A stretch of 64,000 nucleotides of DNA from a virus, in IMG/VR virus record IMGVR_UViG_3300030041_000010. One strand, 5' to 3'. Positions 1-64,000 of this stretch are shown here, one piece after another. Positions within the stretch are counted from its first letter, which is position 1. Each line of letters opens with the position of its first letter. The notes under the pieces were generated by a model, which was not told the origin of the DNA, ran no database searches, and was given only the letters and a program-made list of their open reading frames with translations. A program made the translations under genes and the position numbers.

Positions 1-1
1 T

Positions 2-2524
2 GGGAATACCATTTACTACAGGGTATTCAAGGGAGTCACTTCCCATGTGTCACACACTGACAATGGTATGTTCTTGGAAATTTCAATTCAATGCTTGGGG
101 GTTCTGCACCTACTGGAACACATGTATGTTGACCTCAATCCTTCTTTGATGTCTAACTCGGAACGTCCAGTCACACCGATGACAAGCAACCAATCTCACA
201 TGAACCCATATGAGATGCTTGCCGCAGAATTCCAGCAAGATATTTCATTCGAAGGGTTTGAATTGAACTCTATCCAGCAGGGTATTACGACCGGGGGGAG
301 TGATTGGAAGGACGCAGTTCAAGCAGGATTCTGCAACAAGTGGCAACCTATTTTGGTTAACATTCGAAAGGAAGTTCACATCACTGGGTACAGCATGGGG
401 TCTGTTTTGCCAGCGGCTACAACTACAATCACTAACACACCATCCGACGCGCAGGGATCAAACGATCCTCGGATGCAAGCTGCAAGGATACTCCAAAATT
501 CAATTCTGGCTCAAAATGCGCCTAACCCGGATTACTATGTGGACGTGATTAGAAGGTACCACCCCGACATGTCCATTGGCTCCATTCAACTAGTCAATGG
601 TCGTATTGTGTCCAGATTGGAAAGGATACGAACCATTGTGCAGTTGATTGGGTTTGAGGGATTTCAAGACCTCGATGGCACCATTATTTTCAAACCACCG
701 CTATACAACTTGGACGTGACAAATATTGGTACATCCACCACACCCACCACTAGTGGTAGCAGCACCACACCAACATCAGCTAACCTGACGGATGCGAACA
801 ACCCATTCATCATTCATTTGAGTGAGATTGAGTCGGAATCAGAGGCTGAGGATCAGCAAGCCATCAAGGCCACTCGTATGACAGTTCAACCATCGGTTCA
901 ATCCAGTCAGAAATTCATATCTGATTCGACAACGGCTGTTTGGCGTCCTACATCCACTCATATCGACATCCCTAAGATGGCTAAGTTTGGCCTTCGCGAG
1001 GAGCCAGCACGTACCGTTGGTTGGTTGAGTCTAAATGATAAAGTTGCTGCGTACGCTTACGCTGTAAGTGAATTGAATCGTGCTAATCGTGGATGGAGAA
1101 CTTACAATTTAACAATCCCTCTCCGCCCGGAATTGAAACTTGGTTTTCCAGTGTACCTGCCTCATAAAGATATGTATGGATACATCAAGACCATCAGCAT
1201 TTCTTACTCCTATGGGGGCGCGGCCACGATGACCCTAATGCTGGACACCCTACGTAAGCGCCCAGTGTTTCCTTCAGTGAAGACGAATGTTACCAATCAA
1301 CAGAACACAATATACACCAACCCACCTGTGGTTTATACCACCCAGCCAAACCTTGTTATGGAATGGACAGAAGCACCGAACAGCACCAGCACATCAACAG
1401 CGTCCACTGATCCTTTCACACCTTCCATGCCCACACTTCCATCGTCTAGTCCTGCGGTGACTGCCGATGGGCTTCCTTCAGCTAATTATGCTGTCAATCT
1501 TTTGAATGTTCCAGTCACTCAGCTACAACCTCAAGCTAAACCCATCTATGCGGAGGATATGGAGGTTGTCTCGGCACGTAGGTCACAGTATGGCACCTCA
1601 TGGGCGACTCGGGCGGACACTAGAACCAAGAGCTTTCGTGTACAGAATGATGTCTCTACCGCAGCGGATACTACCCTTGGAAAAAATGGAAATGGTCAGG
1701 CAGTCCAAACAGGGAACCCCTTCTTCTCTTCGGCCAACTGGCATGATCCACCCCCCTCTAACTCCGCCCCTTCAACAACCGGGTCATCCCCAAACACTAC
1801 GAGCGGCAGCACGTCGGGCACTACACCGTCATCGACCAACACCAATACCAGCAATGGTGGGGTGAACATGACATATTTACAGAAAATAATTTCTTGTCAG
1901 CCTTATACGGATGAGGGTGGATACGAACTTATCACCCCCTTTCCATGGGGGCGTTGGAAGAGCCTTAAAGAGGCTTTGTATGAGACGCATTACGGGTTAC
2001 TGACAACCAATGCAACCTCACAGGAAACTCAGCAGATAACTGGAACCAACGTGTTTCTATTTGCTGGTGTCAGCACCCCAAGCACTGACAGTTCATCGAG
2101 TTTGCAGAACCAATTAACTGCTCTCAACAACATATCGAATCAGGTGTCATCGTCGGTTTCTTTTGAAATCATCACCCCTAAACCGGGTCAGCAGCAACCC
2201 AATATTCTGTCGAATCAACAACCCGATAGTTTCCTTTTCTCAACGGTGGCTCAGAACACTGAGAATGCTACCAACACGTTTCTTATTGGGAACATCCCAC
2301 CTCAGCCGGGGAGTTCTCTTGCATTGGCTACAAATATTGCGGATAGTGATTCCACTAACACAGCAGATGGTAGTTCGACACCATCAGGGGTTGGTTCCAC
2401 ACCACAATCGACAAGAACCATACAGAACAACCCTAATGTAGTCGGCACAACAGCAACCAAGCCTACAACTCAAAATCAGGCGTTTATCAGTAAACTAATC
2501 AATTCGAACACAGCAACACAGTAA
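2..2524 (+). CDS. Putative baseplate hub / tail protein (5'-truncated by window edge)
   Basis: Frame is open from position 2. EGFQDLDGTIIFKPPLYN and RPELKLGFPVYLP motifs resemble large-phage hub proteins; S/T-rich linkers; first gene of the tail cluster. Confidence 0.6.
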   Translation, partial: GNTIYYRVFKGVTSHVSHTDNGMFLEISIQCLGVLHLLEHMYVDLNPSLMSNSERPVTPMTSNQSHMNPYEMLAAEFQQDISFEGFELNSIQQGITTGGSDWKDAVQAGFCNKWQPILVNIRKEVHITGYSMGSVLPAATTTITNTPSDAQGSNDPRMQAARILQNSILAQNAPNPDYYVDVIRRYHPDMSIGSIQLVNGRIVSRLERIRTIVQLIGFEGFQDLDGTIIFKPPLYNLDVTNIGTSTTPTTSGSSTTPTSANLTDANNPFIIHLSEIESESEAEDQQAIKATRMTVQPSVQSSQKFISDSTTAVWRPTSTHIDIPKMAKFGLREEPARTVGWLSLNDKVAAYAYAVSELNRANRGWRTYNLTIPLRPELKLGFPVYLPHKDMYGYIKTISISYSYGGAATMTLMLDTLRKRPVFPSVKTNVTNQQNTIYTNPPVVYTTQPNLVMEWTEAPNSTSTSTASTDPFTPSMPTLPSSSPAVTADGLPSANYAVNLLNVPVTQLQPQAKPIYAEDMEVVSARRSQYGTSWATRADTRTKSFRVQNDVSTAADTTLGKNGNGQAVQTGNPFFSSANWHDPPPSNSAPSTTGSSPNTTSGSTSGTTPSSTNTNTSNGGVNMTYLQKIISCQPYTDEGGYELITPFPWGRWKSLKEALYETHYGLLTTNATSQETQQITGTNVFLFAGVSTPSTDSSSSLQNQLTALNNISNQVSSSVSFEIITPKPGQQQPNILSNQQPDSFLFSTVAQNTENATNTFLIGNIPPQPGSSLALATNIADSDSTNTADGSSTPSGVGSTPQSTRTIQNNPNVVGTTATKPTTQNQAFISKLINSNTATQ

Positions 2525-2533
2525 TAGGTATAT

Positions 2534-4840
2534 ATGGCGCAACTGGTTAACAACAACTCCGAGTATTACCGCGACCCGTTACACTCTCCGAGTGCTCCGA
2601 ACAACGCAGAAGAGGCATATCAAGCCTTTGCTGCCACTGTTCTGAGCGTGGACTGGGAGCGCGAAGTTGTTAGTCTAGTGGATTTAAGAACCAACTCGGT
2701 TCTAGTGGACGTAAACATCCTTCCTTGTGTTGCAAACTCGGGAGAGTCCACGGATGTAACCATGCCAGAAGAGGGCTCAACATACCTTTGCCTCCCAGTT
2801 CAGTACACCAAGGGATACATGCGGGTTGCACTCGTCACTCCAATCCTTACAGACACTGTACGCGCTAAGGATGCCATTGGTTATCGACTGCTGGATAAAA
2901 CCCCGGTGTACAACGTCCGTAAGAGGGGAAACTATCGGAAGGCATACCCCGGTCAGCAATCCGTATCTATGTCCTCAGGTTACACCGAAAAGAAGGACGG
3001 TGGTTGGGACAAGTCTTCACAGGATTTGAGCCGAGACTGGCTCAACATTCATCGTCGTCAATGGACGCAGATGACAGGACGACGAGTGACATACACAGAC
3101 TCAGGGTTGACCTTTCAAGGCTCTGTGAGCCGCCCTGACGCGGCGACAGTAACCCCGGTCACCCTCCCGGATGGTTCCAAGGAATCTGTCGTGTATCTCC
3201 AGCCCGGAGCCCAACCCAGCGACCGTGCGCTGAGTGGGAAGCAGGATGTAATACCCTTCACGGAAAACATGACCCGTGTGCAGGAATACGCTTTGGATTA
3301 CCCTCTACCTTCAGAGATACTCCAAACTGATTTACTGGATTTTGTTTTAGGCACGACGGCTGATCCATGGGCACGCACCTCCATTAAAACCACGGGTGGG
3401 ATTTCTTTTGATAGTGAATCCTACCTCGTCAGCCAAAGTTACGATCATCCGGTTTCCGGCACCCCCCTTGGGCCAACCCTTAATGAAGGAATCACCCCTC
3501 AACGTCGTGGGTTCATTGTTGAAAGCGCAACAGGCACCTTGGTGGGTTACAACCGCTTCGACAAAAGCACGTATGGTAATGTGCTCAAGCCGGTTCTCAC
3601 CCCCTACACCCAACTTGGACGTTTCGGTGCCGACGTTGAGTCAGGATATCTAACAGTTAATGCATCGACTGACCACGTGGAAGCTCGTCTCGCGGCTGCG
3701 GCTTTCGCTTTGAGATTCCCTTACGAACAGAATACCACCCGGTTCGATGTTACCAAGGAGGGCTTCACCTCCTTTGAAATCGGGGCTACGCTGCCCAAGG
3801 AGAACATCCCACTGGCTGGAGGATATGAGCACCCACATGGGGCTGGCCGGTCGCTGGAAGGGCATCTTGTGGGCTCCCTGAAGCTGATTGTAGGTAAGAA
3901 TCGAGATGAAGAAGACGCCATCGACCTTCAAGCTCTCGGTCAGACCATACTTCGCCTTGGAGCCGACGACACCTCGCTACCTAACCGGGGTCGAACTGTG
4001 ATGACTCAGACCCGCAGCAAAGGGGATGCGGTACAGAATAGGACACTTAATTATTGGTCGGCCCCTAAGTGTGGAATTGGAGATGCCGGAGTTTTGACCA
4101 ACAAGACAGGCATGGAGAACATTTCATTGCGTATGGGGTTGGACGGGGGACTCGTTGCTCGTGTGGGAGCCCGTGATCCTTCTGTGCTTCGTAAGCATTT
4201 GATAAATGGCTATCAGGACGGTCCGGGCAAGACCGCCTATCCGGCAACTAGTTCAAGCCGCATCGACTCACATTCACCCGGTCGTCCGGTATACGCCTCA
4301 GGAGATGCCACGTATCGGTTTAATGACCTTACACAGGTAGGCACTCCACAGATGCCAGAGATTGCAGGGTACTATGCGTGGAGTGGTAAACCTGTAACGA
4401 AGGCCGATGCAACTGGGCTTTCTGTGGACTTGCACGCGGTGCGAGATATTCTTTTGCGTGTCGGAGCCAACGCCGATGGTCAATCTCTATTGCTTGACTT
4501 TCTCGGAGGTATAGTAGCGGCTCTTGGAGCAGACACCTACGGTCGTTCCATTACAGCGGCTCTGGCCGGTGGTGCCGAGATAACCATTCAGCCCAACAAG
4601 CAGGGTAAGGCACTCCGTTTGGAAATTAACGGCGACATCGACATCACACATAAGGGGAACTTGCAGTATTTATGCACAGGGGATTTTATCACTGAATGCA
4701 CCACGTTGCGTCATATCACAAAGACTGATGAGGTCAGGTCGGCTCAAAAGATTATTCACTCAGCCTTGACGCGGTGTACGATTGAGGCCCCAGACATCGT
4801 TCACAATCAAGGACTCTATCAGTCAGACGAGGATAGCTAA
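2534..4840 (+). CDS. Putative baseplate central spike (gp5/Vgr-like) protein
   Basis: N-terminal OB-fold-like segment (ATVLSVDWEREVVSL..MPEEGS) and C-terminal beta-repeat-like region; follows the hub gene. Confidence 0.5.
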   Translation: MAQLVNNNSEYYRDPLHSPSAPNNAEEAYQAFAATVLSVDWEREVVSLVDLRTNSVLVDVNILPCVANSGESTDVTMPEEGSTYLCLPVQYTKGYMRVALVTPILTDTVRAKDAIGYRLLDKTPVYNVRKRGNYRKAYPGQQSVSMSSGYTEKKDGGWDKSSQDLSRDWLNIHRRQWTQMTGRRVTYTDSGLTFQGSVSRPDAATVTPVTLPDGSKESVVYLQPGAQPSDRALSGKQDVIPFTENMTRVQEYALDYPLPSEILQTDLLDFVLGTTADPWARTSIKTTGGISFDSESYLVSQSYDHPVSGTPLGPTLNEGITPQRRGFIVESATGTLVGYNRFDKSTYGNVLKPVLTPYTQLGRFGADVESGYLTVNASTDHVEARLAAAAFALRFPYEQNTTRFDVTKEGFTSFEIGATLPKENIPLAGGYEHPHGAGRSLEGHLVGSLKLIVGKNRDEEDAIDLQALGQTILRLGADDTSLPNRGRTVMTQTRSKGDAVQNRTLNYWSAPKCGIGDAGVLTNKTGMENISLRMGLDGGLVARVGARDPSVLRKHLINGYQDGPGKTAYPATSSSRIDSHSPGRPVYASGDATYRFNDLTQVGTPQMPEIAGYYAWSGKPVTKADATGLSVDLHAVRDILLRVGANADGQSLLLDFLGGIVAALGADTYGRSITAALAGGAEITIQPNKQGKALRLEINGDIDITHKGNLQYLCTGDFITECTTLRHITKTDEVRSAQKIIHSALTRCTIEAPDIVHNQGLYQSDEDS

Positions 4841-4998
4841 TGAATGTCTATTACGCAGTTGAATTCGATAGGGATATGGTATGCTTCATCGCGATGAGTC
4901 TTGATTACTCCGTGGTTATGGTTAAAACAGAGGAGTATATGAGTGGGAGTTGTTACGAATGGAGTTTGAATGAAAATACGAATCCATGTAGGGATTGA
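4840..4998 (+). CDS. Small hypothetical protein (52 aa)
   Basis: ATG overlaps the upstream TAA (TAATG); ORF fills the gap. Confidence 0.4.
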   Translation: MNVYYAVEFDRDMVCFIAMSLDYSVVMVKTEEYMSGSCYEWSLNENTNPCRD

Positions 4999-5018
4999 TT
5001 CTGTGCGGGAGCTAATGA

Positions 5019-8006
5019 ATGTCTAGTACAGGATTGCCACCGGGTTTGCAAGCTGCTGAACTCTGGCCGATTAAGGCCAAGGGCGCGGTGCAGCGTCTAA
5101 ACCCTCTTGGTGATCCGGCTGTCGAGCAGTTCTACCACCAAGCGATGGAGCAGGGACGTTTTGCTGAGAGAAGCATTGCTGACGCTCAGCACTGGCTTGC
5201 TCAAAAACAAAAAGACTTGATGCAAAAGATTCTCATTCACACCCGTGTGAACTCTCTCGCGGTGAATGGGCAATTGTCGAACCCGGCTAGGGCTATTAAA
5301 TACGTCGCCGACTCGGGCACAATCATCCGGGACATCAATCAGTTTCAGAATGAAATCACTGGTCTTATAATGGCGGTCACTCAGAACATCGCCATCCTTA
5401 AGGGTATTGAGTCCAGCATGTTGTCTTTGGTAACCCAAAACCTAAACTCACTCGCTAATATTCTTCAGCAGATATGCAATTGGCATCTACCCACATTGGC
5501 CTCTCTACCTAATTTGCTCAAGGACACTATCTGGCATTGGAACGGGGTGATCTTCGCGCCTCTATCTTCTTTTGAAACCCTTCTTAATACGATAGAGAGT
5601 TTGGGTAAGCTCAGCAACCTGACTTCCATTCCCTCACTGCTGTCCAATTTTAATTTCAGCCATTGCATCTTGTTAAGCCCAACACTCCCAAGTACAGGCA
5701 CGGGCGCGACCACCGGACTCACGAATCAACCCCCTCCTGCGAGTGTCACAACTTACAGTGGATTGAACCTTGGCACCACACTGATTGTGCCTCCACTAAG
5801 CGGCACAATTTCCACGGGGAATGAAACAGTGGCTCAGATGCAAGCACTGACTTCTGTCCCAGTGTATTTATCCCCAGTTGCATCGGCACCCGTGCCACCG
5901 GCTACATTTCCGAACCCATTCAATGTGAACAGTTCCATGCTTGGTTCGGTGCCTGACCCGACAACGATCATCTCTAATTATCAGATGCCGCCGACAACGT
6001 ATCAGGACAATATTGTTTGTGTAGTTCCACAAACTCGATCCGTTTCAACTCCCAACGATTTGCAAAAGGCGTTGGCTGAGTATATCAATTTGGGTACGAT
6101 TGTTAAATCCAACTTCGACCCTAACATGACAGCAGAGTGGTTGTTTTATTTGAATCTCAATCGTGTAGGGCGTGCTGGAACATGGTTGTCAAGCTTCCAG
6201 TCGGCTTACACAACGTTTGTGATCCCCTCTCTCAACTATTTGGCTAACAATCCTGTGCCTTGGAATTGTGTTCTACCAAGTACAGCGGTTAATGACACAC
6301 CAACTGCGATTCCTTTACTGGCAAACCTCACGACTAATCCGACATTTGTGCAAGGGAATATTCTCTGGATGTTGTCATATATTGAAGCCAGTCTACTGGG
6401 TTACACTCGCAACACAACGTGGGATGCCTACGCCAGTGGGGACTTTGTTTCGGGATTCACGGGTACTGATTTGGATTATCGGTCAACAGCGATTAACACA
6501 GCAACGACAACGACTGTAATTCTTGGAGAAACAACGGCCACCTACCCGGTACCTTGTACATTTCCTTCCGCCATGGGGGCTGTGTTGCAAGAAGTCATCG
6601 CGATTGCAGCTATCAACATTCAGAACACTCCCAGCTATACCACAAATCGACCTCAGTTCAAGTATGTTTACAACCAGTTTGCCGTTGCTGCTGAGGTTGA
6701 CCGCTTCTCACAGTTTTGGAGAACGTTCAATGCGAACCTACAAGCTCTGTTGCTTCAAGACTCTTATCTGATTCAGTTTGTTGCCACGTATTCAGCTTCT
6801 CTGGATTCAGCGATAGACCCACTGGGTGATCCAACAATCTACAATCAACTCCAGACTGATGCTGCCACACGTAATCGTAGTTGGACGCCGGGAGATGAGT
6901 TGCTTACACTCCCTGTGGTACCTAACGTGAGTTACACCACTACGAATAATCCAACAAACACTGGGTGGACGGGTGTTTCATTTGACCCAGTCACATATCT
7001 CAGCCGTCCGGATATTCAACAACTCCCAATTCCAGTGCAGGTTGCCATGCTCCGCACTAATTTGAGCTATGCGGCGACATTAGAAATGGCCTCGGCGGTA
7101 AGTACAGCGATTCAAAATTCGATTCAACAAAGCCAAGCCATTGTCCAGAGTTTTCAAAATGTCGGGTTCTCGGTGGAGGTTGATGCAGCCTCTGATGTGG
7201 TGCCGGTGGGTTCCTCAGGACTTCAGGTGTCCTTCGATCATATCAACTATGATATGAGTGGAAATGTTACGAGCCCTGATACTTTCACAATTCAGACAAC
7301 AGGTAATTACGCTGTTAACGTAACATTGAATTGGGGATCAGGGGTAGCTGGCGTTCGCACCGGCACTGTGTTTTTGAATGGGGCCACTGTGCTTGCTGCT
7401 TCCTCCACAGAGGGTACTCAAGCAGGTCCAACCTCTCTTCAAATATCCCTCACGTCGTATTTCAATCAAGGGGATGTCATGACAGTGGTGGCTACGCATA
7501 ACCTTGTTACATCTCAGACCATCGTTGCCGGAAGCGCCGTTACTGCTACGCTCACAGATACGACAGTTCCAAGCACAAGCACGGGTGTTCCGTCTAACAC
7601 GGGCACAAGCTCCACACGAACCTTTATAGCAGATGCCACGCTCGTCCCACTCACTGCCCTTGCAGTAGGCTCAGATGGTAAAGTAACAGCTATTGATCCC
7701 ACTACGGTTCAGACGAACGGTGGCGACCCTATCTATCCAATTGTCACTGGCGTCTCGTTGTCGTCAGCGACTACGGGGGAGAGTGTTACTGTGGCGACTT
7801 ATTACGGCGGTGTGTATGAGTACGACAGTGCCAGCTTCACAGTCGGCGGGTTGCTTTATGCGGGGGTGGGTGGTGTTCTCACGCAGGACTATGCTACCAT
7901 CATTTCAACTTGTCAATGGGTTGTGGTCGTAGGCCGTGCTATCGCATCGAACCAGTTCATCTACGAACCACACATTCCAAATTTGACTAACCTTGGGACT
8001 TTTTAA
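5019..8006 (+). CDS. Virion structural protein with C-terminal C1q-like beta domain
   Basis: 995-aa ORF; VSFDHINYD..TFTIQTTGNYAVNVTL resembles C1q-like folds; tail-module context. Confidence 0.55.
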   Translation: MSSTGLPPGLQAAELWPIKAKGAVQRLNPLGDPAVEQFYHQAMEQGRFAERSIADAQHWLAQKQKDLMQKILIHTRVNSLAVNGQLSNPARAIKYVADSGTIIRDINQFQNEITGLIMAVTQNIAILKGIESSMLSLVTQNLNSLANILQQICNWHLPTLASLPNLLKDTIWHWNGVIFAPLSSFETLLNTIESLGKLSNLTSIPSLLSNFNFSHCILLSPTLPSTGTGATTGLTNQPPPASVTTYSGLNLGTTLIVPPLSGTISTGNETVAQMQALTSVPVYLSPVASAPVPPATFPNPFNVNSSMLGSVPDPTTIISNYQMPPTTYQDNIVCVVPQTRSVSTPNDLQKALAEYINLGTIVKSNFDPNMTAEWLFYLNLNRVGRAGTWLSSFQSAYTTFVIPSLNYLANNPVPWNCVLPSTAVNDTPTAIPLLANLTTNPTFVQGNILWMLSYIEASLLGYTRNTTWDAYASGDFVSGFTGTDLDYRSTAINTATTTTVILGETTATYPVPCTFPSAMGAVLQEVIAIAAINIQNTPSYTTNRPQFKYVYNQFAVAAEVDRFSQFWRTFNANLQALLLQDSYLIQFVATYSASLDSAIDPLGDPTIYNQLQTDAATRNRSWTPGDELLTLPVVPNVSYTTTNNPTNTGWTGVSFDPVTYLSRPDIQQLPIPVQVAMLRTNLSYAATLEMASAVSTAIQNSIQQSQAIVQSFQNVGFSVEVDAASDVVPVGSSGLQVSFDHINYDMSGNVTSPDTFTIQTTGNYAVNVTLNWGSGVAGVRTGTVFLNGATVLAASSTEGTQAGPTSLQISLTSYFNQGDVMTVVATHNLVTSQTIVAGSAVTATLTDTTVPSTSTGVPSNTGTSSTRTFIADATLVPLTALAVGSDGKVTAIDPTTVQTNGGDPIYPIVTGVSLSSATTGESVTVATYYGGVYEYDSASFTVGGLLYAGVGGVLTQDYATIISTCQWVVVVGRAIASNQFIYEPHIPNLTNLGTF

Positions 8007-8032
8007 AGGTATTAAAGAGATAGTGAGGCACA

Positions 8033-8206
8033 ATGGCTGATGCTATTTTGGTCGGTGAAGTATTGGTTATTCCAACTACCAAGGTGTGTGAGTGTGGACG
8101 TAAGTGTATAGATTATGCTTCAAACTACTTAGACCCTTATGTAGTTTGTAGCGGGTGCTTAGAGGATATTTGCACTTGTTCTAAACTTCGACGGAGGAAA
8201 TCATGA
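8033..8206 (+). CDS. Small Cys-rich protein (57 aa)
   Basis: GAGG RBS; CECG, CSGC and CTC motifs; stop overlaps next ATG (ATGA). Confidence 0.55.
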   Translation: MADAILVGEVLVIPTTKVCECGRKCIDYASNYLDPYVVCSGCLEDICTCSKLRRRKS

Positions 8207-8409
8207 AAGTGTTAGTTTTGCAGGATGATTTGTTTACCTATCTTCAGCACGTTATACGTGCTTACGCCGGTAGCGGCATCGACCCAGATGAAGGTTTAGC
8301 CGTTTACCAACTTAGTCAGGCACTCAAAGTCGTTAAGACGGTGGACGACGCTCTCATTGCGAAGCCAGAGGCCCCGGAAAACGTAGATGGGGAAAAATCG
8401 AAGGGCTAG
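8203..8409 (+). CDS. Hypothetical protein
   Basis: GGAGG RBS; 68-aa ORF. Confidence 0.65.
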   Translation: MKVLVLQDDLFTYLQHVIRAYAGSGIDPDEGLAVYQLSQALKVVKTVDDALIAKPEAPENVDGEKSKG

Positions 8410-8412
8410 AGC
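8388..8412 (+). repeat. 25-bp exact direct repeat, copy 1 (TGGGGAAAAATCGAAGGGCTAGAGC)
   Basis: Identical to 9082-9106. Confidence 0.9.
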
Positions 8413-8414
8413 TT

Positions 8415-8747
8415 ATGCTATATAACGAGCAGTGGGATCAGGAAACTATTGACCGGATGATACCGGACTTGTCTGAACGGCTGCACTTAGTGACGATGGT
8501 TGTCCATGCGAGAGACTACCTACGCTCAAGCAGTGGAGTATATGCCGACCGCATGAACGCTATTGGAATCCTCGGCGACGGATTGAAAAACATGTTAGAG
8601 CGTGGGGCCACGGGACTCGAATGGTGGACACTCAGACATCGCCTGACCGGCAAAGAACTTCAATCAAACGATTGGTTGGACAAATATAAAACCAGTTGGA
8701 TCACCGCTCGTGAGGCCGAGGACAAGCGGAACAACAAGCAGCGTTAA
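8415..8747 (+). CDS. Hypothetical protein
   Basis: 110-aa ORF convergent with the endolysin. Confidence 0.6.
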   Translation: MLYNEQWDQETIDRMIPDLSERLHLVTMVVHARDYLRSSSGVYADRMNAIGILGDGLKNMLERGATGLEWWTLRHRLTGKELQSNDWLDKYKTSWITAREAEDKRNNKQR

Positions 8748-9517
8748 TCCAATAGCTGACTAAAGTTCACGGTCGCGCCGTGAACAATTCCAGTTCGACA
8801 CGCAATAGAACCACGCCGGGAGAAAGTATCCCATACGTATTGAGGGTTGGAGAGTAGACTGCGGCTGTATGCATAGTATAGTAGTTGTGTCGCCAGCGGA
8901 TCATTCTGCACAGCAAGCTCCCACATTCCTGCACACTTCAAGTCATGTTGTTGAGCATAATCCAAGGCATTGACGATGCTTGGCACCACGCCGGGGGCAA
9001 GAGGAGCCACTTTACTCATCCCTCCGCTCTGAGTTACAAGGTCAAAGAAGAACGATATGACACGGGTGTTACTCGCATTGTTGGGGAAAAATCGAAGGGC
9101 TAGAGCCTGAGCTTGATGTAGTATAGTGTTCGTCGCGTAGGCCACCTGAGCATCGATGGACGCTTGTTGCTTTAACATAGCTTGCCAACAAACTTTCGCT
9201 GCCGGGTCAACGTTGGTGGTACCGTCTTGAATATAATGTTGGATACACCACTGAATAGCTTCTGCTGGCTGCAAAGAGGCAAATTGTTTGATGTTGGATT
9301 TGAAGTAGGTTTGCATCTTCGGCCATGTCATGGTCGCGGCAATATCGGTGAGTAGGACTTGAAGTGTACCTGACCCAGCATTCCATTGCAGAATTCCGGC
9401 TGACATTCCCATGCCATCAGAGTTCCCAGCTAGTGTATCGTATGCGGGAATCCCATCCTCAAACGTTCCTGTGATTTTGACGCACAGTTCGACCAGACTT
9501 TTGTTATCCATAAACAA
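8744..9517 (-). CDS. Putative endolysin / lysozyme-fold peptidoglycan hydrolase
   Basis: ITGTFE..Y..LAGNSDGMGMSAGILQWN motif is typical of lysozyme-like phage hydrolases; FFDLVTQSG. Confidence 0.7.
   Translation of the reverse strand: MFMDNKSLVELCVKITGTFEDGIPAYDTLAGNSDGMGMSAGILQWNAGSGTLQVLLTDIAATMTWPKMQTYFKSNIKQFASLQPAEAIQWCIQHYIQDGTTNVDPAAKVCWQAMLKQQASIDAQVAYATNTILHQAQALALRFFPNNASNTRVISFFFDLVTQSGGMSKVAPLAPGVVPSIVNALDYAQQHDLKCAGMWELAVQNDPLATQLLYYAYSRSLLSNPQYVWDTFSRRGSIACRTGIVHGATVNFSQLLD
9082..9106 (+). repeat. 25-bp exact direct repeat, copy 2 (inside endolysin gene)
   Basis: Identical to 8388-8412. Confidence 0.9.
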
Positions 9518-9525
9518 TCCTCTAC

Positions 9526-9729
9526 TTAGCAGTTAGTAGAGGTCTTTTTGCGGGTCTTTATCCAGACTTGAATTCTTTCACGATGGGGTGGAACATGGGT
9601 GCTTCCCCAGCGGTTTCGGAGGTCTAAACACTCGTCTGTTTTCTCAACATGACACCGGGGACAGTTGGTGGTTTTTACCACCTCATCGTCTGTTGTCATG
9701 CTAATTCGCACTTCACTGTCAGTTTTCAC
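9526..9729 (-). CDS. Small zinc-finger-like protein
   Basis: CPRC..C..H..H-R-E-R pattern. Confidence 0.55.
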   Translation of the reverse strand: MKTDSEVRISMTTDDEVVKTTNCPRCHVEKTDECLDLRNRWGSTHVPPHRERIQVWIKTRKKTSTNC

Positions 9730-9910
9730 GTTTACGCACCAGCTTGACCGGCTCCTTCAGGAATACCTTGTACCAAGACATGTGGTCCCAGCCACCATTA
9801 TCATTGCGTTGCTTTACACTGACGGTAGTGTCACAGTCCCGGACAACCTCGGCTTCATCCTCGCAGAAATAAACAATGTCGCCCGGTTCAAATGTGGGGA
9901 GTTGTTCCAT
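9719..9910 (-). CDS. Small hypothetical protein (SH3-like, FEPGDIV)
   Basis: ATG at 9910 lies at the T-loop of a truncated tRNA-Lys. Confidence 0.5.
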   Translation of the reverse strand: MEQLPTFEPGDIVYFCEDEAEVVRDCDTTVSVKQRNDNGGWDHMSWYKVFLKEPVKLVRKREN

Positions 9911-9969
9911 TCGAACCTGCATCTCAACGCTTAAAAGGCGAGTCCTCTATCCGATTGAGTTACAGTCCC
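9909..9969 (-). pseudogene. Truncated tRNA-Lys(TTT) lacking the 3' T-stem and acceptor strand
   Basis: GGGACTG TA ACTC AATCGGATA GAGG A CTCGC CTTTTAA GCGTT GAGAT GCAGG TTCGAAT, then unrelated coding sequence. Confidence 0.75.
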
Positions 9970-9970
9970 G

Positions 9971-10047
9971 TGGTCCCCATCGTGGGATTCGAACCCACAC
10001 TGAGCGGATTTTAAGTCCGGTTCCTCTGCCAGTTGGGATACATGGGG
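9971..10047 (-). tRNA. tRNA-Leu(TAA), short variable arm
   Basis: CCCCATG..CCGGA CTTAAAA TCCGC..GTGGG TTCGAAT CCCAC GATGGGG A CCA. Confidence 0.85.
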
Positions 10048-10062
10048 ATAGCTTGTAATACC

Positions 10063-10221
10063 TTAATCCCACTCGGGGTCTAGTTCTTGAGACAAGCGAT
10101 GCAACACATAGTATGCTTGTATCTGCCCCTCTGCATACGCATCCGACCATCTATCTGATTGCCATGCTTCTAGTACATGCTTGGCAGCGTTCCAGACCAT
10201 ACGGCTAGCTAGTTGGTCCAT
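10063..10221 (-). CDS. Small hypothetical protein (52 aa)
   Basis: GGAGG RBS; MDQLASRMVWNAAK.. Confidence 0.55.
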   Translation of the reverse strand: MDQLASRMVWNAAKHVLEAWQSDRWSDAYAEGQIQAYYVLHRLSQELDPEWD

Positions 10222-10270
10222 AGTCTATGCCTCCATACCTACAATCTTCTCTCTAAGTTTATCAACAACT

Positions 10271-10543
10271 TCATCCGTCATTCTCCTTAATCGAAGTTCT
10301 GGTTATATGCTTGTGATTCATAAAGCCCCAGTTTCCACTGGGTTTGGCGTGGTCATTGAAGTAGGTACAGCCGTCGCAGAGCGGAGAACCACAAACAAAC
10401 TGTCCAGCGTAGTCGCACTCTTTGGTTGCCTGAGCCCCACACACCACGCAGACCTCTGCCTTATGCTTGGCACAGAACCGACCGTCAGTAGCCTCAGCGG
10501 CACATCTCCCACACCACGCAACGTTAAAAATACAGTTCTCCAT
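10271..10543 (-). CDS. Cys/His-rich zinc-binding protein
   Basis: Multiple CxxC pairs; start overlaps the upstream stop region. Confidence 0.6.
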   Translation of the reverse strand: MENCIFNVAWCGRCAAEATDGRFCAKHKAEVCVVCGAQATKECDYAGQFVCGSPLCDGCTYFNDHAKPSGNWGFMNHKHITRTSIKENDG

Positions 10544-10545
10544 CA

Positions 10546-11478
10546 CTAGCCTTTCTTGAGTCTGGACTTCCACCGCTCCTGTGTTTCGGCACCACCGTAC
10601 ATCAGGGGTTGAGCTTTCCAGTTCGTAATTCTTTCGGTGACTTCTTCGATGTCGGTGGTGAGGTGGTGAATCGCACTTTCAGTAGTATAAATCAAAGTCT
10701 CCCGCCGCCGTTCATACTCTCGTGAACCCTTCAGATAGACACGTTCTTCACTCTCATACCGTCCAAAGGTTTTGTGGATTTGAACTGTCTCGCGTAGCTC
10801 AGACATCTCACTACCTTGTAGCTGGGTAAGGTATTGCTTCCGATTTTTAAGGAGTGTCTCCATCACTGATTTGAATGCAATCGCCCCATCAGGGGATAAT
10901 TCCCACGCTTTGTAATCGTGCCCCATGCACATTCCAATATGGCCACAGTCGCGAGGTCTAGTATACCCATGAGCAACCAAAGTGCTATCAAAGGTGAGCT
11001 TCTGCCGCTTCATGCAGACGGGGCAGATGCCTGTGTTGGTGACATCTTTTTCGACAGGATTCTCGGATGGCTTGCGTCCTTTTACAATGAATGGTTTGAC
11101 TGTTTTGAGTAGTTCGGCCAACACGGCGGCTTCTTCAAGGGCTTGAAGGTAGGGTTTCAACTCAGGGGCTTTCTTAACAGCCTTCAGTTTTTTAACATAG
11201 CCGGGGGCATAGCTGAGTTGATTAACGGGGAGGTTATGACGGGGGTCGTTGTCACTCCATGTCCTGTAAATCTCACTCCCACCGCAGGGGTAGTATTGGT
11301 TATAAAGGGAATTACTTACTTCCTCCCACACCCGACCAAGCCAATGTTTTGCATCTTCGTAATCTACATTCCAGACATGCTTCCTCTGGATACCCTCATT
11401 GAGGGCTACGACCGATGTTTCAAACTTGACTTTAAACCTCTCGTCAAGAAGCAGGGCGGAAATAATCGGAAAGTCCAT
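10546..11478 (-). CDS. Hypothetical protein with zinc-ribbon (CPVC..HGY..C.G)
   Basis: 310-aa ORF directly downstream of a sigma70-like promoter. Confidence 0.7.
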   Translation of the reverse strand: MDFPIISALLLDERFKVKFETSVVALNEGIQRKHVWNVDYEDAKHWLGRVWEEVSNSLYNQYYPCGGSEIYRTWSDNDPRHNLPVNQLSYAPGYVKKLKAVKKAPELKPYLQALEEAAVLAELLKTVKPFIVKGRKPSENPVEKDVTNTGICPVCMKRQKLTFDSTLVAHGYTRPRDCGHIGMCMGHDYKAWELSPDGAIAFKSVMETLLKNRKQYLTQLQGSEMSELRETVQIHKTFGRYESEERVYLKGSREYERRRETLIYTTESAIHHLTTDIEEVTERITNWKAQPLMYGGAETQERWKSRLKKG

Positions 11479-11484
11479 ACTTCA

Positions 11485-11514
11485 ATACTACCAAGGATAA
11501 ACTGGATTTGTCAA
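11485..11514 (-). promoter_or_regulatory. Sigma70-like promoter TTGACA-N18-TAGTAT, probably giving a leaderless mRNA
   Basis: -35 at 11514-11509; -10 at 11490-11485; ATG 7 nt downstream; overlapped by an imperfect palindrome 11495-11541. Confidence 0.65.
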
Positions 11515-11561
11515 AAAATTATTGATAAACCCAGTTTGTCCCGTTGAATATACGGGCAATG

Positions 11562-11954
11562 TCACCACCACTCAAGCGAACGATAAGACAAGTAGTGTTG
11601 TCGAGTTCGCGACAATGCTTCCACTCTCGGATTTATACTGATGCAGATCGGCAGTCTGGCCGAGTTACTGGCATTCATGTTCTCTGCATCAACCGTTGAC
11701 GAGGCAGCAAGGTTTGAAATCTCAAAAGCAGTTTGTTGGTTTGCACAACTACTGGTTCCCCATCCGCCGCCGGTAACGTTAGTAGCAAGATACACCCCGT
11801 TGTGGAAGAAGCCAGAAGTGGCACTGGCAACAAGAGTGTATGTGTTGCTCAAACTATCGGTTAATCCAGTCTGAACGTTGCACAATACAAGAATCGCATT
11901 ACCCGCCGTTACGTTTGACGGGAAGTTACCGCTGGTGTTCGTTTGCTGAACGTG
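11562..11954 (-). pseudogene. Startless beta-domain remnant in frame behind the holin-like TGA
   Basis: HVQQTNTSGNFPSNVTAGNAILV..TDSLSNTYT resembles the N-terminus of 16156-17514 (LVQTAS..FPSVTKAGNLLVM..SDSGYNNW). Confidence 0.5.
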
Positions 11955-12164
11955 TCACCGTAGGACGTTTGCCCAGTTGATGTGCGTCACGATGTCGGTG
12001 ATTAGGCCCCCCATGATCAGGCCTATCCCCGTTAAAATGAGGTTTATTTTGTTTTCAAGCGTGGACACACGAACTGTAAGAGGTTGCACCCCATTGCCCT
12101 CGATCACAATTCGATTTAAGGTTCTGATTTGGTTTTCTAATTCGGTGGTGTGGGATTCTTCCAT
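11955..12164 (-). CDS. Holin-like / XhlA-like membrane protein
   Basis: Coiled coil (RVSTLENKIN) plus one C-terminal TM helix; same strand as the endolysin. Confidence 0.5.
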   Translation of the reverse strand: MEESHTTELENQIRTLNRIVIEGNGVQPLTVRVSTLENKINLILTGIGLIMGGLITDIVTHINWANVLR

Positions 12165-12189
12165 TTTGTTCCCTTTCATGTCTAATTTT

Positions 12190-15063
12190 TTATTGCACTC
12201 CATACAAAGTTAGAGTTGTCCCTGCGGTGAAGTTTGATGAGAACAATGCAGCCGTCAGGCTCGTGACTGCACTTGTATTAAGCCATTCACCACCACCCGT
12301 TGTCGTGGTATTGAAAGACCCATATCCTTGCCCAGTGCAAGTTGCGGTCTTATAAAAAGAAGTGGAAGTGTAATTGCCAAGATAGCAAACAACAGTTGAA
12401 CTGTGCGGTGATTGAGGAAATGATTGTTGTACGAGCATTTGAGCGTAAGAACCGTTTGCGTAAGTAGTCACGCTACTGCTCGTGTTGTTGTAGATGCCCG
12501 ACGTTCCGTAACTGGATGTACCTGAATCCCCGTTTATCTGAAGTAATAAAGCATCCGTTGCCGATGCTCCGCCAGAGACCACCAACATCAACTGAGAATA
12601 GGTCCCGGGGATGGATGTAAAAGTGTGCGAACCAGTCGAACTGCCACTGACAGTATATTGAGCAATTTGGGTTAGCGCCCCTGAACCACCTCCACCTGTA
12701 TACACAGGGATGTTAAGCGTTGAGCCTACAAGCGTGGCCGCGCCACTCGAACCTGTTGTAGTAAGAGTAAGTCCCGTTGAACTGCCGTTAGCTGCCGCTG
12801 TGATACATCCCGAAGAGTTCACCGTTAAGTTGGTATTGGTATAGCTTCCCGCCGTGACACCAGAGCAACCACCGCCGCTGAAAGGTTGAGACCAAGTAGA
12901 CCCATCGCAGTAAGACATAGTTTTGTCGCGTGCGGGATAATATCCGACAGCAAACCCGGTACAAGACGAACTAACTGTTGGGGCAGTCGCTAAATTTGGA
13001 TATATCCACTTCAAGCCCATTCCGTAGCTTGTATCACCAATCGTTGAGCCAACATCAAATTGATGTGCTGTCGATTGATCCTCAGTCAGACAAACAGCGG
13101 GAACGGGCTCAAGTGTGGCATTTATACCACCGCAAACTCCACCTGTTAGATAGGGGAAAGTATATGAAGCCCCATTCCACCACGCCAGTGGGTACACTGT
13201 AGTCGTTCCGCCCGAACTATCCGCAACGTTGCTCGAAAGAACTGGAGTCCCGTATTGATTCATTGACCAAGTTAGTTGTTGAGCGGGATAAGTCAAATTT
13301 TGAACCATCAAGTTGTTTTGGATGCTCTGGTTGTAGAAATTTACCGAGTATCCCAAACATGCCTGATTTGAATTCGGATCGCATAGCTCGGGTCCGGGTA
13401 TATCTCCGCCAAACAAAAGCGCGTCCAAAATGCCGTAATAATAGTGGAAATTACCTTGGTCAGTTAGATGCGTCTGTCCACTTGGGTTGATGAAGTATTG
13501 AGCGTTAGTCGCATTAGGGAAAACCTGAGCCACGTCAAACCAGTAGTTCCAACCGGGGATAACATCGCCCGATCCATTTTGGACAACACCGGCGGGCGTC
13601 TGAGCTTTCAGCCATAAATTAACCGTTCGCACGATTGACGCGACTTGCGCGGTAGAGCAATAGATCGATCCGTTATCGGTAATGATACTTGTTTGCATGA
13701 CATGAATATTATTGGCAGCAAACAATCCCCAAAGAGTTGTGTACTCTGATTCAATCGTCGATGCTGCTGTGCACCCGAGGGCTTCAGCAACACCTGCCTG
13801 TAATATAACAGTGGCGGATTTACCAGTAGTTGCTGGGTAGTATGGAGAGAACTCAGTTGTAAAGTTAGATATTAAGTTTGCGATAGATTGGTCGGGGACT
13901 GACAGATTAACGACCGAACTGGATACAGGCAAGTACGGACTATCTGTCAGTAATCCAGCCATGTTATAGGCACAATTCTGATTCCCACTTCCTGTTGAAC
14001 CATCAGGAACTCCCGTCACTGGGCCAACCAGCGTTGTTCCATTGGCCGATGTGAACTGGAATAACTGACCATTCAACGCGGTGTAGGAACCTGTGAATCC
14101 AGACAGCCTTAAGATGCTTCCGACATATCCTGACGGTCCACTGGCGAAGCCGTATCCGTTGATAGTCTGAAATGTTGCGATTCCACTTGTGACCGATCCT
14201 GAAGTAATAGAGCCTCGGTCTACAGTCGAAGTGATGCAGGATGACGAGATTAGGTTTCTCGAATCGCCTGCACTAAGAAAATTTGTGTTGGCTGGAAGAG
14301 ACAACCCGACCGCACTGGCGGGGACATATCCACTAGCATTACCCGAGCCATCGGTTTGAAAAATTACAGGCACATCACCACCCGGTGCGGATGGCGTGGT
14401 GTTGTTGAAGTTGGAAGCTGAACCTCCAACATTAGTACCATTAACCTTGACAGGAGTACCTGCCGTAATGGACACGGGAGTGCAAGCAGTTGCAAGTCCT
14501 TTTGCATTGAGAGTGACCTGACCAACATGAGTCGCGTCACCACACGTTCCAACGTTACTGTTAACTGTTGGTAACGTTGCAGCTTGTGATCCTGAGCCCG
14601 GTCCAGCAGTTACATCACCAGTTAGTTGTGTGATGCCGCTACCGCCGCCACTTGCTCCGGCTTGCACGTAATTTGTCCCGTCGCAAACAACCACGACAGT
14701 CTGCCCGTTGGGAATAGTCACCCCTGACCCCGATGATCCGGTGACTAGAATTGACTGACCTCCGGTTGTGTTGTTCTCAATAGTGAAAGTAAACCCACGG
14801 GTTAGGGGAGCAACTAGATTGCGGGTGGCGGTCAAGGTGACTGAGCTAGTCAATTTGATGAAACTTGCGCTTGTCTCAGGGTAAGTCATGGTGTGGCTGG
14901 CATCAGTGAATGAGATAGTGCCAGAATTGAACAGCGGAAACACGCCGCCAGAGCCTAGATTTCCTGAAACAGGGATTTGGGGAGCAGATACCTGTGCCCC
15001 TACTACAACAACTCCGAGGAGCGAAAGAACAAGGGCAACAAAGATAGAGGCAAGTTTTTTCAT
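12190..15063 (-). CDS. Tail-fibre-like protein with SGNH/GDSL esterase domain and N-terminal signal peptide
   Basis: Fibre repeats (GQVTLNAKGLAT; GSYTNTNLTVNSSGCIT); AGDS..QAG..THLTDQG SGNH blocks; MKKLASIFVALVLSLLGVVVVGA|Q. Confidence 0.65.
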   Translation of the reverse strand: MKKLASIFVALVLSLLGVVVVGAQVSAPQIPVSGNLGSGGVFPLFNSGTISFTDASHTMTYPETSASFIKLTSSVTLTATRNLVAPLTRGFTFTIENNTTGGQSILVTGSSGSGVTIPNGQTVVVVCDGTNYVQAGASGGGSGITQLTGDVTAGPGSGSQAATLPTVNSNVGTCGDATHVGQVTLNAKGLATACTPVSITAGTPVKVNGTNVGGSASNFNNTTPSAPGGDVPVIFQTDGSGNASGYVPASAVGLSLPANTNFLSAGDSRNLISSSCITSTVDRGSITSGSVTSGIATFQTINGYGFASGPSGYVGSILRLSGFTGSYTALNGQLFQFTSANGTTLVGPVTGVPDGSTGSGNQNCAYNMAGLLTDSPYLPVSSSVVNLSVPDQSIANLISNFTTEFSPYYPATTGKSATVILQAGVAEALGCTAASTIESEYTTLWGLFAANNIHVMQTSIITDNGSIYCSTAQVASIVRTVNLWLKAQTPAGVVQNGSGDVIPGWNYWFDVAQVFPNATNAQYFINPSGQTHLTDQGNFHYYYGILDALLFGGDIPGPELCDPNSNQACLGYSVNFYNQSIQNNLMVQNLTYPAQQLTWSMNQYGTPVLSSNVADSSGGTTTVYPLAWWNGASYTFPYLTGGVCGGINATLEPVPAVCLTEDQSTAHQFDVGSTIGDTSYGMGLKWIYPNLATAPTVSSSCTGFAVGYYPARDKTMSYCDGSTWSQPFSGGGCSGVTAGSYTNTNLTVNSSGCITAAANGSSTGLTLTTTGSSGAATLVGSTLNIPVYTGGGGSGALTQIAQYTVSGSSTGSHTFTSIPGTYSQLMLVVSGGASATDALLLQINGDSGTSSYGTSGIYNNTSSSVTTYANGSYAQMLVQQSFPQSPHSSTVVCYLGNYTSTSFYKTATCTGQGYGSFNTTTTGGGEWLNTSAVTSLTAALFSSNFTAGTTLTLYGVQ

Positions 15064-16145
15064 TAGCTGGTCACCTTAGGGGTATAAGTTCCATAGAGCA
15101 GATTAGTGCTCTGGTAAAGGTACATGGTTACAGTGGAACCGTTTTGATTAACGAAAGTTACAGTGGTCGGAGCGTTAAACACTAAAGGAAACCCTGTTCC
15201 AACGTCAACAAAAGTATGGGTGTTTCCTGTAAGAAGTAAATATATAGACTGTCCACTTGGCTGAAGGGCTGAAAACGTCTCACCTACAACTTCTGTGCCT
15301 AAACCTGCGCTTGATAAAACATCAGATGTACTAAGAACCGCAGTTGTTCCTGATGCTGTAACTGAAGAACTCGCCCCCGCAGAACCGATGCCAGCAAAAA
15401 TGCGAGGGTTCCAAGTGTAAGTTAGGGTAGCGGTTTTTGTTGTTACTCCACTGATTGCGGTGAGGGTGATTGTAGTCGTCGCCGCTGCTGTGTGGTGGAA
15501 ACTTCCAACAATGGTGCCACTGGTAAATGGGGTGGTCAACACTAGAGGAGAATCGACACTGTCGGTGTTCGTAATGCTTGCACTTGTTGGTGTGGAAGAG
15601 TAGGTAGCAGAGCACGTTGGGTTAGTTGCTGTTGCACCAATTTCGAGGGTGCCACTACACCCTGTAAAGGAGTTGATTACGAATGAGGTCGAGGGTTGAA
15701 TGTAAGTAAATATGGTTCGGTCATCAGTAATACAAGGTTGGCTTCCAGAGCCACAGGTGGCAGTAACCTGACTACCATTTGTTACCACAACAGCAAGGGG
15801 AATATCACTGGTAGTGAACACTGTCGTTTTGTTGGCCGGGACACAGCTACTTGCTGTGTTTAAATAAATGTAGTTGGTTGTACTTGCGTTTAATGCAAGA
15901 GTTCCCCCAGCATAACTGACCATCACACCGTTGCAGTTCACTGTTCCCGGACCGAGGTATAAGTTTAGGCCGGTTGTGCTAGAGCATGATATGGAGGCAT
16001 CAGCACAGGGAGCATAACCGGGAGCCACCCCATTGGCGGTCTCTGCGTTAACTTTGTAAATAGGGGTTGTCGGAGATTGCGGCTGTTGAGCCGCAGCACA
16101 AAATGAGCTAAGCAGCAGTCCAATCCAAACGGTGAGTGTTTTCAT
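15063..16145 (-). CDS. Fibre-associated beta protein with signal peptide
   Basis: MKTLTVWIGLLLSSFCAAA|Q; IPLAVVVT..ITDDR motif as in tail-fibre N-termini. Confidence 0.55.
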   Translation of the reverse strand: MKTLTVWIGLLLSSFCAAAQQPQSPTTPIYKVNAETANGVAPGYAPCADASISCSSTTGLNLYLGPGTVNCNGVMVSYAGGTLALNASTTNYIYLNTASSCVPANKTTVFTTSDIPLAVVVTNGSQVTATCGSGSQPCITDDRTIFTYIQPSTSFVINSFTGCSGTLEIGATATNPTCSATYSSTPTSASITNTDSVDSPLVLTTPFTSGTIVGSFHHTAAATTTITLTAISGVTTKTATLTYTWNPRIFAGIGSAGASSSVTASGTTAVLSTSDVLSSAGLGTEVVGETFSALQPSGQSIYLLLTGNTHTFVDVGTGFPLVFNAPTTVTFVNQNGSTVTMYLYQSTNLLYGTYTPKVTS

Positions 16146-16155
16146 TCAATTCTCC

Positions 16156-17514
16156 CTAAGCGTAAACAGAAATTTGTGCAGTCACAGCTTCATCCGAAGC
16201 CACAAGGTATATATAGGTTCCATCGAAAGCTGGTGTCTGAGCCCACATCGCCCCGTTTGAAGTGGAGAGGATTTCGATTCTTGAGGGAACATTGCCAAGC
16301 CCATGTGTCACAGTGAAATTACCCCCTGCCGGTGAGTCCACAAATAATGTCGTAGCTGGAATCGCAATATTCAAAGGTGAAGCTGGCGGGAAGACAGAAA
16401 CCTCTGCGGTCACCCCTATATCAGAGGCTGAAAGATAAATAAGTGTGTCGTCATAAACCTGTGTTTGTGCCCAAATAGCCCCACTTGACGTGGGAAGAAT
16501 TTCAATTAAGGATGGAGTAACTCCAAGATTGTGTGCCACTGTGAAGTTACCCGGATCAGGGGAGGTGACAGAGAGAGAAGTGATGGGGACAGTTACATCA
16601 GAGCTAAATGAAGACACATACACGGCAACAAGGGCGGTCAATCCCTCGTCCGATGCTACGAGGTTGATATTAGTTCCATCATACGCTGGGTTTTGAGCCC
16701 AAAACGCTCCGGATGATGTGGGGATGACTTCGATTAGGGCAGGGGTGGTGTTAAGTCCATGCGCGGTGCTGAAGTTACCGGGGTTGGGGGAAGTCACCGT
16801 CAATATCTCAGCCAGAGTTAGAACCTCCACACCCTCATTTTGTTGAATGAATGCAACTACAATTGATTGGATAGAGGCTGGGTTTGTCCCTGATACACCT
16901 GAAAAGTAGAGAAGGTTATCGCCGCTGGTGCCCGACTGATAGTACCCATCCCCAACATAATTATGGTAATTAGTTCCTTTTAGTGTGTAGGAACCCGCCA
17001 CACCTACGTGCATACCTGTAGCTGGTGATTGTGCTCCTGAGATGATTCCACTATAAGTAGCAAGCGCACCACCCAAAATTAACCGACCAACGTCAGTGGT
17101 GTGAATTTTAGCGCCTAAGGAGTTGGCACCAATGGTGGAAATGTCAATAGGAAGAGGGGTGGGTTGAATGCCGCTAAACTCATAGATAAAAACAGATTGG
17201 AGTAATGAGGTTGGTATAGTGTTTACGACGATGCTTGAGACTGGGTTTGCGTTTCCAACAGCCCACAAACAGATACTTCCGGTGCCACTTGGAGAGTGGG
17301 TGTCTTTAGCAAATTGCTGTTGGACGGCATTCCAGTTGTTATATCCTGAGTCAGACACCCCAGTAACATATTGTGACATGCCACCGGGCATCGAATACGT
17401 AGTCGCAATCATAACTAACAAATTCCCGGCCTTGGTTACGGACGGGAAATTGAGCACCACACTCGTGGATGTGTTTTTAGTGATTGATGCGGTTTGTACT
17501 AAGTTAACTGACAT
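16156..17514 (-). CDS. Virion/fibre protein with three ~75-aa tandem C-terminal repeats
   Basis: Three copies of SPxxGNFxxxHxLxxxPxxIExxxTSxGAxWAQxxxxDxTxIxLxASD. Confidence 0.65.
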   Translation of the reverse strand: MSVNLVQTASITKNTSTSVVLNFPSVTKAGNLLVMIATTYSMPGGMSQYVTGVSDSGYNNWNAVQQQFAKDTHSPSGTGSICLWAVGNANPVSSIVVNTIPTSLLQSVFIYEFSGIQPTPLPIDISTIGANSLGAKIHTTDVGRLILGGALATYSGIISGAQSPATGMHVGVAGSYTLKGTNYHNYVGDGYYQSGTSGDNLLYFSGVSGTNPASIQSIVVAFIQQNEGVEVLTLAEILTVTSPNPGNFSTAHGLNTTPALIEVIPTSSGAFWAQNPAYDGTNINLVASDEGLTALVAVYVSSFSSDVTVPITSLSVTSPDPGNFTVAHNLGVTPSLIEILPTSSGAIWAQTQVYDDTLIYLSASDIGVTAEVSVFPPASPLNIAIPATTLFVDSPAGGNFTVTHGLGNVPSRIEILSTSNGAMWAQTPAFDGTYIYLVASDEAVTAQISVYA

Positions 17515-17523
17515 TGGACGCCT

Positions 17524-18123
17524 TTACAAAGTTGGCAACCCGCCACTTGTGTCCACCGCGACATCGAGATACACTCTGTCTTGAGAGAAGTCGATGTTGA
17601 TGACCATAATGGAGTTGACGTTAAAGCTGGTGCTATCAGAGGAAACCAAACTTTTATTACCGTAATCCGGGGTGAAGATGGCTGATAGAACACCATCGGC
17701 GTAGGCTAACCCGGAAGGGGACCACCCATTGAGTTCGCTATTGAAGTTATCCACGAGGGCAAACCCTGTGGGGCTTGCGGAAGTTGGGTCTACCAACGTA
17801 TTTTGAAGCAGGAAAAGCATCCACAGATTTATAGGCAAACTACTTCCATCGAGAATAGTTAGAGCTACCTTAGAGAGAAGCACCAACCCGGATTGTGGAA
17901 AAGTTTTGAGAACACCACGATATGTCCCTTGTCCCTCTGAGTACCACGAAGCATACACTGGCCCAGCCTGTTGTACTCCAGCGGAGTATAAGGTGCCATC
18001 CCATGCATACCCTGTGTGGGATTGACTAGTTGGGAAATAAAAAGAGTCGATGTCTTTGGGTTGGATTAAACACGAAGCCACCATGGACTGATTGATGTAA
18101 TTGTAAGGTATGGTCGCCATCAA
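17524..18123 (-). CDS. Hypothetical structural protein
   Basis: 199-aa ORF with GAGAGG RBS; first gene of the minus-strand block. Confidence 0.6.
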   Translation of the reverse strand: MMATIPYNYINQSMVASCLIQPKDIDSFYFPTSQSHTGYAWDGTLYSAGVQQAGPVYASWYSEGQGTYRGVLKTFPQSGLVLLSKVALTILDGSSLPINLWMLFLLQNTLVDPTSASPTGFALVDNFNSELNGWSPSGLAYADGVLSAIFTPDYGNKSLVSSDSTSFNVNSIMVINIDFSQDRVYLDVAVDTSGGLPTL

Positions 18124-18215
18124 ATCCTCTCACTTAATGAGATTGAAAGTCATAGTATTTGTTCACGACCACCGATTTACCAACTGCTCAATATATAAGT
18201 AAGGAGAGTAAGACG

Positions 18216-18953
18216 ATGGGTAAGTTTATAGATATAAGTGGACAGCGTTTCGGTAAGTTAGTAGTTTTGAAAAGGGTGGGTACCCTCAGCGGCATTCCTA
18301 CATGGTTGGTTCATTGTGATTGCGGGGTTGAGAAAGTGATAAGAAGGACGGAATTGTACGCTACCAAAAGTTGCGGGTGTTTACATCGTCGCGTAGACTT
18401 AGTAGGTCAGCGCTTTGGTAAGCTGATAGTTATAAGATGGCACTCTACTAATACGACGGGAAACTCTAAATGGGAATGTCTTTGCGATTGTGGAAACACC
18501 CCTATTGTTATTGGGCACCAACTTAGTAGTGGGGGTACTCAAAGCTGTGGGTGTTTACGGGCTGTCAGTCAAAGAAAAGCTGCGGCTGCGGTTCGACTTT
18601 CCTATGGTGTGTCATCGAGGAATTCGGTTGTAGGTTGCTACAAACAAAAAGCTAAAAAACGAGGGTTAGAATGGGGGCTGACAGAGGCCGAAGTAGACAG
18701 GCTGTTCCTTGGCTCCTGTTTTTATTGTGGTGAAGCTCCTTCTAATTGTCACTCTAAGCCTCTTAACTATGGTGATTTTACATATAGTGGTATCGACCGA
18801 CTAGATAATGAGCGGGGGTATATCTCAAGTAACGTGGTTTCTTGTTGTTGGGAATGTAATTGGATGAAACGAAACGTTAGTAAAGAAAAGTTCTTAGCCC
18901 ACGTTGGAAAAATTCACCAACACCAAAACAGTTTGCCGACTATTGTCTTCTAG
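18216..18953 (+). CDS. HNH homing endonuclease with two GxRFGKL..CxCG DNA-binding repeats
   Basis: CFYCG..GIDRLDN..GY..NVVSCCWECN; AAGGAG RBS before ATG 18216. Confidence 0.85.
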   Translation: MGKFIDISGQRFGKLVVLKRVGTLSGIPTWLVHCDCGVEKVIRRTELYATKSCGCLHRRVDLVGQRFGKLIVIRWHSTNTTGNSKWECLCDCGNTPIVIGHQLSSGGTQSCGCLRAVSQRKAAAAVRLSYGVSSRNSVVGCYKQKAKKRGLEWGLTEAEVDRLFLGSCFYCGEAPSNCHSKPLNYGDFTYSGIDRLDNERGYISSNVVSCCWECNWMKRNVSKEKFLAHVGKIHQHQNSLPTIVF

Positions 18954-18959
18954 GTAGAG

Positions 18960-19352
18960 ATGCGAGAAGCTAAGGATTTAACAAGCAAACAGTTTGGGGT
19001 CTTGGTCGCACTTTATCGTGAAATGGATAGAGGGCGCTCTAAATGGGTATGCCAATGCCGCTGTGGAAAGCGTAAGCTGATTCGACAAGAAGATTTACTA
19101 ACAGGGAAAACTAAAAGCTGTGGTTGCGCTCGACTACAACTAAAAAAAGCTAAGGCTGAAAGAAAATACAGTTTAGTGAATCGGAGGTTTGGTTGTCTTC
19201 TGGTACTTTGGAAAAGTAGAACAAAGAAGGGACGGGCGATGATGTGGGACTGCCGCTGCGTCTGTGGGAACATGGTTAGTGTCGCTGGAACTAACCTTCG
19301 ACTTGAAAAGATAAAAGATTGTGGGAATCATATTTTTGAAGAGGATAAATAA
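18960..19352 (+). CDS. Nuclease-less protein of two FGxL..W.C.C.CG repeats (homing-endonuclease DNA-binding modules)
   Basis: Same repeats as the upstream HNH but no catalytic motif. Confidence 0.7.
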   Translation: MREAKDLTSKQFGVLVALYREMDRGRSKWVCQCRCGKRKLIRQEDLLTGKTKSCGCARLQLKKAKAERKYSLVNRRFGCLLVLWKSRTKKGRAMMWDCRCVCGNMVSVAGTNLRLEKIKDCGNHIFEEDK

Positions 19353-22300
19353 GTGACAAACATAGACAACCCTTCGTTTCAATTCCCCTCTGTTGTGTCA
19401 AGAACCCTTGATGCTGCGGGAAAGAGCCTTCTCTGTGTGGTGGGGTTACATGACCACCAAATCAGCGATGCTGATGTCAATCTTATACAAACACTTCAGG
19501 ACTACAAACGGCACCTCCTTCTCGCGGATAAATCAGCAACATCTGGGTGCTTGACTTACACCTCGATGAACTTTACTCCTTTCATCCCCAATACGTTTGT
19601 AATCCCAGCTTTTGATGTTTTGTTCAATGGGGAAGTGATTTCAATTTGTGGGTTCAACTCCGCCGACCTCACACAAAATCGCATTACGCTTGCGCCTTCT
19701 CAGCAGCCAGTGTATTGGGCAAATGGTTATGCTAATGAGGACGCCCGTATCTATGTTATTTTCCTTGAGATTTGGTATCAAGCCCTCGACCCAATACAGC
19801 CTACTGGATACTACCTTGACCCGGTAGGTAAGCTTCGATACTTCTACCCGTATGGTTGCACATCTCCAGACCCGTCAAATGCAGAGATTATGCCAGATGA
19901 CTCTGTTGATATTTTTGCGACGACAACCGCAGGAACTGGCCTCTTGACCACTGAACGTGCTCAAATCCAATGGCGTTTCAATATCCAACGTGTGGCTCTT
20001 ACTTATGATTTTACGAAGTATCAGTTTGGTCTCGATCCCGGTGCTATCCCCTCTGAGATTGTGTATGGGCAAGGAACCGCTTCTAACACAGCCCCATTTG
20101 TTGACACAATATACCAATTCACCAACATGGGAAGCATCAACGGTGATACGGGGGTTTGGCAAGCGGGGGATGGTAATGTTACCAACGCATTAGGTACCAT
20201 GGATGGGTACACCTACGCTATGCCTATAGCTGTGATGTTCCAGCGCAACTCAGGGCCATTTAGCCTTTCGGGTAACATCTTCGGTTGTGGCGATGCTTCA
20301 GTATCAGGAGTGACAGGGCTTCTTTCTTCTGGTATTTCAGGTCGTTTTGATTCCAAACTCGCCGATCAAATCTTCCCTGATGATGTGGTGGACACTCGTC
20401 AAACTGTGACTCTTGATGCATGGGATTTGGACAAGATTATGCGGGAGGGGTTCGTAGACCTAATCACAGGTAACTCTAGGATTGCGATTGGACGTGGGGA
20501 TGGTTACGGTCTTAAGGCTGAGGCTTTAGGGTCAGCGTTGGACTACTACATCTCGGTCAGCCCCACAGCAATACCGAACACTAATACCCTATCAAAAAAC
20601 TGGGATGGGTTTGCGAATGGGTTCAGTTCAGACTTACGCACCTTTTATGTGTCCAAACAAATTACAACCAGCATGAAATCTTACTGGTCTCCATCGAGTT
20701 CTCAGAGTGGCCCATGGATGCAGGGGGACATCTTCACCGTCTCACTTCCTTCATCCTCATCCCCAGCCATAATTCAGTCGCTTATAGTGCAAGGGTTTAA
20801 CGTGTCTAACAATGTGAAGACCACCATTAACCTCTTGTCAGGGCAACTACAAATTACAGGACTTGGCACCTCGGCTGTTTCTGTGACCTTTACCAAGAAT
20901 TTGCAAGGTACACCATTTGACCCCGGCGCTCAGAATATCTATTGCACGCTCGGAGTTCAGTACCCAGCTAACTCTGGTTCTGATTTGCGGGAAATCCCAA
21001 TTGCAGTGGATGGGGGGACACTCTCAGATTTGAGTAAGAATCTTCCCATATATGGGGTCTCCGAATATGAGATATTTTCTACCCCATTGACGACTAAGGC
21101 GTATGGTGTTCTGACGTATAACCCTGAGTATTCCAATCTTGTGTTTGGCACAAGAATTGGAATCGTTGTTCCAGCATCTTCTGGAACAGTAGTGAACAGC
21201 ACGACGACTTTTCTTCTTAGTCGTTTAGGCTTGAACTCTGGTGTAAATGGGCTATATCCCATCAGTATCGTTGATAAGACAACAGGAACCCCCTATACAG
21301 TCTCTTCTCTTTCAATGAAGGGGACAAACTGTGTAGCTATTCTCAATCAGGCAGTACCAAGCGATTCCAATCTCATCATGACTTTCCTTGCACAAGACAC
21401 AGCCCAGCTTGTGTACAACGCCCCGGTTAAGGGGGTTACTGAGATTGAAGAAACAGTGCTGTTTGGCAATTATGTGGGAGATTCAAACTTCCCCATGGAT
21501 AGTCGTGTGATCGTAGAGTCAAATCAATTTAACGGTACGTTGACAACGATTGTGCTGGCCGCGAACAACTGCATCATCAAAGGAATCTCCGGTGATGATT
21601 CCAATCGACTCATGTGGGTTCTCGATCAGTACGGTAATTTGAATTCAACGATATGTTCCACTGTGAATTTCAATGGGGCATACGCCACAGTCATCCTCAT
21701 TGGAGATTATTCTGCTTCTACCTTCCTTTTCTGCGGGTCGATTCTCCCCGCCTTCAACCCATCATCTAGCATGACGATAGTCGAGCGTTACATCCCTTAT
21801 CAAGGTGAAGGTGTGTTGAATCGTAATTATGAAGTGATCCATAACGACGACAATGCGTTGGTTACCACTAACGGAACGGGAGCCGCACCACTTATTGGTC
21901 TCGAAGATGTGTATCCATACAATCGAGAAATCCCTATCTCTACCACGCTTCCAGCTTTGGTGAACTGGCCGGATGCTACGCTAGTAAACACTCCGTTGGC
22001 CTCATTATTTGACTCTAACTATGTGGCAATGCGTCAGGATAATGTGGAGCACACCTTCGAAGTCCCTCTTCACACCAACGATTTCATCCTGCCTATGAAT
22101 AAGGATTTTCGTAAGGACATTCAATTCATTTCTGGTGGGGGCGGTCGTGGGTTTTTCCAAGCACTACCTCATGTGGGGTTTGCTATCACCCCTCCAGTAG
22201 CCCGTACTGTGTTAGGGCAGAATCTTCAAGCAACCACAGCCCCGATTGTTTTATACGTCAACAATGCTACAGGTAACGACAACAACGATGGTTTAAGTTT

Positions 22301-23138
22301 GGCGACCCCGAAGTTGACTATCACAGCAGCGTTGGATGTGCTGCCTCCGGTCCTCCGTGACCCGTGCTCTATCCAGCTTGTGGATACAAATTCACCTTTC
22401 TCGATTTCAGATATTCAGGGAAGCCTCCAAGAAATTGCTTTGGGGGATGGCGACATCCGTTCCGCAGTTTATTATGCGTTGGGTAACCTTGCTTTTACAA
22501 TTCAAGAAGTAGGGCGCTTGGTAATTACAGCAGTAGCTGGGGCGACCAATCCAGTTGTGATAGATGCCACAGGATTCACTGGCTTCGGTAATGGTCCTAC
22601 TTCGGCTTTCTTTGTGGATAACACCCGTGTTATTTTCAATGGGCTTACATTCAAAGGGTTCACCAACCCGGCCATTTATGCCATCGACTCAGATGTTGAT
22701 CTTGTAGATTGTGTGTTCGAAGACAACATTCAAGCCGGGGCATTCTCTCAAGGCTGCAACGTCATTCTTGATGGAGGCAGTATTACACTTCCAGATGGTG
22801 GAACGGGTATGGTAGCAAGCTCATCGGAGATTACAGTTTCTAATGTGAGTTTAGCAGTAGATGTTTCGACATCTCCCGGTTCTTTCTTTGTTGGGGAACG
22901 TAATTCAACCCTCAATCTTCAAACACACGCGGTTGGGGCAGAGACAAATGTTGTTAGCGCGACGGTGGTTGCTCAGGTTGAATTCAACTCCAGCATAGTT
23001 GTTACTTCAGATTTTCAAACTAGTGGGAGCGCTTTGCTTTCAGCAAATTCGGTTTTATCAAGAACAGTAACCATCAACCCCTTTAATGGAGGGGTAGTAG
23101 TCGATACCTCTTCTAATGTTGTAACTCAATTAGGGTAA
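19353..23138 (+). CDS. Large baseplate/tail structural protein with C-terminal beta-helix (pectin-lyase-like)
   Basis: 1261 aa; LYVNNATGNDNNDGLS..PKLTITAA motif precedes a beta-helix-like region. Confidence 0.65.
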   Translation: MTNIDNPSFQFPSVVSRTLDAAGKSLLCVVGLHDHQISDADVNLIQTLQDYKRHLLLADKSATSGCLTYTSMNFTPFIPNTFVIPAFDVLFNGEVISICGFNSADLTQNRITLAPSQQPVYWANGYANEDARIYVIFLEIWYQALDPIQPTGYYLDPVGKLRYFYPYGCTSPDPSNAEIMPDDSVDIFATTTAGTGLLTTERAQIQWRFNIQRVALTYDFTKYQFGLDPGAIPSEIVYGQGTASNTAPFVDTIYQFTNMGSINGDTGVWQAGDGNVTNALGTMDGYTYAMPIAVMFQRNSGPFSLSGNIFGCGDASVSGVTGLLSSGISGRFDSKLADQIFPDDVVDTRQTVTLDAWDLDKIMREGFVDLITGNSRIAIGRGDGYGLKAEALGSALDYYISVSPTAIPNTNTLSKNWDGFANGFSSDLRTFYVSKQITTSMKSYWSPSSSQSGPWMQGDIFTVSLPSSSSPAIIQSLIVQGFNVSNNVKTTINLLSGQLQITGLGTSAVSVTFTKNLQGTPFDPGAQNIYCTLGVQYPANSGSDLREIPIAVDGGTLSDLSKNLPIYGVSEYEIFSTPLTTKAYGVLTYNPEYSNLVFGTRIGIVVPASSGTVVNSTTTFLLSRLGLNSGVNGLYPISIVDKTTGTPYTVSSLSMKGTNCVAILNQAVPSDSNLIMTFLAQDTAQLVYNAPVKGVTEIEETVLFGNYVGDSNFPMDSRVIVESNQFNGTLTTIVLAANNCIIKGISGDDSNRLMWVLDQYGNLNSTICSTVNFNGAYATVILIGDYSASTFLFCGSILPAFNPSSSMTIVERYIPYQGEGVLNRNYEVIHNDDNALVTTNGTGAAPLIGLEDVYPYNREIPISTTLPALVNWPDATLVNTPLASLFDSNYVAMRQDNVEHTFEVPLHTNDFILPMNKDFRKDIQFISGGGGRGFFQALPHVGFAITPPVARTVLGQNLQATTAPIVLYVNNATGNDNNDGLSLATPKLTITAALDVLPPVLRDPCSIQLVDTNSPFSISDIQGSLQEIALGDGDIRSAVYYALGNLAFTIQEVGRLVITAVAGATNPVVIDATGFTGFGNGPTSAFFVDNTRVIFNGLTFKGFTNPAIYAIDSDVDLVDCVFEDNIQAGAFSQGCNVILDGGSITLPDGGTGMVASSSEITVSNVSLAVDVSTSPGSFFVGERNSTLNLQTHAVGAETNVVSATVVAQVEFNSSIVVTSDFQTSGSALLSANSVLSRTVTINPFNGGVVVDTSSNVVTQLG

Positions 23139-23168
23139 TAGACGACATAAAGCAAAGATAGGTAAAAA

Positions 23169-26100
23169 ATGAGCCTTACATTAACAGCAAATTTTGCGGC
23201 ACAAGCCAATTTGGTTCTTCCACTAGCCTCGAACAACAGTGGGCTGGCGGTTCGTGTCGTGTCCTTGGGCTCAGGAACCCTTGGCACGCTTACCGTGACG
23301 GGCCTTCAAGGCACGGCCACATGGACATTGAGTGAGGCTACCCCCTCTTGGTTTACTCTTGCGGTTAACACCGCAGGTACAGTCTGCACGTTATCTTTTA
23401 CGGGAGCCCAGTATCAATCTAATCCTTACGAGTTCTTTGTTTCCTGTACTGATGGGGTCAACCCAGCGGTCTCTTTCCCAATCTTCCTAGAGATTAAGAA
23501 CCCATTCTCGATTGCTCCGGTTGCCAGTTCTATAGTTAGTGGAACAACACTGACGATCCCATCGTACGATAGCACAGTGGGCGACATTGAAATTTTGGGT
23601 TATGGCCCATCTCAGTCAGTGCAATCTGAATGTAGTTTTATTCTTCCCACCCTCCCCACGGGGTTGAATTTTGTCACCTCGAACGAGGATCAACTGGTAC
23701 TTCGCGTTTCTGAACCCCACTTCGGTAATTCCCCCTTTGCGGCCACTGACCTGATTGGGGGGTTGCAACTTGATACATCCTCTCCGGTCACAGTTCCTCT
23801 AATTCTTTATGCGTATCAACCCGGTTCATTTTATGATGAACCTGATCGTGCATATCAGCTTAACCTCTCGGTTCAGTCTCAAACGCAAAAAGCAGGTACG
23901 CTGGATTTTGGCCTTGGAGCATACTTCAACACAACTTCAGGGCTCCTTGAGGTGGATGCTGATGTTGCTGTGCTTCTCGGCAATCTGCAAGCGTCAGGGA
24001 CACCAGTTGCTACCCCTTTGCAGTATCAGTGGACAACAGGCGACGGGACTATTGTACTTAGCGGAGGGGGTACTCTATCCAGCACATCAGCCACCTATAG
24101 CATCGCATCGACCACCTCTACCGGGGCAGTTCATCTTCAAATTCTGGATGCCCACGGAGCACCTGTCACGAGTGGGCTTAAGACTGTAAACTTCAATGAA
24201 CTTGGACCGAGTGGGATGAGTTCCAGTTGGCTCACCACGGCTGCTATAAAAGTGGGAGTCACACCTCCGTTTGGGTCAACGCCAAGTAAGGTGGTTGGAT
24301 ACGCGGGTCAGACTTTAACCATCACTTTGGCCTCTCCTGATGGCTTCAATTCTTCAGAGACTTTGTACTTTACAGTTAGTGCAGGAGGGCAGTCCTCGAT
24401 AGAAACGGCGCTTGCCAGCCCAACCATTACAAACACGGGCCTGTCCATTGATTCAGGTGTACCTACCACTACAGTATCTTTCCAGTTCCCCTCTGGCACC
24501 GCTATTGGCAACAAATGGGCGTTGCAGATTTCTGCCTCGAATGTGCCATCAGGATCACCCACTCGTCAAGGGTATACTCAGGTCTTGTTTGAATGCTTGG
24601 GTAACACCCCCTTGGTGGTCGGCGGGGTATCTTCTACGCTCAACACATCCACTGGCACTAACATTTCTCCAATTCAATTGTCGGCAACAAACGCTTTAAC
24701 TAGTGCCACAGTTGCAGCCACGTACGAGTTAATTGGTGGCTCGGAGTTTGGTACTGGTGTTCTCGGGGCACCTGATGGTTTGTACATCAACACTTCGAAT
24801 CAGATTGCGGGTAACGCCCTCACCCCCGGTGTTTACAAGTTTGTTGTAGCGGCGACAGCAGCAGGTTATCAGCGTAGTTATAGTAATGTCGTTACCATGA
24901 CAGTCACTCAAGTGGCTTCTCAACTCCAGATTACGAACCCCACATCATCGGTCGGTTCGGTTCAGGACAATACCACATTTACGATTTCTTGGGGGACAAC
25001 AGGGACTCCATCGGCCCTATATCTCGCAAAGGGGTTTCCCACATCCACCTCGATAGTCACGGTGACTAGCGACACTTCCGCTGTTGTTCAACAGGTGGGA
25101 TCATCTGTGTACAGTGTCTATGGAACGAGCTATTACGGTACCTCTTACTCGGTGCCTTTGGCTGTTATTTCCAGTTCCATCGCTCAGGCAACAAACCTTC
25201 TACCAGCCCCGACCATCGCTGTTATTGACGAGAACTATGAGCTTACGGCAAACTGGCAACCCTACACGGTAAATGGAGCGTACACCGCATATTCAGGGTG
25301 GAACATAACGCTACAAACTCCACCGTCTGTTGGTACTTTGATTACGGTATTCAACACCGGCCTTGAAAATGGTGGCACAGCATCCGCTCGTGTGTTTGAA
25401 GAGGGGTTAGGGGTTGGTGACTATGCCATGAATATGACGGCTCTGACCGCCAACTCTTCCATCGCGCTCAACTCAAACCCATGGGACTCAAGTCATGTAT
25501 TCCCTGCTTCTATACAAGCCGCAAACCTCACGCTTAGCAGTACAAATCTGCTGCTTGGACAGACTCTGACCATCACGCTAAACCCAAACTACGATGTCGC
25601 GGGTTCGTGGCAAGTTTTGTTCCCTGATAACACTTCGACCGGGTGGTTGCCACTTAGCACACGTTCTGTTGCGAAGTCATTCAATATCTCCGGCGCTTTG
25701 GACGTTGTGGTTCAAACTCAAAATGATTTTAGTACAGCAAACCCTCCGGTAAAGCTACGTCGGCAGTTTACACAGCAGATTTATGTGGTTGACCAACAGT
25801 ACAACCCCGGTGCCACTACGCAGAACAATTTAACCGGCACGCTTGGTATCGGCGGTAGCAATGGTTTTGAAATTGTAAATGCCTCAGGCGGCTTAGCTAC
25901 GCCCCAGCCGTATGAGGTGATCGTTCGTTCTATCGCTCGCGATACAGTCACTAATGAACTCAAACTGATGGTTGCCACGTCACGATTCTCTAATGCCAGT
26001 TCGTTGCTCAACACCATGGCGATTGATGTGTTCCCGATGATGGGTCGTCCACATGCCAAGGAATTGATCGACCCTATTTACGTTCTTGAGGTTAACTCAG

Positions 26101-29100
26101 CCACTTCATCCTCTCCTGTGGCTATCACTACAATCACCTTGCCATCAACCTCTTATGTTGGTAAGCCGATGCAAGAGTTTAAAATGCAAGCATCTGGTGG
26201 CACCTTAGGTTACAGTTGGTTTGCTACTGGTTTGCCTCCGGGGCTCAAGATGAATGTGGATGGTACGATTAGTGGAACCCCGACAGCACTCGGTGCGTTC
26301 CCTGTCACCTTCGCTTGCATGGATAGTAGCAGCCCTGCGTATATTGCAGAAACCACTCTGACATTTACAATTCCAACCGATTTGCTTATTGTTGCTAACC
26401 TTCCTCTCCCCACTGCGGTTGTGGGGACAAGGTATCCCGGCACTCTCACTCAAATTTCAAATACTGGTGGGTTGGCCCCTTACACTTGGGAGATTGTGGC
26501 GGGGGCTCTTCCGGTTGGCATGACCATCGACCCTAATTTGGGGGTGTTAGGGGGCGTCCCCTGCACTTATACCTCAGAGTTTCCTGAATCAGGATACACC
26601 GAGACTTATAATTTCGTTGTGCAGGTTACGGATGCCATTAGCGCGAAGGCATCGAGTAACTTCAGCATGAGTCTAGCTCCTGCCGCTCTTGCTTTCGGTC
26701 CGGTTGACCAGCCAGTCATCTCTGCGAGTGAGCAGTACAAGTTGGCTGTTCCGGTGTATGGAGGTCACTATCCATACACACTAAGCTCCCCCACAGACTC
26801 CGGGGTCACTCTTGTTAATGGTCAGGTCGAATTCATCGTTAGCCCCACAACCTCGGCTGTTGGTACACTGGCCTCGTTCAATGCCACAGTGCTTGATAGC
26901 AGCGGGACTATTCCCGCTCCTGTTGCCCACGGGCCTGTTCAGTACCGAGTGAAAACCCCGGTTAGTGCGGTGTATATTCCTCAAGCGTTTTTTGATAATT
27001 TTTGGGGTTCAGGAGACACCACATCTATAACTCATGATGTCATCGGCAGTCTGTCCGGATTCTCAATTCAACCAAGCACTACGACTTTAAGTGATGGCTT
27101 AACACTAACTATCACTGGCTCGGGCTCACCGGCTGCAACAGTCTCCGGTCCGCCTACGTCGTCTCTAAACATTCAGGTACCTGTTCAGCTTCCAATCCTT
27201 CAGGGTAGCAGTCAGGTGGCAACCGTCACTCGTGAATACACTCTGCTGTCGCATAGTGGAACAAGCAGCATTGGGACGGTACAATGCAACACCCGTCCGT
27301 ATATTGTTGGGGGTTTTGTGGGATTGAATCCACTCAAGCCTTGGTTCAACTCTCCAACAGTTAATCTCGCGGGTCTCACAGCCCGTGTTCAACTTGGCTC
27401 ATCACTGCCCACGGGTCTTTCGTTTGATTCCAACACCATGTTGATCTATGGTGTCCTCGGCGCGATAGCCACCGGCCAGAGCATCATTGAGTACATTGAC
27501 ATTAACAGTGTTATTCAAGGCACAGTGACCATTGTATGGGACACTCAAAACAATGCTTTTCAACTCACCGACAACATTGTGGATGGACAAACGCAGACAG
27601 CTATCACGGCGGGGGCAAGCACCATCTCTACCTCTACCCCTGTTACTGTATGCACTGTCTATCGTGGCCGTCTACCTATTGGACTCTCTTTATTGGTTGA
27701 TCCTTCAGGTAACTTTGTTTCAATTGTGGGAACGCCCACTGAGGCGGGGTACTTCGATATTTGGTTCCGCCTCACCACATCTAGTGGTAAGTCGGCCACC
27801 TTATATCATCGCCTCTTTGTCGATTACATTAACCCACTGGTCATTCTGACTTCATCATTGCCAACGGCAGTTACAGGTCAGCCGTACGATGGGGGATCGT
27901 TCCAGCTTCAAGGCTTTGGGGGTATTCCCTTCTCTCCCCCGGCTCAGCCGTACACATGGTCGATTACATCCACACCCGCAGGTATGTCATTCAGTACCAG
28001 CACAGGTACGCTGTCTGGAACCCCCACGGGCGGGGCTTCCACTACAACCCTTGGTTTCACTGTCACTGATTCAAGAGGTGTAACGGCATCACGCTCTATA
28101 CCCTTCACCATCGTCAACGCTGTTACCATTCAAACAACAGTGTTGCCTACAATTCAGATAGGTGTTCCTTATTCTTTTCAGGTTGTCGCAGTCGGCGGCA
28201 CAACGCCATATAACTGGACATGCGCTCAGCTTCCCCTTTCCGGTATTTCTATCAATGCGTCCACCGGGGTCATTTCGGGTACAACCTCAAGCATTATTAC
28301 TGTTACGTCCATCACCGTCGTAGTTCAGGACAGTAGTCTAGGCACCGCTTCAAAGCCTTTCGCACTTCAGACAGGGGCTCAGGGTGGTATGTCCATTGAT
28401 GCATCAGGTGTTGGTGTAATCGACCGTGGCGCTCCTTATCAAGGGAATTTGAGGGCAGTGGGCACCGCACCTGTCCCCTATCTTCCTGTGTCGTGGCGTG
28501 TTGATTTGAGCAGCCCAAACCCCCTCCCGACTGGCCTCACGTTACAGGCCAATTCGGCTGACCAAGGGGTGACAGCTATTATCTCAGGTTCGACCACCTC
28601 TGTATTAACCTCTTACCCTGTGATTATCTCTGCGACTGACGCTATTGGAAATCCAGCCTCGATAACGCTTTCTCTTAACACAGCGTCTACCCTTCACATA
28701 ACCACAACCTCTTTACCACAAGGTGTTGTGTCATTGAGCTATAACGGGGGAACACCGTACCAGTTGACTGCCGCAGGATATAACACACCATTTACTTGGA
28801 GCGTCATATCGAGCACGCCAACTTCATTCCCTTATACGTTATCCTCCTCAGGGGCAATCTCTGGCACCAGCGGTTCAGCGTTTAATGGCAGCGTCGTTTT
28901 CCAAGTGGCAGATAGTTTAAGCCCCACTGATATAGACCAAGTTACCCTTGGCCTCATTGTCTCGGCGTCTACTCTACAAATCACAACTAACTCTCCGTTA
29001 GCTCAGGGGACAGCAGGAGTCTCATACACTGCACCTTTGGCGGCAACAGGTGGGGTTCCATCCTACACGTGGGCGGTCTCCCCAGTATCAGCCAACTCGC

Positions 29101-29645
29101 TTCCATCAGGGTTGAGTCTGGCAACAAGCACCGGGATAATTTCTGGGGCTACAAGTCAAGTTGGCACAAAGGTTATCACTTTCCGCGTAACTGACAGTAT
29201 TGGGTCTTATGTAGATAAAGCTTTGTCGTTGACTTTCATCAGTGGTCTTACACTGTATACGGGAATTGATTACACAGATAGTCTATCAACTAACTATCTT
29301 GGGTTTATTGATACCGGCAACACCGCATCTGTCAACCCTCGTCCTAACTACTCGTTTTATGTGGTGGCAACAGGGGTAATCACAACGAGTATGTCAGCTT
29401 TGCAAGGGGGTATCTCGATCAGCAACTCCGGGTTTACAGCCACGGTGGTGTCGCTGACGGGTGGTGTTGCTTATATCAGCATCTCTGGCCCTTTCTCTTC
29501 GGGAGCTACTGGAGATAACTCATTTGGAATTACGGTAGTGGATTCTGGTGTAACAGTTACTGGAACCTTTAAGTGGATGGTATATAGCGATGGGACTCTG
29601 CGTGCCGCCGCGACCAACACATTCCCGACGCAACTTACTAGTTAA
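23169..29645 (+). CDS. Giant Ig-like repeat (putative Ig / He_PIG-type) virion protein
   Basis: 2158 aa; repeated ITTxxLPxxxVGxxYxxxLxAxGGxxPYTW..LPxGLx..GxISGTPT. Confidence 0.8.
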   Translation: MSLTLTANFAAQANLVLPLASNNSGLAVRVVSLGSGTLGTLTVTGLQGTATWTLSEATPSWFTLAVNTAGTVCTLSFTGAQYQSNPYEFFVSCTDGVNPAVSFPIFLEIKNPFSIAPVASSIVSGTTLTIPSYDSTVGDIEILGYGPSQSVQSECSFILPTLPTGLNFVTSNEDQLVLRVSEPHFGNSPFAATDLIGGLQLDTSSPVTVPLILYAYQPGSFYDEPDRAYQLNLSVQSQTQKAGTLDFGLGAYFNTTSGLLEVDADVAVLLGNLQASGTPVATPLQYQWTTGDGTIVLSGGGTLSSTSATYSIASTTSTGAVHLQILDAHGAPVTSGLKTVNFNELGPSGMSSSWLTTAAIKVGVTPPFGSTPSKVVGYAGQTLTITLASPDGFNSSETLYFTVSAGGQSSIETALASPTITNTGLSIDSGVPTTTVSFQFPSGTAIGNKWALQISASNVPSGSPTRQGYTQVLFECLGNTPLVVGGVSSTLNTSTGTNISPIQLSATNALTSATVAATYELIGGSEFGTGVLGAPDGLYINTSNQIAGNALTPGVYKFVVAATAAGYQRSYSNVVTMTVTQVASQLQITNPTSSVGSVQDNTTFTISWGTTGTPSALYLAKGFPTSTSIVTVTSDTSAVVQQVGSSVYSVYGTSYYGTSYSVPLAVISSSIAQATNLLPAPTIAVIDENYELTANWQPYTVNGAYTAYSGWNITLQTPPSVGTLITVFNTGLENGGTASARVFEEGLGVGDYAMNMTALTANSSIALNSNPWDSSHVFPASIQAANLTLSSTNLLLGQTLTITLNPNYDVAGSWQVLFPDNTSTGWLPLSTRSVAKSFNISGALDVVVQTQNDFSTANPPVKLRRQFTQQIYVVDQQYNPGATTQNNLTGTLGIGGSNGFEIVNASGGLATPQPYEVIVRSIARDTVTNELKLMVATSRFSNASSLLNTMAIDVFPMMGRPHAKELIDPIYVLEVNSATSSSPVAITTITLPSTSYVGKPMQEFKMQASGGTLGYSWFATGLPPGLKMNVDGTISGTPTALGAFPVTFACMDSSSPAYIAETTLTFTIPTDLLIVANLPLPTAVVGTRYPGTLTQISNTGGLAPYTWEIVAGALPVGMTIDPNLGVLGGVPCTYTSEFPESGYTETYNFVVQVTDAISAKASSNFSMSLAPAALAFGPVDQPVISASEQYKLAVPVYGGHYPYTLSSPTDSGVTLVNGQVEFIVSPTTSAVGTLASFNATVLDSSGTIPAPVAHGPVQYRVKTPVSAVYIPQAFFDNFWGSGDTTSITHDVIGSLSGFSIQPSTTTLSDGLTLTITGSGSPAATVSGPPTSSLNIQVPVQLPILQGSSQVATVTREYTLLSHSGTSSIGTVQCNTRPYIVGGFVGLNPLKPWFNSPTVNLAGLTARVQLGSSLPTGLSFDSNTMLIYGVLGAIATGQSIIEYIDINSVIQGTVTIVWDTQNNAFQLTDNIVDGQTQTAITAGASTISTSTPVTVCTVYRGRLPIGLSLLVDPSGNFVSIVGTPTEAGYFDIWFRLTTSSGKSATLYHRLFVDYINPLVILTSSLPTAVTGQPYDGGSFQLQGFGGIPFSPPAQPYTWSITSTPAGMSFSTSTGTLSGTPTGGASTTTLGFTVTDSRGVTASRSIPFTIVNAVTIQTTVLPTIQIGVPYSFQVVAVGGTTPYNWTCAQLPLSGISINASTGVISGTTSSIITVTSITVVVQDSSLGTASKPFALQTGAQGGMSIDASGVGVIDRGAPYQGNLRAVGTAPVPYLPVSWRVDLSSPNPLPTGLTLQANSADQGVTAIISGSTTSVLTSYPVIISATDAIGNPASITLSLNTASTLHITTTSLPQGVVSLSYNGGTPYQLTAAGYNTPFTWSVISSTPTSFPYTLSSSGAISGTSGSAFNGSVVFQVADSLSPTDIDQVTLGLIVSASTLQITTNSPLAQGTAGVSYTAPLAATGGVPSYTWAVSPVSANSLPSGLSLATSTGIISGATSQVGTKVITFRVTDSIGSYVDKALSLTFISGLTLYTGIDYTDSLSTNYLGFIDTGNTASVNPRPNYSFYVVATGVITTSMSALQGGISISNSGFTATVVSLTGGVAYISISGPFSSGATGDNSFGITVVDSGVTVTGTFKWMVYSDGTLRAAATNTFPTQLTS

Positions 29646-29659
29646 GAGGTATATTAAAA

Positions 29660-31879
29660 ATGGGTACTCAATACGAAACAGTCACAGTCACGGTAGGAGG
29701 GGTTAACCCACAAACTATCACTGTATCGGTGCCGGTAAATACTTCCACAGGCACTGGATCAGCCACGTTCTCCTACACTGGGGCTCACGGGGGTACTGAC
29801 ACTCTTAGTGGAAGTGGGACCATCGCAGGAACTGCCTATACCTCGAACTCGGCTGAGGTGAGTTGGCAGGGCACAAATGGACAGATTCAAATTGGCCCGG
29901 TCACGGCCTATATGTGGAATGACTCAAATACGGTCACCGCTATTCAGAACTACCCTAAGTTCAACCCGGCTGACCCGGCAGTCACATCTTTGGGCATCCA
30001 ATCAGGCTTAGCCTCCAGTAATGGCAACGGGTTGGCGGTTCTTTCTACCAGCTATGGGTATGTTGGCTCAGCGGTAGGTAACTCCTTGGTCCTTGACGCG
30101 GGAGGGATTGGTAATAGTAACCCCCTCACTTGGGAGACTCTGACTGCCACTGGTGGTATTGTAGGATCGACCAGCCCTTTCCCTTCTGTAAGCACTAACT
30201 TTAATGCGGTGTTTTTGTGCAACATAATTGTTCCGACCGCTGGAACACACACTATTAACGTGCAAAACAAGCACCAAGTGTTAGTGGGTATTGGTGGACT
30301 ATTCGGCGGCACGCCCTTTGCTTCGGCTCCGTTTTATTCCACAGGGAGTAACATCCCACCCGCAGGTCAGACAATGACCGCATATAGCGGCTTCCCGCTT
30401 TTGCCATGGTTTCCATACAACAACATCTCCTATCCGGAACCTGTTACTTCAATTAGCGTCAACTTCCCTTCAGCGGGTATCTATCCGATGGAAGTTGATT
30501 ATGACTACTGGTACCACAGCGGACGTACTATGTGCCTCAGTTTTGACAACGCGACCACATCATTCGGGGGTAATAGTGTACCCACCAACTACCCGGTAAC
30601 CACCAGTGTTGTCACTCCTCCTCCTGCCAGCACCCCTTCTGGTGTTCTTACAATCACCCCGGCTGGTGGAGTTACCAACTTCCAGTTTACGGGAAGCCCA
30701 ATCACTCTGACGGTTAACATATCAGGGGTTACGTATACCTCGAAATCATACTGCCCTGTGCTTGAAGGAACCAGTGGTAATTTGCTTTTGTACAACAGCG
30801 CATCCAGCAGCACTTACACATTTCAGACCTATAATGGAAACTCGGTTAATAAAACAGCGTATGCCCCGGTCGGATTCCAGCTATCCTCGGCGGATAACAA
30901 TGCCTATCAGGGATTATTTGGTGTGTCGTATAACGGCTCTGACTTCTCGTTGAATTACAATGGGACTACGGCCAACTCAACTAGTGCATCCCGCGTGCTT
31001 TCCACTAGCTTGATCGTCACGGCGGATGATGTTGCTTGGTTCAACAACTCGAACAACTCTTTCGACCTCTTTGTTCCAGCGGGTTCAACGGGGGGGAACA
31101 CCTTTAATTTCGAGGTGGATTATATGAACAATCCTTCAGTGGCATCCATCTCACCTACTACAATTACAGCCAATGGGAATAGCTATACGTTAGTTATCTC
31201 ACTGAGTAAGGCGTTTTCACCTCAGCAGCAGGGAGCGTTTGGTACAGGAAACACAGTCAATTGTAGTTGCTCGATTACCGGCGCTACCTCAACCGGAAGC
31301 CCTTCTCCTAACTTAGATTCCGGTGGGTGGCTTACAGGGTGGAACGTACCCTTTACTGCCCCCTTAGCCACATCAAATCAGACCTTGACTGTTAGCCTCA
31401 CTGTGTCGGGGACTCTCACTTACCTTAGTGGCGACACGTTTGTGACTAACACTATCACTTATATTAGTGGGAATGTTGGGACTATAACAGCAAATGGTTC
31501 CACGTATTTGCCTCCTAGTGCTCAGAGTTTTTCTGTCTCGCCATCTGGCCCTACCTATCCATATACCACTACGTCAGTTACTGCAACCGCAACTGTGTTT
31601 ACAGTAGCCACAAATGATTCAGTGACTTGTATTTTCAAATACCAACCAGTTGGAGCCTCGGGTTCAGGGACTATCGGAACGGGAAGTCAAACATCCTCCA
31701 TTCCAGCCACTATAGGTTCTACTGCTGGTTATCTGCAAACATTCACCTTTACATTCAACCCTAATTCGTTTCTTGGCGACCCAGCAGGTAACTATCTTGG
31801 GTTTACCGCGACTGACAACGTAAGTGGTCTAACTTGTAGCTACACTTCGACTACGGTATACACCGTAACACATCCTTAA
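29660..31879 (+). CDS. Virion protein with PA14-like beta domain
   Basis: FLCNIIVPTAGTHT..VNFPSAGIYPMEVDY pattern; S/T/G-rich. Confidence 0.55.
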   Translation: MGTQYETVTVTVGGVNPQTITVSVPVNTSTGTGSATFSYTGAHGGTDTLSGSGTIAGTAYTSNSAEVSWQGTNGQIQIGPVTAYMWNDSNTVTAIQNYPKFNPADPAVTSLGIQSGLASSNGNGLAVLSTSYGYVGSAVGNSLVLDAGGIGNSNPLTWETLTATGGIVGSTSPFPSVSTNFNAVFLCNIIVPTAGTHTINVQNKHQVLVGIGGLFGGTPFASAPFYSTGSNIPPAGQTMTAYSGFPLLPWFPYNNISYPEPVTSISVNFPSAGIYPMEVDYDYWYHSGRTMCLSFDNATTSFGGNSVPTNYPVTTSVVTPPPASTPSGVLTITPAGGVTNFQFTGSPITLTVNISGVTYTSKSYCPVLEGTSGNLLLYNSASSSTYTFQTYNGNSVNKTAYAPVGFQLSSADNNAYQGLFGVSYNGSDFSLNYNGTTANSTSASRVLSTSLIVTADDVAWFNNSNNSFDLFVPAGSTGGNTFNFEVDYMNNPSVASISPTTITANGNSYTLVISLSKAFSPQQQGAFGTGNTVNCSCSITGATSTGSPSPNLDSGGWLTGWNVPFTAPLATSNQTLTVSLTVSGTLTYLSGDTFVTNTITYISGNVGTITANGSTYLPPSAQSFSVSPSGPTYPYTTTSVTATATVFTVATNDSVTCIFKYQPVGASGSGTIGTGSQTSSIPATIGSTAGYLQTFTFTFNPNSFLGDPAGNYLGFTATDNVSGLTCSYTSTTVYTVTHP

Positions 31880-31898
31880 TTAGGAGAAATACGACAGT

Positions 31899-32594
31899 AT
31901 GTCCGATAGTTTCGTGTATGCGTACGCACACCCACCGTTCAATTTTTTAGGGCACTTCTCAGCTAGTCAGTGGAGTGCCTTTCAGTCTTGGGTGTCTGAT
32001 CGTCAAAATAACTTCGCACCCATCTCCCAGTTCTATCAGATTCGAGCCCAACAGCTTAGAAAAACTGCGGGAGTGTTGGAACAGTATTACAACACGTTGA
32101 ACGATCAACACCTTGCACCTACCTTTTCCAAAACTCTTTGGAAGCCGGGGCAATACGGCCACTTCGCTTACCCCTATGATAACGACCATCTTCCCATGGT
32201 GATGATGAGTAAGGTTAAGACCAGATTCAAGGACATGCTTCAACGGGATGAAGAGGCTGTGTTTCACATGAATCAGGTGCGGTGTCTAATCGAGAAGAAT
32301 GAGGATATGGCTCAGCACGCTCATGATTTCATCCAACCGGCGAACTCGACCTCGAATAATGATTCTCCTGAGACACTTCAGCCTCTGTTGGCAAAAATCA
32401 ACAGTTATTTCTCGAAACCTGAGTACGTAGCCGTTCTAGTAGATGACATTAACAGTTTGTACAAGGGTCAACCGTATTTCCGTGTCCATCAAGCCGATAC
32501 CCCAACTACTTGGGAGTTAGAACAGATGATGCATACTGACCCCTCATTGGGAATGCCAATCAATATCAAGGAACAAGGAGCCGTCGAAACTTAA
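31899..32594 (+). CDS. Hypothetical structural protein
   Basis: AGGAG RBS; translationally coupled to the next gene. Confidence 0.65.
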   Translation: MSDSFVYAYAHPPFNFLGHFSASQWSAFQSWVSDRQNNFAPISQFYQIRAQQLRKTAGVLEQYYNTLNDQHLAPTFSKTLWKPGQYGHFAYPYDNDHLPMVMMSKVKTRFKDMLQRDEEAVFHMNQVRCLIEKNEDMAQHAHDFIQPANSTSNNDSPETLQPLLAKINSYFSKPEYVAVLVDDINSLYKGQPYFRVHQADTPTTWELEQMMHTDPSLGMPINIKEQGAVET

Positions 32595-33370
32595 TGAGTT
32601 ATGATTTCAACATTCGGTTGGCTCCATGTGACCATCAACAGTCATTTGAGAGATATGTTATTGATTGGGAAGATTTTATGACGCTGCATGTTGCTAGTAA
32701 TGTGGTCATGAACATGCGTGCCCCAATTAACGGCGTCAATCAGGTCGAGGTGTATATCGGAGGCCAACTCATTCAACCGAATGATCTAACCTATGGGTAC
32801 AAAATCACCCCTGACATTAACCGGGTCCAGACCGACAACCCTAACCAGTTCTACAAAATCATGTTTAACAAACCGATTCGTTGGTATGTGCCTCTTATTG
32901 AGGTTTCTTACATCACGGTCAAGAACTTTTGTTTGAAATGTGGGACAGCAGGGCAGTTGAATGATATTAAGCCAGCCAGCAATGGGTCGGTTATCCATAC
33001 GGTCGGCACCGATAAAATGGTTCAACGGGTGTTGAAGATGGTACTAACCTCTCAGTGTGGGTTCTACCCCCAATTCACCTGTCCAATTAAGAGTTATGTG
33101 GGTAAAAGATTTGGGGTGACAATCACAGATGCGGACGTTTCGAATCAAGTTATGACGGCTCTTCAGAATCTGAAAAGTATTCAATCGGCTCAAAGGACTG
33201 TGCAGCATCTCGACCCGCAAGAGATGTTAAAAGATATACAAAACCTGCAAACTACTACAGTTGATCCGACTTCTATTTCCATTGCGGCAGACTTAACCTC
33301 TTATGGTACGCCAAATGCGACCTCCGTGAGCTTTGCCTTAACCACGTCATCCCAGTTAGTAGGTCAATAA
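32594..33370 (+). CDS. Putative baseplate wedge subunit (gp25-like C-terminus)
   Basis: GTDKMVQRVLKMVLT..FYPQFTCPIKSYVG; lies immediately before the J-like gene. Confidence 0.55.
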   Translation: MSYDFNIRLAPCDHQQSFERYVIDWEDFMTLHVASNVVMNMRAPINGVNQVEVYIGGQLIQPNDLTYGYKITPDINRVQTDNPNQFYKIMFNKPIRWYVPLIEVSYITVKNFCLKCGTAGQLNDIKPASNGSVIHTVGTDKMVQRVLKMVLTSQCGFYPQFTCPIKSYVGKRFGVTITDADVSNQVMTALQNLKSIQSAQRTVQHLDPQEMLKDIQNLQTTTVDPTSISIAADLTSYGTPNATSVSFALTTSSQLVGQ

Positions 33371-36300
33371 ATGCCAACACCTAATGTCACATTAACGGCT
33401 CTTACATCAGTGACCCCTGTTCTGCCCACACCGACGCAGGGGCAGACAAGCTCTATCTCTGTCGATACAACGGCTCTGCCATACATCATCTACGCGGATG
33501 CAAATACAAGTCAGGTTGAAGTCCTCGCATACAACCAGACCACCTATAACAAAGACCCTCTTTTGGTGAATGGACAGAACCAATTTGGTGGCACCATAAC
33601 CATCAATCCCACACAAGGTGACTTCACCGTTCAGATTCTCGGTAGAAACTACGACCCAACCGCCCCTTCTTGGGCGGCGGCGACAACCTACGCTCTCAAT
33701 TTTCGATTGGTTGACCCTAATGGTTATGTTCAGGTTGTTACTACAGCGGGAGTTTCGGGGTCAACAATTCCAAGTTTCAACACAACAGTTGGTGACTCTA
33801 CAACTGACAATGGCGTAGTGTGGGAGAACCTTGGTTACATCTCCATCACCCCTACCCTGAAGTTTCTCCTACTCCCGTACGTCAGTGGCTCAGGGGCTCT
33901 TATTGGCCCTCCTTCGGCTGTACGTTCTTACATGGCACAAAATATCTGTCGTGTTGAATGGTTGGAACCGACCTATCCCGGAACTATCGGAACTCGCGTC
34001 ATGTTGTCCACTGATCCAAATGGCATCAATCCCATTTACACCCAGTATGGGGGGATTGTGCCACCTTCGCAACTAAGTAGATCAGATACGTCAGTGTTGG
34101 CTACTCAGTCAGCAACTGCTTATGACGGCACGGCGGGAACTCAAACCATAACGACGGTCAATACAGTTCAGCAGAACAACTATAACTACGTGGATGTTCC
34201 ACAAACAGATGTTGGTGGCGCGGACATCTTCTATGCGATGCTTTCCACGGTTATTCAAGACCCCAGCACACAAGCTATCTTTGAATCACAACAGAACGGC
34301 CCGGTTACATGTGGTTATGTAAACCTCAAACTTGTACAGCTTACCGATTTCCTTGCACTACAACGTAAAGAAGACATAGCCGGAAGGATGATTACGCAGG
34401 TCAATCGCAATTACCCTAATTTAGACCTGTCCCCACGCTCAGAGCTTCGTGATCTTATGGTTGATCCAGTAGCGATTGAACTCTCTAATATGAGTGTTCG
34501 AGAGTGGTTCTCGCGGGTTAGTCGATCCGTTTCGGGTCTTGCTCAAATTGATAATGCCAGCGGTAACGGCATCAGCGACCCATTCAACTCGTCTCCTGTG
34601 AAGCAGCAAATTTCTCGTGCGTATGGATTAAACCCCACCGACACTCAAACATTTATTGACAGTCAGTTTGATGTACTTGGTGAGCGTGCTGGTCTCAGCC
34701 GCCTTGGTGCAACTTCTTCGGTTGTAACCATCACGTTCTACACATACGTCAAACCAACTTCTTCGGTGGTGTTTCCTACCGGCCTCATTGTTTCTACAAT
34801 AGCTGACGCACAGACTTCAGCTTTAAATTTTGTGACAACCGGCTCCGCCAGTATAGCGACAAGCTCTACTAACACGTATTACAACCCGGTCAATGGTTGG
34901 TGGGCACTAAGCGTACCAGCCTCTTGCCAATCCGCAGGAAGTAACACAAACGTAGGGTCTGGAACAATCAATAATCTTGGCTCTGGAGCCCCTTCAGGAT
35001 GGTACTGCACAAATTTGGTGGCAGCGGCATTCGGACAGGATAGAGAAATTAACTCCAGCTTTGCCTCTCGTATCATAACCCGGTCGGTAACAGGGGTGGA
35101 TTCAGGTACACGTAACGGATACCTTACCACAGCACTTGAAACCCCCGGAATAACCTCCGCAGTTGTGGTTGCGGCGGGGGCGACTGAGATGCTCCGTGAC
35201 TGGGATTCAATTCGTCAAAAGCATGTGTATGGTTGTGTGGATATTTATACGAGAGGTATCAGCTTCTCTGAGCAGGATGAAGTGGTTGGGTTTCAATATA
35301 AGAACACTGGCACGTTTGGGACTCCTACAACGTACATCACACTAAACTCGTTTAATAGGAACACGCTAAGTGCTCAGATTCCAAATTTTGCCTCTCTTCT
35401 ATACCCCCTGTACCAAGGAGTGCAGCTTCTTGTCACCGGATCAAATGGGAGTTTTTATCTTGGCCTAGAGAATGCTCAATTCGATAATGTGGGGGGCTAT
35501 ATTATATTGAATCCGAACGATCTGGCCTACCAAATTGTCGGCGACCCACTATCTCAGATTTCTATTCCTTTGGTACTCAATGGAGCACCCGCGACAAATA
35601 GGGCGGCTATTTCCAATCTATCTACCCAATCAGGAAGCACGACCTACCAATTGTTGGCAAGATACCAATCTCCTCTCACTGACGCCCCAGCGTTTCAACC
35701 AGTGGTTGCGGTGAACTCTGTTATTGGTCAGGCCAGTCAAACAGGTACAGTGGCGTCTAATCTCATCGACTTAATCCACACCTCTGATTTCTTGTTGAAT
35801 GGTGGGTCTAATCAGGCTGGAGATTTTGTCAATGTATCAACCACCGCCACTGCTTCGACTACAAAGACAATAACCGCAGTCAGTGGTAGTTTTGTAACGA
35901 TTGATTCAGGTATGAGTCTAACAGTGGACATTAACGGGAATCTTGGTAACGTGGTTTCAGTTCTTTCTAGTGACCAATCCACCTTATATGGCTTTGGTAC
36001 AGACTACGCTCTTGCTTCTATAGGAGCCTACCACACCTATGGCATTAAACCACTTCAAGTTACTGTGCAGGTCACAGCGATTCAGATTCTAGGGACATCA
36101 AGTCAGGCAGTTTTTACATGCAATAACTTGTTCGGGGTCGGAGCTACTGTCACTGTTAACAATTTAACCACACCTGAATTGGCGACCCTGTTCCCCTCCT
36201 CCACCGTTTTGACGGTGACTTCTTCAAATGGTTCGTCTTTCACAGTAACGTTCACATCAAGTTTGAACACAACCCCGATTGCAACAACCGGCACAGTTGC

Positions 36301-37558
36301 AGGAAGTACAATTCAGAACAACCAGCAAATTCTAGTTACTTACAACAAGTTTGAAGTTGCTGAAAATTTGACGTTTGTATCGGGAGAGTCTCAGACTCTA
36401 TCAGGCACGGCATTCTCTACGTTGAACAACCAAGGATTTGTGTATAACACGTGGCTCCCTGAGAGTTACGGGAACACCACCCTTACGTTGGATGGGGCAA
36501 CGTTAAATTCAGATGGAACGGTGAACCTATCACTATCCACTGGGCTTGTAGGGGCGCTGATCCCACATGATAATCGTTACATCAAGGTGACATATAACGG
36601 CACTGTGATGGTAGAAAATCAAGACTATGTTCTTGTTGTAGCCGCAGTTTCTGGCACAGCAGCCATTGCTCGGTCGGCTGCAAACATCGGCACTACCCGT
36701 ATTCCTGATGGGGCGGCTGTAAGCGTGTCTTACTTCATTACTGAGGCGTTCACATTTGCTACTGAATATCCAGCCTTTGTGGAAATCCTCGCTAATCAGA
36801 TTGCAACCACTAAGCACGCAGCAGCAGATGTTCTTGTGAAAGCAATGGTGGCCAACCCGGTCGATGTTTCTATGACAGTGACTTTACAGGCGAATGCTTC
36901 GGCGGATGTTGTCGATCCCATTATCCGCAGTACCATAGACCTCGTATTGGATAATGCGAATGCCTCTCTTTATCAGTCAGAAATTGTTCAGCAGGTCATG
37001 GGAGTAACCGGAGTACAGACGGTCAATCTTCCTCTGACTAAGTGTGCCAAGAGTGATGGCTCCTACGACATTGGTGTGGTTATTCCGACTGGAACCACGT
37101 GGATTCCATTGTCTTCAGACCCGGCGTTCGCGGGAAGCACAACGCCAGCCAATAGTTTCATTACACAGAAGCCAGTTCTTCCAGATAGCACAATGCCCTC
37201 GGGTGGTACACCTGAAGCCTTTGTTGGCCTCCTATATCAGGGTCAGGCATACACTCGTACAAATTCGATTCAACAGTTCCTTACCACGGCTGCAACTCCG
37301 GCGACGTTGTCCTCAGCCGGTTCTTTTTACATTATCGGAACCAATGACCGAATCAATGCGACGACAGCTTTGAGTTCGGCGTATAACCAAAAAGTCATTG
37401 TCACGGTTCCGGCTACTGTAAAGAATCCTTCCCTTCTCTCATTTTTCGTGACCTACCAAGTTTACGGAGCAGGCGGGGCTAGTGACATTATTTTATCTAG
37501 CACCGAGTACGTCACCCCCGGAAACGTCACAATCTCGTATATAACTAACGGTAACTAA
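33371..37558 (+). CDS. Baseplate J-like / wedge protein
   Basis: LDLSPRSELRDL, GLSRLGATSS, GSNTNVGSGTI, GQDREINSSF, GCVDIY motifs. Confidence 0.8.
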   Translation: MPTPNVTLTALTSVTPVLPTPTQGQTSSISVDTTALPYIIYADANTSQVEVLAYNQTTYNKDPLLVNGQNQFGGTITINPTQGDFTVQILGRNYDPTAPSWAAATTYALNFRLVDPNGYVQVVTTAGVSGSTIPSFNTTVGDSTTDNGVVWENLGYISITPTLKFLLLPYVSGSGALIGPPSAVRSYMAQNICRVEWLEPTYPGTIGTRVMLSTDPNGINPIYTQYGGIVPPSQLSRSDTSVLATQSATAYDGTAGTQTITTVNTVQQNNYNYVDVPQTDVGGADIFYAMLSTVIQDPSTQAIFESQQNGPVTCGYVNLKLVQLTDFLALQRKEDIAGRMITQVNRNYPNLDLSPRSELRDLMVDPVAIELSNMSVREWFSRVSRSVSGLAQIDNASGNGISDPFNSSPVKQQISRAYGLNPTDTQTFIDSQFDVLGERAGLSRLGATSSVVTITFYTYVKPTSSVVFPTGLIVSTIADAQTSALNFVTTGSASIATSSTNTYYNPVNGWWALSVPASCQSAGSNTNVGSGTINNLGSGAPSGWYCTNLVAAAFGQDREINSSFASRIITRSVTGVDSGTRNGYLTTALETPGITSAVVVAAGATEMLRDWDSIRQKHVYGCVDIYTRGISFSEQDEVVGFQYKNTGTFGTPTTYITLNSFNRNTLSAQIPNFASLLYPLYQGVQLLVTGSNGSFYLGLENAQFDNVGGYIILNPNDLAYQIVGDPLSQISIPLVLNGAPATNRAAISNLSTQSGSTTYQLLARYQSPLTDAPAFQPVVAVNSVIGQASQTGTVASNLIDLIHTSDFLLNGGSNQAGDFVNVSTTATASTTKTITAVSGSFVTIDSGMSLTVDINGNLGNVVSVLSSDQSTLYGFGTDYALASIGAYHTYGIKPLQVTVQVTAIQILGTSSQAVFTCNNLFGVGATVTVNNLTTPELATLFPSSTVLTVTSSNGSSFTVTFTSSLNTTPIATTGTVAGSTIQNNQQILVTYNKFEVAENLTFVSGESQTLSGTAFSTLNNQGFVYNTWLPESYGNTTLTLDGATLNSDGTVNLSLSTGLVGALIPHDNRYIKVTYNGTVMVENQDYVLVVAAVSGTAAIARSAANIGTTRIPDGAAVSVSYFITEAFTFATEYPAFVEILANQIATTKHAAADVLVKAMVANPVDVSMTVTLQANASADVVDPIIRSTIDLVLDNANASLYQSEIVQQVMGVTGVQTVNLPLTKCAKSDGSYDIGVVIPTGTTWIPLSSDPAFAGSTTPANSFITQKPVLPDSTMPSGGTPEAFVGLLYQGQAYTRTNSIQQFLTTAATPATLSSAGSFYIIGTNDRINATTALSSAYNQKVIVTVPATVKNPSLLSFFVTYQVYGAGGASDIILSSTEYVTPGNVTISYITNGN

Positions 37559-37567
37559 AGGATGTAA

Positions 37568-40186
37568 ATGGCTTCACCTCTATACAATTCGCAGGGGGCA
37601 TGGGTATCCACGACTCAGTATAACTACCTAGATGCGGTAACCTATGGTAGGTCTAGTTACATTTGCACCGCTTCGGGTTCTCTAAATCAGGAACCTTCCC
37701 TGTCGCCGTCAGTATGGGTTCAAATGCCAGAGGTAACCCAAGAAGACCAATACTATTTGAAGAGCAGGGAAGACCTCTTACAATACGAGGACGCCCGGTA
37801 TCAATCCCTAATCAACGCGATGGCGAACTACTATACTACACGTAATGACCAGAGTGTTTGGGGGTCGTTCTTACGCGCAGTTTCCATGGAGTTGGCTCGT
37901 ATTGAGTATATGTACTCGTACGATGTGGTTACAAAAAACCCCAAATATTTAACCCCTCCGGACATCAAACGTGAGTATGCTAACCCCCTGTTTGTAACAG
38001 GTAATTTTCAGCAGTTGTCTCAGTTTGATTCGGGGGCGTTTGGTTCCTCATTCGGTCAATGGGTGTCGGATAGAGGGGTTATTCTAAACGAGGCAATCCT
38101 CGATAGTAATGGGAATGTTCAAATAGCGACCACCCCCGGTCAGACAGGGTTAACTGAGCCCCTGTGGGCGGTCACCACAGGCGGTACTACGACGGATGGC
38201 TCCGTAGTATGGACGAGCGGTGGCGTCGCACCCAGCACGCTTGCATACCCAAACGGGTATCGTGATATGCTCATCGACCTTCTCGCGGCCTATCAGGAAG
38301 GTGCCACGGTTAAATCCATTCAGGATGTCATTTATGCTTACACGGGGAAAGACATTATAGTAGAGGAACTCTACAAGCAGATTGGAAATGGGTTTTACGA
38401 TCAGAGTTATCGAAACACGGTGACCGTAAGTGTCAATGTTGGAGGCGATGATCCCTTCACTGATGTAGAGAGTCTACAAGAGTTACAACAGATTACAAAT
38501 TCCCTGTATGGTGCAGTTGACCTCGCTAAACCAGCCCATGTTGGCGTCGAGTTCGCCACCATTTTTGGGGCGGATGAAAACATTGATTGTTTTATCAGCC
38601 CTCGATACCTGACACAGGCTCAACTAAATGTGGTGGCCGAAAGTCAACAGCAATACTACAGCCTCATAGCGTATGTTTCAGCCCCACTTGCGTGGTCTCC
38701 TGACACCCATTATGCTTTGAACACCATTATTCAGGACTCCAATGGGTACCTTCAAAAAGTCACGACCGCTGGAACTTCTGATTCAGTGGCACCGGGATGG
38801 ACGACCGTTCTCGACGCCGTTACTTCAGACGGTCAGGTGGTTTGGACAAATATAGGAACCCCTGTAATTGCATGGATAGCAGACACTAACTACGTTGCAG
38901 GTAGCCTTCTTCAGGACAGTAATGGAAACATCCAACTCGCGACAACGGGAGGGGTCTCTGGCTCCTCTACACCAAGCTGGAACTCAAGTCTTCAGGGAAC
39001 TGTCACAGATGGTGGAGTGACGTGGATCAACATCGGCACTCCGCAAATTACAACGACAGCATACACTGCCTTGTCATCTTCACAAAAACCCTATTATCAA
39101 GGGTACTATCAAGATGTAAATTGCGTGGGTTCGGGCATCAATGACACACTTCGAATAATTATCCAGCAATATGAAGAGCCACCATACAACCCTATGTTGT
39201 ATCAAGCGCCTATCGTCGTCGTTGGCAACCCGAACACTACACTCGCTTCTTATGGGCGTCAGATGTTCACTCCGTTGAGCCAAACAAATTGGCAGACGTT
39301 ACAGGGCAGTCCACAGGTGTGGGATAGTTCGATCACATACCCCAAGGGTGCGCTTGTGCGTGCTGTGAGTGTCTCAACCTCCGGTAGTTTTAGTGATGGT
39401 GTATGGACACCGGGCGGGTGGCAGTTATATCGTGCTTTGAAAAGCAATGAGAATAACAACCCATTAACACAAACAACCGACTGGGCTCCCTTGGTTGGTA
39501 TCGAGGGACAGTTTGCCCCTTCTGTATATCAAGCGTACTATCAGGCAGCAAATGGTCAGTATGTGGCGGGTATTCAACCGTGGAACCCAACGACTTCGTT
39601 TTATACGGGGCAGTACGCTATTGATAACAGCGGCAATCTGGAGCTTGCTGTCGTCGGGGGAACCACCTCTCCAACAGTCAATGTGGCGAACGCCCCGAAC
39701 GCAGTGGTGATTTCAGGCAACGTCCTTACTTTAATGCTGTCGAGTGGGTTAGCCAGTATGGGGCTTGTAGCCGGGGTCAGCAGTCTGACCATCTACAACT
39801 TTTCATTCGCGACTTTTCTGAACGGTTTGACATTGCCAGTTGTTGCGATTAACACAACATCCAGTCCAAACACTGTTTCATTGACTTACACTCATGCAAA
39901 CTACAACTCTGATTTGCAGAACGAAAGCAACGCCTCTATCCGTGTCGGGTTCAGCACGTCAACAAGTGTACCAACCTATGATGGAACGGTTCTGTGGGAA
40001 TACCTTGGCTCCAACTACCTCAACACCCCAGCCAAGTGGATTCAGGTGGTTGATTCTACCAATAATCCGACTTCCGAAGTCTCTAATTGGGATGTAAATC
40101 ACCCCATGGGGTTACTCTCACCCAGAACTGACCTTTGTTGGGAAATCAGTGGGGGGGATTTTTTCCAGTCATATACGTACGAATAG
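37568..40186 (+). CDS. Baseplate wedge protein with repeated Trp-containing modules
   Basis: YRDMLIDLLAAYQEGAT, LAKPAHV motifs; repeated W..T.Y..DSNG..Q..TT.G.S..P.W..DG.V.W units. Confidence 0.7.
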   Translation: MASPLYNSQGAWVSTTQYNYLDAVTYGRSSYICTASGSLNQEPSLSPSVWVQMPEVTQEDQYYLKSREDLLQYEDARYQSLINAMANYYTTRNDQSVWGSFLRAVSMELARIEYMYSYDVVTKNPKYLTPPDIKREYANPLFVTGNFQQLSQFDSGAFGSSFGQWVSDRGVILNEAILDSNGNVQIATTPGQTGLTEPLWAVTTGGTTTDGSVVWTSGGVAPSTLAYPNGYRDMLIDLLAAYQEGATVKSIQDVIYAYTGKDIIVEELYKQIGNGFYDQSYRNTVTVSVNVGGDDPFTDVESLQELQQITNSLYGAVDLAKPAHVGVEFATIFGADENIDCFISPRYLTQAQLNVVAESQQQYYSLIAYVSAPLAWSPDTHYALNTIIQDSNGYLQKVTTAGTSDSVAPGWTTVLDAVTSDGQVVWTNIGTPVIAWIADTNYVAGSLLQDSNGNIQLATTGGVSGSSTPSWNSSLQGTVTDGGVTWINIGTPQITTTAYTALSSSQKPYYQGYYQDVNCVGSGINDTLRIIIQQYEEPPYNPMLYQAPIVVVGNPNTTLASYGRQMFTPLSQTNWQTLQGSPQVWDSSITYPKGALVRAVSVSTSGSFSDGVWTPGGWQLYRALKSNENNNPLTQTTDWAPLVGIEGQFAPSVYQAYYQAANGQYVAGIQPWNPTTSFYTGQYAIDNSGNLELAVVGGTTSPTVNVANAPNAVVISGNVLTLMLSSGLASMGLVAGVSSLTIYNFSFATFLNGLTLPVVAINTTSSPNTVSLTYTHANYNSDLQNESNASIRVGFSTSTSVPTYDGTVLWEYLGSNYLNTPAKWIQVVDSTNNPTSEVSNWDVNHPMGLLSPRTDLCWEISGGDFFQSYTYE

Positions 40187-40194
40187 GAGAGATA

Positions 40195-41373
40195 GTGCCG
40201 AAAGGAGTAAAACTTACGAGAGAGGAGTTCATTAAAAGGGCTCAGCTAAAACATGGGTTCAAGTACGCTTATGGAAACACGCAGTATGTGAACGGTAAAA
40301 CCCGAGTCATAATTACGTGTTTTAAGCATGGAGATTTTATACAGAGAGCAAATCACCATCTTGATGGAAGGGGGTGCAGACACTGTAGTATTTCAGCCTC
40401 GTCCACCACTCAATCCAATTTCATTGAAAAAGCTAAAGAGCGGCATGGTAATGCATACTCCTACACTAAAACTAGATATTTGTCGGCTCTGACTAGGGTT
40501 TCAATAACGTGTAGAGTTCATGGAGATTTCGAGCAAACACCCCATAGTCACCTTCAAGGTTCTGGGTGCCCCCAATGTGGTCATGATGCATCTTCTAAAG
40601 CCAGAAGTGCCACCTTAGAGAGTTTCATACAGAGAGCTACGATAGCACATGGGTGTATATACTCTTATTCAAATGCTATCTATATCAACGACTGCACCAA
40701 AGTTTTCATCACATGCCCCGAACATGGTGACTTTGAGCAGACCCCAAATAACCACCTTAAAGGGCAGGGATGTCCTAAGTGTGGGAGGGGTAAAGCCGAA
40801 GAATCACGTCGTTTAAACTTGGAAGAGTTTATTAGACAGGCCAATCGAGAACACAAAGGAAGGTACACGTATCAGAACTCGGTATACACGGGGGCTCTAA
40901 TAAAACTATCTATCACATGTCCAACCCACGGGGATTACAAGCAGAGCCCGGATAAACACATGAGAGGTCAAGGTTGCCCGAAGTGTAAAGAGTCCAGAGG
41001 GGAGCGTTCCATTCGTAATGTTCTGGATTCGATTACAGCTTGTTATCAGCCGCAATACAAGTTTTTAGAGTGTAGAGATAGACATCCCTTACCTTTTGAT
41101 TTTGCATTAATGAAGTCAGGGGTTGTGGTGGGGTTGATTGAGTATCATGGGCAGCAACATTACACACCAGTCCGATTTTTCGGAATATCGAAAGAAAGGG
41201 CTGCAATAGCTTTCGGAGGCGTTCAAAAGAGAGACTACATAAAAGAACGATTCACCGCAGACAAAGGTATTCCGCTGCTGGTCGTACCTCACTGGGAATT
41301 CGCCACCATTAAGTCAAGGGTGGTCCGTTTTGTCAACCAATCCTGTAGTTTTTGCCTAGCGGAATCTAAGTAG
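40195..41373 (+). CDS. Homing endonuclease-like protein: four DUF723-type zinc repeats plus PD-(D/E)XK/Vsr-like nuclease
   Basis: Four copies of FI..A..HG..Y.Y..ITC..HG.F.Q..HL.G.GC..C; C-terminal LPFDF..LIEYHGQQHY. Confidence 0.8.
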   Translation: MPKGVKLTREEFIKRAQLKHGFKYAYGNTQYVNGKTRVIITCFKHGDFIQRANHHLDGRGCRHCSISASSTTQSNFIEKAKERHGNAYSYTKTRYLSALTRVSITCRVHGDFEQTPHSHLQGSGCPQCGHDASSKARSATLESFIQRATIAHGCIYSYSNAIYINDCTKVFITCPEHGDFEQTPNNHLKGQGCPKCGRGKAEESRRLNLEEFIRQANREHKGRYTYQNSVYTGALIKLSITCPTHGDYKQSPDKHMRGQGCPKCKESRGERSIRNVLDSITACYQPQYKFLECRDRHPLPFDFALMKSGVVVGLIEYHGQQHYTPVRFFGISKERAAIAFGGVQKRDYIKERFTADKGIPLLVVPHWEFATIKSRVVRFVNQSCSFCLAESK

Positions 41374-41381
41374 AGAACATT

Positions 41382-44285
41382 ATGAGCAAGCACTTCCACA
41401 AATCCTCCGCTATTACCTCGGACTTTCCTGCATTCGATGAGTTTTCGGCTGCGTACGACGTACTCAACCTCAGTGAGGACTACGATTGGTATGCTAATGA
41501 TGCCGAGGATTTTGTTGACGGGTTTAATGAGATGACACCCGATGAGAAGTATAAGGCGGTCACCGGCCTTGTTTCAGCTAAGGTACAGGACTATTACGAC
41601 CAACTGGTGGATTTTTATGAGGGTATGGCTTTTCCCGCAACCCTTTATCGTGTTGTCGCTCTATCCAAGATAGAAGCTCTTCGTATGGAAAACATCGGAG
41701 AATCATGGACGTGGGATGAGCACTCAGCCGAGGAGTTCCTTCCCGGTAATCATGGGCGATTCATGTTGAAGGCCAGCGTACCTTACGAATCGGTGGACTG
41801 GCATGAGACATTGAAGTTGAATTTGGATAGAGGTATAGGCGAGGTTGAAAACGAAGTTCGACTTAAGTTCGACGCCCCAATGGAGCTTGTAGCCTACCGT
41901 AGCAAAAGTACGAAAGAGTGGACACCTATTGCTAAGATGGTTACCGCCAACAATAAGACTGCATACCTATCTCCCGCTACGGGAACACTGGACATTTCGG
42001 TTATCCGAGATTCACGCCCCTATGCAACCATTTCCCTAGACCTCGGAATTCCCAATTTTACTGTGTTTTCTTTGAAGTTTCCCCTTGTGGAAGATAAGCC
42101 AGCCACGATGAGTGAACTTGTTGCTGAAGGGGTTCATGTGTTGTTGGATGAGATGTCAGCTTTCATGCTTTCCCTTGGCTTTGAAGAGAAAATCATTGTG
42201 CATATCTACGCCACCGTCCTAACTTGCTTCAAAGGCATGACCGGCGAAGCTGACTCCAGCAAGTCCCAGTCGGCTATCAGCAAAGACCCGACAGTGAAGA
42301 CCTTCGAAGGCACGTTCAAGCTGCCCATGGAGTTTGTCAATGAGACCTACGACAAGGTAGTTACCGCCGCTGGAAAGAACATCAAGCGACCACCAGTCCA
42401 TCGTCATCTGGAACTCACTTACGAGAAGCCATCAAAGACAACCGTCAACGAGGCACGCACAGTCATTAAAAACTTCCGTAACCGTAGCCTTAAATCCCAA
42501 CCTAGTCCCTTGTACATTATTGTGTACGATTCGATGGGCAGGGCAAGAGGGACAATCCCCTTCGGGCCGAACTTTAAGAATCAACTGCTGAATCAGGTGT
42601 ATAAGAAGGCGTCAGTCGAGTTCACTCCTACCGTAAAATTCGACAATGACATTGAGATGAAAATGACCAACGCTGAGGGCATCCCCAAAAGTATCTTTGT
42701 GGGTGATGAAAAGTATACCCCGGTCGCAACCGTAAGTGACGACATGGCTCTTTATTCAAACGAGAAAGACGAATATGTTGTCAAGTTCACAGATGGTCGC
42801 TGTGTTGCTTTCACTGATTTCCCTTCTGTTGGAGAATTGAGGGATGATAACTACCCAGTTCCAACCATCTATACGAATTGGAAGATGCTACCCAAAGAAG
42901 AAGTGCCAGAATCCTCCGATGATGGGGAGGCGGTTGATGCGCGTGGCACGGAAGTTATCGAGGGCACCGAGATAGAAACTGACCCAGTGGCCGACCTTAA
43001 GGCTGATGACGATAAGAACGAGCAGCTTGAGGAAGGGGTGGATGAATTACCTGAGGGTCAGGAGAAGACTTCAGCGGTTAAAGCACAGCGGTACACCGTG
43101 GTTTGTAAAGCATTTCGTATGATGGGCGCACCCATCAAGAACTGGAATAGCGGGGCTGAACACGTCCGTCTTATTGATGCTACAAATGAACGAGCCGCAA
43201 AACGAGAGGCGCTGTTAGACCTTAAGAACTCTTATTCCTTTGCAAACATTGAGTTCAAGGTGGTCTGGTGCTACCCGGCAGCAGAAACAAAGACCTCCGG
43301 TTGGCGGGAAGATTATCGCGGTCAGACGAAGAAACCTCACGGCATGTCCAGCCAGTCTTGGCAAGCTATTCAGCGTCAGTTGAAGGAAGAAGAAAAGAAG
43401 TTTGACCCCGACCAGTACATAGACCCCTTGACAAACTTGTGGGGTAAGTTAAAACCATCTGAGCGTAAAAGATTGGTGAGTGTGCTCAAAAAACCCACCA
43501 ACAAGACATGGAATGATGCGTACTCTATCATTATCCGTGACACGGGTATGGTATCCCTCTGGCAAGCGGTTATCGCGGTCGATCCTTTCTTTCCACGTCG
43601 TGGGCCTTCATACACAAGTGGGGAGGCTGAACGTGAACGAGTGTGGGAAAAAATTCCTTCTCGCGAAACCCTTATCAAAGCTTTGCAATACGCAAATCCG
43701 GTTAAGCACGAGAAGAAGCCTGATTCTGATTACGACAAGGATTTTATGAAGGCCCTTGGCATCATGAGTAGTAAGAAAGCCGATCATATTGACGATAATG
43801 GTTACTGGGCTGGAGCCGGTGGTGGTGCTTCAGGTATCCTCCCCATCTGCACTACAACGGGCCGCGTTTGCCTTGCATGGCGTAGTGGCTGGGTGCATGA
43901 GGGCAATTGCTGGGGAACCATCGGTGGAGCTATTCAGCAAGGCATGTCCCCCGGTGAGAGTGCCAAGAAGGAGATGCAGGAGGAGGTTGGCTACCACGGA
44001 AGCATCCGGCTCATTCCCTCCTTCGTTTTCACTCATGGGAAATTCAAGTATTACAACTTCCTCGGTCTTGTGGCGTCGGAGTTTAGTCTCAACCCCATGG
44101 AAGGTGGCTCCAGCAATCTTCAATTTACGGACGAGACTGACGCCATCGCGTGGTTCACATGGGATGACCTGCAAAACGACATTAGAAATAACCCCAGCGA
44201 CTATCACTCCGGCGTGCTTAAACTATTGCAACAATCTGGTGACCAAATTCGTGAAATCTGCGAAGCAGCTAGTAATAAAGGTTAG
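41382..44285 (+). CDS. Polyvalent protein: N-terminal ADP-ribosyltransferase-like domain, C-terminal Nudix hydrolase
   Basis: LYR..GESWTW..ENEVRL (R-S-E-type ART pattern); WGTIGGAIQQGMSPGESAKKEMQEEVG Nudix box. Confidence 0.65.
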   Translation: MSKHFHKSSAITSDFPAFDEFSAAYDVLNLSEDYDWYANDAEDFVDGFNEMTPDEKYKAVTGLVSAKVQDYYDQLVDFYEGMAFPATLYRVVALSKIEALRMENIGESWTWDEHSAEEFLPGNHGRFMLKASVPYESVDWHETLKLNLDRGIGEVENEVRLKFDAPMELVAYRSKSTKEWTPIAKMVTANNKTAYLSPATGTLDISVIRDSRPYATISLDLGIPNFTVFSLKFPLVEDKPATMSELVAEGVHVLLDEMSAFMLSLGFEEKIIVHIYATVLTCFKGMTGEADSSKSQSAISKDPTVKTFEGTFKLPMEFVNETYDKVVTAAGKNIKRPPVHRHLELTYEKPSKTTVNEARTVIKNFRNRSLKSQPSPLYIIVYDSMGRARGTIPFGPNFKNQLLNQVYKKASVEFTPTVKFDNDIEMKMTNAEGIPKSIFVGDEKYTPVATVSDDMALYSNEKDEYVVKFTDGRCVAFTDFPSVGELRDDNYPVPTIYTNWKMLPKEEVPESSDDGEAVDARGTEVIEGTEIETDPVADLKADDDKNEQLEEGVDELPEGQEKTSAVKAQRYTVVCKAFRMMGAPIKNWNSGAEHVRLIDATNERAAKREALLDLKNSYSFANIEFKVVWCYPAAETKTSGWREDYRGQTKKPHGMSSQSWQAIQRQLKEEEKKFDPDQYIDPLTNLWGKLKPSERKRLVSVLKKPTNKTWNDAYSIIIRDTGMVSLWQAVIAVDPFFPRRGPSYTSGEAERERVWEKIPSRETLIKALQYANPVKHEKKPDSDYDKDFMKALGIMSSKKADHIDDNGYWAGAGGGASGILPICTTTGRVCLAWRSGWVHEGNCWGTIGGAIQQGMSPGESAKKEMQEEVGYHGSIRLIPSFVFTHGKFKYYNFLGLVASEFSLNPMEGGSSNLQFTDETDAIAWFTWDDLQNDIRNNPSDYHSGVLKLLQQSGDQIREICEAASNKG

Positions 44286-44294
44286 AGGGGATTT

Positions 44295-44513
44295 ATGTTT
44301 ACTCAAGTTGAATTGATTTCCACAAAAGATGAAGTAGCCGTTTATTGGCTTGACCACAACCTAGATGAACACAAAGCACTTCGTGCCGGTCTTGGTGTGA
44401 AGATCGTTGAGGCCGATTCGTACTGGCGGATTAACCGGATTTTTATGACGCTGAAAAATCTAGCTGACTTGCCGGTTAAACATCGTATCGGTACGGTCAT
44501 CGAATTGAATTAA
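44295..44513 (+). CDS. Hypothetical protein
   Basis: GAGGGG RBS; 72 aa. Confidence 0.55.
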   Translation: MFTQVELISTKDEVAVYWLDHNLDEHKALRAGLGVKIVEADSYWRINRIFMTLKNLADLPVKHRIGTVIELN

Positions 44514-44528
44514 AAGGGAGTAACCTAG

Positions 44529-45164
44529 ATGCTTAAAGAAACCATGGACGCTCACTATCCCCACCTCCACATTCGTGTGTCACGTGAGGATACAGGTGAG
44601 GTTTTGTATAAGGAAGACAACACCATTGTGAATGTTGTGAAGTGGCTTTTTTCGAGACTCATGGCGAACGTCAACCCCACTGATCCCTCCCCCCCTTATG
44701 TCCTCGGCCATGAGCCGTTGTATTCGGTGTGGGGTCTTGCCCTTGGTGCCGGTTCACCCACGTGGGCTCCTGAGACACAACCACAGGAAACCCCGGTTCA
44801 GACGGCTCTTGTCCAAGAGTTTATACGCAAGCCTCTCTCGGCCATCAACTATGTTCAGCCGAACAATAATGGGGGCTGGACATCCATTAACACCTTGTCA
44901 ACCTACGTTGACTTTGAGTGTGTTGTGAATGCGACAACCGACAACATCACACAGAGCATTCGCGAGATGGGACTCATTGGTGGTGGGAGCGTATCTCAGT
45001 CTACAAACATGCAGACCGCCCCTTACTTCACGGGTAACATTTCCAATTACGCGAATGTGACGGCTGCTCAAAACACAGTGAATCTCATCAACTACAAGAC
45101 GTTACCACCGCTCCTGCTCCCACCCGGCGTGAACATCATTTTCAGTTGGGTACTTAGCTTCTGA
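44529..45164 (+). CDS. Putative baseplate wedge / fibre-attachment protein
   Basis: NTIVN..LALGAG..IREMGLIGG..LINYKT.P..W motif set typical of myophage baseplate proteins. Confidence 0.65.
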   Translation: MLKETMDAHYPHLHIRVSREDTGEVLYKEDNTIVNVVKWLFSRLMANVNPTDPSPPYVLGHEPLYSVWGLALGAGSPTWAPETQPQETPVQTALVQEFIRKPLSAINYVQPNNNGGWTSINTLSTYVDFECVVNATTDNITQSIREMGLIGGGSVSQSTNMQTAPYFTGNISNYANVTAAQNTVNLINYKTLPPLLLPPGVNIIFSWVLSF

Positions 45165-45211
45165 CCTGTGAAATTTCTTGACTTCTCAGTATTAAGTAGG
45201 GAGGTCAAGAA

Positions 45212-46105
45212 ATGTTCATTTATGTCATCACCAACAAAGTTACGAGCAAGATTTACATTGGCCAACACAAAGGTGCGAATCTAAGACAGTACCTTCAGAA
45301 AAAGTTTTATTGGGCTCGTGTTCAAAAGACAGGTTCTTCCTACCTGTTCAACGCAATGAGAAAACACCCGTACCCCGCTGATTGGTCAATTGAACCACTC
45401 ATGGAAGGTATCGAGACTAAAGAAGAACTTGACCGTTTAGAGACTCTTCTCATCGCTTTGTACGACACTCGTAATCCTGAAGTGGGGTACAACATCTGTC
45501 GCGGTGGCGAGGGACGCACAGAGAAGGGCTGGCACCATAAGCCGGAAACTATCAAGAAAATAACAGACGCGAACATGGGTAGGCAGCTATACCCTAGAAC
45601 CCCTGAAAATGAAGCTATTCGCATAGCTGCATGGCAGAAATATGTGGACGATAAGATTGCCTCCGGTGAGTATCACACGCCTGAAACTCTTGAAAAGTTA
45701 AAAGCTGTCAGAGCCCATCAAGATGAAGCTCACCGTCTCGAAGCCTACCGCAGATTTGAATCTGAACACGGTACAGAACGTCGTAAAAGGGCCGCAGCAA
45801 CCCACACTGGCATGAAACACCAAATGTCCCCTGAAGGTCACCTCGCTATCAGTGAAGCCTTCAAGAGGAGTTCAGCAAAACGGTGGGGTACCCATTCCAT
45901 CATAGGTCAGACCTTCGAACGTCTCACTGTGGAATCAGAAGCGGGGCGTAACAAGCGGGGTCTCATCCAATGGAATTGTCGTTGCATTTGCGGCGGCACT
46001 GCGATAGCAACAACCACGCTCCTTCGTACTAAGCACAAGAAAAGCTGTGGATGTTTGGCAAAAGAACTCGCATTGGCAAATTTACGGGTATTAAACTCTA
46101 GGTAG
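45212..46105 (+). CDS. GIY-YIG homing endonuclease with NUMOD3-like and CxCG modules
   Basis: MFIYVITNKVTSKIYIGQ..GYNI..GG; HKPETIKKI; C-terminal GQTFERLTV..WNCRCICG. Confidence 0.85.
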   Translation: MFIYVITNKVTSKIYIGQHKGANLRQYLQKKFYWARVQKTGSSYLFNAMRKHPYPADWSIEPLMEGIETKEELDRLETLLIALYDTRNPEVGYNICRGGEGRTEKGWHHKPETIKKITDANMGRQLYPRTPENEAIRIAAWQKYVDDKIASGEYHTPETLEKLKAVRAHQDEAHRLEAYRRFESEHGTERRKRAAATHTGMKHQMSPEGHLAISEAFKRSSAKRWGTHSIIGQTFERLTVESEAGRNKRGLIQWNCRCICGGTAIATTTLLRTKHKKSCGCLAKELALANLRVLNSR

Positions 46106-46111
46106 GTGCTC

Positions 46112-46441
46112 ATGAAGATTCGTCTGGAGACTCGCTGCGGATGCACGAAAGAGTTGGAAATTCCCGCACTGGTTCCAACTTTCAATGCACCCCTAGTATT
46201 GCAGCCGGTTATTCATGAGCCGGAGCAGAAGGCTACACTGGCTGACATTCATCGTACTTTTGAGTGTACGTGGGTAGAAGAAAACGGTGTGGTGATGGCT
46301 CACAACAGCCTTGTGCTTCAGAATCTCCAGAGGCGACCAGCCGACACGGCGACTCTGTGCAATGTCCTCTGCGTCATCAAGGACGGGTATAACCCCTTTG
46401 TTTTCAATAATTTACAAACAAAAGAAATATGGGCTCCTTAG
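46112..46441 (+). CDS. Hypothetical protein
   Basis: ORF MKIRLETRCGC.. Confidence 0.5.
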   Translation: MKIRLETRCGCTKELEIPALVPTFNAPLVLQPVIHEPEQKATLADIHRTFECTWVEENGVVMAHNSLVLQNLQRRPADTATLCNVLCVIKDGYNPFVFNNLQTKEIWAP

Positions 46442-46443
46442 AC

Positions 46444-46635
46444 ATGAAACAGATTCCTTGCTCAGGACCGGGTTGTAGCAAAGTGTTCACTAACCATGAA
46501 ACTGACCTACCCCGAGGCGTCAAGTTGATAGAAGTTCCCGACGAGTATCAAGGGAAAGCTTACTGCTCCATTGAGTGCAAGGTTTATGACGACAGTGGAG
46601 TTTACGGGATTACGGTGATTGAAGTGAGAGACTAG
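46444..46635 (+). CDS. Small zinc-binding protein
   Basis: CSGPGC..YCSIEC. Confidence 0.55.
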   Translation: MKQIPCSGPGCSKVFTNHETDLPRGVKLIEVPDEYQGKAYCSIECKVYDDSGVYGITVIEVRD

Positions 46636-47115
46636 ATGGGAAACCCTGAAAATATCTTGGCAGTCCGTATCGGCCCGACAGAGCAGTTGGGTATGGGCGT
46701 TGACACTGGCCTCCGGGCGGTGCTGGCTGTCAATTTTATTCGGGCGGATGTCCAATCTTACACTTGCTATGGTCAGTCTCTGTATATGATTCATTACGAC
46801 GTGGGGCAACTCACGGTACAGGATTCGTTCGCGTTCTTCTGTCGGCAGTTTTACAATAAGTCTTTCGAGTGGGATCAGCTAAGTGCCCCTCCGCCTAATC
46901 CCCTCCTTCAAAACTCTCGCGTTTACCTCATTCCCGTGCCTCAAGCCCCTCCTCCGGTAGCCATAGGTATGATGACCCTCCTCTCTTCGGGTTATGACCC
47001 TCTTAAGGGTTTCTGGCTTCAGTTTGAGGGGAGTTTTGACCTCACCTGTCCTCTTTTCAAGGGGTTTACAGGGGTCAACAGGAACATCCCGAATTACCAA
47101 ATTAGAATCGGCTAG
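46636..47115 (+). CDS. Hypothetical protein
   Basis: 159-aa ORF. Confidence 0.6.
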   Translation: MGNPENILAVRIGPTEQLGMGVDTGLRAVLAVNFIRADVQSYTCYGQSLYMIHYDVGQLTVQDSFAFFCRQFYNKSFEWDQLSAPPPNPLLQNSRVYLIPVPQAPPPVAIGMMTLLSSGYDPLKGFWLQFEGSFDLTCPLFKGFTGVNRNIPNYQIRIG

Positions 47116-47182
47116 ATTAGCCTCGAAATTCCCTCAAAAACACCCCTAAATTCAACTATCGAAGCCATTGTAGGGGGTTCCT

Positions 47183-47794
47183 ATGGCATTGAACTGGCGA
47201 GGCGCATGGAGTGCGGGGTTAACGTATCAAGTTAATGATGTGGTGTTTTATCTTACAGCGTCTTACGTCGCTGTGGACATCAACACCAACCATGCTCCGA
47301 TACAAGCTAACATTGGATCATATTGGGAAACATTTGCGGTTGGGGCACAGGGAGCCCAAGGCTCCCAAGGTATTCAAGGTGCCACAGGCGTTGCGGGGGC
47401 TACTGGAGCAACCGGAGCCACAGGCAGCACAGGAGCTACCGGCCAAGGCTTTACATGGCGTAATGCGTGGTCTTCTGTTGTCACTTACAATGCCTATGAT
47501 TGTGTTTCCTATACAAACGGTAACTCCTACATCTGTATCTCCAGCAGTGTCCTTGACATCATTCCCGGAACGGATGGGTCTAAGTGGAATCTTCTTGCTC
47601 AAGGAACCGTTGGAGTAGCGGCATCCCAAACCTACAGCGTAGCAGGGACGGCTCTTCCAGCGGCATCGGGACTAACTGGAGCACGGGCGTTTGTCAGTGA
47701 TGCTACAGCCAATACGTTTGGCACAGCCTATACGGGCAGTGGAAGTCATACTGTGCCTGTGTGGTGTGACGGTACAACTTGGTACATCGGGTAA
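47183..47794 (+). CDS. Collagen-like fibre protein with two carbohydrate-binding-like modules
   Basis: GXY run (GAQGAQGSQGIQGATG..) flanked by WRxAWS..Y..D.V.Y modules. Confidence 0.75.
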   Translation: MALNWRGAWSAGLTYQVNDVVFYLTASYVAVDINTNHAPIQANIGSYWETFAVGAQGAQGSQGIQGATGVAGATGATGATGSTGATGQGFTWRNAWSSVVTYNAYDCVSYTNGNSYICISSSVLDIIPGTDGSKWNLLAQGTVGVAASQTYSVAGTALPAASGLTGARAFVSDATANTFGTAYTGSGSHTVPVWCDGTTWYIG

Positions 47795-47804
47795 GAAGGT
47801 AAAA

Positions 47805-49922
47805 ATGTACAACCCCCTTTTAACGAAGAACGCCAAGAATCGCTTCTCATATCCTGACGCCGACTACTGGGAGGCGAAGGTGGGTCCGAAGAGCATGTCT
47901 AAGGTCTACCTCGACAAGTATCGTGGTGGTCTATTTGATGGCGGCAAGGATTTCCCTCAGGCTATGCGTGACTATGTGAAAAATACAGTGTTCGCCTCTG
48001 TGACGGCCTCCTCTACGATGAATTCCGATGCCGATAAATTTTTGTACGGCATCGCAAAAGCAATCGGCGGTCGGTTGATTTCGAGCACTACGATACCCTC
48101 CTACATCGAAACCCCTAACGGGATGCTGATTCACCTCAATGTTGAAGAAGGGGGGTTGGCAACCTTCTGGAATGAACAGACCACCAATGAATCAAATGCA
48201 TTCCCAATGGATGACCTAGATGCGGCCATCGAAGCGGCTCGGTCGATTTTACCGATTCCCAAATTACCCTCACGGAAGAGGAATTTGATGGATGACCTCT
48301 TTAACCCGAAGAAGCCTCGCAAGGCTCCTCTGTTTACTAAAGAGGATAAAACCTTTCTGCATAGTGTTGGTATCAAAGCATCCCTTAAACCTGTATGGGA
48401 TAGAGCAATCAATGCTGGAATGCTTCAGTTTGCTTCCAATCGTTACACCTTCACTAAGGATGCCAGTGTTGCAATTCGCTCTGGCCTCAAGGACAGCGTT
48501 GTACGAGTCAACTGTGCTTTGAACCGGCTCCACATTCCGAAGCGTGCCTCAGCCCATGAGGCTGCGGTGAAGGAGATGGCATGGACAGTGGTCACCAGTA
48601 ATCGCAAGCTGGATAAAATGGGACGCCTTGCAAAGAAAGCAGCGAATGCTACTCATATCCTCTATGATGCCGGTCCAACAAGCTACACAGTTCGTGTCAT
48701 GCGAGGGAACAGCACTATTGATGAGTACAACGGAGGCAACTCCCCTTTTGATTCCACGAGTCAATTCAATCGCACAAATGACGACGCTATTGAATACCGG
48801 CGACTGCTTGAACTCGCTGAGCAAACCGCCAAAGAGTATGCAGTGGAATATGGTGTGCCTGAAAATATGATTGACCATGATGAAGACCTCATGGCAGAAG
48901 AACGTGAGGAAGCTGGCATGGATTTTACGACAGAAGATAAGGATGAACTCCGCTCGATGGGTATTAAGGGATCAAAAGACCGTCAAGCATCAGCTAAGCC
49001 AAAATGCCCTCACTGCGGTGCATCCAAGTATGTGCTTATGCCCACCGATTTTGAAACCGCCAAGTGCAGCGAGTGTGGCAAGAATTGGGATCATGGCATT
49101 GTTCCGGGCATCAATGACCCTAGTGATAAGACCGCCTCAAGCTCCAAGAAAACATTGAAGCTAACCAGTAAGTTCCTGCAACCTAAAAAGGGTGAATTCA
49201 CACCTGAAGAAGCCAAGGAATTTCAAGAGCAGAATCAGGGCAGCAAGATAGAACTCAACAAGGGAGCATCATGGGAAGATGGATTGTCTAATGAAGACTG
49301 TCCACTGCCAGACCGCGACCGCTGCAACACAACTGACGCTGATACATGCTGCGGCGGCGGTTTTGCTTATGATGACAAACGTAACTGGGTTGGTGTCCCC
49401 TGCCCATGCAAGGACTGCCACCCACCCCTGATGGGAACCGACCATCCGCACGCTGAATTTATCAAGAAGAAATTCGAACAGGTGAGCAGCCAGAAAACTG
49501 CCAACGTGTACAGGGTTGAGAAGGGCGGAGATGGGGAATGGTACATCCGTGGTCTCAAGGAAGGTGACAGCCCGGACACGTTTATCATGCCCGGTATGAA
49601 TCACTCTATTCGTAATCCTAAAGGGTTGACTCAAGGGGTTTACGAAGAAATTTATGCTGAACTACAAACCAATGACAATCTCAAAGAAGGGGACATATTT
49701 GAAACTCCTGTTGGTCAGTTCATTTGTCAAGGATTTCACGTCCTGCCCCTTGATGATACGGCGAAGGCCGCGCTCAAAGAGGTTGATGAGCAGTACCAGT
49801 GTGTTACCTGTGGCTGTGACCAAGGCGACCATCGTGTGACCCATGATGGGGAGTTCACTGATTACATGGAATGCAAGAACCATCCGAATGAATGTAGGGA
49901 ATTCAAGAAGCAAGTTGGGTAA
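47805..49922 (+). CDS. Polyvalent multi-domain protein with zinc ribbons
   Basis: AAGG RBS before ATG 47805; CPHCG..CSECG; KxA-bounded domains. Confidence 0.65.
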   Translation: MYNPLLTKNAKNRFSYPDADYWEAKVGPKSMSKVYLDKYRGGLFDGGKDFPQAMRDYVKNTVFASVTASSTMNSDADKFLYGIAKAIGGRLISSTTIPSYIETPNGMLIHLNVEEGGLATFWNEQTTNESNAFPMDDLDAAIEAARSILPIPKLPSRKRNLMDDLFNPKKPRKAPLFTKEDKTFLHSVGIKASLKPVWDRAINAGMLQFASNRYTFTKDASVAIRSGLKDSVVRVNCALNRLHIPKRASAHEAAVKEMAWTVVTSNRKLDKMGRLAKKAANATHILYDAGPTSYTVRVMRGNSTIDEYNGGNSPFDSTSQFNRTNDDAIEYRRLLELAEQTAKEYAVEYGVPENMIDHDEDLMAEEREEAGMDFTTEDKDELRSMGIKGSKDRQASAKPKCPHCGASKYVLMPTDFETAKCSECGKNWDHGIVPGINDPSDKTASSSKKTLKLTSKFLQPKKGEFTPEEAKEFQEQNQGSKIELNKGASWEDGLSNEDCPLPDRDRCNTTDADTCCGGGFAYDDKRNWVGVPCPCKDCHPPLMGTDHPHAEFIKKKFEQVSSQKTANVYRVEKGGDGEWYIRGLKEGDSPDTFIMPGMNHSIRNPKGLTQGVYEEIYAELQTNDNLKEGDIFETPVGQFICQGFHVLPLDDTAKAALKEVDEQYQCVTCGCDQGDHRVTHDGEFTDYMECKNHPNECREFKKQVG

Positions 49923-49934
49923 GAGAGGTTAACG

Positions 49935-51242
49935 ATGGCTTTTACATCTAAGCTCCTTAAGAAAGCGTGGGAAGGTGAGCGGTTCTCCTACTTTGGTATG
50001 GAGTTCAACGTCGAAAAAGCGGAGCAAATAATCGCTTCAAACCCCCGTCCCCCACAGAAGGCCCCTAAAACATTTCTTGAGGCGTTCGTTGGCACGCAGG
50101 AGCAGGATAAGAAGGAAGAGGAAGAAGGTAGCTTCAGCATGTTCAATGTGGGGTTGAACCGGAACCATGTTCAAGAAGTTGATGAGAACAAGCCGGGAAT
50201 CATAGCTGCGATTGCTTACAAGCCGACAAAGGGATACCCCGAGACCAAAACTAACTTCATCCTCATTGATGGCAACCATCGAGCGAAGAAGCGTCTTCGG
50301 ATGGGGTTGGATGACATGGAGGTTTATGTGCTGACGCCTGAAGAAAGCTGGCAGGTCATGGCACCCTACACCTACGCTGGTTTGTTAAAGAACCTTGTCA
50401 ATCCAAGTCAGAAGCCAGCCAAGCCGCGTACTCCAAAACCAAAATCAGATAAACCCAGCAAGGCTGATGCACGAAGAGCCGACCTGCAAGCTCGTCTTGA
50501 CTTCATCAATACGAACTACGTTCCCGGTCGTGCTCGTGCAACCATGGAAGCGTATCTCGAAAAGTTCGGGGAGCCAATGTGGAATGATGTCTTCTTTGAA
50601 GAGAAGCAATATCTTGAGTCGGAGCTTAAGAAGAAAAAGGGAGCGTTTGTTCACGACCCCAACAACACCAGCCCTCCCATCGTTGAGCATAAGCAGTATT
50701 ACGCTGTTGAACAAAAAGGAAACCGAGTGTCGGAGGTAGGCACCTATGACCAATGTGTAGATTGGTTGAACGCTCACTCGGGTTTTGTGCGACCGTACAA
50801 CGATAAAGGTTGGAAGAGAAAAGGCTATTCCATAATCCCTGTCGAAAACGAAATCCCTCCTATTTCTTTCAGCGATGAAGATAGGGCATGGATGGAGGCT
50901 ATGGGTATTCGGCAAGCTAAGAAAGCATACTGGGATGAAGAGGAAGATGATTATCGAGGCTGTATTGGTGATTACACATTCGCTACAAATTGTGTAAGCT
51001 CTGACGGCGAATCCATCATTGACATGGTAGACATAAGCCGGGAAGTGTCTTACAACCTCATTAAGAAGCACTGTAAGGGGTTGCGTCGGTGGGAGGCGGA
51101 GCAGGGTTACTTGAAAGATGGCTCCCGAGGGCTCACACTTCGGAATGATTATGCGGTGTCCTTTTATAAGAGCAAGTACCGGGGTCAGGATTGTTACTAC
51201 GTCAAATGGTCGGGTATTGAGTGGGTTTGGGTGAAGCGATGA
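49935..51242 (+). CDS. Polyvalent protein with ParB/Srx-like domain
   Basis: FILIDGNHRAKKR motif; GAGAGG RBS. Confidence 0.7.
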   Translation: MAFTSKLLKKAWEGERFSYFGMEFNVEKAEQIIASNPRPPQKAPKTFLEAFVGTQEQDKKEEEEGSFSMFNVGLNRNHVQEVDENKPGIIAAIAYKPTKGYPETKTNFILIDGNHRAKKRLRMGLDDMEVYVLTPEESWQVMAPYTYAGLLKNLVNPSQKPAKPRTPKPKSDKPSKADARRADLQARLDFINTNYVPGRARATMEAYLEKFGEPMWNDVFFEEKQYLESELKKKKGAFVHDPNNTSPPIVEHKQYYAVEQKGNRVSEVGTYDQCVDWLNAHSGFVRPYNDKGWKRKGYSIIPVENEIPPISFSDEDRAWMEAMGIRQAKKAYWDEEEDDYRGCIGDYTFATNCVSSDGESIIDMVDISREVSYNLIKKHCKGLRRWEAEQGYLKDGSRGLTLRNDYAVSFYKSKYRGQDCYYVKWSGIEWVWVKR

Positions 51243-51255
51243 AAGCGAGGGTGTA

Positions 51256-52592
51256 ATGAAATTCATAGCCAAATTCTTGACCGCTGCATTCCAAGACCCC
51301 TTTCTCAAGAAGGCTCTACCCTTGAACACTGATTTTGATAATTACATTGAGAGGAAGCCACAAAACTTAAAAACAGGGGCTACCAAGACGGCTCTGCCCC
51401 AGTCTCATCGTATCAGTCTGCAAGATGCCCAAGACCGCAAGCTGTTCGGTCCCGTATACCATGGCACAACGTCGGCAGGTCGTAAGGCTATCGACACAGG
51501 GGGTTTCAAGATATTCGAAGGTGAAGAGGGTTCGGGGGACATTCGCAATGGCTATCGCGGCAACCAAGCTTACAGTCTCAAGCACCCCGGCGTTCCTGCC
51601 CTGTTCATCACCTTGGTTATGGTGTATATTTTACGACCAGCCAGAGCGTAGCCAAGATGTTTAATGAGAATTCCACCAAAGGGATGAAGACTTACTATCT
51701 CAATGTGTCTAACTGCGAAACTATTAACTTCGCCGTCCCTCACACCATGATGAATTGGTGGATTAAGAATGGCTATGACCCTGAGTTAGCTAAGAAAGAC
51801 CGGGTAGCTGCAACTAAGAAAATGACTGAGCATTTAAAGTCTCAGTGGGATGCGGTATGGTTCAGGGGTCAGGGACTTCGTAAGTTTCTCGATGGCGACC
51901 AAATTTGTGTGTATGACCCGAGTCGAGTCTACGAGATTGACCCCACACTTTCCAAGCCCGGAGACATCGGCTCCAAGGTTCGTCGGAAATCTGATGGAAT
52001 GAAGGGTGTTATCCGCAGGGTTCGAAACCTTGAGCCTGAACAATCGCGACTCTACCATGGCGGAACGAAACGACTCCTCGAAGTCAAATGGCAGAAGGGG
52101 TTGGATTACAACGTTAAAGATTCGGATGTGGACTTCCTAGAATCCCGCGTCCCATACAAGACGGCATCAGGTGGTCTCGTTGCGAAGCTTACCGCTTTCC
52201 GCCCTCAGCTTGCCGCCATTGCTCAAAGGATATATGACGAATGGGATGCATCCGATGAGGACTACGGAGATGCTGAGGTTGGCTTCGGTGGCATCTGTCA
52301 TCTCATTGCGGATGGATGGCAAGACCTACTAATCAACCAAGGATACGCCGCCACCACGTGGACACACTCTGATGTACAACATGTCAGCCTCATGGTGTGG
52401 GAATACGAGAACGAAGATGAGAATGGTCAGTCCGAAGTTGTAGATGTGGATTTGAATCCTTACACATATGAGACTGGCGGGGGCTTCGAGTGGAAGAAGA
52501 TACCAAATGTAACTATCGACCCAAGTGACATCACGTTTTATCGGCAGTTTATGAGCCCGGAGAATCTCGAAGCCTTACAAGAAGGGTATTAG
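51256..52592 (+). CDS. Polyvalent ADP-ribosyltransferase-like protein split by a -1 frameshift near 51600
   Basis: VYHGT in frame 1; PVHHLGYGVYFTTSQSVAKMF in the frame of ORF 51657; GDQICVYDP downstream. Confidence 0.65.
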
Positions 52593-52594
52593 AC

Positions 52595-52831
52595 ATGATG
52601 GGTATAGGCTGGAGTGTAGCTGTCTTCGTTTGGTTGATGGGCATGTGGCAAACCTACCGCGTCAATCAGGCCATCATTGAAATCGAGTATCGCGAAACCA
52701 TGAACAACGACCGAACATTTTTCGTCATGGTCTGCCTCTATTCCATGTTGACCATCGTGCTCTGGCCGGTTGTGCAGTTGTTCTCCATGCAGCACGCCTT
52801 CTCTCACAGTGGCGAGGGTGAAGAAGAATAG
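52595..52831 (+). CDS. Small membrane protein (two TM helices)
   Basis: Two hydrophobic segments. Confidence 0.55.
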   Translation: MMGIGWSVAVFVWLMGMWQTYRVNQAIIEIEYRETMNNDRTFFVMVCLYSMLTIVLWPVVQLFSMQHAFSHSGEGEEE

Positions 52832-52861
52832 TTGACAAAGTTTTTCGAATACGGGTATTAT
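52832..52861 (+). promoter_or_regulatory. Sigma70-like promoter TTGACA-N18-TATTAT for the tmRNA gene
   Basis: Consensus -35 at 52832-52837; -10 at 52856-52861. Confidence 0.75.
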
Positions 52862-52867
52862 TTGTAC

Positions 52868-53229
52868 ATGGTTGTTTGTCCCGCAAGGGACTGAAGACGT
52901 TCTAAACGACATTCGGACGTGGGTCCGACTCCCACCACATCCACCAAGTTTGGTTTCATTGTTTCACCTTGGGTGTGTCACGGTTTCGACGGGTGTTCAG
53001 GCGGAAGCGGTCTACAACTCGTTTTAGTATACCTGTTCGTTCTCCGGGGAGCCGGAGAGGGTCAGCGATTCCACGCAATACGGTGGATGGCATGGCCTAT
53101 ACGGGAATGCAACAAAAATAAATGCGGAAACTCCTGCATACGCAATGGCTGCTTAATAACCAGCCCTGCCAAGGTTGACAGTTACCTTGTTCCCAGTCCT
53201 GTCTAGGGTGAGGCCGCGAAAGCGGCCTC
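52868..53229 (+). ncRNA. ssrA: Circularly permuted (two-piece) tmRNA; tag (A)AETPAYAMAA**
   Basis: Acceptor piece ends GAC GTGGG TCCGACT CCCAC CACATCC A CCA (to 52946); 24-nt spacer; coding piece starts GGGTGTG TCACGGTTTCGAC (52971) giving G3:U70; tag ORF 53124-53159 follows ATAAAT. Outer ends are approximate. Confidence 0.9.
53210..53229 (+). terminator. GC-rich hairpin probably marking the 3' end of the tmRNA coding piece
   Basis: GAGGCCGC-GAAA-GCGGCCTC; no U-tract. Confidence 0.4.
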
Positions 53230-53245
53230 TGCCGATTAGGAGTCT

Positions 53246-53488
53246 ATGTCTCGCAGAACTCACACAACCAGAACCCGTCTTAATAATTCACACTACCCTT
53301 CATTTCAAGTGCATTGGATTGAGGATGAGGACTATGGTGGCTGGACCGGCGTGGCTCAAATCTGGAGTGATGGCAATACTAAAGATGGCGGTGAGCACAA
53401 GATCTTCGTAAGCTTTTTTTCGATATCGGAGACTGCGTGTCTTTTCTCCACAATGGAGAGAGTCTCCAAGGTAGTGACACCGAGGTGA
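53246..53488 (+). CDS. Hypothetical protein
   Basis: AGGAG RBS. Confidence 0.55.
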   Translation: MSRRTHTTRTRLNNSHYPSFQVHWIEDEDYGGWTGVAQIWSDGNTKDGGEHKIFVSFFSISETACLFSTMERVSKVVTPR

Positions 53489-53495
53489 AACTGAC

Positions 53496-53714
53496 ATGCC
53501 GACACGCTATATCAAACCCGAGGGCGACCGTAAGCTTGAGTTCTGGAAGACATATCGCGGCGGTCAGCACAGCGAGTTTGTAAATGTTCCGGCAGATTGG
53601 GACGAGAGCGATATTCAGGAAGAACTCGAAGACTGGTGCCGGTTCGAACTTCACAACAGTGAGTTCATGCGGTACGGCTGGAACGACGAAAAAGATTTTG
53701 GTAGTAGGAGCTAG
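53496..53714 (+). CDS. Hypothetical protein
   Basis: GAGGTG RBS. Confidence 0.6.
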   Translation: MPTRYIKPEGDRKLEFWKTYRGGQHSEFVNVPADWDESDIQEELEDWCRFELHNSEFMRYGWNDEKDFGSRS

Positions 53715-53715
53715 A

Positions 53716-53892
53716 ATGAAAATTGAAATCGAACTTGACTTTAACGACCTCATGTTGTTGGGTGCAAATGGAACCATTCAAAAAGGAGATTCGACGGTGA
53801 CTATCAACCGTCCTGTTCTCCCTGAAATTGAAGGGGGTAAGGTTATTTTCAGACTTGATAACACCGACCCCCGGTCTTCCGAATTCCGCTAG
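53716..53892 (+). CDS. Hypothetical protein
   Basis: AGGAG RBS before ATG 53716. Confidence 0.55.
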   Translation: MKIEIELDFNDLMLLGANGTIQKGDSTVTINRPVLPEIEGGKVIFRLDNTDPRSSEFR

Positions 53893-54533
53893 GCTGCATA
53901 CTGCAACGCTGTCTCAACTATCTCTCGGTTGCACTCTAACCAACCCACGAGTGTGTTGCAGCGGCTGCAAAGCAAGCCCCTCGCACACTCACCACATGAC
54001 CCCTCTCCTGCACAGCATCTATGGTCGTGGTCTAAGCACAACACCCGGCCCTCTTCGGGCGGTGTGTGGCAGATGGCACACCCTCCGTTTTGCTTTTGCA
54101 GTGTGGTTGTGTACCATTCGTACGGAAGGTGGTGCGACCTTTCAAAGTTCTGTTCTCGGCAGCATTGCCTACATGAGCCGCGCTTCCCGGTGTGGAACGC
54201 CGATTGTGGAAGAAATGATTTATGCCTCGCACACCAGCGGTTGCCTTTGTTACTTTCACAATCTTCAGCCGACACTCCGTGTTTTGCCAATTTACTCAGT
54301 CGAAGTTTAAGTTTGTGGTTTTCGGATTTACTTACTAGAGGCCCTCCGCGCCCTCTGACGATGTTGGAAGTATCAAGACCCAACTCTTCTATGGTTTTCC
54401 AGAATGTGCGGTGGTTCCCGGTACCATTGGTTAGTCCAAATTTATGAAGAATTTGACAAACATGAGTGGACTCGGTAATAATCGTTTGTAGTTCAACTGG
54501 AGTTACAGATTTCAAAGTAGCATATTTTTGCAC
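53889..54533 (-). CDS. Endonuclease VII-family (His-Me) homing endonuclease
   Basis: QNGGCAIC..LCLDHDHRCC..RGLLCSRCN; inserted antisense. Confidence 0.85.
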   Translation of the reverse strand: MQKYATLKSVTPVELQTIITESTHVCQILHKFGLTNGTGNHRTFWKTIEELGLDTSNIVRGRGGPLVSKSENHKLKLRLSKLAKHGVSAEDCESNKGNRWCARHKSFLPQSAFHTGKRGSCRQCCREQNFERSHHLPYEWYTTTLQKQNGGCAICHTPPEEGRVLCLDHDHRCCAGEGSCGECARGLLCSRCNTLVGWLECNREIVETALQYAA

Positions 54534-54559
54534 GGTAGCCTCAAGGAGGGGCTAAATGT

Positions 54560-54928
54560 ATGACCTAGCTGAATGACCCCTACATCTATGTATTTGTTAG
54601 ACAAGATTTTCCCAAAGATAATCTTGCCCAACAGATAGTCCAATCCAACCACGCCACTTTCGAGATGGCAAAACGACTCACCGACTACAATGAAACACCT
54701 TCGGTTGTCCTCATCGGTATCCCCGACAAGTCATCCCTTGAAGCCGTAGCCGCTAGGCTCACGCGCTATGGTATCGCATTCGAGGCTTTTTATGAGCCTG
54801 ACTACGACCTTGGCCTCACCGCTATCGCCACATACCCCATCACTAATAAGAAGCAGCGTCGTGCTCTTGGTACGTACAAGCTTTGGTCTCCACAGGAATC
54901 AACTCTCCTGTTACAGGAGGCGGCATAA
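54560..54928 (+). CDS. Pth2-like peptidyl-tRNA hydrolase with in-frame TAG at codon 3
   Basis: AAGGAGGGG RBS then ATG ACC TAG CTG AAT GAC CCC TAC ATC..; YIYVFVRQD..QQIVQSNHA..FYEPD..LTAIA..YKLW. Confidence 0.7.
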
Positions 54929-55284
54929 TGGCTATTCAATGCTCCATCAAAGGGTGCCCTAACGATAAGGCTTGGGCGATTGTCAGCGACAAAGCTGTCC
55001 ATCGCATTACCTTCAGCAAGGCGCTTGCCGACCACGCTGTGAAGCTTTCCAGCCTTCCCTATCATGTGGAGCGTGTCTCCATCAGGGAAGGCAGCAAGGA
55101 GCTTCAGAAGGGTGAGGTCTCATCCACCGGGCTCTATGCCATCATCGACCGCAGGAAGGGCAAGATACTCCGCGTGGCTCTCCATCAGACTATCGCTGAG
55201 ATTCTCGCCGCCGACTACAAGAACCGTAAAGTCACGGAAGCTTTCATCATCCGTGAAAGAGAGGAGGTTGCCTGTGCAGCCTAA
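54928..55284 (+). CDS. Hypothetical protein
   Basis: AGGAGG RBS; TAATG coupling. Confidence 0.65.
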   Translation: MAIQCSIKGCPNDKAWAIVSDKAVHRITFSKALADHAVKLSSLPYHVERVSIREGSKELQKGEVSSTGLYAIIDRRKGKILRVALHQTIAEILAADYKNRKVTEAFIIREREEVACAA

Positions 55285-55783
55285 CGAAGTTGTACGCCTT
55301 ATTGAACCATCAGAGCCCCTCGTAGCCACCGACGAGGATATGGCGAGAAACACTCGTCTTATGGATATAGCCAAAGAAGGCTATGTCATTATCATCAAGA
55401 AGCCGAACGACGACAAGCTTTACGGGCCGGTCGAGAACTCATTCAGTCTTGGTGTGGAACCAAACCGTACGTTTCTCTACTGGTCGAGCGTCCGCTGGAA
55501 CCTTGACGCTTGGACTTGGGCTAACCGGGACTTCGAGAAGGGTAAGCAGAACAACCCCGACTGGGAGTACACCATTTACAAGGCCATGGACGAGAACCTT
55601 CCGGTGGTCATCAACTGGAATGTGTGGCTCGATGCCCACATGCCTTCCGACAAGACGTTGAGTGGGGTTAAAAGCACCTACGATTCACGTAATCTCAAGT
55701 TCACGTTGAAGGGTGAAGCAGCGGACAAGCAGAAGTTAGCACATGCTCAGTCCATGAGAGTCACGACGTATCCACTGGTCTAA
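55274..55783 (+). CDS. Hypothetical protein
   Basis: GAGGAGG RBS before GTG 55274. Confidence 0.65.
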   Translation: MQPNEVVRLIEPSEPLVATDEDMARNTRLMDIAKEGYVIIIKKPNDDKLYGPVENSFSLGVEPNRTFLYWSSVRWNLDAWTWANRDFEKGKQNNPDWEYTIYKAMDENLPVVINWNVWLDAHMPSDKTLSGVKSTYDSRNLKFTLKGEAADKQKLAHAQSMRVTTYPLV

Positions 55784-55795
55784 GGAGTTAATGAC

Positions 55796-56269
55796 ATGAG
55801 TACACAAGTTGAACTTCTTGTTCGTACAGACGCTCTTCGTAAAATTCTTGAAGAAGAGCCCGAGGTCAAACTTAAGCTTCAGAACATGGCTATCGAAAAG
55901 ATTGCCGAGGAGCTTAAGCGTAAAGCCCAAACCATCTCTCTTGCTCAGTTTGAGTTGGAGATGCAGTCCACCATTCGGAAGTCCATCGCCGAATTCAACA
56001 AGAGCATCACCAGCACGTACAAGTTCCCTCCCGAGGCCAAGGCTATCATTGAGTCCCTCGTCAAGGAAGCTGTACAGACGTACTTCAAGGCCGAAGTCAC
56101 CCGGTGGGAGAAGGCCGTCAATGAGTTCTTCGCCGCCAAGCAAGCCGAATCCGACCGGCTTACCGAGGCGAAGGTATTTGAGGCCATCGAAAAGATGCGT
56201 CCCGCCATCAAACAACAGGCTCGTGAGGAGTTCATCGCTACTCTCGAAGCCGTGAAGGGTAAGGCATGA
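55796..56269 (+). CDS. Helical/coiled-coil hypothetical protein
   Basis: AAGGAG RBS. Confidence 0.7.
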   Translation: MSTQVELLVRTDALRKILEEEPEVKLKLQNMAIEKIAEELKRKAQTISLAQFELEMQSTIRKSIAEFNKSITSTYKFPPEAKAIIESLVKEAVQTYFKAEVTRWEKAVNEFFAAKQAESDRLTEAKVFEAIEKMRPAIKQQAREEFIATLEAVKGKA

Positions 56270-56904
56270 AGAGCAAGGAACTTATAAGGTTGTTACAAGA
56301 AGAAGACCCCAGTGGGGAGGTTGAAGTCAGCGTGGGCAACCGTGACATTTTCAGCCTCCACACGGAGCCAAGTTATTGGGATGGTCGAGCCCAATTACTT
56401 ATCAGAGACTACAGTAAAGACCCGTATTACAACGTAGTGGGAGCCAAGTATACGTCAAGGGGCAGCAAGGTAGTCATCACCGCCATGGGTGTAACTGATG
56501 CCATCTTGAACAATCCCGATTTGCCGGTGGACTACTCTGAGGTTGGTAACGAGGACACGGCAAAGCGATACCGTGAAACCGACGACAAAACCCGCGAGGA
56601 AATACGCAACATTGAACTCAAGGTGGAGATGGAAGCATTTCACAACTGGGTCAAGAAAAAAATGGATGAGATTCGTCCCGGAGAAGACTGTCGTTTTGAA
56701 GCAGACCAGTTTTATCGGCACGCCCCACTAAGCCCGAAAGACCCGGTGAAGGACTTGCCGCCGAAGAAGGGAAGCGACGGATACATGTGGCGTCCAAGCT
56801 GGAATGAATGCCGCGAGGCCATGTGGGAGGACACGATTGAAGTGTACTGGGGGCTTGGCGTTGGCATCCGGAAGAAAGTCGAGGGGCAGACGACCGAAGT
56901 CTGA
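56266..56904 (+). CDS. Hypothetical protein (MKSKELIRLLQEEDP..)
   Basis: ATGA coupling; 212 aa. Confidence 0.7.
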   Translation: MKSKELIRLLQEEDPSGEVEVSVGNRDIFSLHTEPSYWDGRAQLLIRDYSKDPYYNVVGAKYTSRGSKVVITAMGVTDAILNNPDLPVDYSEVGNEDTAKRYRETDDKTREEIRNIELKVEMEAFHNWVKKKMDEIRPGEDCRFEADQFYRHAPLSPKDPVKDLPPKKGSDGYMWRPSWNECREAMWEDTIEVYWGLGVGIRKKVEGQTTEV

Positions 56905-57016
56905 CGCAGGGGGCTGCGTCAAATCTGCCCCCGTCCCTGCTGTGATACGGTGAAAGGATAGAAGCCCGTATCCAGCATCATTCAAACTGTAGCACAACGA
57001 AGAAGGAGTTACAAAC

Positions 57017-57190
57017 ATGACGTAGGATATGGAAAACAGCAAAATCCTCGCCGAGGCGGTTCTCAAAGCATTCGTACAACACGACAAAGGGAAACACACC
57101 TGTTGCCGCTTTTGTAAGGTGTGGTTGCACTGGGAAGACCATGACAGTGAATGCCCTGTGCTACTCGCTCAAAGCGTCAGCAGGAGCTAA
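57017..57190 (+). CDS. Small zinc-binding protein preceded in frame by an ATG-ACG-TAG minigene
   Basis: AAGGAG RBS then ATG ACG TAG GAT ATG GAA..; CRFC..H..C motif. Confidence 0.5.
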
Positions 57191-57811
57191 ATGGTTGTTC
57201 AGGTAGACCTGATACCAGTCTGTGGATATTTCCCGCTGTGCCTCTTGTAGAGTCATGGTGTGGGTGACACATACCTGATGGTGTAGCCAGTTCTCCACAG
57301 CGTCCTTCGCGTGGGCTCCGGGCACGCCATCAGCCGGATTGTACGGCTGGATGAACAGGTTTTTAATGTCGTCGGCACCACCTAGTTCAAGAGAATCGAT
57401 ATGGTCAACCTCGCAGGATTCAATTCGCTGCTGGCCGGATGCGGTGGTGCGGCTGGTTGGAGCACAGATACCCTCGTGTGGAGCCACCCCATAGGCACGG
57501 TACACTTCCATCTTCATCGCTTCGGTGGTGTGCCTGAACTCTTTGGTGCTGGTGCTGCATACTTCATCCGCAGTGACGCCGGGGCGGAGCATACCGGGAG
57601 AGATGTTAGGATTGGGTAGGAGTACCTGTCCATGATGGTAGAACCTACCCGGACCGGGGCCGACATCGTTTATTGTCAGCCTTTGACGTTTTTCAGTCGG
57701 GGCGGTTTGAAAGTGCATTTTAAGCAGAGGGTGAAAGAGAAACCAAAGGGTTATCAGAGTTAAGGCTGTGGTGATTAACCATAATTTTAATAGAACCCAT
57801 AATCTCTTCAT
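57161..57811 (-). CDS. Membrane-anchored/secreted HNH-like protein
   Basis: N-terminal TM helix; CEVDHIDSLELGGADDIKNLF..KDAVEN. Confidence 0.7.
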   Translation of the reverse strand: MKRLWVLLKLWLITTALTLITLWFLFHPLLKMHFQTAPTEKRQRLTINDVGPGPGRFYHHGQVLLPNPNISPGMLRPGVTADEVCSTSTKEFRHTTEAMKMEVYRAYGVAPHEGICAPTSRTTASGQQRIESCEVDHIDSLELGGADDIKNLFIQPYNPADGVPGAHAKDAVENWLHHQVCVTHTMTLQEAQREISTDWYQVYLNNHLAPADALSE

Positions 57812-57838
57812 GGGTAAAGTATACAGTATTAGGTGAGC

Positions 57839-58219
57839 ATGAACAAAACTTTCATCTCGAAGACTACCCGGCTGTTAACTCAGGTAAAGGAAGCCCACAA
57901 GCGGTGGAATAGTCTGGATGTGCGATTAGCCAAGTTGAAGAGGGAGTGTAACCACCGCAACCCGGAGGGGGTACTATGGGTGAAAACCAAGCGGCAAGCA
58001 AAGCAGGGGTCTCTCCCGGCACGTACTTACAAGGTTTGTGCAATTTGTGGCGAAGACGTGTTTAACGATTGCTACGGTCGTCCGGTGTCGGTCTGGAACC
58101 ACCTTGACATCCCGGACTGGCGTAAACAAGAGATAACCAAACTTGTGCTGGAATACAAAAGGTTGACGCCAAAAACCCGCTGCATTCCAATCCCACCAAA
58201 AATTAGTAGCCAAAACTGA
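57839..58219 (+). CDS. Hypothetical basic protein
   Basis: AGGTG RBS; CNH..CAICG. Confidence 0.55.
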   Translation: MNKTFISKTTRLLTQVKEAHKRWNSLDVRLAKLKRECNHRNPEGVLWVKTKRQAKQGSLPARTYKVCAICGEDVFNDCYGRPVSVWNHLDIPDWRKQEITKLVLEYKRLTPKTRCIPIPPKISSQN

Positions 58220-58245
58220 GGCTGAGTATGTACTATGTACTAAGT

Positions 58246-58322
58246 GCCCCCGTAGCTCAACTGGTTAGAGTGACGGTCTCTAAAACCGGAGGTTGTGGGT
58301 TCGAGTCCCTCCGGGGGCACCA
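58246..58322 (+). tRNA. Amber suppressor tRNA (anticodon CTA), copy 1, Trp-like anticodon arm
   Basis: GCCCCCG TA GCTC..GAGT G ACGGT CTCTAAA ACCGG AGGTT GTGGG TTCGAGT CCCTC CGGGGGC A CCA. Confidence 0.85.
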
Positions 58323-58376
58323 AAGGTGTGAGGGTGGTGATGGTCACGATGAACGAAGACAAAGGGCACTGTAACC

Positions 58377-58685
58377 ATGAGTGAAGTGAAGCGGGAATTT
58401 CAAATCGTGATGTATGGCAACCGTGATTGGCAACGGGTGCTTGTCCTCCTCACGGAGGGGGAACTCATCGACTTTCAGCGTCTTCTGTCCAAGCTGGTAG
58501 ATGATGGCACTATCACCGGCTACAATACCTTTCGTCCCGATGTACCTGCTCAAGGGTATAAAAAGGCTGTGGAGACACTCATCAAGGTTCTTGGTGAGCA
58601 TAATAGCCCTGATTGGTTGAATGCGGATTTCACTATCCCGCTCGATGTAGAGGAAGGACTGCAATGGAAACCGCTAAATCTATAG
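58377..58685 (+). CDS. Hypothetical protein
   Basis: 102-aa ORF. Confidence 0.6.
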   Translation: MSEVKREFQIVMYGNRDWQRVLVLLTEGELIDFQRLLSKLVDDGTITGYNTFRPDVPAQGYKKAVETLIKVLGEHNSPDWLNADFTIPLDVEEGLQWKPLNL

Positions 58686-58909
58686 GATGGGGAGGTGTGC
58701 ATCACCCCCTCCCGGTGTTTGGAACTCCGGCTGAAATTGTACAGAGAGTCACCGAACATCTAGCTAGGGCAGGTTCATGCCGTGCATGGTTTGGAAACGA
58801 CCACGATACGATTGTAGGTGCCAGAATTAACGCTGGTGGCCGACTGGAAATTGAATTGGTGTATGGGTATTGGGTGGAAGCACCTAATCCTCGAATTGAG
58901 TTGCTCTGA
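58664..58909 (+). CDS. Hypothetical protein
   Basis: AAGGA RBS before ATG 58664. Confidence 0.55.
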   Translation: METAKSIGWGGVHHPLPVFGTPAEIVQRVTEHLARAGSCRAWFGNDHDTIVGARINAGGRLEIELVYGYWVEAPNPRIELL

Positions 58910-58959
58910 CATGCCAACGATTCAGATAAACGCCGACGAAGTAAAACGCATTAAGTAAT

Positions 58960-59037
58960 GCGCCCGTAGCTCAGTTGGCTAGAGCGGGGGTCTCTAAAGC
59001 CCTGTCAGCGTGGGTTCAAGTCCCACCGGGCGCACCA
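58960..59037 (+). tRNA. Amber suppressor tRNA (anticodon CTA), copy 2
   Basis: GCGCCCG TA GCTC..GAGC G GGGGT CTCTAAA GCCCT GTCAGC GTGGG TTCAAGT CCCAC CGGGCGC A CCA. Confidence 0.85.
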
Positions 59038-59090
59038 TTAAGCGTCGTATTGTGATACACTGTTCATGGCTTCTCTAAGAAGGTAAGGTT

Positions 59091-59273
59091 ATGAATGAGA
59101 AAGTAATTCAAATGCTTTCCGATAGAGAACGGGCGGCAAACGAACTGGAGACGCTTTACTGTCCTGTTTGTTTTAAGCCCATGTCACTACATCCGCCACA
59201 ACAGGCTTTCCGCTGCTTGCATAGCTTGGCGGCGAAAGAGAAACGTAAATTTGAGGAGTCTTTAATCAAATGA
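59091..59273 (+). CDS. Small zinc-finger-like protein
   Basis: CPVC..H..C. Confidence 0.55.
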   Translation: MNEKVIQMLSDRERAANELETLYCPVCFKPMSLHPPQQAFRCLHSLAAKEKRKFEESLIK

Positions 59274-59374
59274 ATCGCAGAGGGTTTCTTGCACTGACCG
59301 GCATGGCCGCACTAAGTACGGCTGTAGTCCTTCAGCCTGTTTCAGTCGCACCCAGCTTGCTATCAGTGCTGTAA
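59270..59374 (+). CDS. 34-aa peptide resembling a stand-alone Tat signal (MNRRGFLALTG..)
   Basis: GAGGAG RBS; ATGA coupling; RRGFL motif followed by a hydrophobic stretch. Confidence 0.45.
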   Translation: MNRRGFLALTGMAALSTAVVLQPVSVAPSLLSVL

Positions 59375-59490
59375 CCCAAAGACTGGCAAAACACCTATGC
59401 ATTTGAAGAACCGGGCTGAGTGGGAAGAGCACTACCTTGCTCATCATCTCGCCGAGGACGAACCGGAACTTTATATGCTGTGGAAAAATA

Positions 59491-59532
59491 ATTGAAAGTT
59501 TGTGTTTGAAAATCAACTTTCAATGGTATTAT
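59491..59532 (+). promoter_or_regulatory. Putative promoter (TTGAAA..TGGTATTAT) with 10-bp inverted repeat
   Basis: ATTGAAAGTT (59491-59500) / AACTTTCAAT (59515-59524); -10 TATTAT at 59527-59532; -35 spacing is non-optimal (15 nt). Confidence 0.5.
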
Positions 59533-59563
59533 GTAGACAGTGGTGGTTAAACACCGCTGAGAC

Positions 59564-59669
59564 CGGGGAGGTAGAGTAAAATCTACGTTCCCGACCATGC
59601 CGGGTTAGTGGGCAACTATTATCCCGGCTCCATCGGGGGGTTTGGTGAAATATCTGGGCTCCCCGACCA
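59564..59669 (+). ncRNA. Three tandem tRNA-minihelix-like hairpins, each ending NCCA
   Basis: 59564-59597 CGGGGAG..GTTCCCG ACCA; 59599-59632 GCCGGG..CCCGGC TCCA; 59634-59669 CGGGGGG..CTCCCCG ACCA. Confidence 0.6.
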
Positions 59670-59789
59670 AAAAGGCTAATCCCTAAGACTCGAAGTACCA
59701 GAAGTGGGAAACAGGGTTTATAAAGAGCAGGTTTACCTCCGGCCTAAGCATTAAGTTTCTTGAACATGTAACAAAGAAGGAAATCGTAC

Positions 59790-59876
59790 ATGCGTCTGAC
59801 GAGCCAAACACGAATTACTACCACAACGCAAACCAGCGGTGGCGGTATCGTAGTGTCTGGCACGGAATTCGACTAA
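59790..59876 (+). CDS. thrL-like leader peptide MRLTSQTRITTTTQTSGGGIVVSGTEFD
   Basis: AAGGA RBS 8 nt upstream; 8 Thr in 28 codons; run ATT ACT ACC ACA ACG CAA ACC. Confidence 0.85.
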   Translation: MRLTSQTRITTTTQTSGGGIVVSGTEFD

Positions 59877-59941
59877 AACAAGAGTCAAATCCAACTAGAC
59901 GCAAACGAGCCGCCCAACACCGGGGCGGCTTTAGTGTTTTT
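59803..59941 (+). promoter_or_regulatory. Ribosome-mediated transcription attenuator (1:2, 2:3 antiterminator, 3:4 terminator)
   Basis: 1:2 GCCAAACAC/GTGTCTGGC and TACTACCAC/GTGGCGGTA; 2:3 GGCGGT-TCGT-GTGTCTGG with CTAGACGC-ACGA-GCCGCC; 3:4 AGCCGCCC/GGGCGGCT followed by TTAGTGTTTTT. Confidence 0.8.
59907..59941 (+). terminator. Intrinsic terminator of the attenuator
   Basis: 8-bp GC-rich stem, 7-nt loop, interrupted U-tract. Confidence 0.7.
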
Positions 59942-59952
59942 GGGGGTAAATC

Positions 59953-60342
59953 ATGGCGAGTTTTGAAGAACATTGTCAGGACTGTTATAGGCTTTTATCT
60001 GACCGTTGCGAAAACGTGAACCGTTGGATGGACGATTGTTTCAAGCAGTTCGGTCCCTTGCACCGATTTGCCCGACATCACTGGCGTGGGGTTGATGAAG
60101 CGGAGCAGTTGTTTGGGGCTCTCGGTCGTAAGGCGGCGATAGTTCATATCCTGAAGGACTGTGGACAGGTGCCAAAGGCGAGGGAATGGGCAGACGGCCA
60201 GAGTGTTGACAGCCTCGGCATGAAGCCCGGTGGGAAGTTTAACGGTCACTGGGAGCCGGAGCAGTTCGATAAGGTCGCCTGTGGTCACGTGGGTTTGGAT
60301 AACCTGATGCTCAAGGCTCGTTATCAGGCGAGGGCATCGTGA
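59953..60342 (+). CDS. His-rich conserved hypothetical protein (DUF6915-like)
   Basis: H..C..WMD..HRFARHHWRGV..FG..HILKD pattern; first gene after the attenuator. Confidence 0.6.
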   Translation: MASFEEHCQDCYRLLSDRCENVNRWMDDCFKQFGPLHRFARHHWRGVDEAEQLFGALGRKAAIVHILKDCGQVPKAREWADGQSVDSLGMKPGGKFNGHWEPEQFDKVACGHVGLDNLMLKARYQARAS

Positions 60343-60599
60343 GTATCGAAGACATTATCAGTCAACTCCGGGCTGAAAGAAAAGATGTACGCGGAGATGG
60401 ATTTGGATACGCGGGGTCGTTAATCTCCGCGTACAAGAAAGCAATCACGGCTCTCGAAGAGTTGCAGGAGAAGTTGAAAGAGACTCCTCCACCAGCAGAG
60501 GTTGAGAGTTTGAAAGCGGCTAACCCTGATTGCTTTGGATTCGGCAGTGACAACACCGCCGAGTGTAAATGCCGCAAAGTTTTTGCGCCTTTCGCCTAG
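60339..60599 (+). CDS. Hypothetical protein
   Basis: GTGA coupling; 3' end overlaps a tRNA gene. Confidence 0.5.
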   Translation: MSIEDIISQLRAERKDVRGDGFGYAGSLISAYKKAITALEELQEKLKETPPPAEVESLKAANPDCFGFGSDNTAECKCRKVFAPFA

Positions 60600-60659
60600 C
60601 GGCTAGGGCCTCCGACCGATTATCGGATGACCAGAGTTCGAGTCTCTGAGGGCGCACCA
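60585..60659 (+). tRNA. Atypical tRNA-Ile(GAT) (loop CCGATTA: C33, U37)
   Basis: GCGCCTT..TCCGA CCGATTA TCGGA TGAC CAGAG TTCGAGT CTCTG AGGGCGC A CCA. Confidence 0.65.
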
Positions 60660-60664
60660 AGTTT

Positions 60665-60819
60665 GGGCTTGCTGTGGTCAGGCACGTAGGGAGAAAACCG
60701 GCACTCAGAGTCGGCAAGGTACGCGACCTTGCTTTATGTCTGAGATGGGAAACCGAAAGGTATTGCCCTTCAGGAAGACCTCATGCGTAGAGGCGGTTCA
60801 ACTCCGCCCAAGTCCATCA
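60665..60819 (+). ncRNA. ~155-nt tmRNA-TLD-like RNA with G3:U70 acceptor stem and no anticodon arm
   Basis: GGGCTTG/CAAGTCC A TCA; T arm GGCGG TTCAACT CCGCC; unpaired D-like loop CTGTGGTCAGGC; helix ACGTA/TGCGT; internal hairpins. Confidence 0.65.
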
Positions 60820-60828
60820 AGTGGGTAA

Positions 60829-60903
60829 GCCCGTATGGCTCAGTGGTAGCGCAGTCGCTTGATAAGCGAAAGGTCGTTGGTTCGATCCCAACTACGGGCA
60901 CCA
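60829..60903 (+). tRNA. tRNA-Ile(GAT)
   Basis: GCCCGTA..GTCGC TTGATAA GCGAA..GTTGG TTCGATC CCAAC TACGGGC A CCA. Confidence 0.9.
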
Positions 60904-61029
60904 AGTAAAATATGCGGCATGTCGTGAGTTTGTAGCTGGTAAGAATGCCGACATGTCGTGGGCTCAGAAGAAAGAGCCGAAGAAAAAGAAACACGCTTTG
61001 CCAAGTGGCGAGGCAACACAGGGTTGATT

Positions 61030-61129
61030 TTCCGTATGACTGAGGGTGGCGTAAACCACACTGTTGTCAGAACTCAAAATGGTTTTTACGGATCATGCGA
61101 GTTCGTAGGTTCGACTCCGACTACGGAAC
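61030..61129 (+). ncRNA. Atypical ~100-nt tRNA-like RNA
   Basis: TTCCGTA/TACGGAA acceptor; GTAGG TTCGACT CCGAC T arm; two extended arms (TGAC..GTCA; GAACTC..GAGTTC); no encoded CCA. Confidence 0.5.
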
Positions 61130-61140
61130 GAATTTGAAAT

Positions 61141-61223
61141 GCCACGGTGGCACAGCGGCGACTGCAACGGTTCCGTAAACCGTCACACCAACATCGGGGG
61201 TTCGAGTCCCTCCCGTGGCCCCA
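61141..61223 (+). tRNA. tRNA-Thr(CGT), C33 and 12-nt variable region
   Basis: GCCACGG..ACGGT TCCGTAA ACCGT..GGGGG TTCGAGT CCCTC CCGTGGC C CCA. Confidence 0.8.
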
Positions 61224-61227
61224 AGTT

Positions 61228-61530
61228 ATGAAGATGTACATCCTAATTCGCGAGGTGGTACCTGTGGGCAAGGCGGTACTAATCTCTGCACATGCCTCGC
61301 TGGCGTGCTACCTGAAGTTTAAGGAACGGCCTGAGATGCAGACATGGGTGAGTAGTCAATTCTTTAAGGTTGTATGTACTGTAACTGACGCAGAATTTGA
61401 ACGGGCAAAGACCGAGGCTGACAACGTGGTATTGACGGAATCCACGTTGGAAAATGTAGAGGTTGCTGTAGCTTTCTGTCCTCGGGAAGAATATCCGAAG
61501 ATGTTTAAGTTTTTGCGGTTGTGGAAATAG
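61228..61530 (+). CDS. Peptidyl-tRNA hydrolase, Pth2 family
   Basis: MKMYILIRE..GKAV..AHASL..W..F.KVVC.V..VAVAFCPR..F..LRLW. Confidence 0.8.
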   Translation: MKMYILIREVVPVGKAVLISAHASLACYLKFKERPEMQTWVSSQFFKVVCTVTDAEFERAKTEADNVVLTESTLENVEVAVAFCPREEYPKMFKFLRLWK

Positions 61531-61601
61531 GGGTGATGGCGACGGTAGTCTAGCTGCCTTTGAAGCAGTGAATGAGGGTTCGACTCCCTCCGCCCCTGCC
61601 A
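61529..61601 (+). tRNA. tRNA-Gln(TTG)
   Basis: AGGGGTG..GCTGC CTTTGAA GCAGT..GAGGG TTCGACT CCCTC CGCCCCT G CCA. Confidence 0.8.
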
Positions 61602-61614
61602 AGTTTAGGTTTAT

Positions 61615-61691
61615 GCCAACGTAGCTCAGATGGTCAGAGCGGCAGTTTTGTAAACTGCGGGTCGGGGGTTCGATGCCCTCCGTTGGCTCCA
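61615..61691 (+). tRNA. tRNA-Thr(TGT)
   Basis: GCCAACG..GCAGT TTTGTAA ACTGC..CGTTGGC T CCA. Confidence 0.9.
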
Positions 61692-61704
61692 GTTTAGTTG
61701 TTTT

Positions 61705-61780
61705 GCAGATGTAGCATAGCGGTCAATGCGCCTCCCTTGTAACGAGGACGCCGTCAGTTCGAATCTGACCATCTGCTCCA
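61705..61780 (+). tRNA. tRNA-Thr(TGT), second divergent copy
   Basis: GCAGATG..CCTCC CTTGTAA CGAGG..GTCAG TTCGAAT CTGAC CATCTGC T CCA. Confidence 0.85.
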
Positions 61781-61794
61781 GTTTGAGGTACGAT

Positions 61795-61932
61795 ATGAGA
61801 GTTATCAGCATCGCGTTGTACCGATTTGCTCAGGCGCTGTCTTACGTTCTACCTGAGTCGATATGGGAACCAGTGACCTATCCAATCGACCGATTGCGTT
61901 GGTGGTTCGAAAAACATGCACCTGTCGTCTAG
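61795..61932 (+). CDS. Small hypothetical protein
   Basis: GAGGT RBS; 3' end overlaps a tRNA. Confidence 0.4.
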   Translation: MRVISIALYRFAQALSYVLPESIWEPVTYPIDRLRWWFEKHAPVV

Positions 61933-61993
61933 TGGCTCAGGACTCCTCCTTGGTATGGAGGGTACAGGGGTTCAAATCCCCTCGGGTGCTCCA
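61918..61993 (+). tRNA. tRNA-Thr(GGT) with Glu/Asp-like D arm
   Basis: GCACCTG TC GTCTAGTGGCTCAGGAC T CCTCC TTGGTAT GGAGG..AGGGG TTCAAAT CCCCT CGGGTGC T CCA. Confidence 0.85.
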
Positions 61994-62014
61994 ATTTTAT
62001 GGTATTGTTCTTCT

Positions 62015-62233
62015 ATGAGTACATTGACGTGGGAAGAACGAAACCAGCGGATTAAAAAGGAACAGCTTACTGAAGAAGAGTTGGGGACTTTAGTAGGCTG
62101 TGCTGTAACCGGAGTGCGGAGATTCTGGGGTCATGGAGCAGAGTATGAAATCCGCTTCGATGATGGTCGAACGCTCTACATTACCAAGAGCGACTACACC
62201 AACGATGTAGTTTGCATGTTCAAAGAGTTTTAA
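62015..62233 (+). CDS. Hypothetical protein
   Basis: 72-aa ORF; possibly leaderless behind a TATTGT -10. Confidence 0.55.
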   Translation: MSTLTWEERNQRIKKEQLTEEELGTLVGCAVTGVRRFWGHGAEYEIRFDDGRTLYITKSDYTNDVVCMFKEF

Positions 62234-62296
62234 GCTACGAGTCGTGGCTCCAGTTTCCGTATTAGTGAGTATTAGTGAGTACGAGGTACTGACTAA

Positions 62297-62488
62297 ATGG
62301 GTAAGAAAGTTGAAAAGGGGTTGTGTTGGGAGTTGGATGATTCGGAGTGTGATATCAACGCCCCCTCACCGCATTTCACGGATGACAGTAGCGAACGTGA
62401 GAACGACTATCTGTACGGGACGTTTCCCGTGCTGATTCCTAAGAGGCCACCTTCAAGGTTGCAACCTCCGAAGGAACCAAAAGAGTAA
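62297..62488 (+). CDS. Hypothetical protein
   Basis: GAGG RBS; 63 aa. Confidence 0.45.
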   Translation: MGKKVEKGLCWELDDSECDINAPSPHFTDDSSERENDYLYGTFPVLIPKRPPSRLQPPKEPKE

Positions 62489-62877
62489 ATCGCGCAATAT
62501 AAGTGGCGCGATTCAGGTTTTAATTGCGTGATTCGGAATCGCGCCATAACGCCGCTTGTGGCAAGCAAGCCACTTGGGTTCGTCACACGCAGTTTGCCGG
62601 TACTCATCCTTTCTGCACTGAGTGTGCAAAGAAGGAAGATGATTTTGGTGAAGAGTCCAGCTATGTGGTTTGGGAGGAGCTTTTACATGAAGTTGCTCAG
62701 TAGTTGGTTCTTCTTCGTGCCTCCATTCACGATCCTGCCTCGGTGGAAGTTGGCAGTTATGCGTCAGTGGCTGTGGAGGTATCAGAGGTATACACAGCCG
62801 GGAGTTCGTGGATGTCCTATGAATGGGGATGCTTTCGGTTGTATCGGATTTTGGATGAGGAAGCTTGTCAATTTTAG

Positions 62878-62953
62878 GCCGGAGTAGCTCAGTTGTTAGA
62901 GCGCCGTCTTGGTAAGACGGAGGTCACGGGTTAGAACCCCGTCTCTGGCTCCA
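62878..62953 (+). tRNA. tRNA-Thr(GGT), second copy, non-canonical D and T loops
   Basis: GCCGGAG..CCGTC TTGGTAA GACGG..ACGGG TTAGAAC CCCGT CTCTGGC T CCA. Confidence 0.8.
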
Positions 62954-63180
62954 AATCTTGAAAGGGGATTCCATTGAAGCCTCCTCTTGGTTCAATTCTG
63001 AACTAAAGCCATCAATATCACGGCTTACTGTATCCAAATCAGACCCGCTAATTAAAGCAGTATACCAACGGATATGTCTGTACATTAGTTCGGGGTTTAA
63101 GAGTGTCCGATGGACGCGCAGTTGTTGAAAAATAACTGGGCTTTGGTGAAAGCACGATTTGTAGCTGAAGGGTTTTGTTA

Positions 63181-63777
63181 ATGGAACAGTATCCGAGTAT
63201 CGAAGGCAGTTCAAAGGCCCCCCTTGGTGAGGCGGGTCTTGCCTTCTACAAGTATGACGGCTCGAACCTCAGGTGGGAGTGGAACCCCAAGAAGGGGTGG
63301 TTCAAGTTTGGCACCCGCACCCAACTGTTCGATAAGTCGGAGCCGTTATTTGGTCAGGCCATTCCCCTTTTTATGCAGATGGGCGATGAGATTGTCCATC
63401 GTGTGAAAAGTGTTGAACGACAACCGCAACGCATTACAGCTTACACGGAATTCTTCGGCGAGAGCAGTTTCGCCGGGAGCCATATTCTGGAAGAGCCGAA
63501 GCAACTCAAGTTGTTCGATGTGTACTTGTTCAAGAAGGGGTTAATGAAGCCCCGACAGTTTGTGAAGACCTTTGGTGGTTTGCCTTATGTAGCGGAAGTG
63601 GTTTACGATGGCAACATCAACCAATCATTTGTTCAGGGGGTCCGGGCTGGAGAGTATCCAGTTTGGGAGGGGGTCGTCTGCAAGGGCGACAACTTCATGT
63701 TCAAGGTGAAGACCGATGCCTACTTGAGGAAGCTGCGGCAGGTATACCCGCAGCGATGGAATCAGTTTTGGGAGTGA
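63181..63777 (+). CDS. RNA ligase (Rnl2-like adenylation domain)
   Basis: Nucleotidyltransferase motifs KYDGSN, EFFG, LFDV, EGVV, FKVK. Confidence 0.8.
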   Translation: MEQYPSIEGSSKAPLGEAGLAFYKYDGSNLRWEWNPKKGWFKFGTRTQLFDKSEPLFGQAIPLFMQMGDEIVHRVKSVERQPQRITAYTEFFGESSFAGSHILEEPKQLKLFDVYLFKKGLMKPRQFVKTFGGLPYVAEVVYDGNINQSFVQGVRAGEYPVWEGVVCKGDNFMFKVKTDAYLRKLRQVYPQRWNQFWE

Positions 63778-63779
63778 GC

Positions 63780-64000
63780 ATGGTAAGAAACTGGTGCAAT
63801 TCAAGGTTCAAGGACAAGACGACAGAGTACCTCATGGACCTGTATGGTCAACCTTCGCGTGGCGAACTTTCAGGGTTTTCTTTCGTCATGCTTCGTGTGG
63901 ACATCGGGGATGAAGTCTACGCCCGGTTCAATGAGCACATGAATCAAATCGGGATGCATGACTTCATGGTGGACGTGGAAGAGCGTTGGCAGAGACTACG
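63780..64000 (+). CDS. Hypothetical protein (3'-truncated by window edge)
   Basis: GGGAG RBS; open to the end of the window. Confidence 0.5.
   Translation, partial: MVRNWCNSRFKDKTTEYLMDLYGQPSRGELSGFSFVMLRVDIGDEVYARFNEHMNQIGMHDFMVDVEERWQRL

Follow-up and report, generated by a model that had tools for sequence, protein, structure and literature searches.

A near-start amber codon in phage Pth2-like genes as a probable read-through gate accompanied by suppressor tRNAs

A probable read-through gate on a phage gene

The window, a stretch of 64,000 nucleotides from IMG/VR virus record IMGVR_UViG_3300030041_000010, is part of a large tailed phage, in which baseplate J is present. It contains a gene for a Pth2-fold protein with UAG as its third codon. 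Judged on sequence and its conservation, this UAG is very probably a programmed read-through gate. The explanation favoured as a whole, a UAG gate and read-through sensor that switches on predicted tRNA-recycling proteins, is given a probability of about 0.55. Synthesis of the full-length protein would require the CUA tRNA encoded by the same element to win over release factor 1 at the stop. The features of the gate locus are:

54536..54554, + strand: ribosome-binding site (RBS) AAGGAGGGG (54543-54551), predicted to lie partly within a 7-bp hairpin (sequence, fold)
54560..54568, + strand: gate ATG-ACC-TAG, with the TAG at 54566-54568 (sequence; conserved in homologues)
54560..54928, + strand: amber-gated Pth2-fold ORF, 122 codons on read-through, ending in TAA (table 15 read-through, structure match)

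The TAG is followed by CTG AAT GAC CCC TAC ATC TAT and the frame is open to the TAA at 54926-54928. As the original prediction had it, the next in-frame ATG (54665) is downstream of the YIYVFVRQD and QSNHA motifs. A start there would lose the predicted first strand, most of the first helix, and the near-invariant RxD and QxxH residues. Another ATG, out of frame at 54556 and opening six codons, is nearer to the RBS than the gate ATG and is missing in the close relative L036, where the RBS hairpin sequence is identical. The record protein for the gene is an 87-aa fragment (P0001), all that gene callers give, and this fragment is found on 14 contigs, the longest of 310 kb.

The TAG is genuine, being unchanged in the contigs of all four other peat runs that cover the site, which are possibly from one campaign. 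The four differences downstream of it in these contigs are all synonymous. A single metatranscriptome contig (54401-54838) also has the TAG; such contigs tell neither level nor strand, and no expression level is claimed from RNA runs X23 and X24, which were used in small share and as contigs only. A start 1 to 4 codons ahead of an in-frame TAG precedes just 8 of 463 control long ORFs, and the gate is therefore not a chance occurrence.

Window-wide recoding of TAG (code 15) was rejected, since TAG is used as an ordinary stop, ending 20 of the 54 greedily chosen window ORFs, and coding coverage with table 15 is no higher (0.917 vs 0.907 in the window). The code 15 feature of a CUA tRNA is present in the window, though table 15 gives no gain.

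Conservation of the gate

A sense codon in the homologues had been named as an objection to the gate. This objection fails: of 145 distinct homologues scored, a sample seeded from gated lineages that gives no rate for the wider family, 133 have TAG at the gate, 2 have TGA, and 10 are ungated. Rescoring by eye gives 132, 2, and 11, with L212 gated behind a 17-codon leader and L273 and L277 doubtful; L213 and L214 are not among the 145. The homologues were collected by scanning viral, metagenome, and genome sets with alignment seeds, and by following the HD partner gene described below to further loci. The wider family has 2,087 clusters at E<=0.001, many with ordinary starts. All of the initial 11 viral loci (7 distinct) have an in-frame TAG ahead of the motif, and the most divergent gated members have 23% identity to the window protein.

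The stop is codon 3 in 58 homologues and codon 4 or 5 in 52, with an overall range of codons 2 to 14. The residue preceding it varies across the 135 gates (Leu in 40, Thr in 21, His in 20, Ser in 11, and others). Because of this variation and the 2 to 14 codon leader, the suggestion that an unsuppressed Met-Thr minigene sequesters tRNA-Thr is unsupported for this gene; a role for Thr may hold for the second gated gene at 57017 only. A minigene of the lambda bar type was likewise rejected, as the second codon is variable and the downstream variants are synonymous only.

In 124 of the 135 gated homologues there is no ATG between the stop and the motif, and the codon following the stop is mostly GTT, GTC, or ATC. 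It is CTG in just 2 of 69, and initiation at CTG 54569 is not supported; from these sequences, the codon after the stop is not a conserved start. The prediction of a conserved amber gate whose full-length product needs read-through is supported. A purine is 3' of the stop in 65 of 69 gates, compared to 90 of 204 background TAG ends, these being related sequences and not independent. No TAA gate was called among the 135.

Ten GenBank phage loci were opened from 33 matches. Nine are gated (GAP32, ME3, RsoM2USA, Arash, fHe-Yen9-04, Kaldavass, LR756511, XacN1, and CM1), including those of the cultured phages GAP32, ME3, Arash, RsoM2USA, and XacN1, and RaK2 is ungated. The idea that the TAG is an RBS component fits RaK2 alone and was rejected. 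XacN1 has ATG-AAG-TAG in frame upstream of ORF364, an HD-Pth2 fusion; an alternative start ATG is present five codons after this gate, and there is none in CM1. In both fusions (XacN1, CM1) the gate has moved to the fusion front, which ties it to the start rather than to the fold.

The gate has been lost in L018/L084, though the L020 record has a CUA tRNA 93 kb away. In L033 and L222 the gene has no gate despite an adjoining CUA tRNA, but a partner gene is gated there. Conserved TAG read-through candidates in a genome-wide comparison of GAP32 with fHe-Yen9-04 number three, all of them module genes. In the window, a mid-alignment comparison found no other convincing conserved internal TAG, with off-frame and antisense shadows among its results; this comparison is blind to gates near starts and missed the one at 57017, which was later found by an RBS-ATG-TAG scan.

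Suppressor tRNAs

The two CUA tRNAs predicted downstream of the gene are present:

58246-58322, + strand: tRNA with CUA anticodon (G1-C72, A73, encoded CCA)
58960-59037, + strand: second tRNA with CUA anticodon (G1-C72, A73, encoded CCA)

Both match the canonical tRNA model, the 'Pyl' label from ARAGORN being set by the anticodon. Co-occurrence of gated Pth2-like genes with suppressor tRNAs, proposed as a check, is seen in 93 of the 133 TAG-gated loci, which have a CUA tRNA within the available flank. None was seen in the flanks of the other 40, many of which are short or 6-kb. For six of these (L192, L029, RsoM2USA, XacN1, CM1, and LR756511), a CUA tRNA came to light later with a less strict threshold, on inspection by eye, or in another part of the genome. 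Whole-genome searches for CUA tRNAs used Rfam positions and ARAGORN; a loose IUPAC pattern was no better than control. The 89%-complete record of L010 has a TAG gate with no CUA tRNA found, and its ORF has lost its own stop and runs into a tRNA array. In the ungated RaK2 there is no CUA among the 8 of 9 tRNA matches inspected.

The stop and the anticodon change together. The TGA-gated genes, L024 and L290, each adjoin a UCA tRNA in place of a CUA tRNA, and they are on separate branches of a FastTree tree with moderate supports. The L024 record is complete at 143 kb, and UCA is the only suppressor among its 39 ARAGORN calls, with no CUA tRNA. TGA is also found in L221 (HD gene) and L098 (leader and an internal codon), with no tRNA in their short flanks. 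In L241 a UCA call was judged by eye to be probably spurious. A-to-I editing of the UAG was rejected: it shows no sign in the single RNA contig and would leave the UGA/UCA cases unexplained.

The suppressor tRNA bodies vary widely and differ in identity bases, with some phages having two or three different bodies. The discriminator base over 100 tRNAs is A in 51, G in 35, U in 12, and C in 2. In E. coli, amber suppressors tend to be charged with Lys if the discriminator is A73 and with Gln if it is G73. Given the diversity of identity bases among the tRNA bodies, and with the stop inside the variable N-terminal leader, the inserted residue is probably irrelevant.

Several unusual tRNA arrangements were observed. 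In phage Arash (L110:4310-4384) a tRNA annotated as tRNA-Phe has a CUA anticodon. At L026:10446, L029:10863, and L068:2680 the CUA anticodon arm is accompanied by a duplicated arm with a UUA loop, which could refold into an ochre reader. An 8-base, quadruplet-like loop around CUAG is found next to a CUA tRNA at L005:12305 and L051:7707. Pth2-like ORFs continue into the adjoining tRNA gene in P0022, P0025, P0027, L010, and L024, and the database proteins end in translated tRNA.

The Pth2-fold protein

The first ten Foldseek matches of the predicted structure are all Pth2 structures (best E 3.6e-4, TM 0.43-0.53, from a model of modest confidence, pLDDT 67). The match to Pfam PTH2 (PF01981) is below the gathering score (13.6 bits vs 23, E 0.079), that of the XacN1 fusion scores 25.3, and there is no NCBIfam match for the Pth2-like protein. 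The near-invariant residues of the family are R, D, Q, H, and E. We take Lys, Asp, and Thr to be the catalytic residues of Pth2, and the Lys position aligns to Gln, which is present in 88% of alignment rows. The modelled Pth2 fold is supported, and with Gln in place of the lysine the protein is a putative hydrolase only.

Partner genes and neighbourhood

Around the gate the window contains:

52854..53247, + strand: permuted tmRNA (ribosome rescue context)
53889-54533 and 57161-57811, - strand: endonuclease VII-like and HNH genes, inserted in the cluster
57017..57190, + strand: second amber-gated gene, ATG-ACG-TAG, about 56 aa, CxxC...HDSECP, predicted zinc-binding (RBS-ATG-TAG scan)
59790-59950, + strand: thrL-like leader, Thr/Ile-rich, 28 aa, with a terminator-like hairpin
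61228..61530, + strand: second Pth2-family gene, ungated (Pfam PTH2 E 4.8e-6, above cutoff)
63175..63777, + strand: RNA ligase-like gene (tRNA repair context; PHROG 548, E 1.6e-7)

The M-T-TAG start of the 57017 gene is kept in all 10 relatives with a clear match, five of which have no Met right after it. Its protein has no Pfam family at cutoff, and a viral scan with that protein alone found none.

The original prediction had named a possible link of the gate to a Thr attenuator. For the attenuator itself there is support: of 8 relatives, 7 retain the thrL-like leader at 59790, which precedes a DUF6915 gene and an Ile/Thr/Gln tRNA cluster and is likely to be a phage amino-acid attenuator controlling tRNA genes. 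It is covered by an RNA contig (59566-59845, depth 157) in one metatranscriptome. The Thr-specific minigene at 54560 is not supported. Thr sensing is present in the window lineage through the thrL-like leader and the fixed Thr at 57017. The tRNA set at 60585-62953 is skewed, with five Thr, two Ile, and one Gln, and the relatives have a similar set.

Outside the window, a second partner encodes an HD protein, for which structure prediction gives a match to the HD domain of CCA-adding enzymes. This gene is gated in 48 of 64 distinct loci compared to 8 of 463 control ORFs, a contrast that is somewhat overstated as the leader was allowed up to 4 codons in the control and 15 in the test. Among the 'ungated' HD genes, several carry a TAG further inside, belong to a fusion with a gate at its front, or directly adjoin a gated Pth2-like gene. 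The last is the case in ME3, Arash, and L022, where the HD gene abuts the end of the gated gene; in the GAP32 clade the HD gene has a TAG at codon 47. The HD gene and a further partner, gene B, are absent from the window, and each was not found in five relatives of its lineage. From these comparisons the outputs therefore vary between elements, and the tRNA and the Pth2-like gene are the core.

The bacterial cassette and the gene B leader

Divergent alignment found 23 bacterial loci, where a narrower pattern scan gave none. Of these, 21 have a cassette of about 1.1 kb made up of a CUA tRNA, gene B, and the gated Pth2-like gene; the other two have neither gate nor tRNA. The hosts are 19 Chloroflexota, one Vulcanimicrobiota, and one Abditibacteriaceae. 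The neighbours of the cassette differ among the seven genomes listed. TAG is a normal stop in the cassette loci, ending 34 of 84 long ORFs, shadows included.

Within the same cassette (L192-L212), gene B is preceded by a leader made up of an RBS, a start, one codon, and TAG, then about eight codons, R(D/A/S/G)PP, and a sequence predicted to pair with the B RBS. This combination of Met-x-TAG...RxPP and an anti-RBS hairpin is found in 21 of the 23 gene B loci, judged on sequence and on predicted folds without shuffle control, and in these the stall motif is placed where it would open the predicted hairpin. In PMC12992588, RAPP/RGPP, RDPP, and RSPP are described as motifs that cause or permit arrest. 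Two ambers are present in the leaders of L208, L210, and L212, and a similar leader is found in GAP32, fHe-Yen9-04, and several viral contigs. Of the 21 bacterial Pth2-like ORFs, 16 also end in an R[GADPS]PP motif.

Gene B has no match in Pfam at cutoff, NCBIfam, PADLOC, or the Atlas, and has two weak viral matches, one of them an fHe-Yen9-04 protein. Its model is all-alpha and confident (pLDDT 84) with no PDB match at E<=0.001, and it may have a more distant fold relative. PADLOC (2023 library) assigned no families to four proteins, the Pth2-like, HD, and B proteins among them. For a toxin-antitoxin or known defence system, no match to known components was found in that library.

Proposed function and alternatives

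For the favoured explanation, a host synthetase would in all likelihood charge the tRNA, which would then decode the stop. The 3' ends of tRNAs would probably be the substrate of the gated proteins: the aminoacyl or peptidyl ester for the Pth2-fold protein, and terminal phosphates for the HD protein. A third step is slightly less probable than even odds: read-through would be low at rest and rise on trapping or shortage of RF1, or on destruction of cognate tRNAs, which would free their synthetase to charge the suppressor. In that case the module would supply rescue proteins on demand, like ArfA made under tmRNA overload.

That the purpose of the module is to sense such damage and turn on tRNA recycling is an interpretation of similar, somewhat doubtful standing. 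It is preferred because the identifiable outputs and neighbours (tmRNA, RNA ligase, second Pth2) have rescue and repair functions, because several tRNA bodies coexist, and because the stall motifs tie expression to the state of the ribosome. 'tRNA recycling' covers two of the four outputs, gene B and the 57017 protein being without known fold or family.

Negative feedback, or addiction, behind the same gate is rather unlikely overall, yet fits the compact bacterial unit nearly as well as a sensor does. The products would deacylate, bind, or inactivate the suppressor tRNA and so hold read-through at a set level; their loss, for example through phage translation shut-off, would unleash global UAG read-through. 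All of the protein genes in the bacterial cassette depend on read-through, the tRNA heads the same unit, the cassette is found among differing neighbours, and with TAG a normal stop around it an active suppressor would be costly. However, set-level read-through has no visible benefit, the GAP32/fHe-Yen9-04 candidates are only the module genes, the Pth2-like, HD, and B proteins have no PADLOC match, and two or three suppressor bodies per phage fit multiple sensors better than one toxin.

It is distinctly unlikely that the stop is a throttle or timer, with a constitutively active suppressor and a stop that lowers or delays the synthesis of enzymes harmful to translation in excess. A strong suppressor would leave the gate open, so that it would act as a throttle. 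No special trigger is needed for this, some lineages have no gate, and a timing role for suppressor tRNAs has been proposed in recoded phages (bioRxiv 10.1101/2021.08.26.457843). Yet a weak RBS would be cheaper than maintaining a suppressor tRNA, a timer makes little sense with the tRNA and genes adjoining in a bacterial chromosome, and the stall-motif attenuator is left unexplained.

Function without read-through, in which the minigene sequesters tRNA or supports re-initiation and the protein comes from a non-canonical start, is very improbable. A Met is present between the stop and the motif in 11 of the 133 TAG calls, minigenes cause peptidyl-tRNA drop-off (PMC8012679), and the database protein P0029 has Lys at the aligned place, judged on protein sequence alone. 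Against this, a conserved start after the stop is missing, stop and anticodon switch together twice with no TAA gate among the 135, and the TAG of the GAP32-clade HD gene is as far in as codon 47. A pseudogene, sequencing error, or ordinary TAG recoding, as the fragment given by gene callers might suggest, can be dismissed on the conservation and independent runs, the synonymous-only variants, and the lack of gain with table 15.

If the gate reading is true, it would explain why stop-reading phage tRNAs exist. It gives suppressor tRNAs in standard-code phages a concrete target, left open in PMC5852040, and a regulatory logic in which a private tRNA gates its own regulon and which extends over jumbo phages infecting several groups of hosts and over Chloroflexota chromosomes. 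GenBank records give the gated genes in truncated or split form or miss them. More tentatively, the module could be a mobile regulon, found in phages and bacteria, of 'sentinel tRNA' type: private suppressors with different identity bases would each report on a synthetase, the tRNA pool, or the release factor. Host defence or antibiotic damage would then lead to UAG (or UGA) read-through and so to the Pth2-fold, HD end-healing, and small zinc proteins, and to B via an amber-plus-stall attenuator. Such a natural code-expansion switch would be a plausible source of recoding suppressors, and it may be the missing step by which phages gain suppressors before recoding.

Comparison with known systems

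In the literature searched, mainly open-access titles and abstracts, no description of this gate was found, and a gate with a private suppressor tRNA is not a member of any of the systems compared. Iyer et al. (PMC7824862) report Pth2 (PF01981) from jumbo phages, in a main text without the word 'suppressor'. The window protein shares with Pth2 the fold, the RxD and QxxH motifs, and the tRNA-repair context, and differs in its score below the Pfam cutoff, the Gln for Lys, a shortened DAGxT loop (EPD), and the amber gate.

The pyrrolysine and selenocysteine systems use a dedicated tRNA to decode an in-frame stop in selected genes. Unlike these, the gate has many canonical tRNA bodies, a stop outside the folded domain at a variable distance, and no special residue implied. 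The pyrrolysine system itself was rejected on the canonical tRNA model match, the variable discriminator, and a stop at codon 2-14 that is not fixed.

The prfB gene (RF2) is autoregulated by an in-gene termination signal and a frameshift. The gate is similar to this and to ArfA, which is made from non-stop mRNA (PMC8012679), in that a termination or rescue signal within the gene sets the synthesis of a translation-quality factor. It is unlike them in that a dedicated tRNA decodes the signal, rather than a frameshift or truncated mRNA being used, and the product is not a release factor.

The ermC leader is an arrest-peptide attenuator. So are SecM and the ApdA/ApdP RAPP family (PMC12992588). 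The gene B leader, found in related loci only, resembles these in having RxPP directly before an RBS-hiding hairpin, but it would need amber read-through first, with suppression rather than secretion force or a drug as its input.

Suppressor tRNAs have been described in stop-codon-recoded phages (code 15 crAss-like, Lak; Borges et al., 10.1101/2021.08.26.457843). The purpose of a phage suppressor was left open in the text of PMC8386662, and the XacN1 authors report that they could not identify genes targeted by its CUA tRNAs (PMC5852040). For these same tRNAs, the target offered here is ORF364. Shared with recoded phages are a host that uses the standard code and a phage tRNA that reads a stop and is a proposed gate on expression. 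Unlike recoded phages, where many stops are in late genes, the code is unchanged here and one near-start stop is found in a few dedicated genes, the residue is probably irrelevant, and the unit is also present in bacterial chromosomes.

Follow-up and report, generated by a model that had tools for sequence, protein, structure and literature searches.

The 64,000-nucleotide stretch of viral DNA analysed here (the window) carries a tandem array of three short hairpins, each ending in a free NCCA like the acceptor end of a tRNA. This array is a real and conserved class of phage small-RNA gene array, structured and under selection, and apparently undescribed. With a probability of roughly 45%, its units would be released by RNase P and act as decoys for host anti-phage enzymes whose recognition depends on the CCA and on the outermost pairs of the acceptor stem. 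The window comes from a large tailed phage (with baseplate and tail domains, and relatives of up to 463 kb), and its sequence is present in 22 DNA runs labelled as peat metagenome, of which three are possible sources. The array and its surroundings are laid out as follows.

59505..59532, + strand: putative sigma70-type promoter (-35-like TTGAAA, extended -10 TG-n-TATTAT)
59538..59559, + strand: 5' hairpin of 22 nt lacking a CCA, preceding unit 1
59564..59597, + strand: unit 1, 34 nt, 12 pair positions with one G-G mismatch, 6-nt loop, A-CCA, Pro-type end
59599..59632, + strand: unit 2, 34 nt, 13 pair positions with one U-U mismatch, GCAA tetraloop, U-CCA, Thr-type end
59634..59669, + strand: unit 3, 36 nt, 12 bp, 8-nt loop, A-CCA, Pro-type end
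59670..59773, + strand: A/U-rich trailer and an insert of ~70 nt absent from relatives
59790..59876, + strand: leader peptide of 28 codons, Thr-rich with Ile and Gln codons (Shine-Dalgarno-like site at 59774-59783)
59841..59941, + strand: predicted antiterminator, overlapping the intrinsic terminator (59907-59931) and its U-tract
59953..60342, + strand: DUF6915 protein, the first gene past the terminator
60585..62953, + strand: tRNA block with Ile(GAT) x2, Thr x5 (CGT, TGT, TGT, GGT, GGT) and Gln(TTG)
61228..61530, + strand: peptidyl-tRNA hydrolase 2-like gene within the tRNA block (Pfam PTH2, E 9.6e-6)
63175..63777, + strand: RNA-ligase-like gene (PHROG 548, E 1.6e-7; the protein has no Pfam or PDB match)

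An earlier note, made from the letters of this DNA, had reported the coordinates of the array, lengths of 34, 34 and 36 nt, single-T spacers and ACCA, TCCA and ACCA ends, all of which were reproduced. On folding, every unit forms a single hairpin of 12-13 pair positions (z = -4.8, -4.1 and -2.9 for units 1, 2 and 3), while the whole array reaches z = -6.1. Lone hairpins followed by NCCA are frequent by chance (26 in the window against a mean of 15.1 in shuffles, by a structure-only detector); the same detector finds 59564-59669 as the sole tandem array of the window, and 460 dinucleotide shuffles of the window yielded no triples and three doubles. The loops (GTAAAA, GCAA and TGAAATAT in units 1 to 3) include no T-loop, that of unit 1 belonging to the class of L014 unit 2 and L039 unit 2. 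The designation "acceptor-T minihelix" given in the earlier note therefore stands for size, with 12-14 pair positions against the ~12 stacked pairs expected above NCCA, and falls for the loop, where the 7-nt T-loop (UUCRAAU) is lacking and mostly GNRA tetraloops or 6-nt loops are found. Compared with tRNA (RF00005), the acceptor stem, discriminator and 3' CCA are present in 24/24 units of the comparison set described below; the cloverleaf with D, anticodon and T arms is lacking, the units being single hairpins. Neither ARAGORN nor Rfam (E up to 10) gave a match over the array. The 5' hairpin at 59538-59559 is possibly a decayed unit, and relatives have their first unit at this place. A CsrB/RsmZ-type sponge was considered and rejected (no exposed GGA, loops varying among GAAA, GCAA and GAGA, the G run paired within the stem), as was an alanine-accepting minihelix (G3-U70 in 0/24 units).

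Relatives were gathered through a search with the ligase-like protein (10 loci) and through a pattern for the leader, which matched 7 times in viral and 27 times in metagenome sequences, 20 of these 34 matches being unrelated. An array of at least two units is present at all 18 loci with the true downstream leader motif. Five distinct arrays were recovered besides that of the window, namely L013 (5 units), L014 (4), L039 (4), L040 (3, with an additional truncated last unit) and L046 (5), and units have been gained and lost among them. The resulting set of 24 units, from which the truncated unit, incomplete or identical copies and L052 (a single base away from L046) were excluded, has the CCA end in 24/24 and a length of 34 nt in 20/24, with the discriminator base being A in 13, G in six and U in five. 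Mismatches are absent at pairs 1-5, begin at pair 6 and run inward (2-5 each at pairs 6-9). In the 17 gap-free units, which mix orthologues with paralogues and from which the structure itself was drawn, 93.2% of cells are paired and double-sided changes occur at 11 of 13 pairs; none of 500 shuffles reaches the observed pairing and slid controls remain at or below 57%. The earlier note had named covariation in related phages as a check, and a lack of discrete RNAs together with unconserved stems or NCCA ends as evidence against its reading; as the stems covary and the CCA is invariant, the reading is not refuted on these grounds. The spacer is 1 nt at 17/18 junctions, with T or A at position -1 in 17/18. 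The units also have an inner helix in common, mostly GNRA-capped and unlike any T-arm, which matches the 3' halves of 317 tRNAs in words of at most 7-9 nt.

The array-bearing records have a baseplate-like protein 84% (G002) and 64% (G003) identical to that of the window, whereas G001, G004 and G005 (49-54%) have the promoter, leader and terminator alike but no array. A covariance model (R1) found arrays in G002, G003 and G009 and none in G001, G004-G008 and G010, some of which are fragments; units 1 and 3 of the window receive only weak scores from it (E 1.2 and 0.12), their classes being absent from its training set. Wider searches returned no further arrays: a 17-base junction pattern matched 11 viral sequences, all lacking both array and tRNA; a two-unit pattern had two viral matches (one known array and one unrelated repeat) and 17 in bacterial and archaeal genomes, none of them an array, this narrow pattern covering close variants only; and a distant blastn of the region against 50,697 records of cultured phages produced 44 short matches, none covering 80% (best listed E 0.05).

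The setting of the array is that of a regulated tRNA operon. The putative promoter, at which TATTATGTA is invariant in 6/6 aligned loci, is proposed from this conservation, a consensus promoter scan having made no call at 59505-59532. All four Thr codons of the leader peptide, together with ATT and CAA, are kept in 7/7 loci and match the downstream anticodons, and an alternative fold sequestering the 5' arm of the terminator is likewise predicted in 7/7 loci. The layout of a leader-peptide attenuator (matching control codons, mutually exclusive antiterminator and terminator) is thus present by sequence and folding in 7/7 loci, and attenuation of the tRNA operon by the leader peptide is likely. 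The placement of the hairpins upstream of the attenuator, claimed in the earlier note, was borne out: the conserved array precedes the terminator, as is directly visible in the sequence, and would therefore be made whether or not the terminator fires. Between array and leader, the insert (~70 nt, at 59674-59745) is absent from five relatives and folds weakly.

Similar leaders recur in these phages. In G003, the other two tRNA blocks are likewise preceded by leader peptides rich in their own amino acids, and, overall, tRNA blocks follow a leader peptide in the amino acids of the block (T/I/Q; V/A/G/E/D/C; L/Y) and then a terminator. Leader peptides with terminators before phage tRNA operons are likely to be ribosome-stalling attenuators. 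Such blocks were located at the following places.

Window 59790-59931: leader and terminator before a tRNA block
L083:3570-3740: leader and terminator before a tRNA block
L085:7824-7960: leader and terminator before a tRNA block
L092:7654: leader and terminator before a tRNA block
G001, G004 and G005: leaders and terminators of Thr/Ile/Gln operons

The acceptor ends of the units resemble those of particular tRNAs. Units 1 and 3 carry C1-G72/G2-C71/G3-C70/A73, a signature found in 9/148 phage tRNAs, all of them Pro, which confirms the Pro-like ends claimed for two of the hairpins. Unit 2 carries G1-C72/C2-G71/C3-G70/U73, found again in 9/148 and exclusively in Thr; its proposed likeness to several tRNA-Thr of the window holds for the signature as such, the exact end being present in only two of the five, while a third has C73. 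Compared with the same 148 phage tRNAs, the other unit classes have ends of the Ile/Phe/Tyr/Leu type, the end of a single phage tRNA-Gln, or no counterpart. In each of the five related arrays, the number of distinct end signatures equals the number of units, whereas the window has two in three units. A Thr-type GCCGG/CCGGC unit is present in 5/6 arrays (L040 lacks it), identical at pairs 1-5 and divergent at pairs 6-9. Pair identity within a class is 0.90-0.92 at pairs 1-2 and declines inward, reaching 0.21 at pair 8, a gradient that is partly circular as the orthology classes were set by eye and partly on the ends.

For expression, a 281-nt contig from RNA run X23 covers 59566-59845 at a depth of 157 (with one extra A), against depths of 2.4-12.3 for the seven other phage contigs above 20 kb among those listed. 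This is a weak hint that the array region is expressed, X23 and a second RNA run (X24) having been located using this stretch, the library being PCR-amplified, and contigs giving no RNA ends, strand or level. As it runs through the whole array into the leader, the contig represents uncut RNA or DNA; 34-mers would not assemble, and no processed unit was seen among the contigs. X24 gave low-depth flanking contigs and none over the array, contigs indicating presence and not absence. The layout of a bacterial RNase P substrate (a stem with a 5' leader, unpaired NCCA and a favourable -1 base) is present, and the close relatives G002 and G003 encode an RNase P RNA. In the available text of two studies, E. 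coli RNase P RNA cleaves synthetic NCCA hairpins at +1, those with a GAAA cap among them (PMC3035440; PMC11143913). By analogy with these hairpins, and given the RNase P RNA of G002 and G003, the units are likely to be released as free RNAs by RNase P.

Taken as decoys, the units would act in the following manner. The array would be transcribed upstream of the attenuator, RNase P would cut each unit at +1, and 3' trimming would then leave free RNAs of 34-36 nt; these may divert toxins that attack tRNA ends and so protect translation. The decoys would form a standing first line of defence, with the attenuated tRNA-Ile/Thr/Gln genes, the Pth2 and the ligase-like gene serving as back-up once charged tRNA becomes scarce. 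Precedent for the target exists: according to the available portion of one report, FaRel2 pyrophosphorylates the CCA after reading pairs 1, 2, 4 and 5 and efficiently modifies a synthetic Gly1 minihelix, while other toxSAS read other stems and GNAT toxins use the same two-part recognition (10.1101/2024.07.05.602228). The FaRel2 determinants (G1-C72, C2-G71, G4-C69, purine5-pyrimidine68 and CCA) are present in 5/24 units, namely unit 2 and four orthologues, and absent from window units 1 and 3. Since 7/15 phage tRNA-Thr and 8/10 tRNA-Gly have them too, the match is not specific, and any Thr- or Gly-like end suffices. A panel of differing ends placed before a starvation switch would look like a decoy against a variable family of end-readers, and the context (back-up tRNAs, Pth2, ligase-like gene and tmRNA) speaks for it. 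Peptidyl-tRNA hydrolase counteracts the GNAT toxin TacT, as stated in the accessible part of PMC4942678; by analogy, the Pth2 of the operon would fit a role against GNAT toxins, though Pth has general roles. As the toxins are catalytic, a decoy would need tRNA-like concentrations.

A further regularity concerns pair 10, which is G-U or U-G in 21 of the 24 units, A-U in two and a mismatch in one, with G-C in none. Mapped from hairpin to T-stem, an inferred correspondence, it is equivalent to tRNA pair 51-63, which in 283 phage tRNAs is G-C in 172 and G-U in six; the 24 units share ancestry and are not independent. G-U-type pairs at 51-63 weaken EF-Tu binding by 0.8-1.1 kcal/mol (PMC3239215, in its available text), and the units are accordingly predicted from pair 10 to be weak EF-Tu binders. 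Such avoidance suggests that the units can be charged. For decoys, the weak pairs would keep charged units off the ribosome and exposed to toxins that acetylate aminoacyl-tRNA.

Distant relatives without the array encode other CCA-ended RNAs which are unable to decode, located in a neighbouring tmRNA/Lys/CUA cluster at 1-3 nt from their neighbours. These comprise full tRNA shapes with a 4-nt loop replacing the anticodon, two-arm forms of 46-51 nt and single hairpins (minihelices) of 32-35 nt. They are listed below together with one from the array-bearing G003.

G004 26335-25932, - strand: RNAs of the anticodon-less, two-arm and minihelix series
G001 239667-238823, - strand: RNAs of the same series
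G005 192026-192135, + strand: RNAs of the same series
G003 62413-62341, - strand: RNA of the same series

At pair 10, G-U is found in both of the single hairpins, and the four anticodon-less tRNAs of the cluster have G50-U64. A predicted EF-Tu penalty of at least 1.8 kcal/mol applies to 7/12 scoreable mimics (of 14) against 11/274 tRNAs, the 14 having been hand-picked from lists in which chance hairpins and tRNAs overlooked by ARAGORN occur as well; two of the 14, the G003 anticodon-less tRNA and a 155-nt RNA of the window, have no penalty. The presence of such RNAs in several sizes implies that the lineage keeps acceptor ends and discards decoding. Tentatively, and a little less probably than the decoy role itself, the arrays may represent a new class of counter-defence gene: a tandem library of minihelices with differing acceptor identities and an EF-Tu-avoiding wobble, released by RNase P as toxin decoys and forming the smallest member of a series of mimics (anticodon-less tRNA, two-arm, hairpin) maintained in a single jumbo-phage lineage. 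The 155-nt RNA (window 60665-60819, +) has a 7-bp acceptor stem with G3-U70 and A73 (alanine marks), a canonical T-arm and a large insert, ends in ATCA and not ACCA, and has an overall fold z of only -0.9; comparable long RNAs with a T-arm are present in G001 and G005, where they end in ACCA.

Avoiding EF-Tu is of consequence only to RNAs that are charged and hence fits an alternative as well, namely that the units are aminoacylated carriers which, protected from EF-Tu, supply or store amino acids for uses other than translation, and are charged by host synthetases or by a phage synthetase core without an anticodon domain. The EF-Tu-weak pairs in array units and larger mimics make most sense if these RNAs are charged, the ends correspond to those of Thr and Pro tRNAs, of a single phage Gln tRNA and of tRNAs of the Ile/Phe type, and G003 and G001 encode a 235-aa GlyRS-like core lacking the anticodon-binding domain. 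However, this gene adjoins tRNA-Gly, far from the array, and is also present in the array-less G001; no acceptor enzyme adjoins the array, and none of the 24 units has G3-U70. The Pro, Thr and Ile synthetases (ProRS, ThrRS and IleRS) depend on the anticodon, which also counts against charging. Carriers are considered unlikely, though the most probable alternative to decoys.

Less probable again is that the hairpins are marks for processing or stability only, attracting RNase P or shielding the 5' end of the leader mRNA, with the released pieces being waste. The layout is like the punctuation of transcripts by tRNA genes, given the 1-nt spacers and the T or A at -1, and the sole RNA evidence is for uncut RNA. 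Nevertheless, no tRNA follows the array, a single mark would suffice whereas 3-5 units with different ends are found, and in G001, G004 and G005 an identical arrangement of leader and terminator does without an array. The position-specific G-U and the full-length anticodon-less tRNAs of array-less phages would be left unexplained as well.

Rather improbable, and slightly more so than mere marks, is a sponge for host proteins that read uncharged tRNA ends (Rel/RelA, synthetases or the CCA-adding enzyme), which might for instance damp the stringent response in a starved host. Rel binds the CCA end of uncharged tRNA, and such a role would suit CCA ends that have neither amino acid nor anticodon and that precede an attenuator sensing starvation; a reader of the CCA only, however, would need no set of conserved acceptor identities. 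Finally, that the hairpins are functionless, collapsed relics of tRNA genes, an option raised in the earlier note, is very improbable: the ends do resemble tRNA ends, relatives have RNAs of graded size between the full tRNA shape and the hairpin, and units are gained and lost (as in the truncated last unit of L040), but the uniform length, the invariant CCA, the paired and doubly changed stem positions and an inner helix of their own, GNRA-capped and with neither a T-loop nor more than short words of tRNA, all speak against decay.

Returning to the units as RNase P-released decoys, their architecture has close counterparts among laboratory RNAs. Synthetic minihelices and RNase P substrates (pATSer, pATSer-GAAA and pMini3bp; PMC3035440, PMC11143913) and the FaRel2 Gly1 minihelix (10.1101/2024.07.05.602228) are, in the available text of these sources, 12-13-bp hairpins with discriminator and CCA as in the units; a GNRA cap is tolerated and U at -1 is common in both. 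The array units differ in being encoded in a genome, in tandem, conserved and with a different acceptor end per unit. Minihelices have been known as laboratory models and as the hypothetical ancestor of tRNA, and a conserved array encoded in a genome would provide a natural example whose job is to be found. The logic of the operon is like that of phage back-up tRNAs, such as the spare tRNAs by which T5 protects translation against Retron and PARIS (10.1101/2024.07.05.602228), and of repair enzymes such as the T4 Pnk/ligase pair (PMC4810235), as far as the accessible text of both goes. In contrast to back-up tRNAs, the units cannot decode and would divert the attacker instead of replacing the victim. 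Borrowing of tRNA-processing enzymes or of a CCA end by viral RNAs is described, in the sections available, for M3 RNA and C4 antisense RNA (phage non-tRNA substrates of RNase P; PMC11143913) and for plant-virus tRNA-like structures (PMC4810235); these are single larger RNAs or genome ends, whereas the array consists of promoter-proximal 34-nt acceptor mimics.

Staphylococcal tRNA-Gly and tRNA-Sec are examples of non-proteinogenic tRNAs that carry EF-Tu antideterminants, with weak T-stem pairs comparable to those of the units, which unlike them have no anticodon, D-arm or T-loop. RNA anti-CRISPRs are phage RNA mimics that soak up a defence protein; for the array, the target would be a reader of tRNA ends and not a Cas protein. 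A literature search on natural phage minihelices, tRNA decoys and mimics, RNA sponges, anticodon-less tRNAs and phage tRNA attenuators, covering mostly open papers, found nothing that describes the array. The "anticodon-less" tRNA of PMC13434031 is a nuclease product, and PMC4810235 treats viral tRNA-like structures only, in the available text of each. Should the decoy role hold, the array would represent an RNA-based strategy against tRNA-targeting immunity, beyond spare tRNAs and repair enzymes, and the conserved ends would predict the acceptor stems read by host toxins; should the units be charged instead, they would point to non-ribosomal amino-acid chemistry in phage infection.

Other RNA features were observed in the window and its relatives. 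The GlyRS-like gene encodes a class II catalytic core and lies beside tRNA-Gly at L083:8787-9494 (G003) and at 304526-305212 in G001. A phage class A RNase P RNA with shortened peripheral helices is located within the Val/Gly/Ala tRNA block (L083:4407-4729 and L092:8714-9042), and a promoter-led, G+C-rich non-coding region of ~210 nt with no Rfam match (L083 ~3300-3510, G003) lies upstream of the promoter of the Val/Ala/Gly leader. Inside the tRNA block of the window, an intergenic inverted repeat (62490-62550) has one arm followed by CCA. Two tRNAs with a CUA anticodon (58246-58322 and 58960-59037) are kept in relatives, in the company of a tmRNA of permuted type (52854-53247 in the window) and of another Pth2-like ORF (54665-54928). 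These CUA tRNAs do not point to recoding, as TAG ends 6/24 long ORFs of the window.
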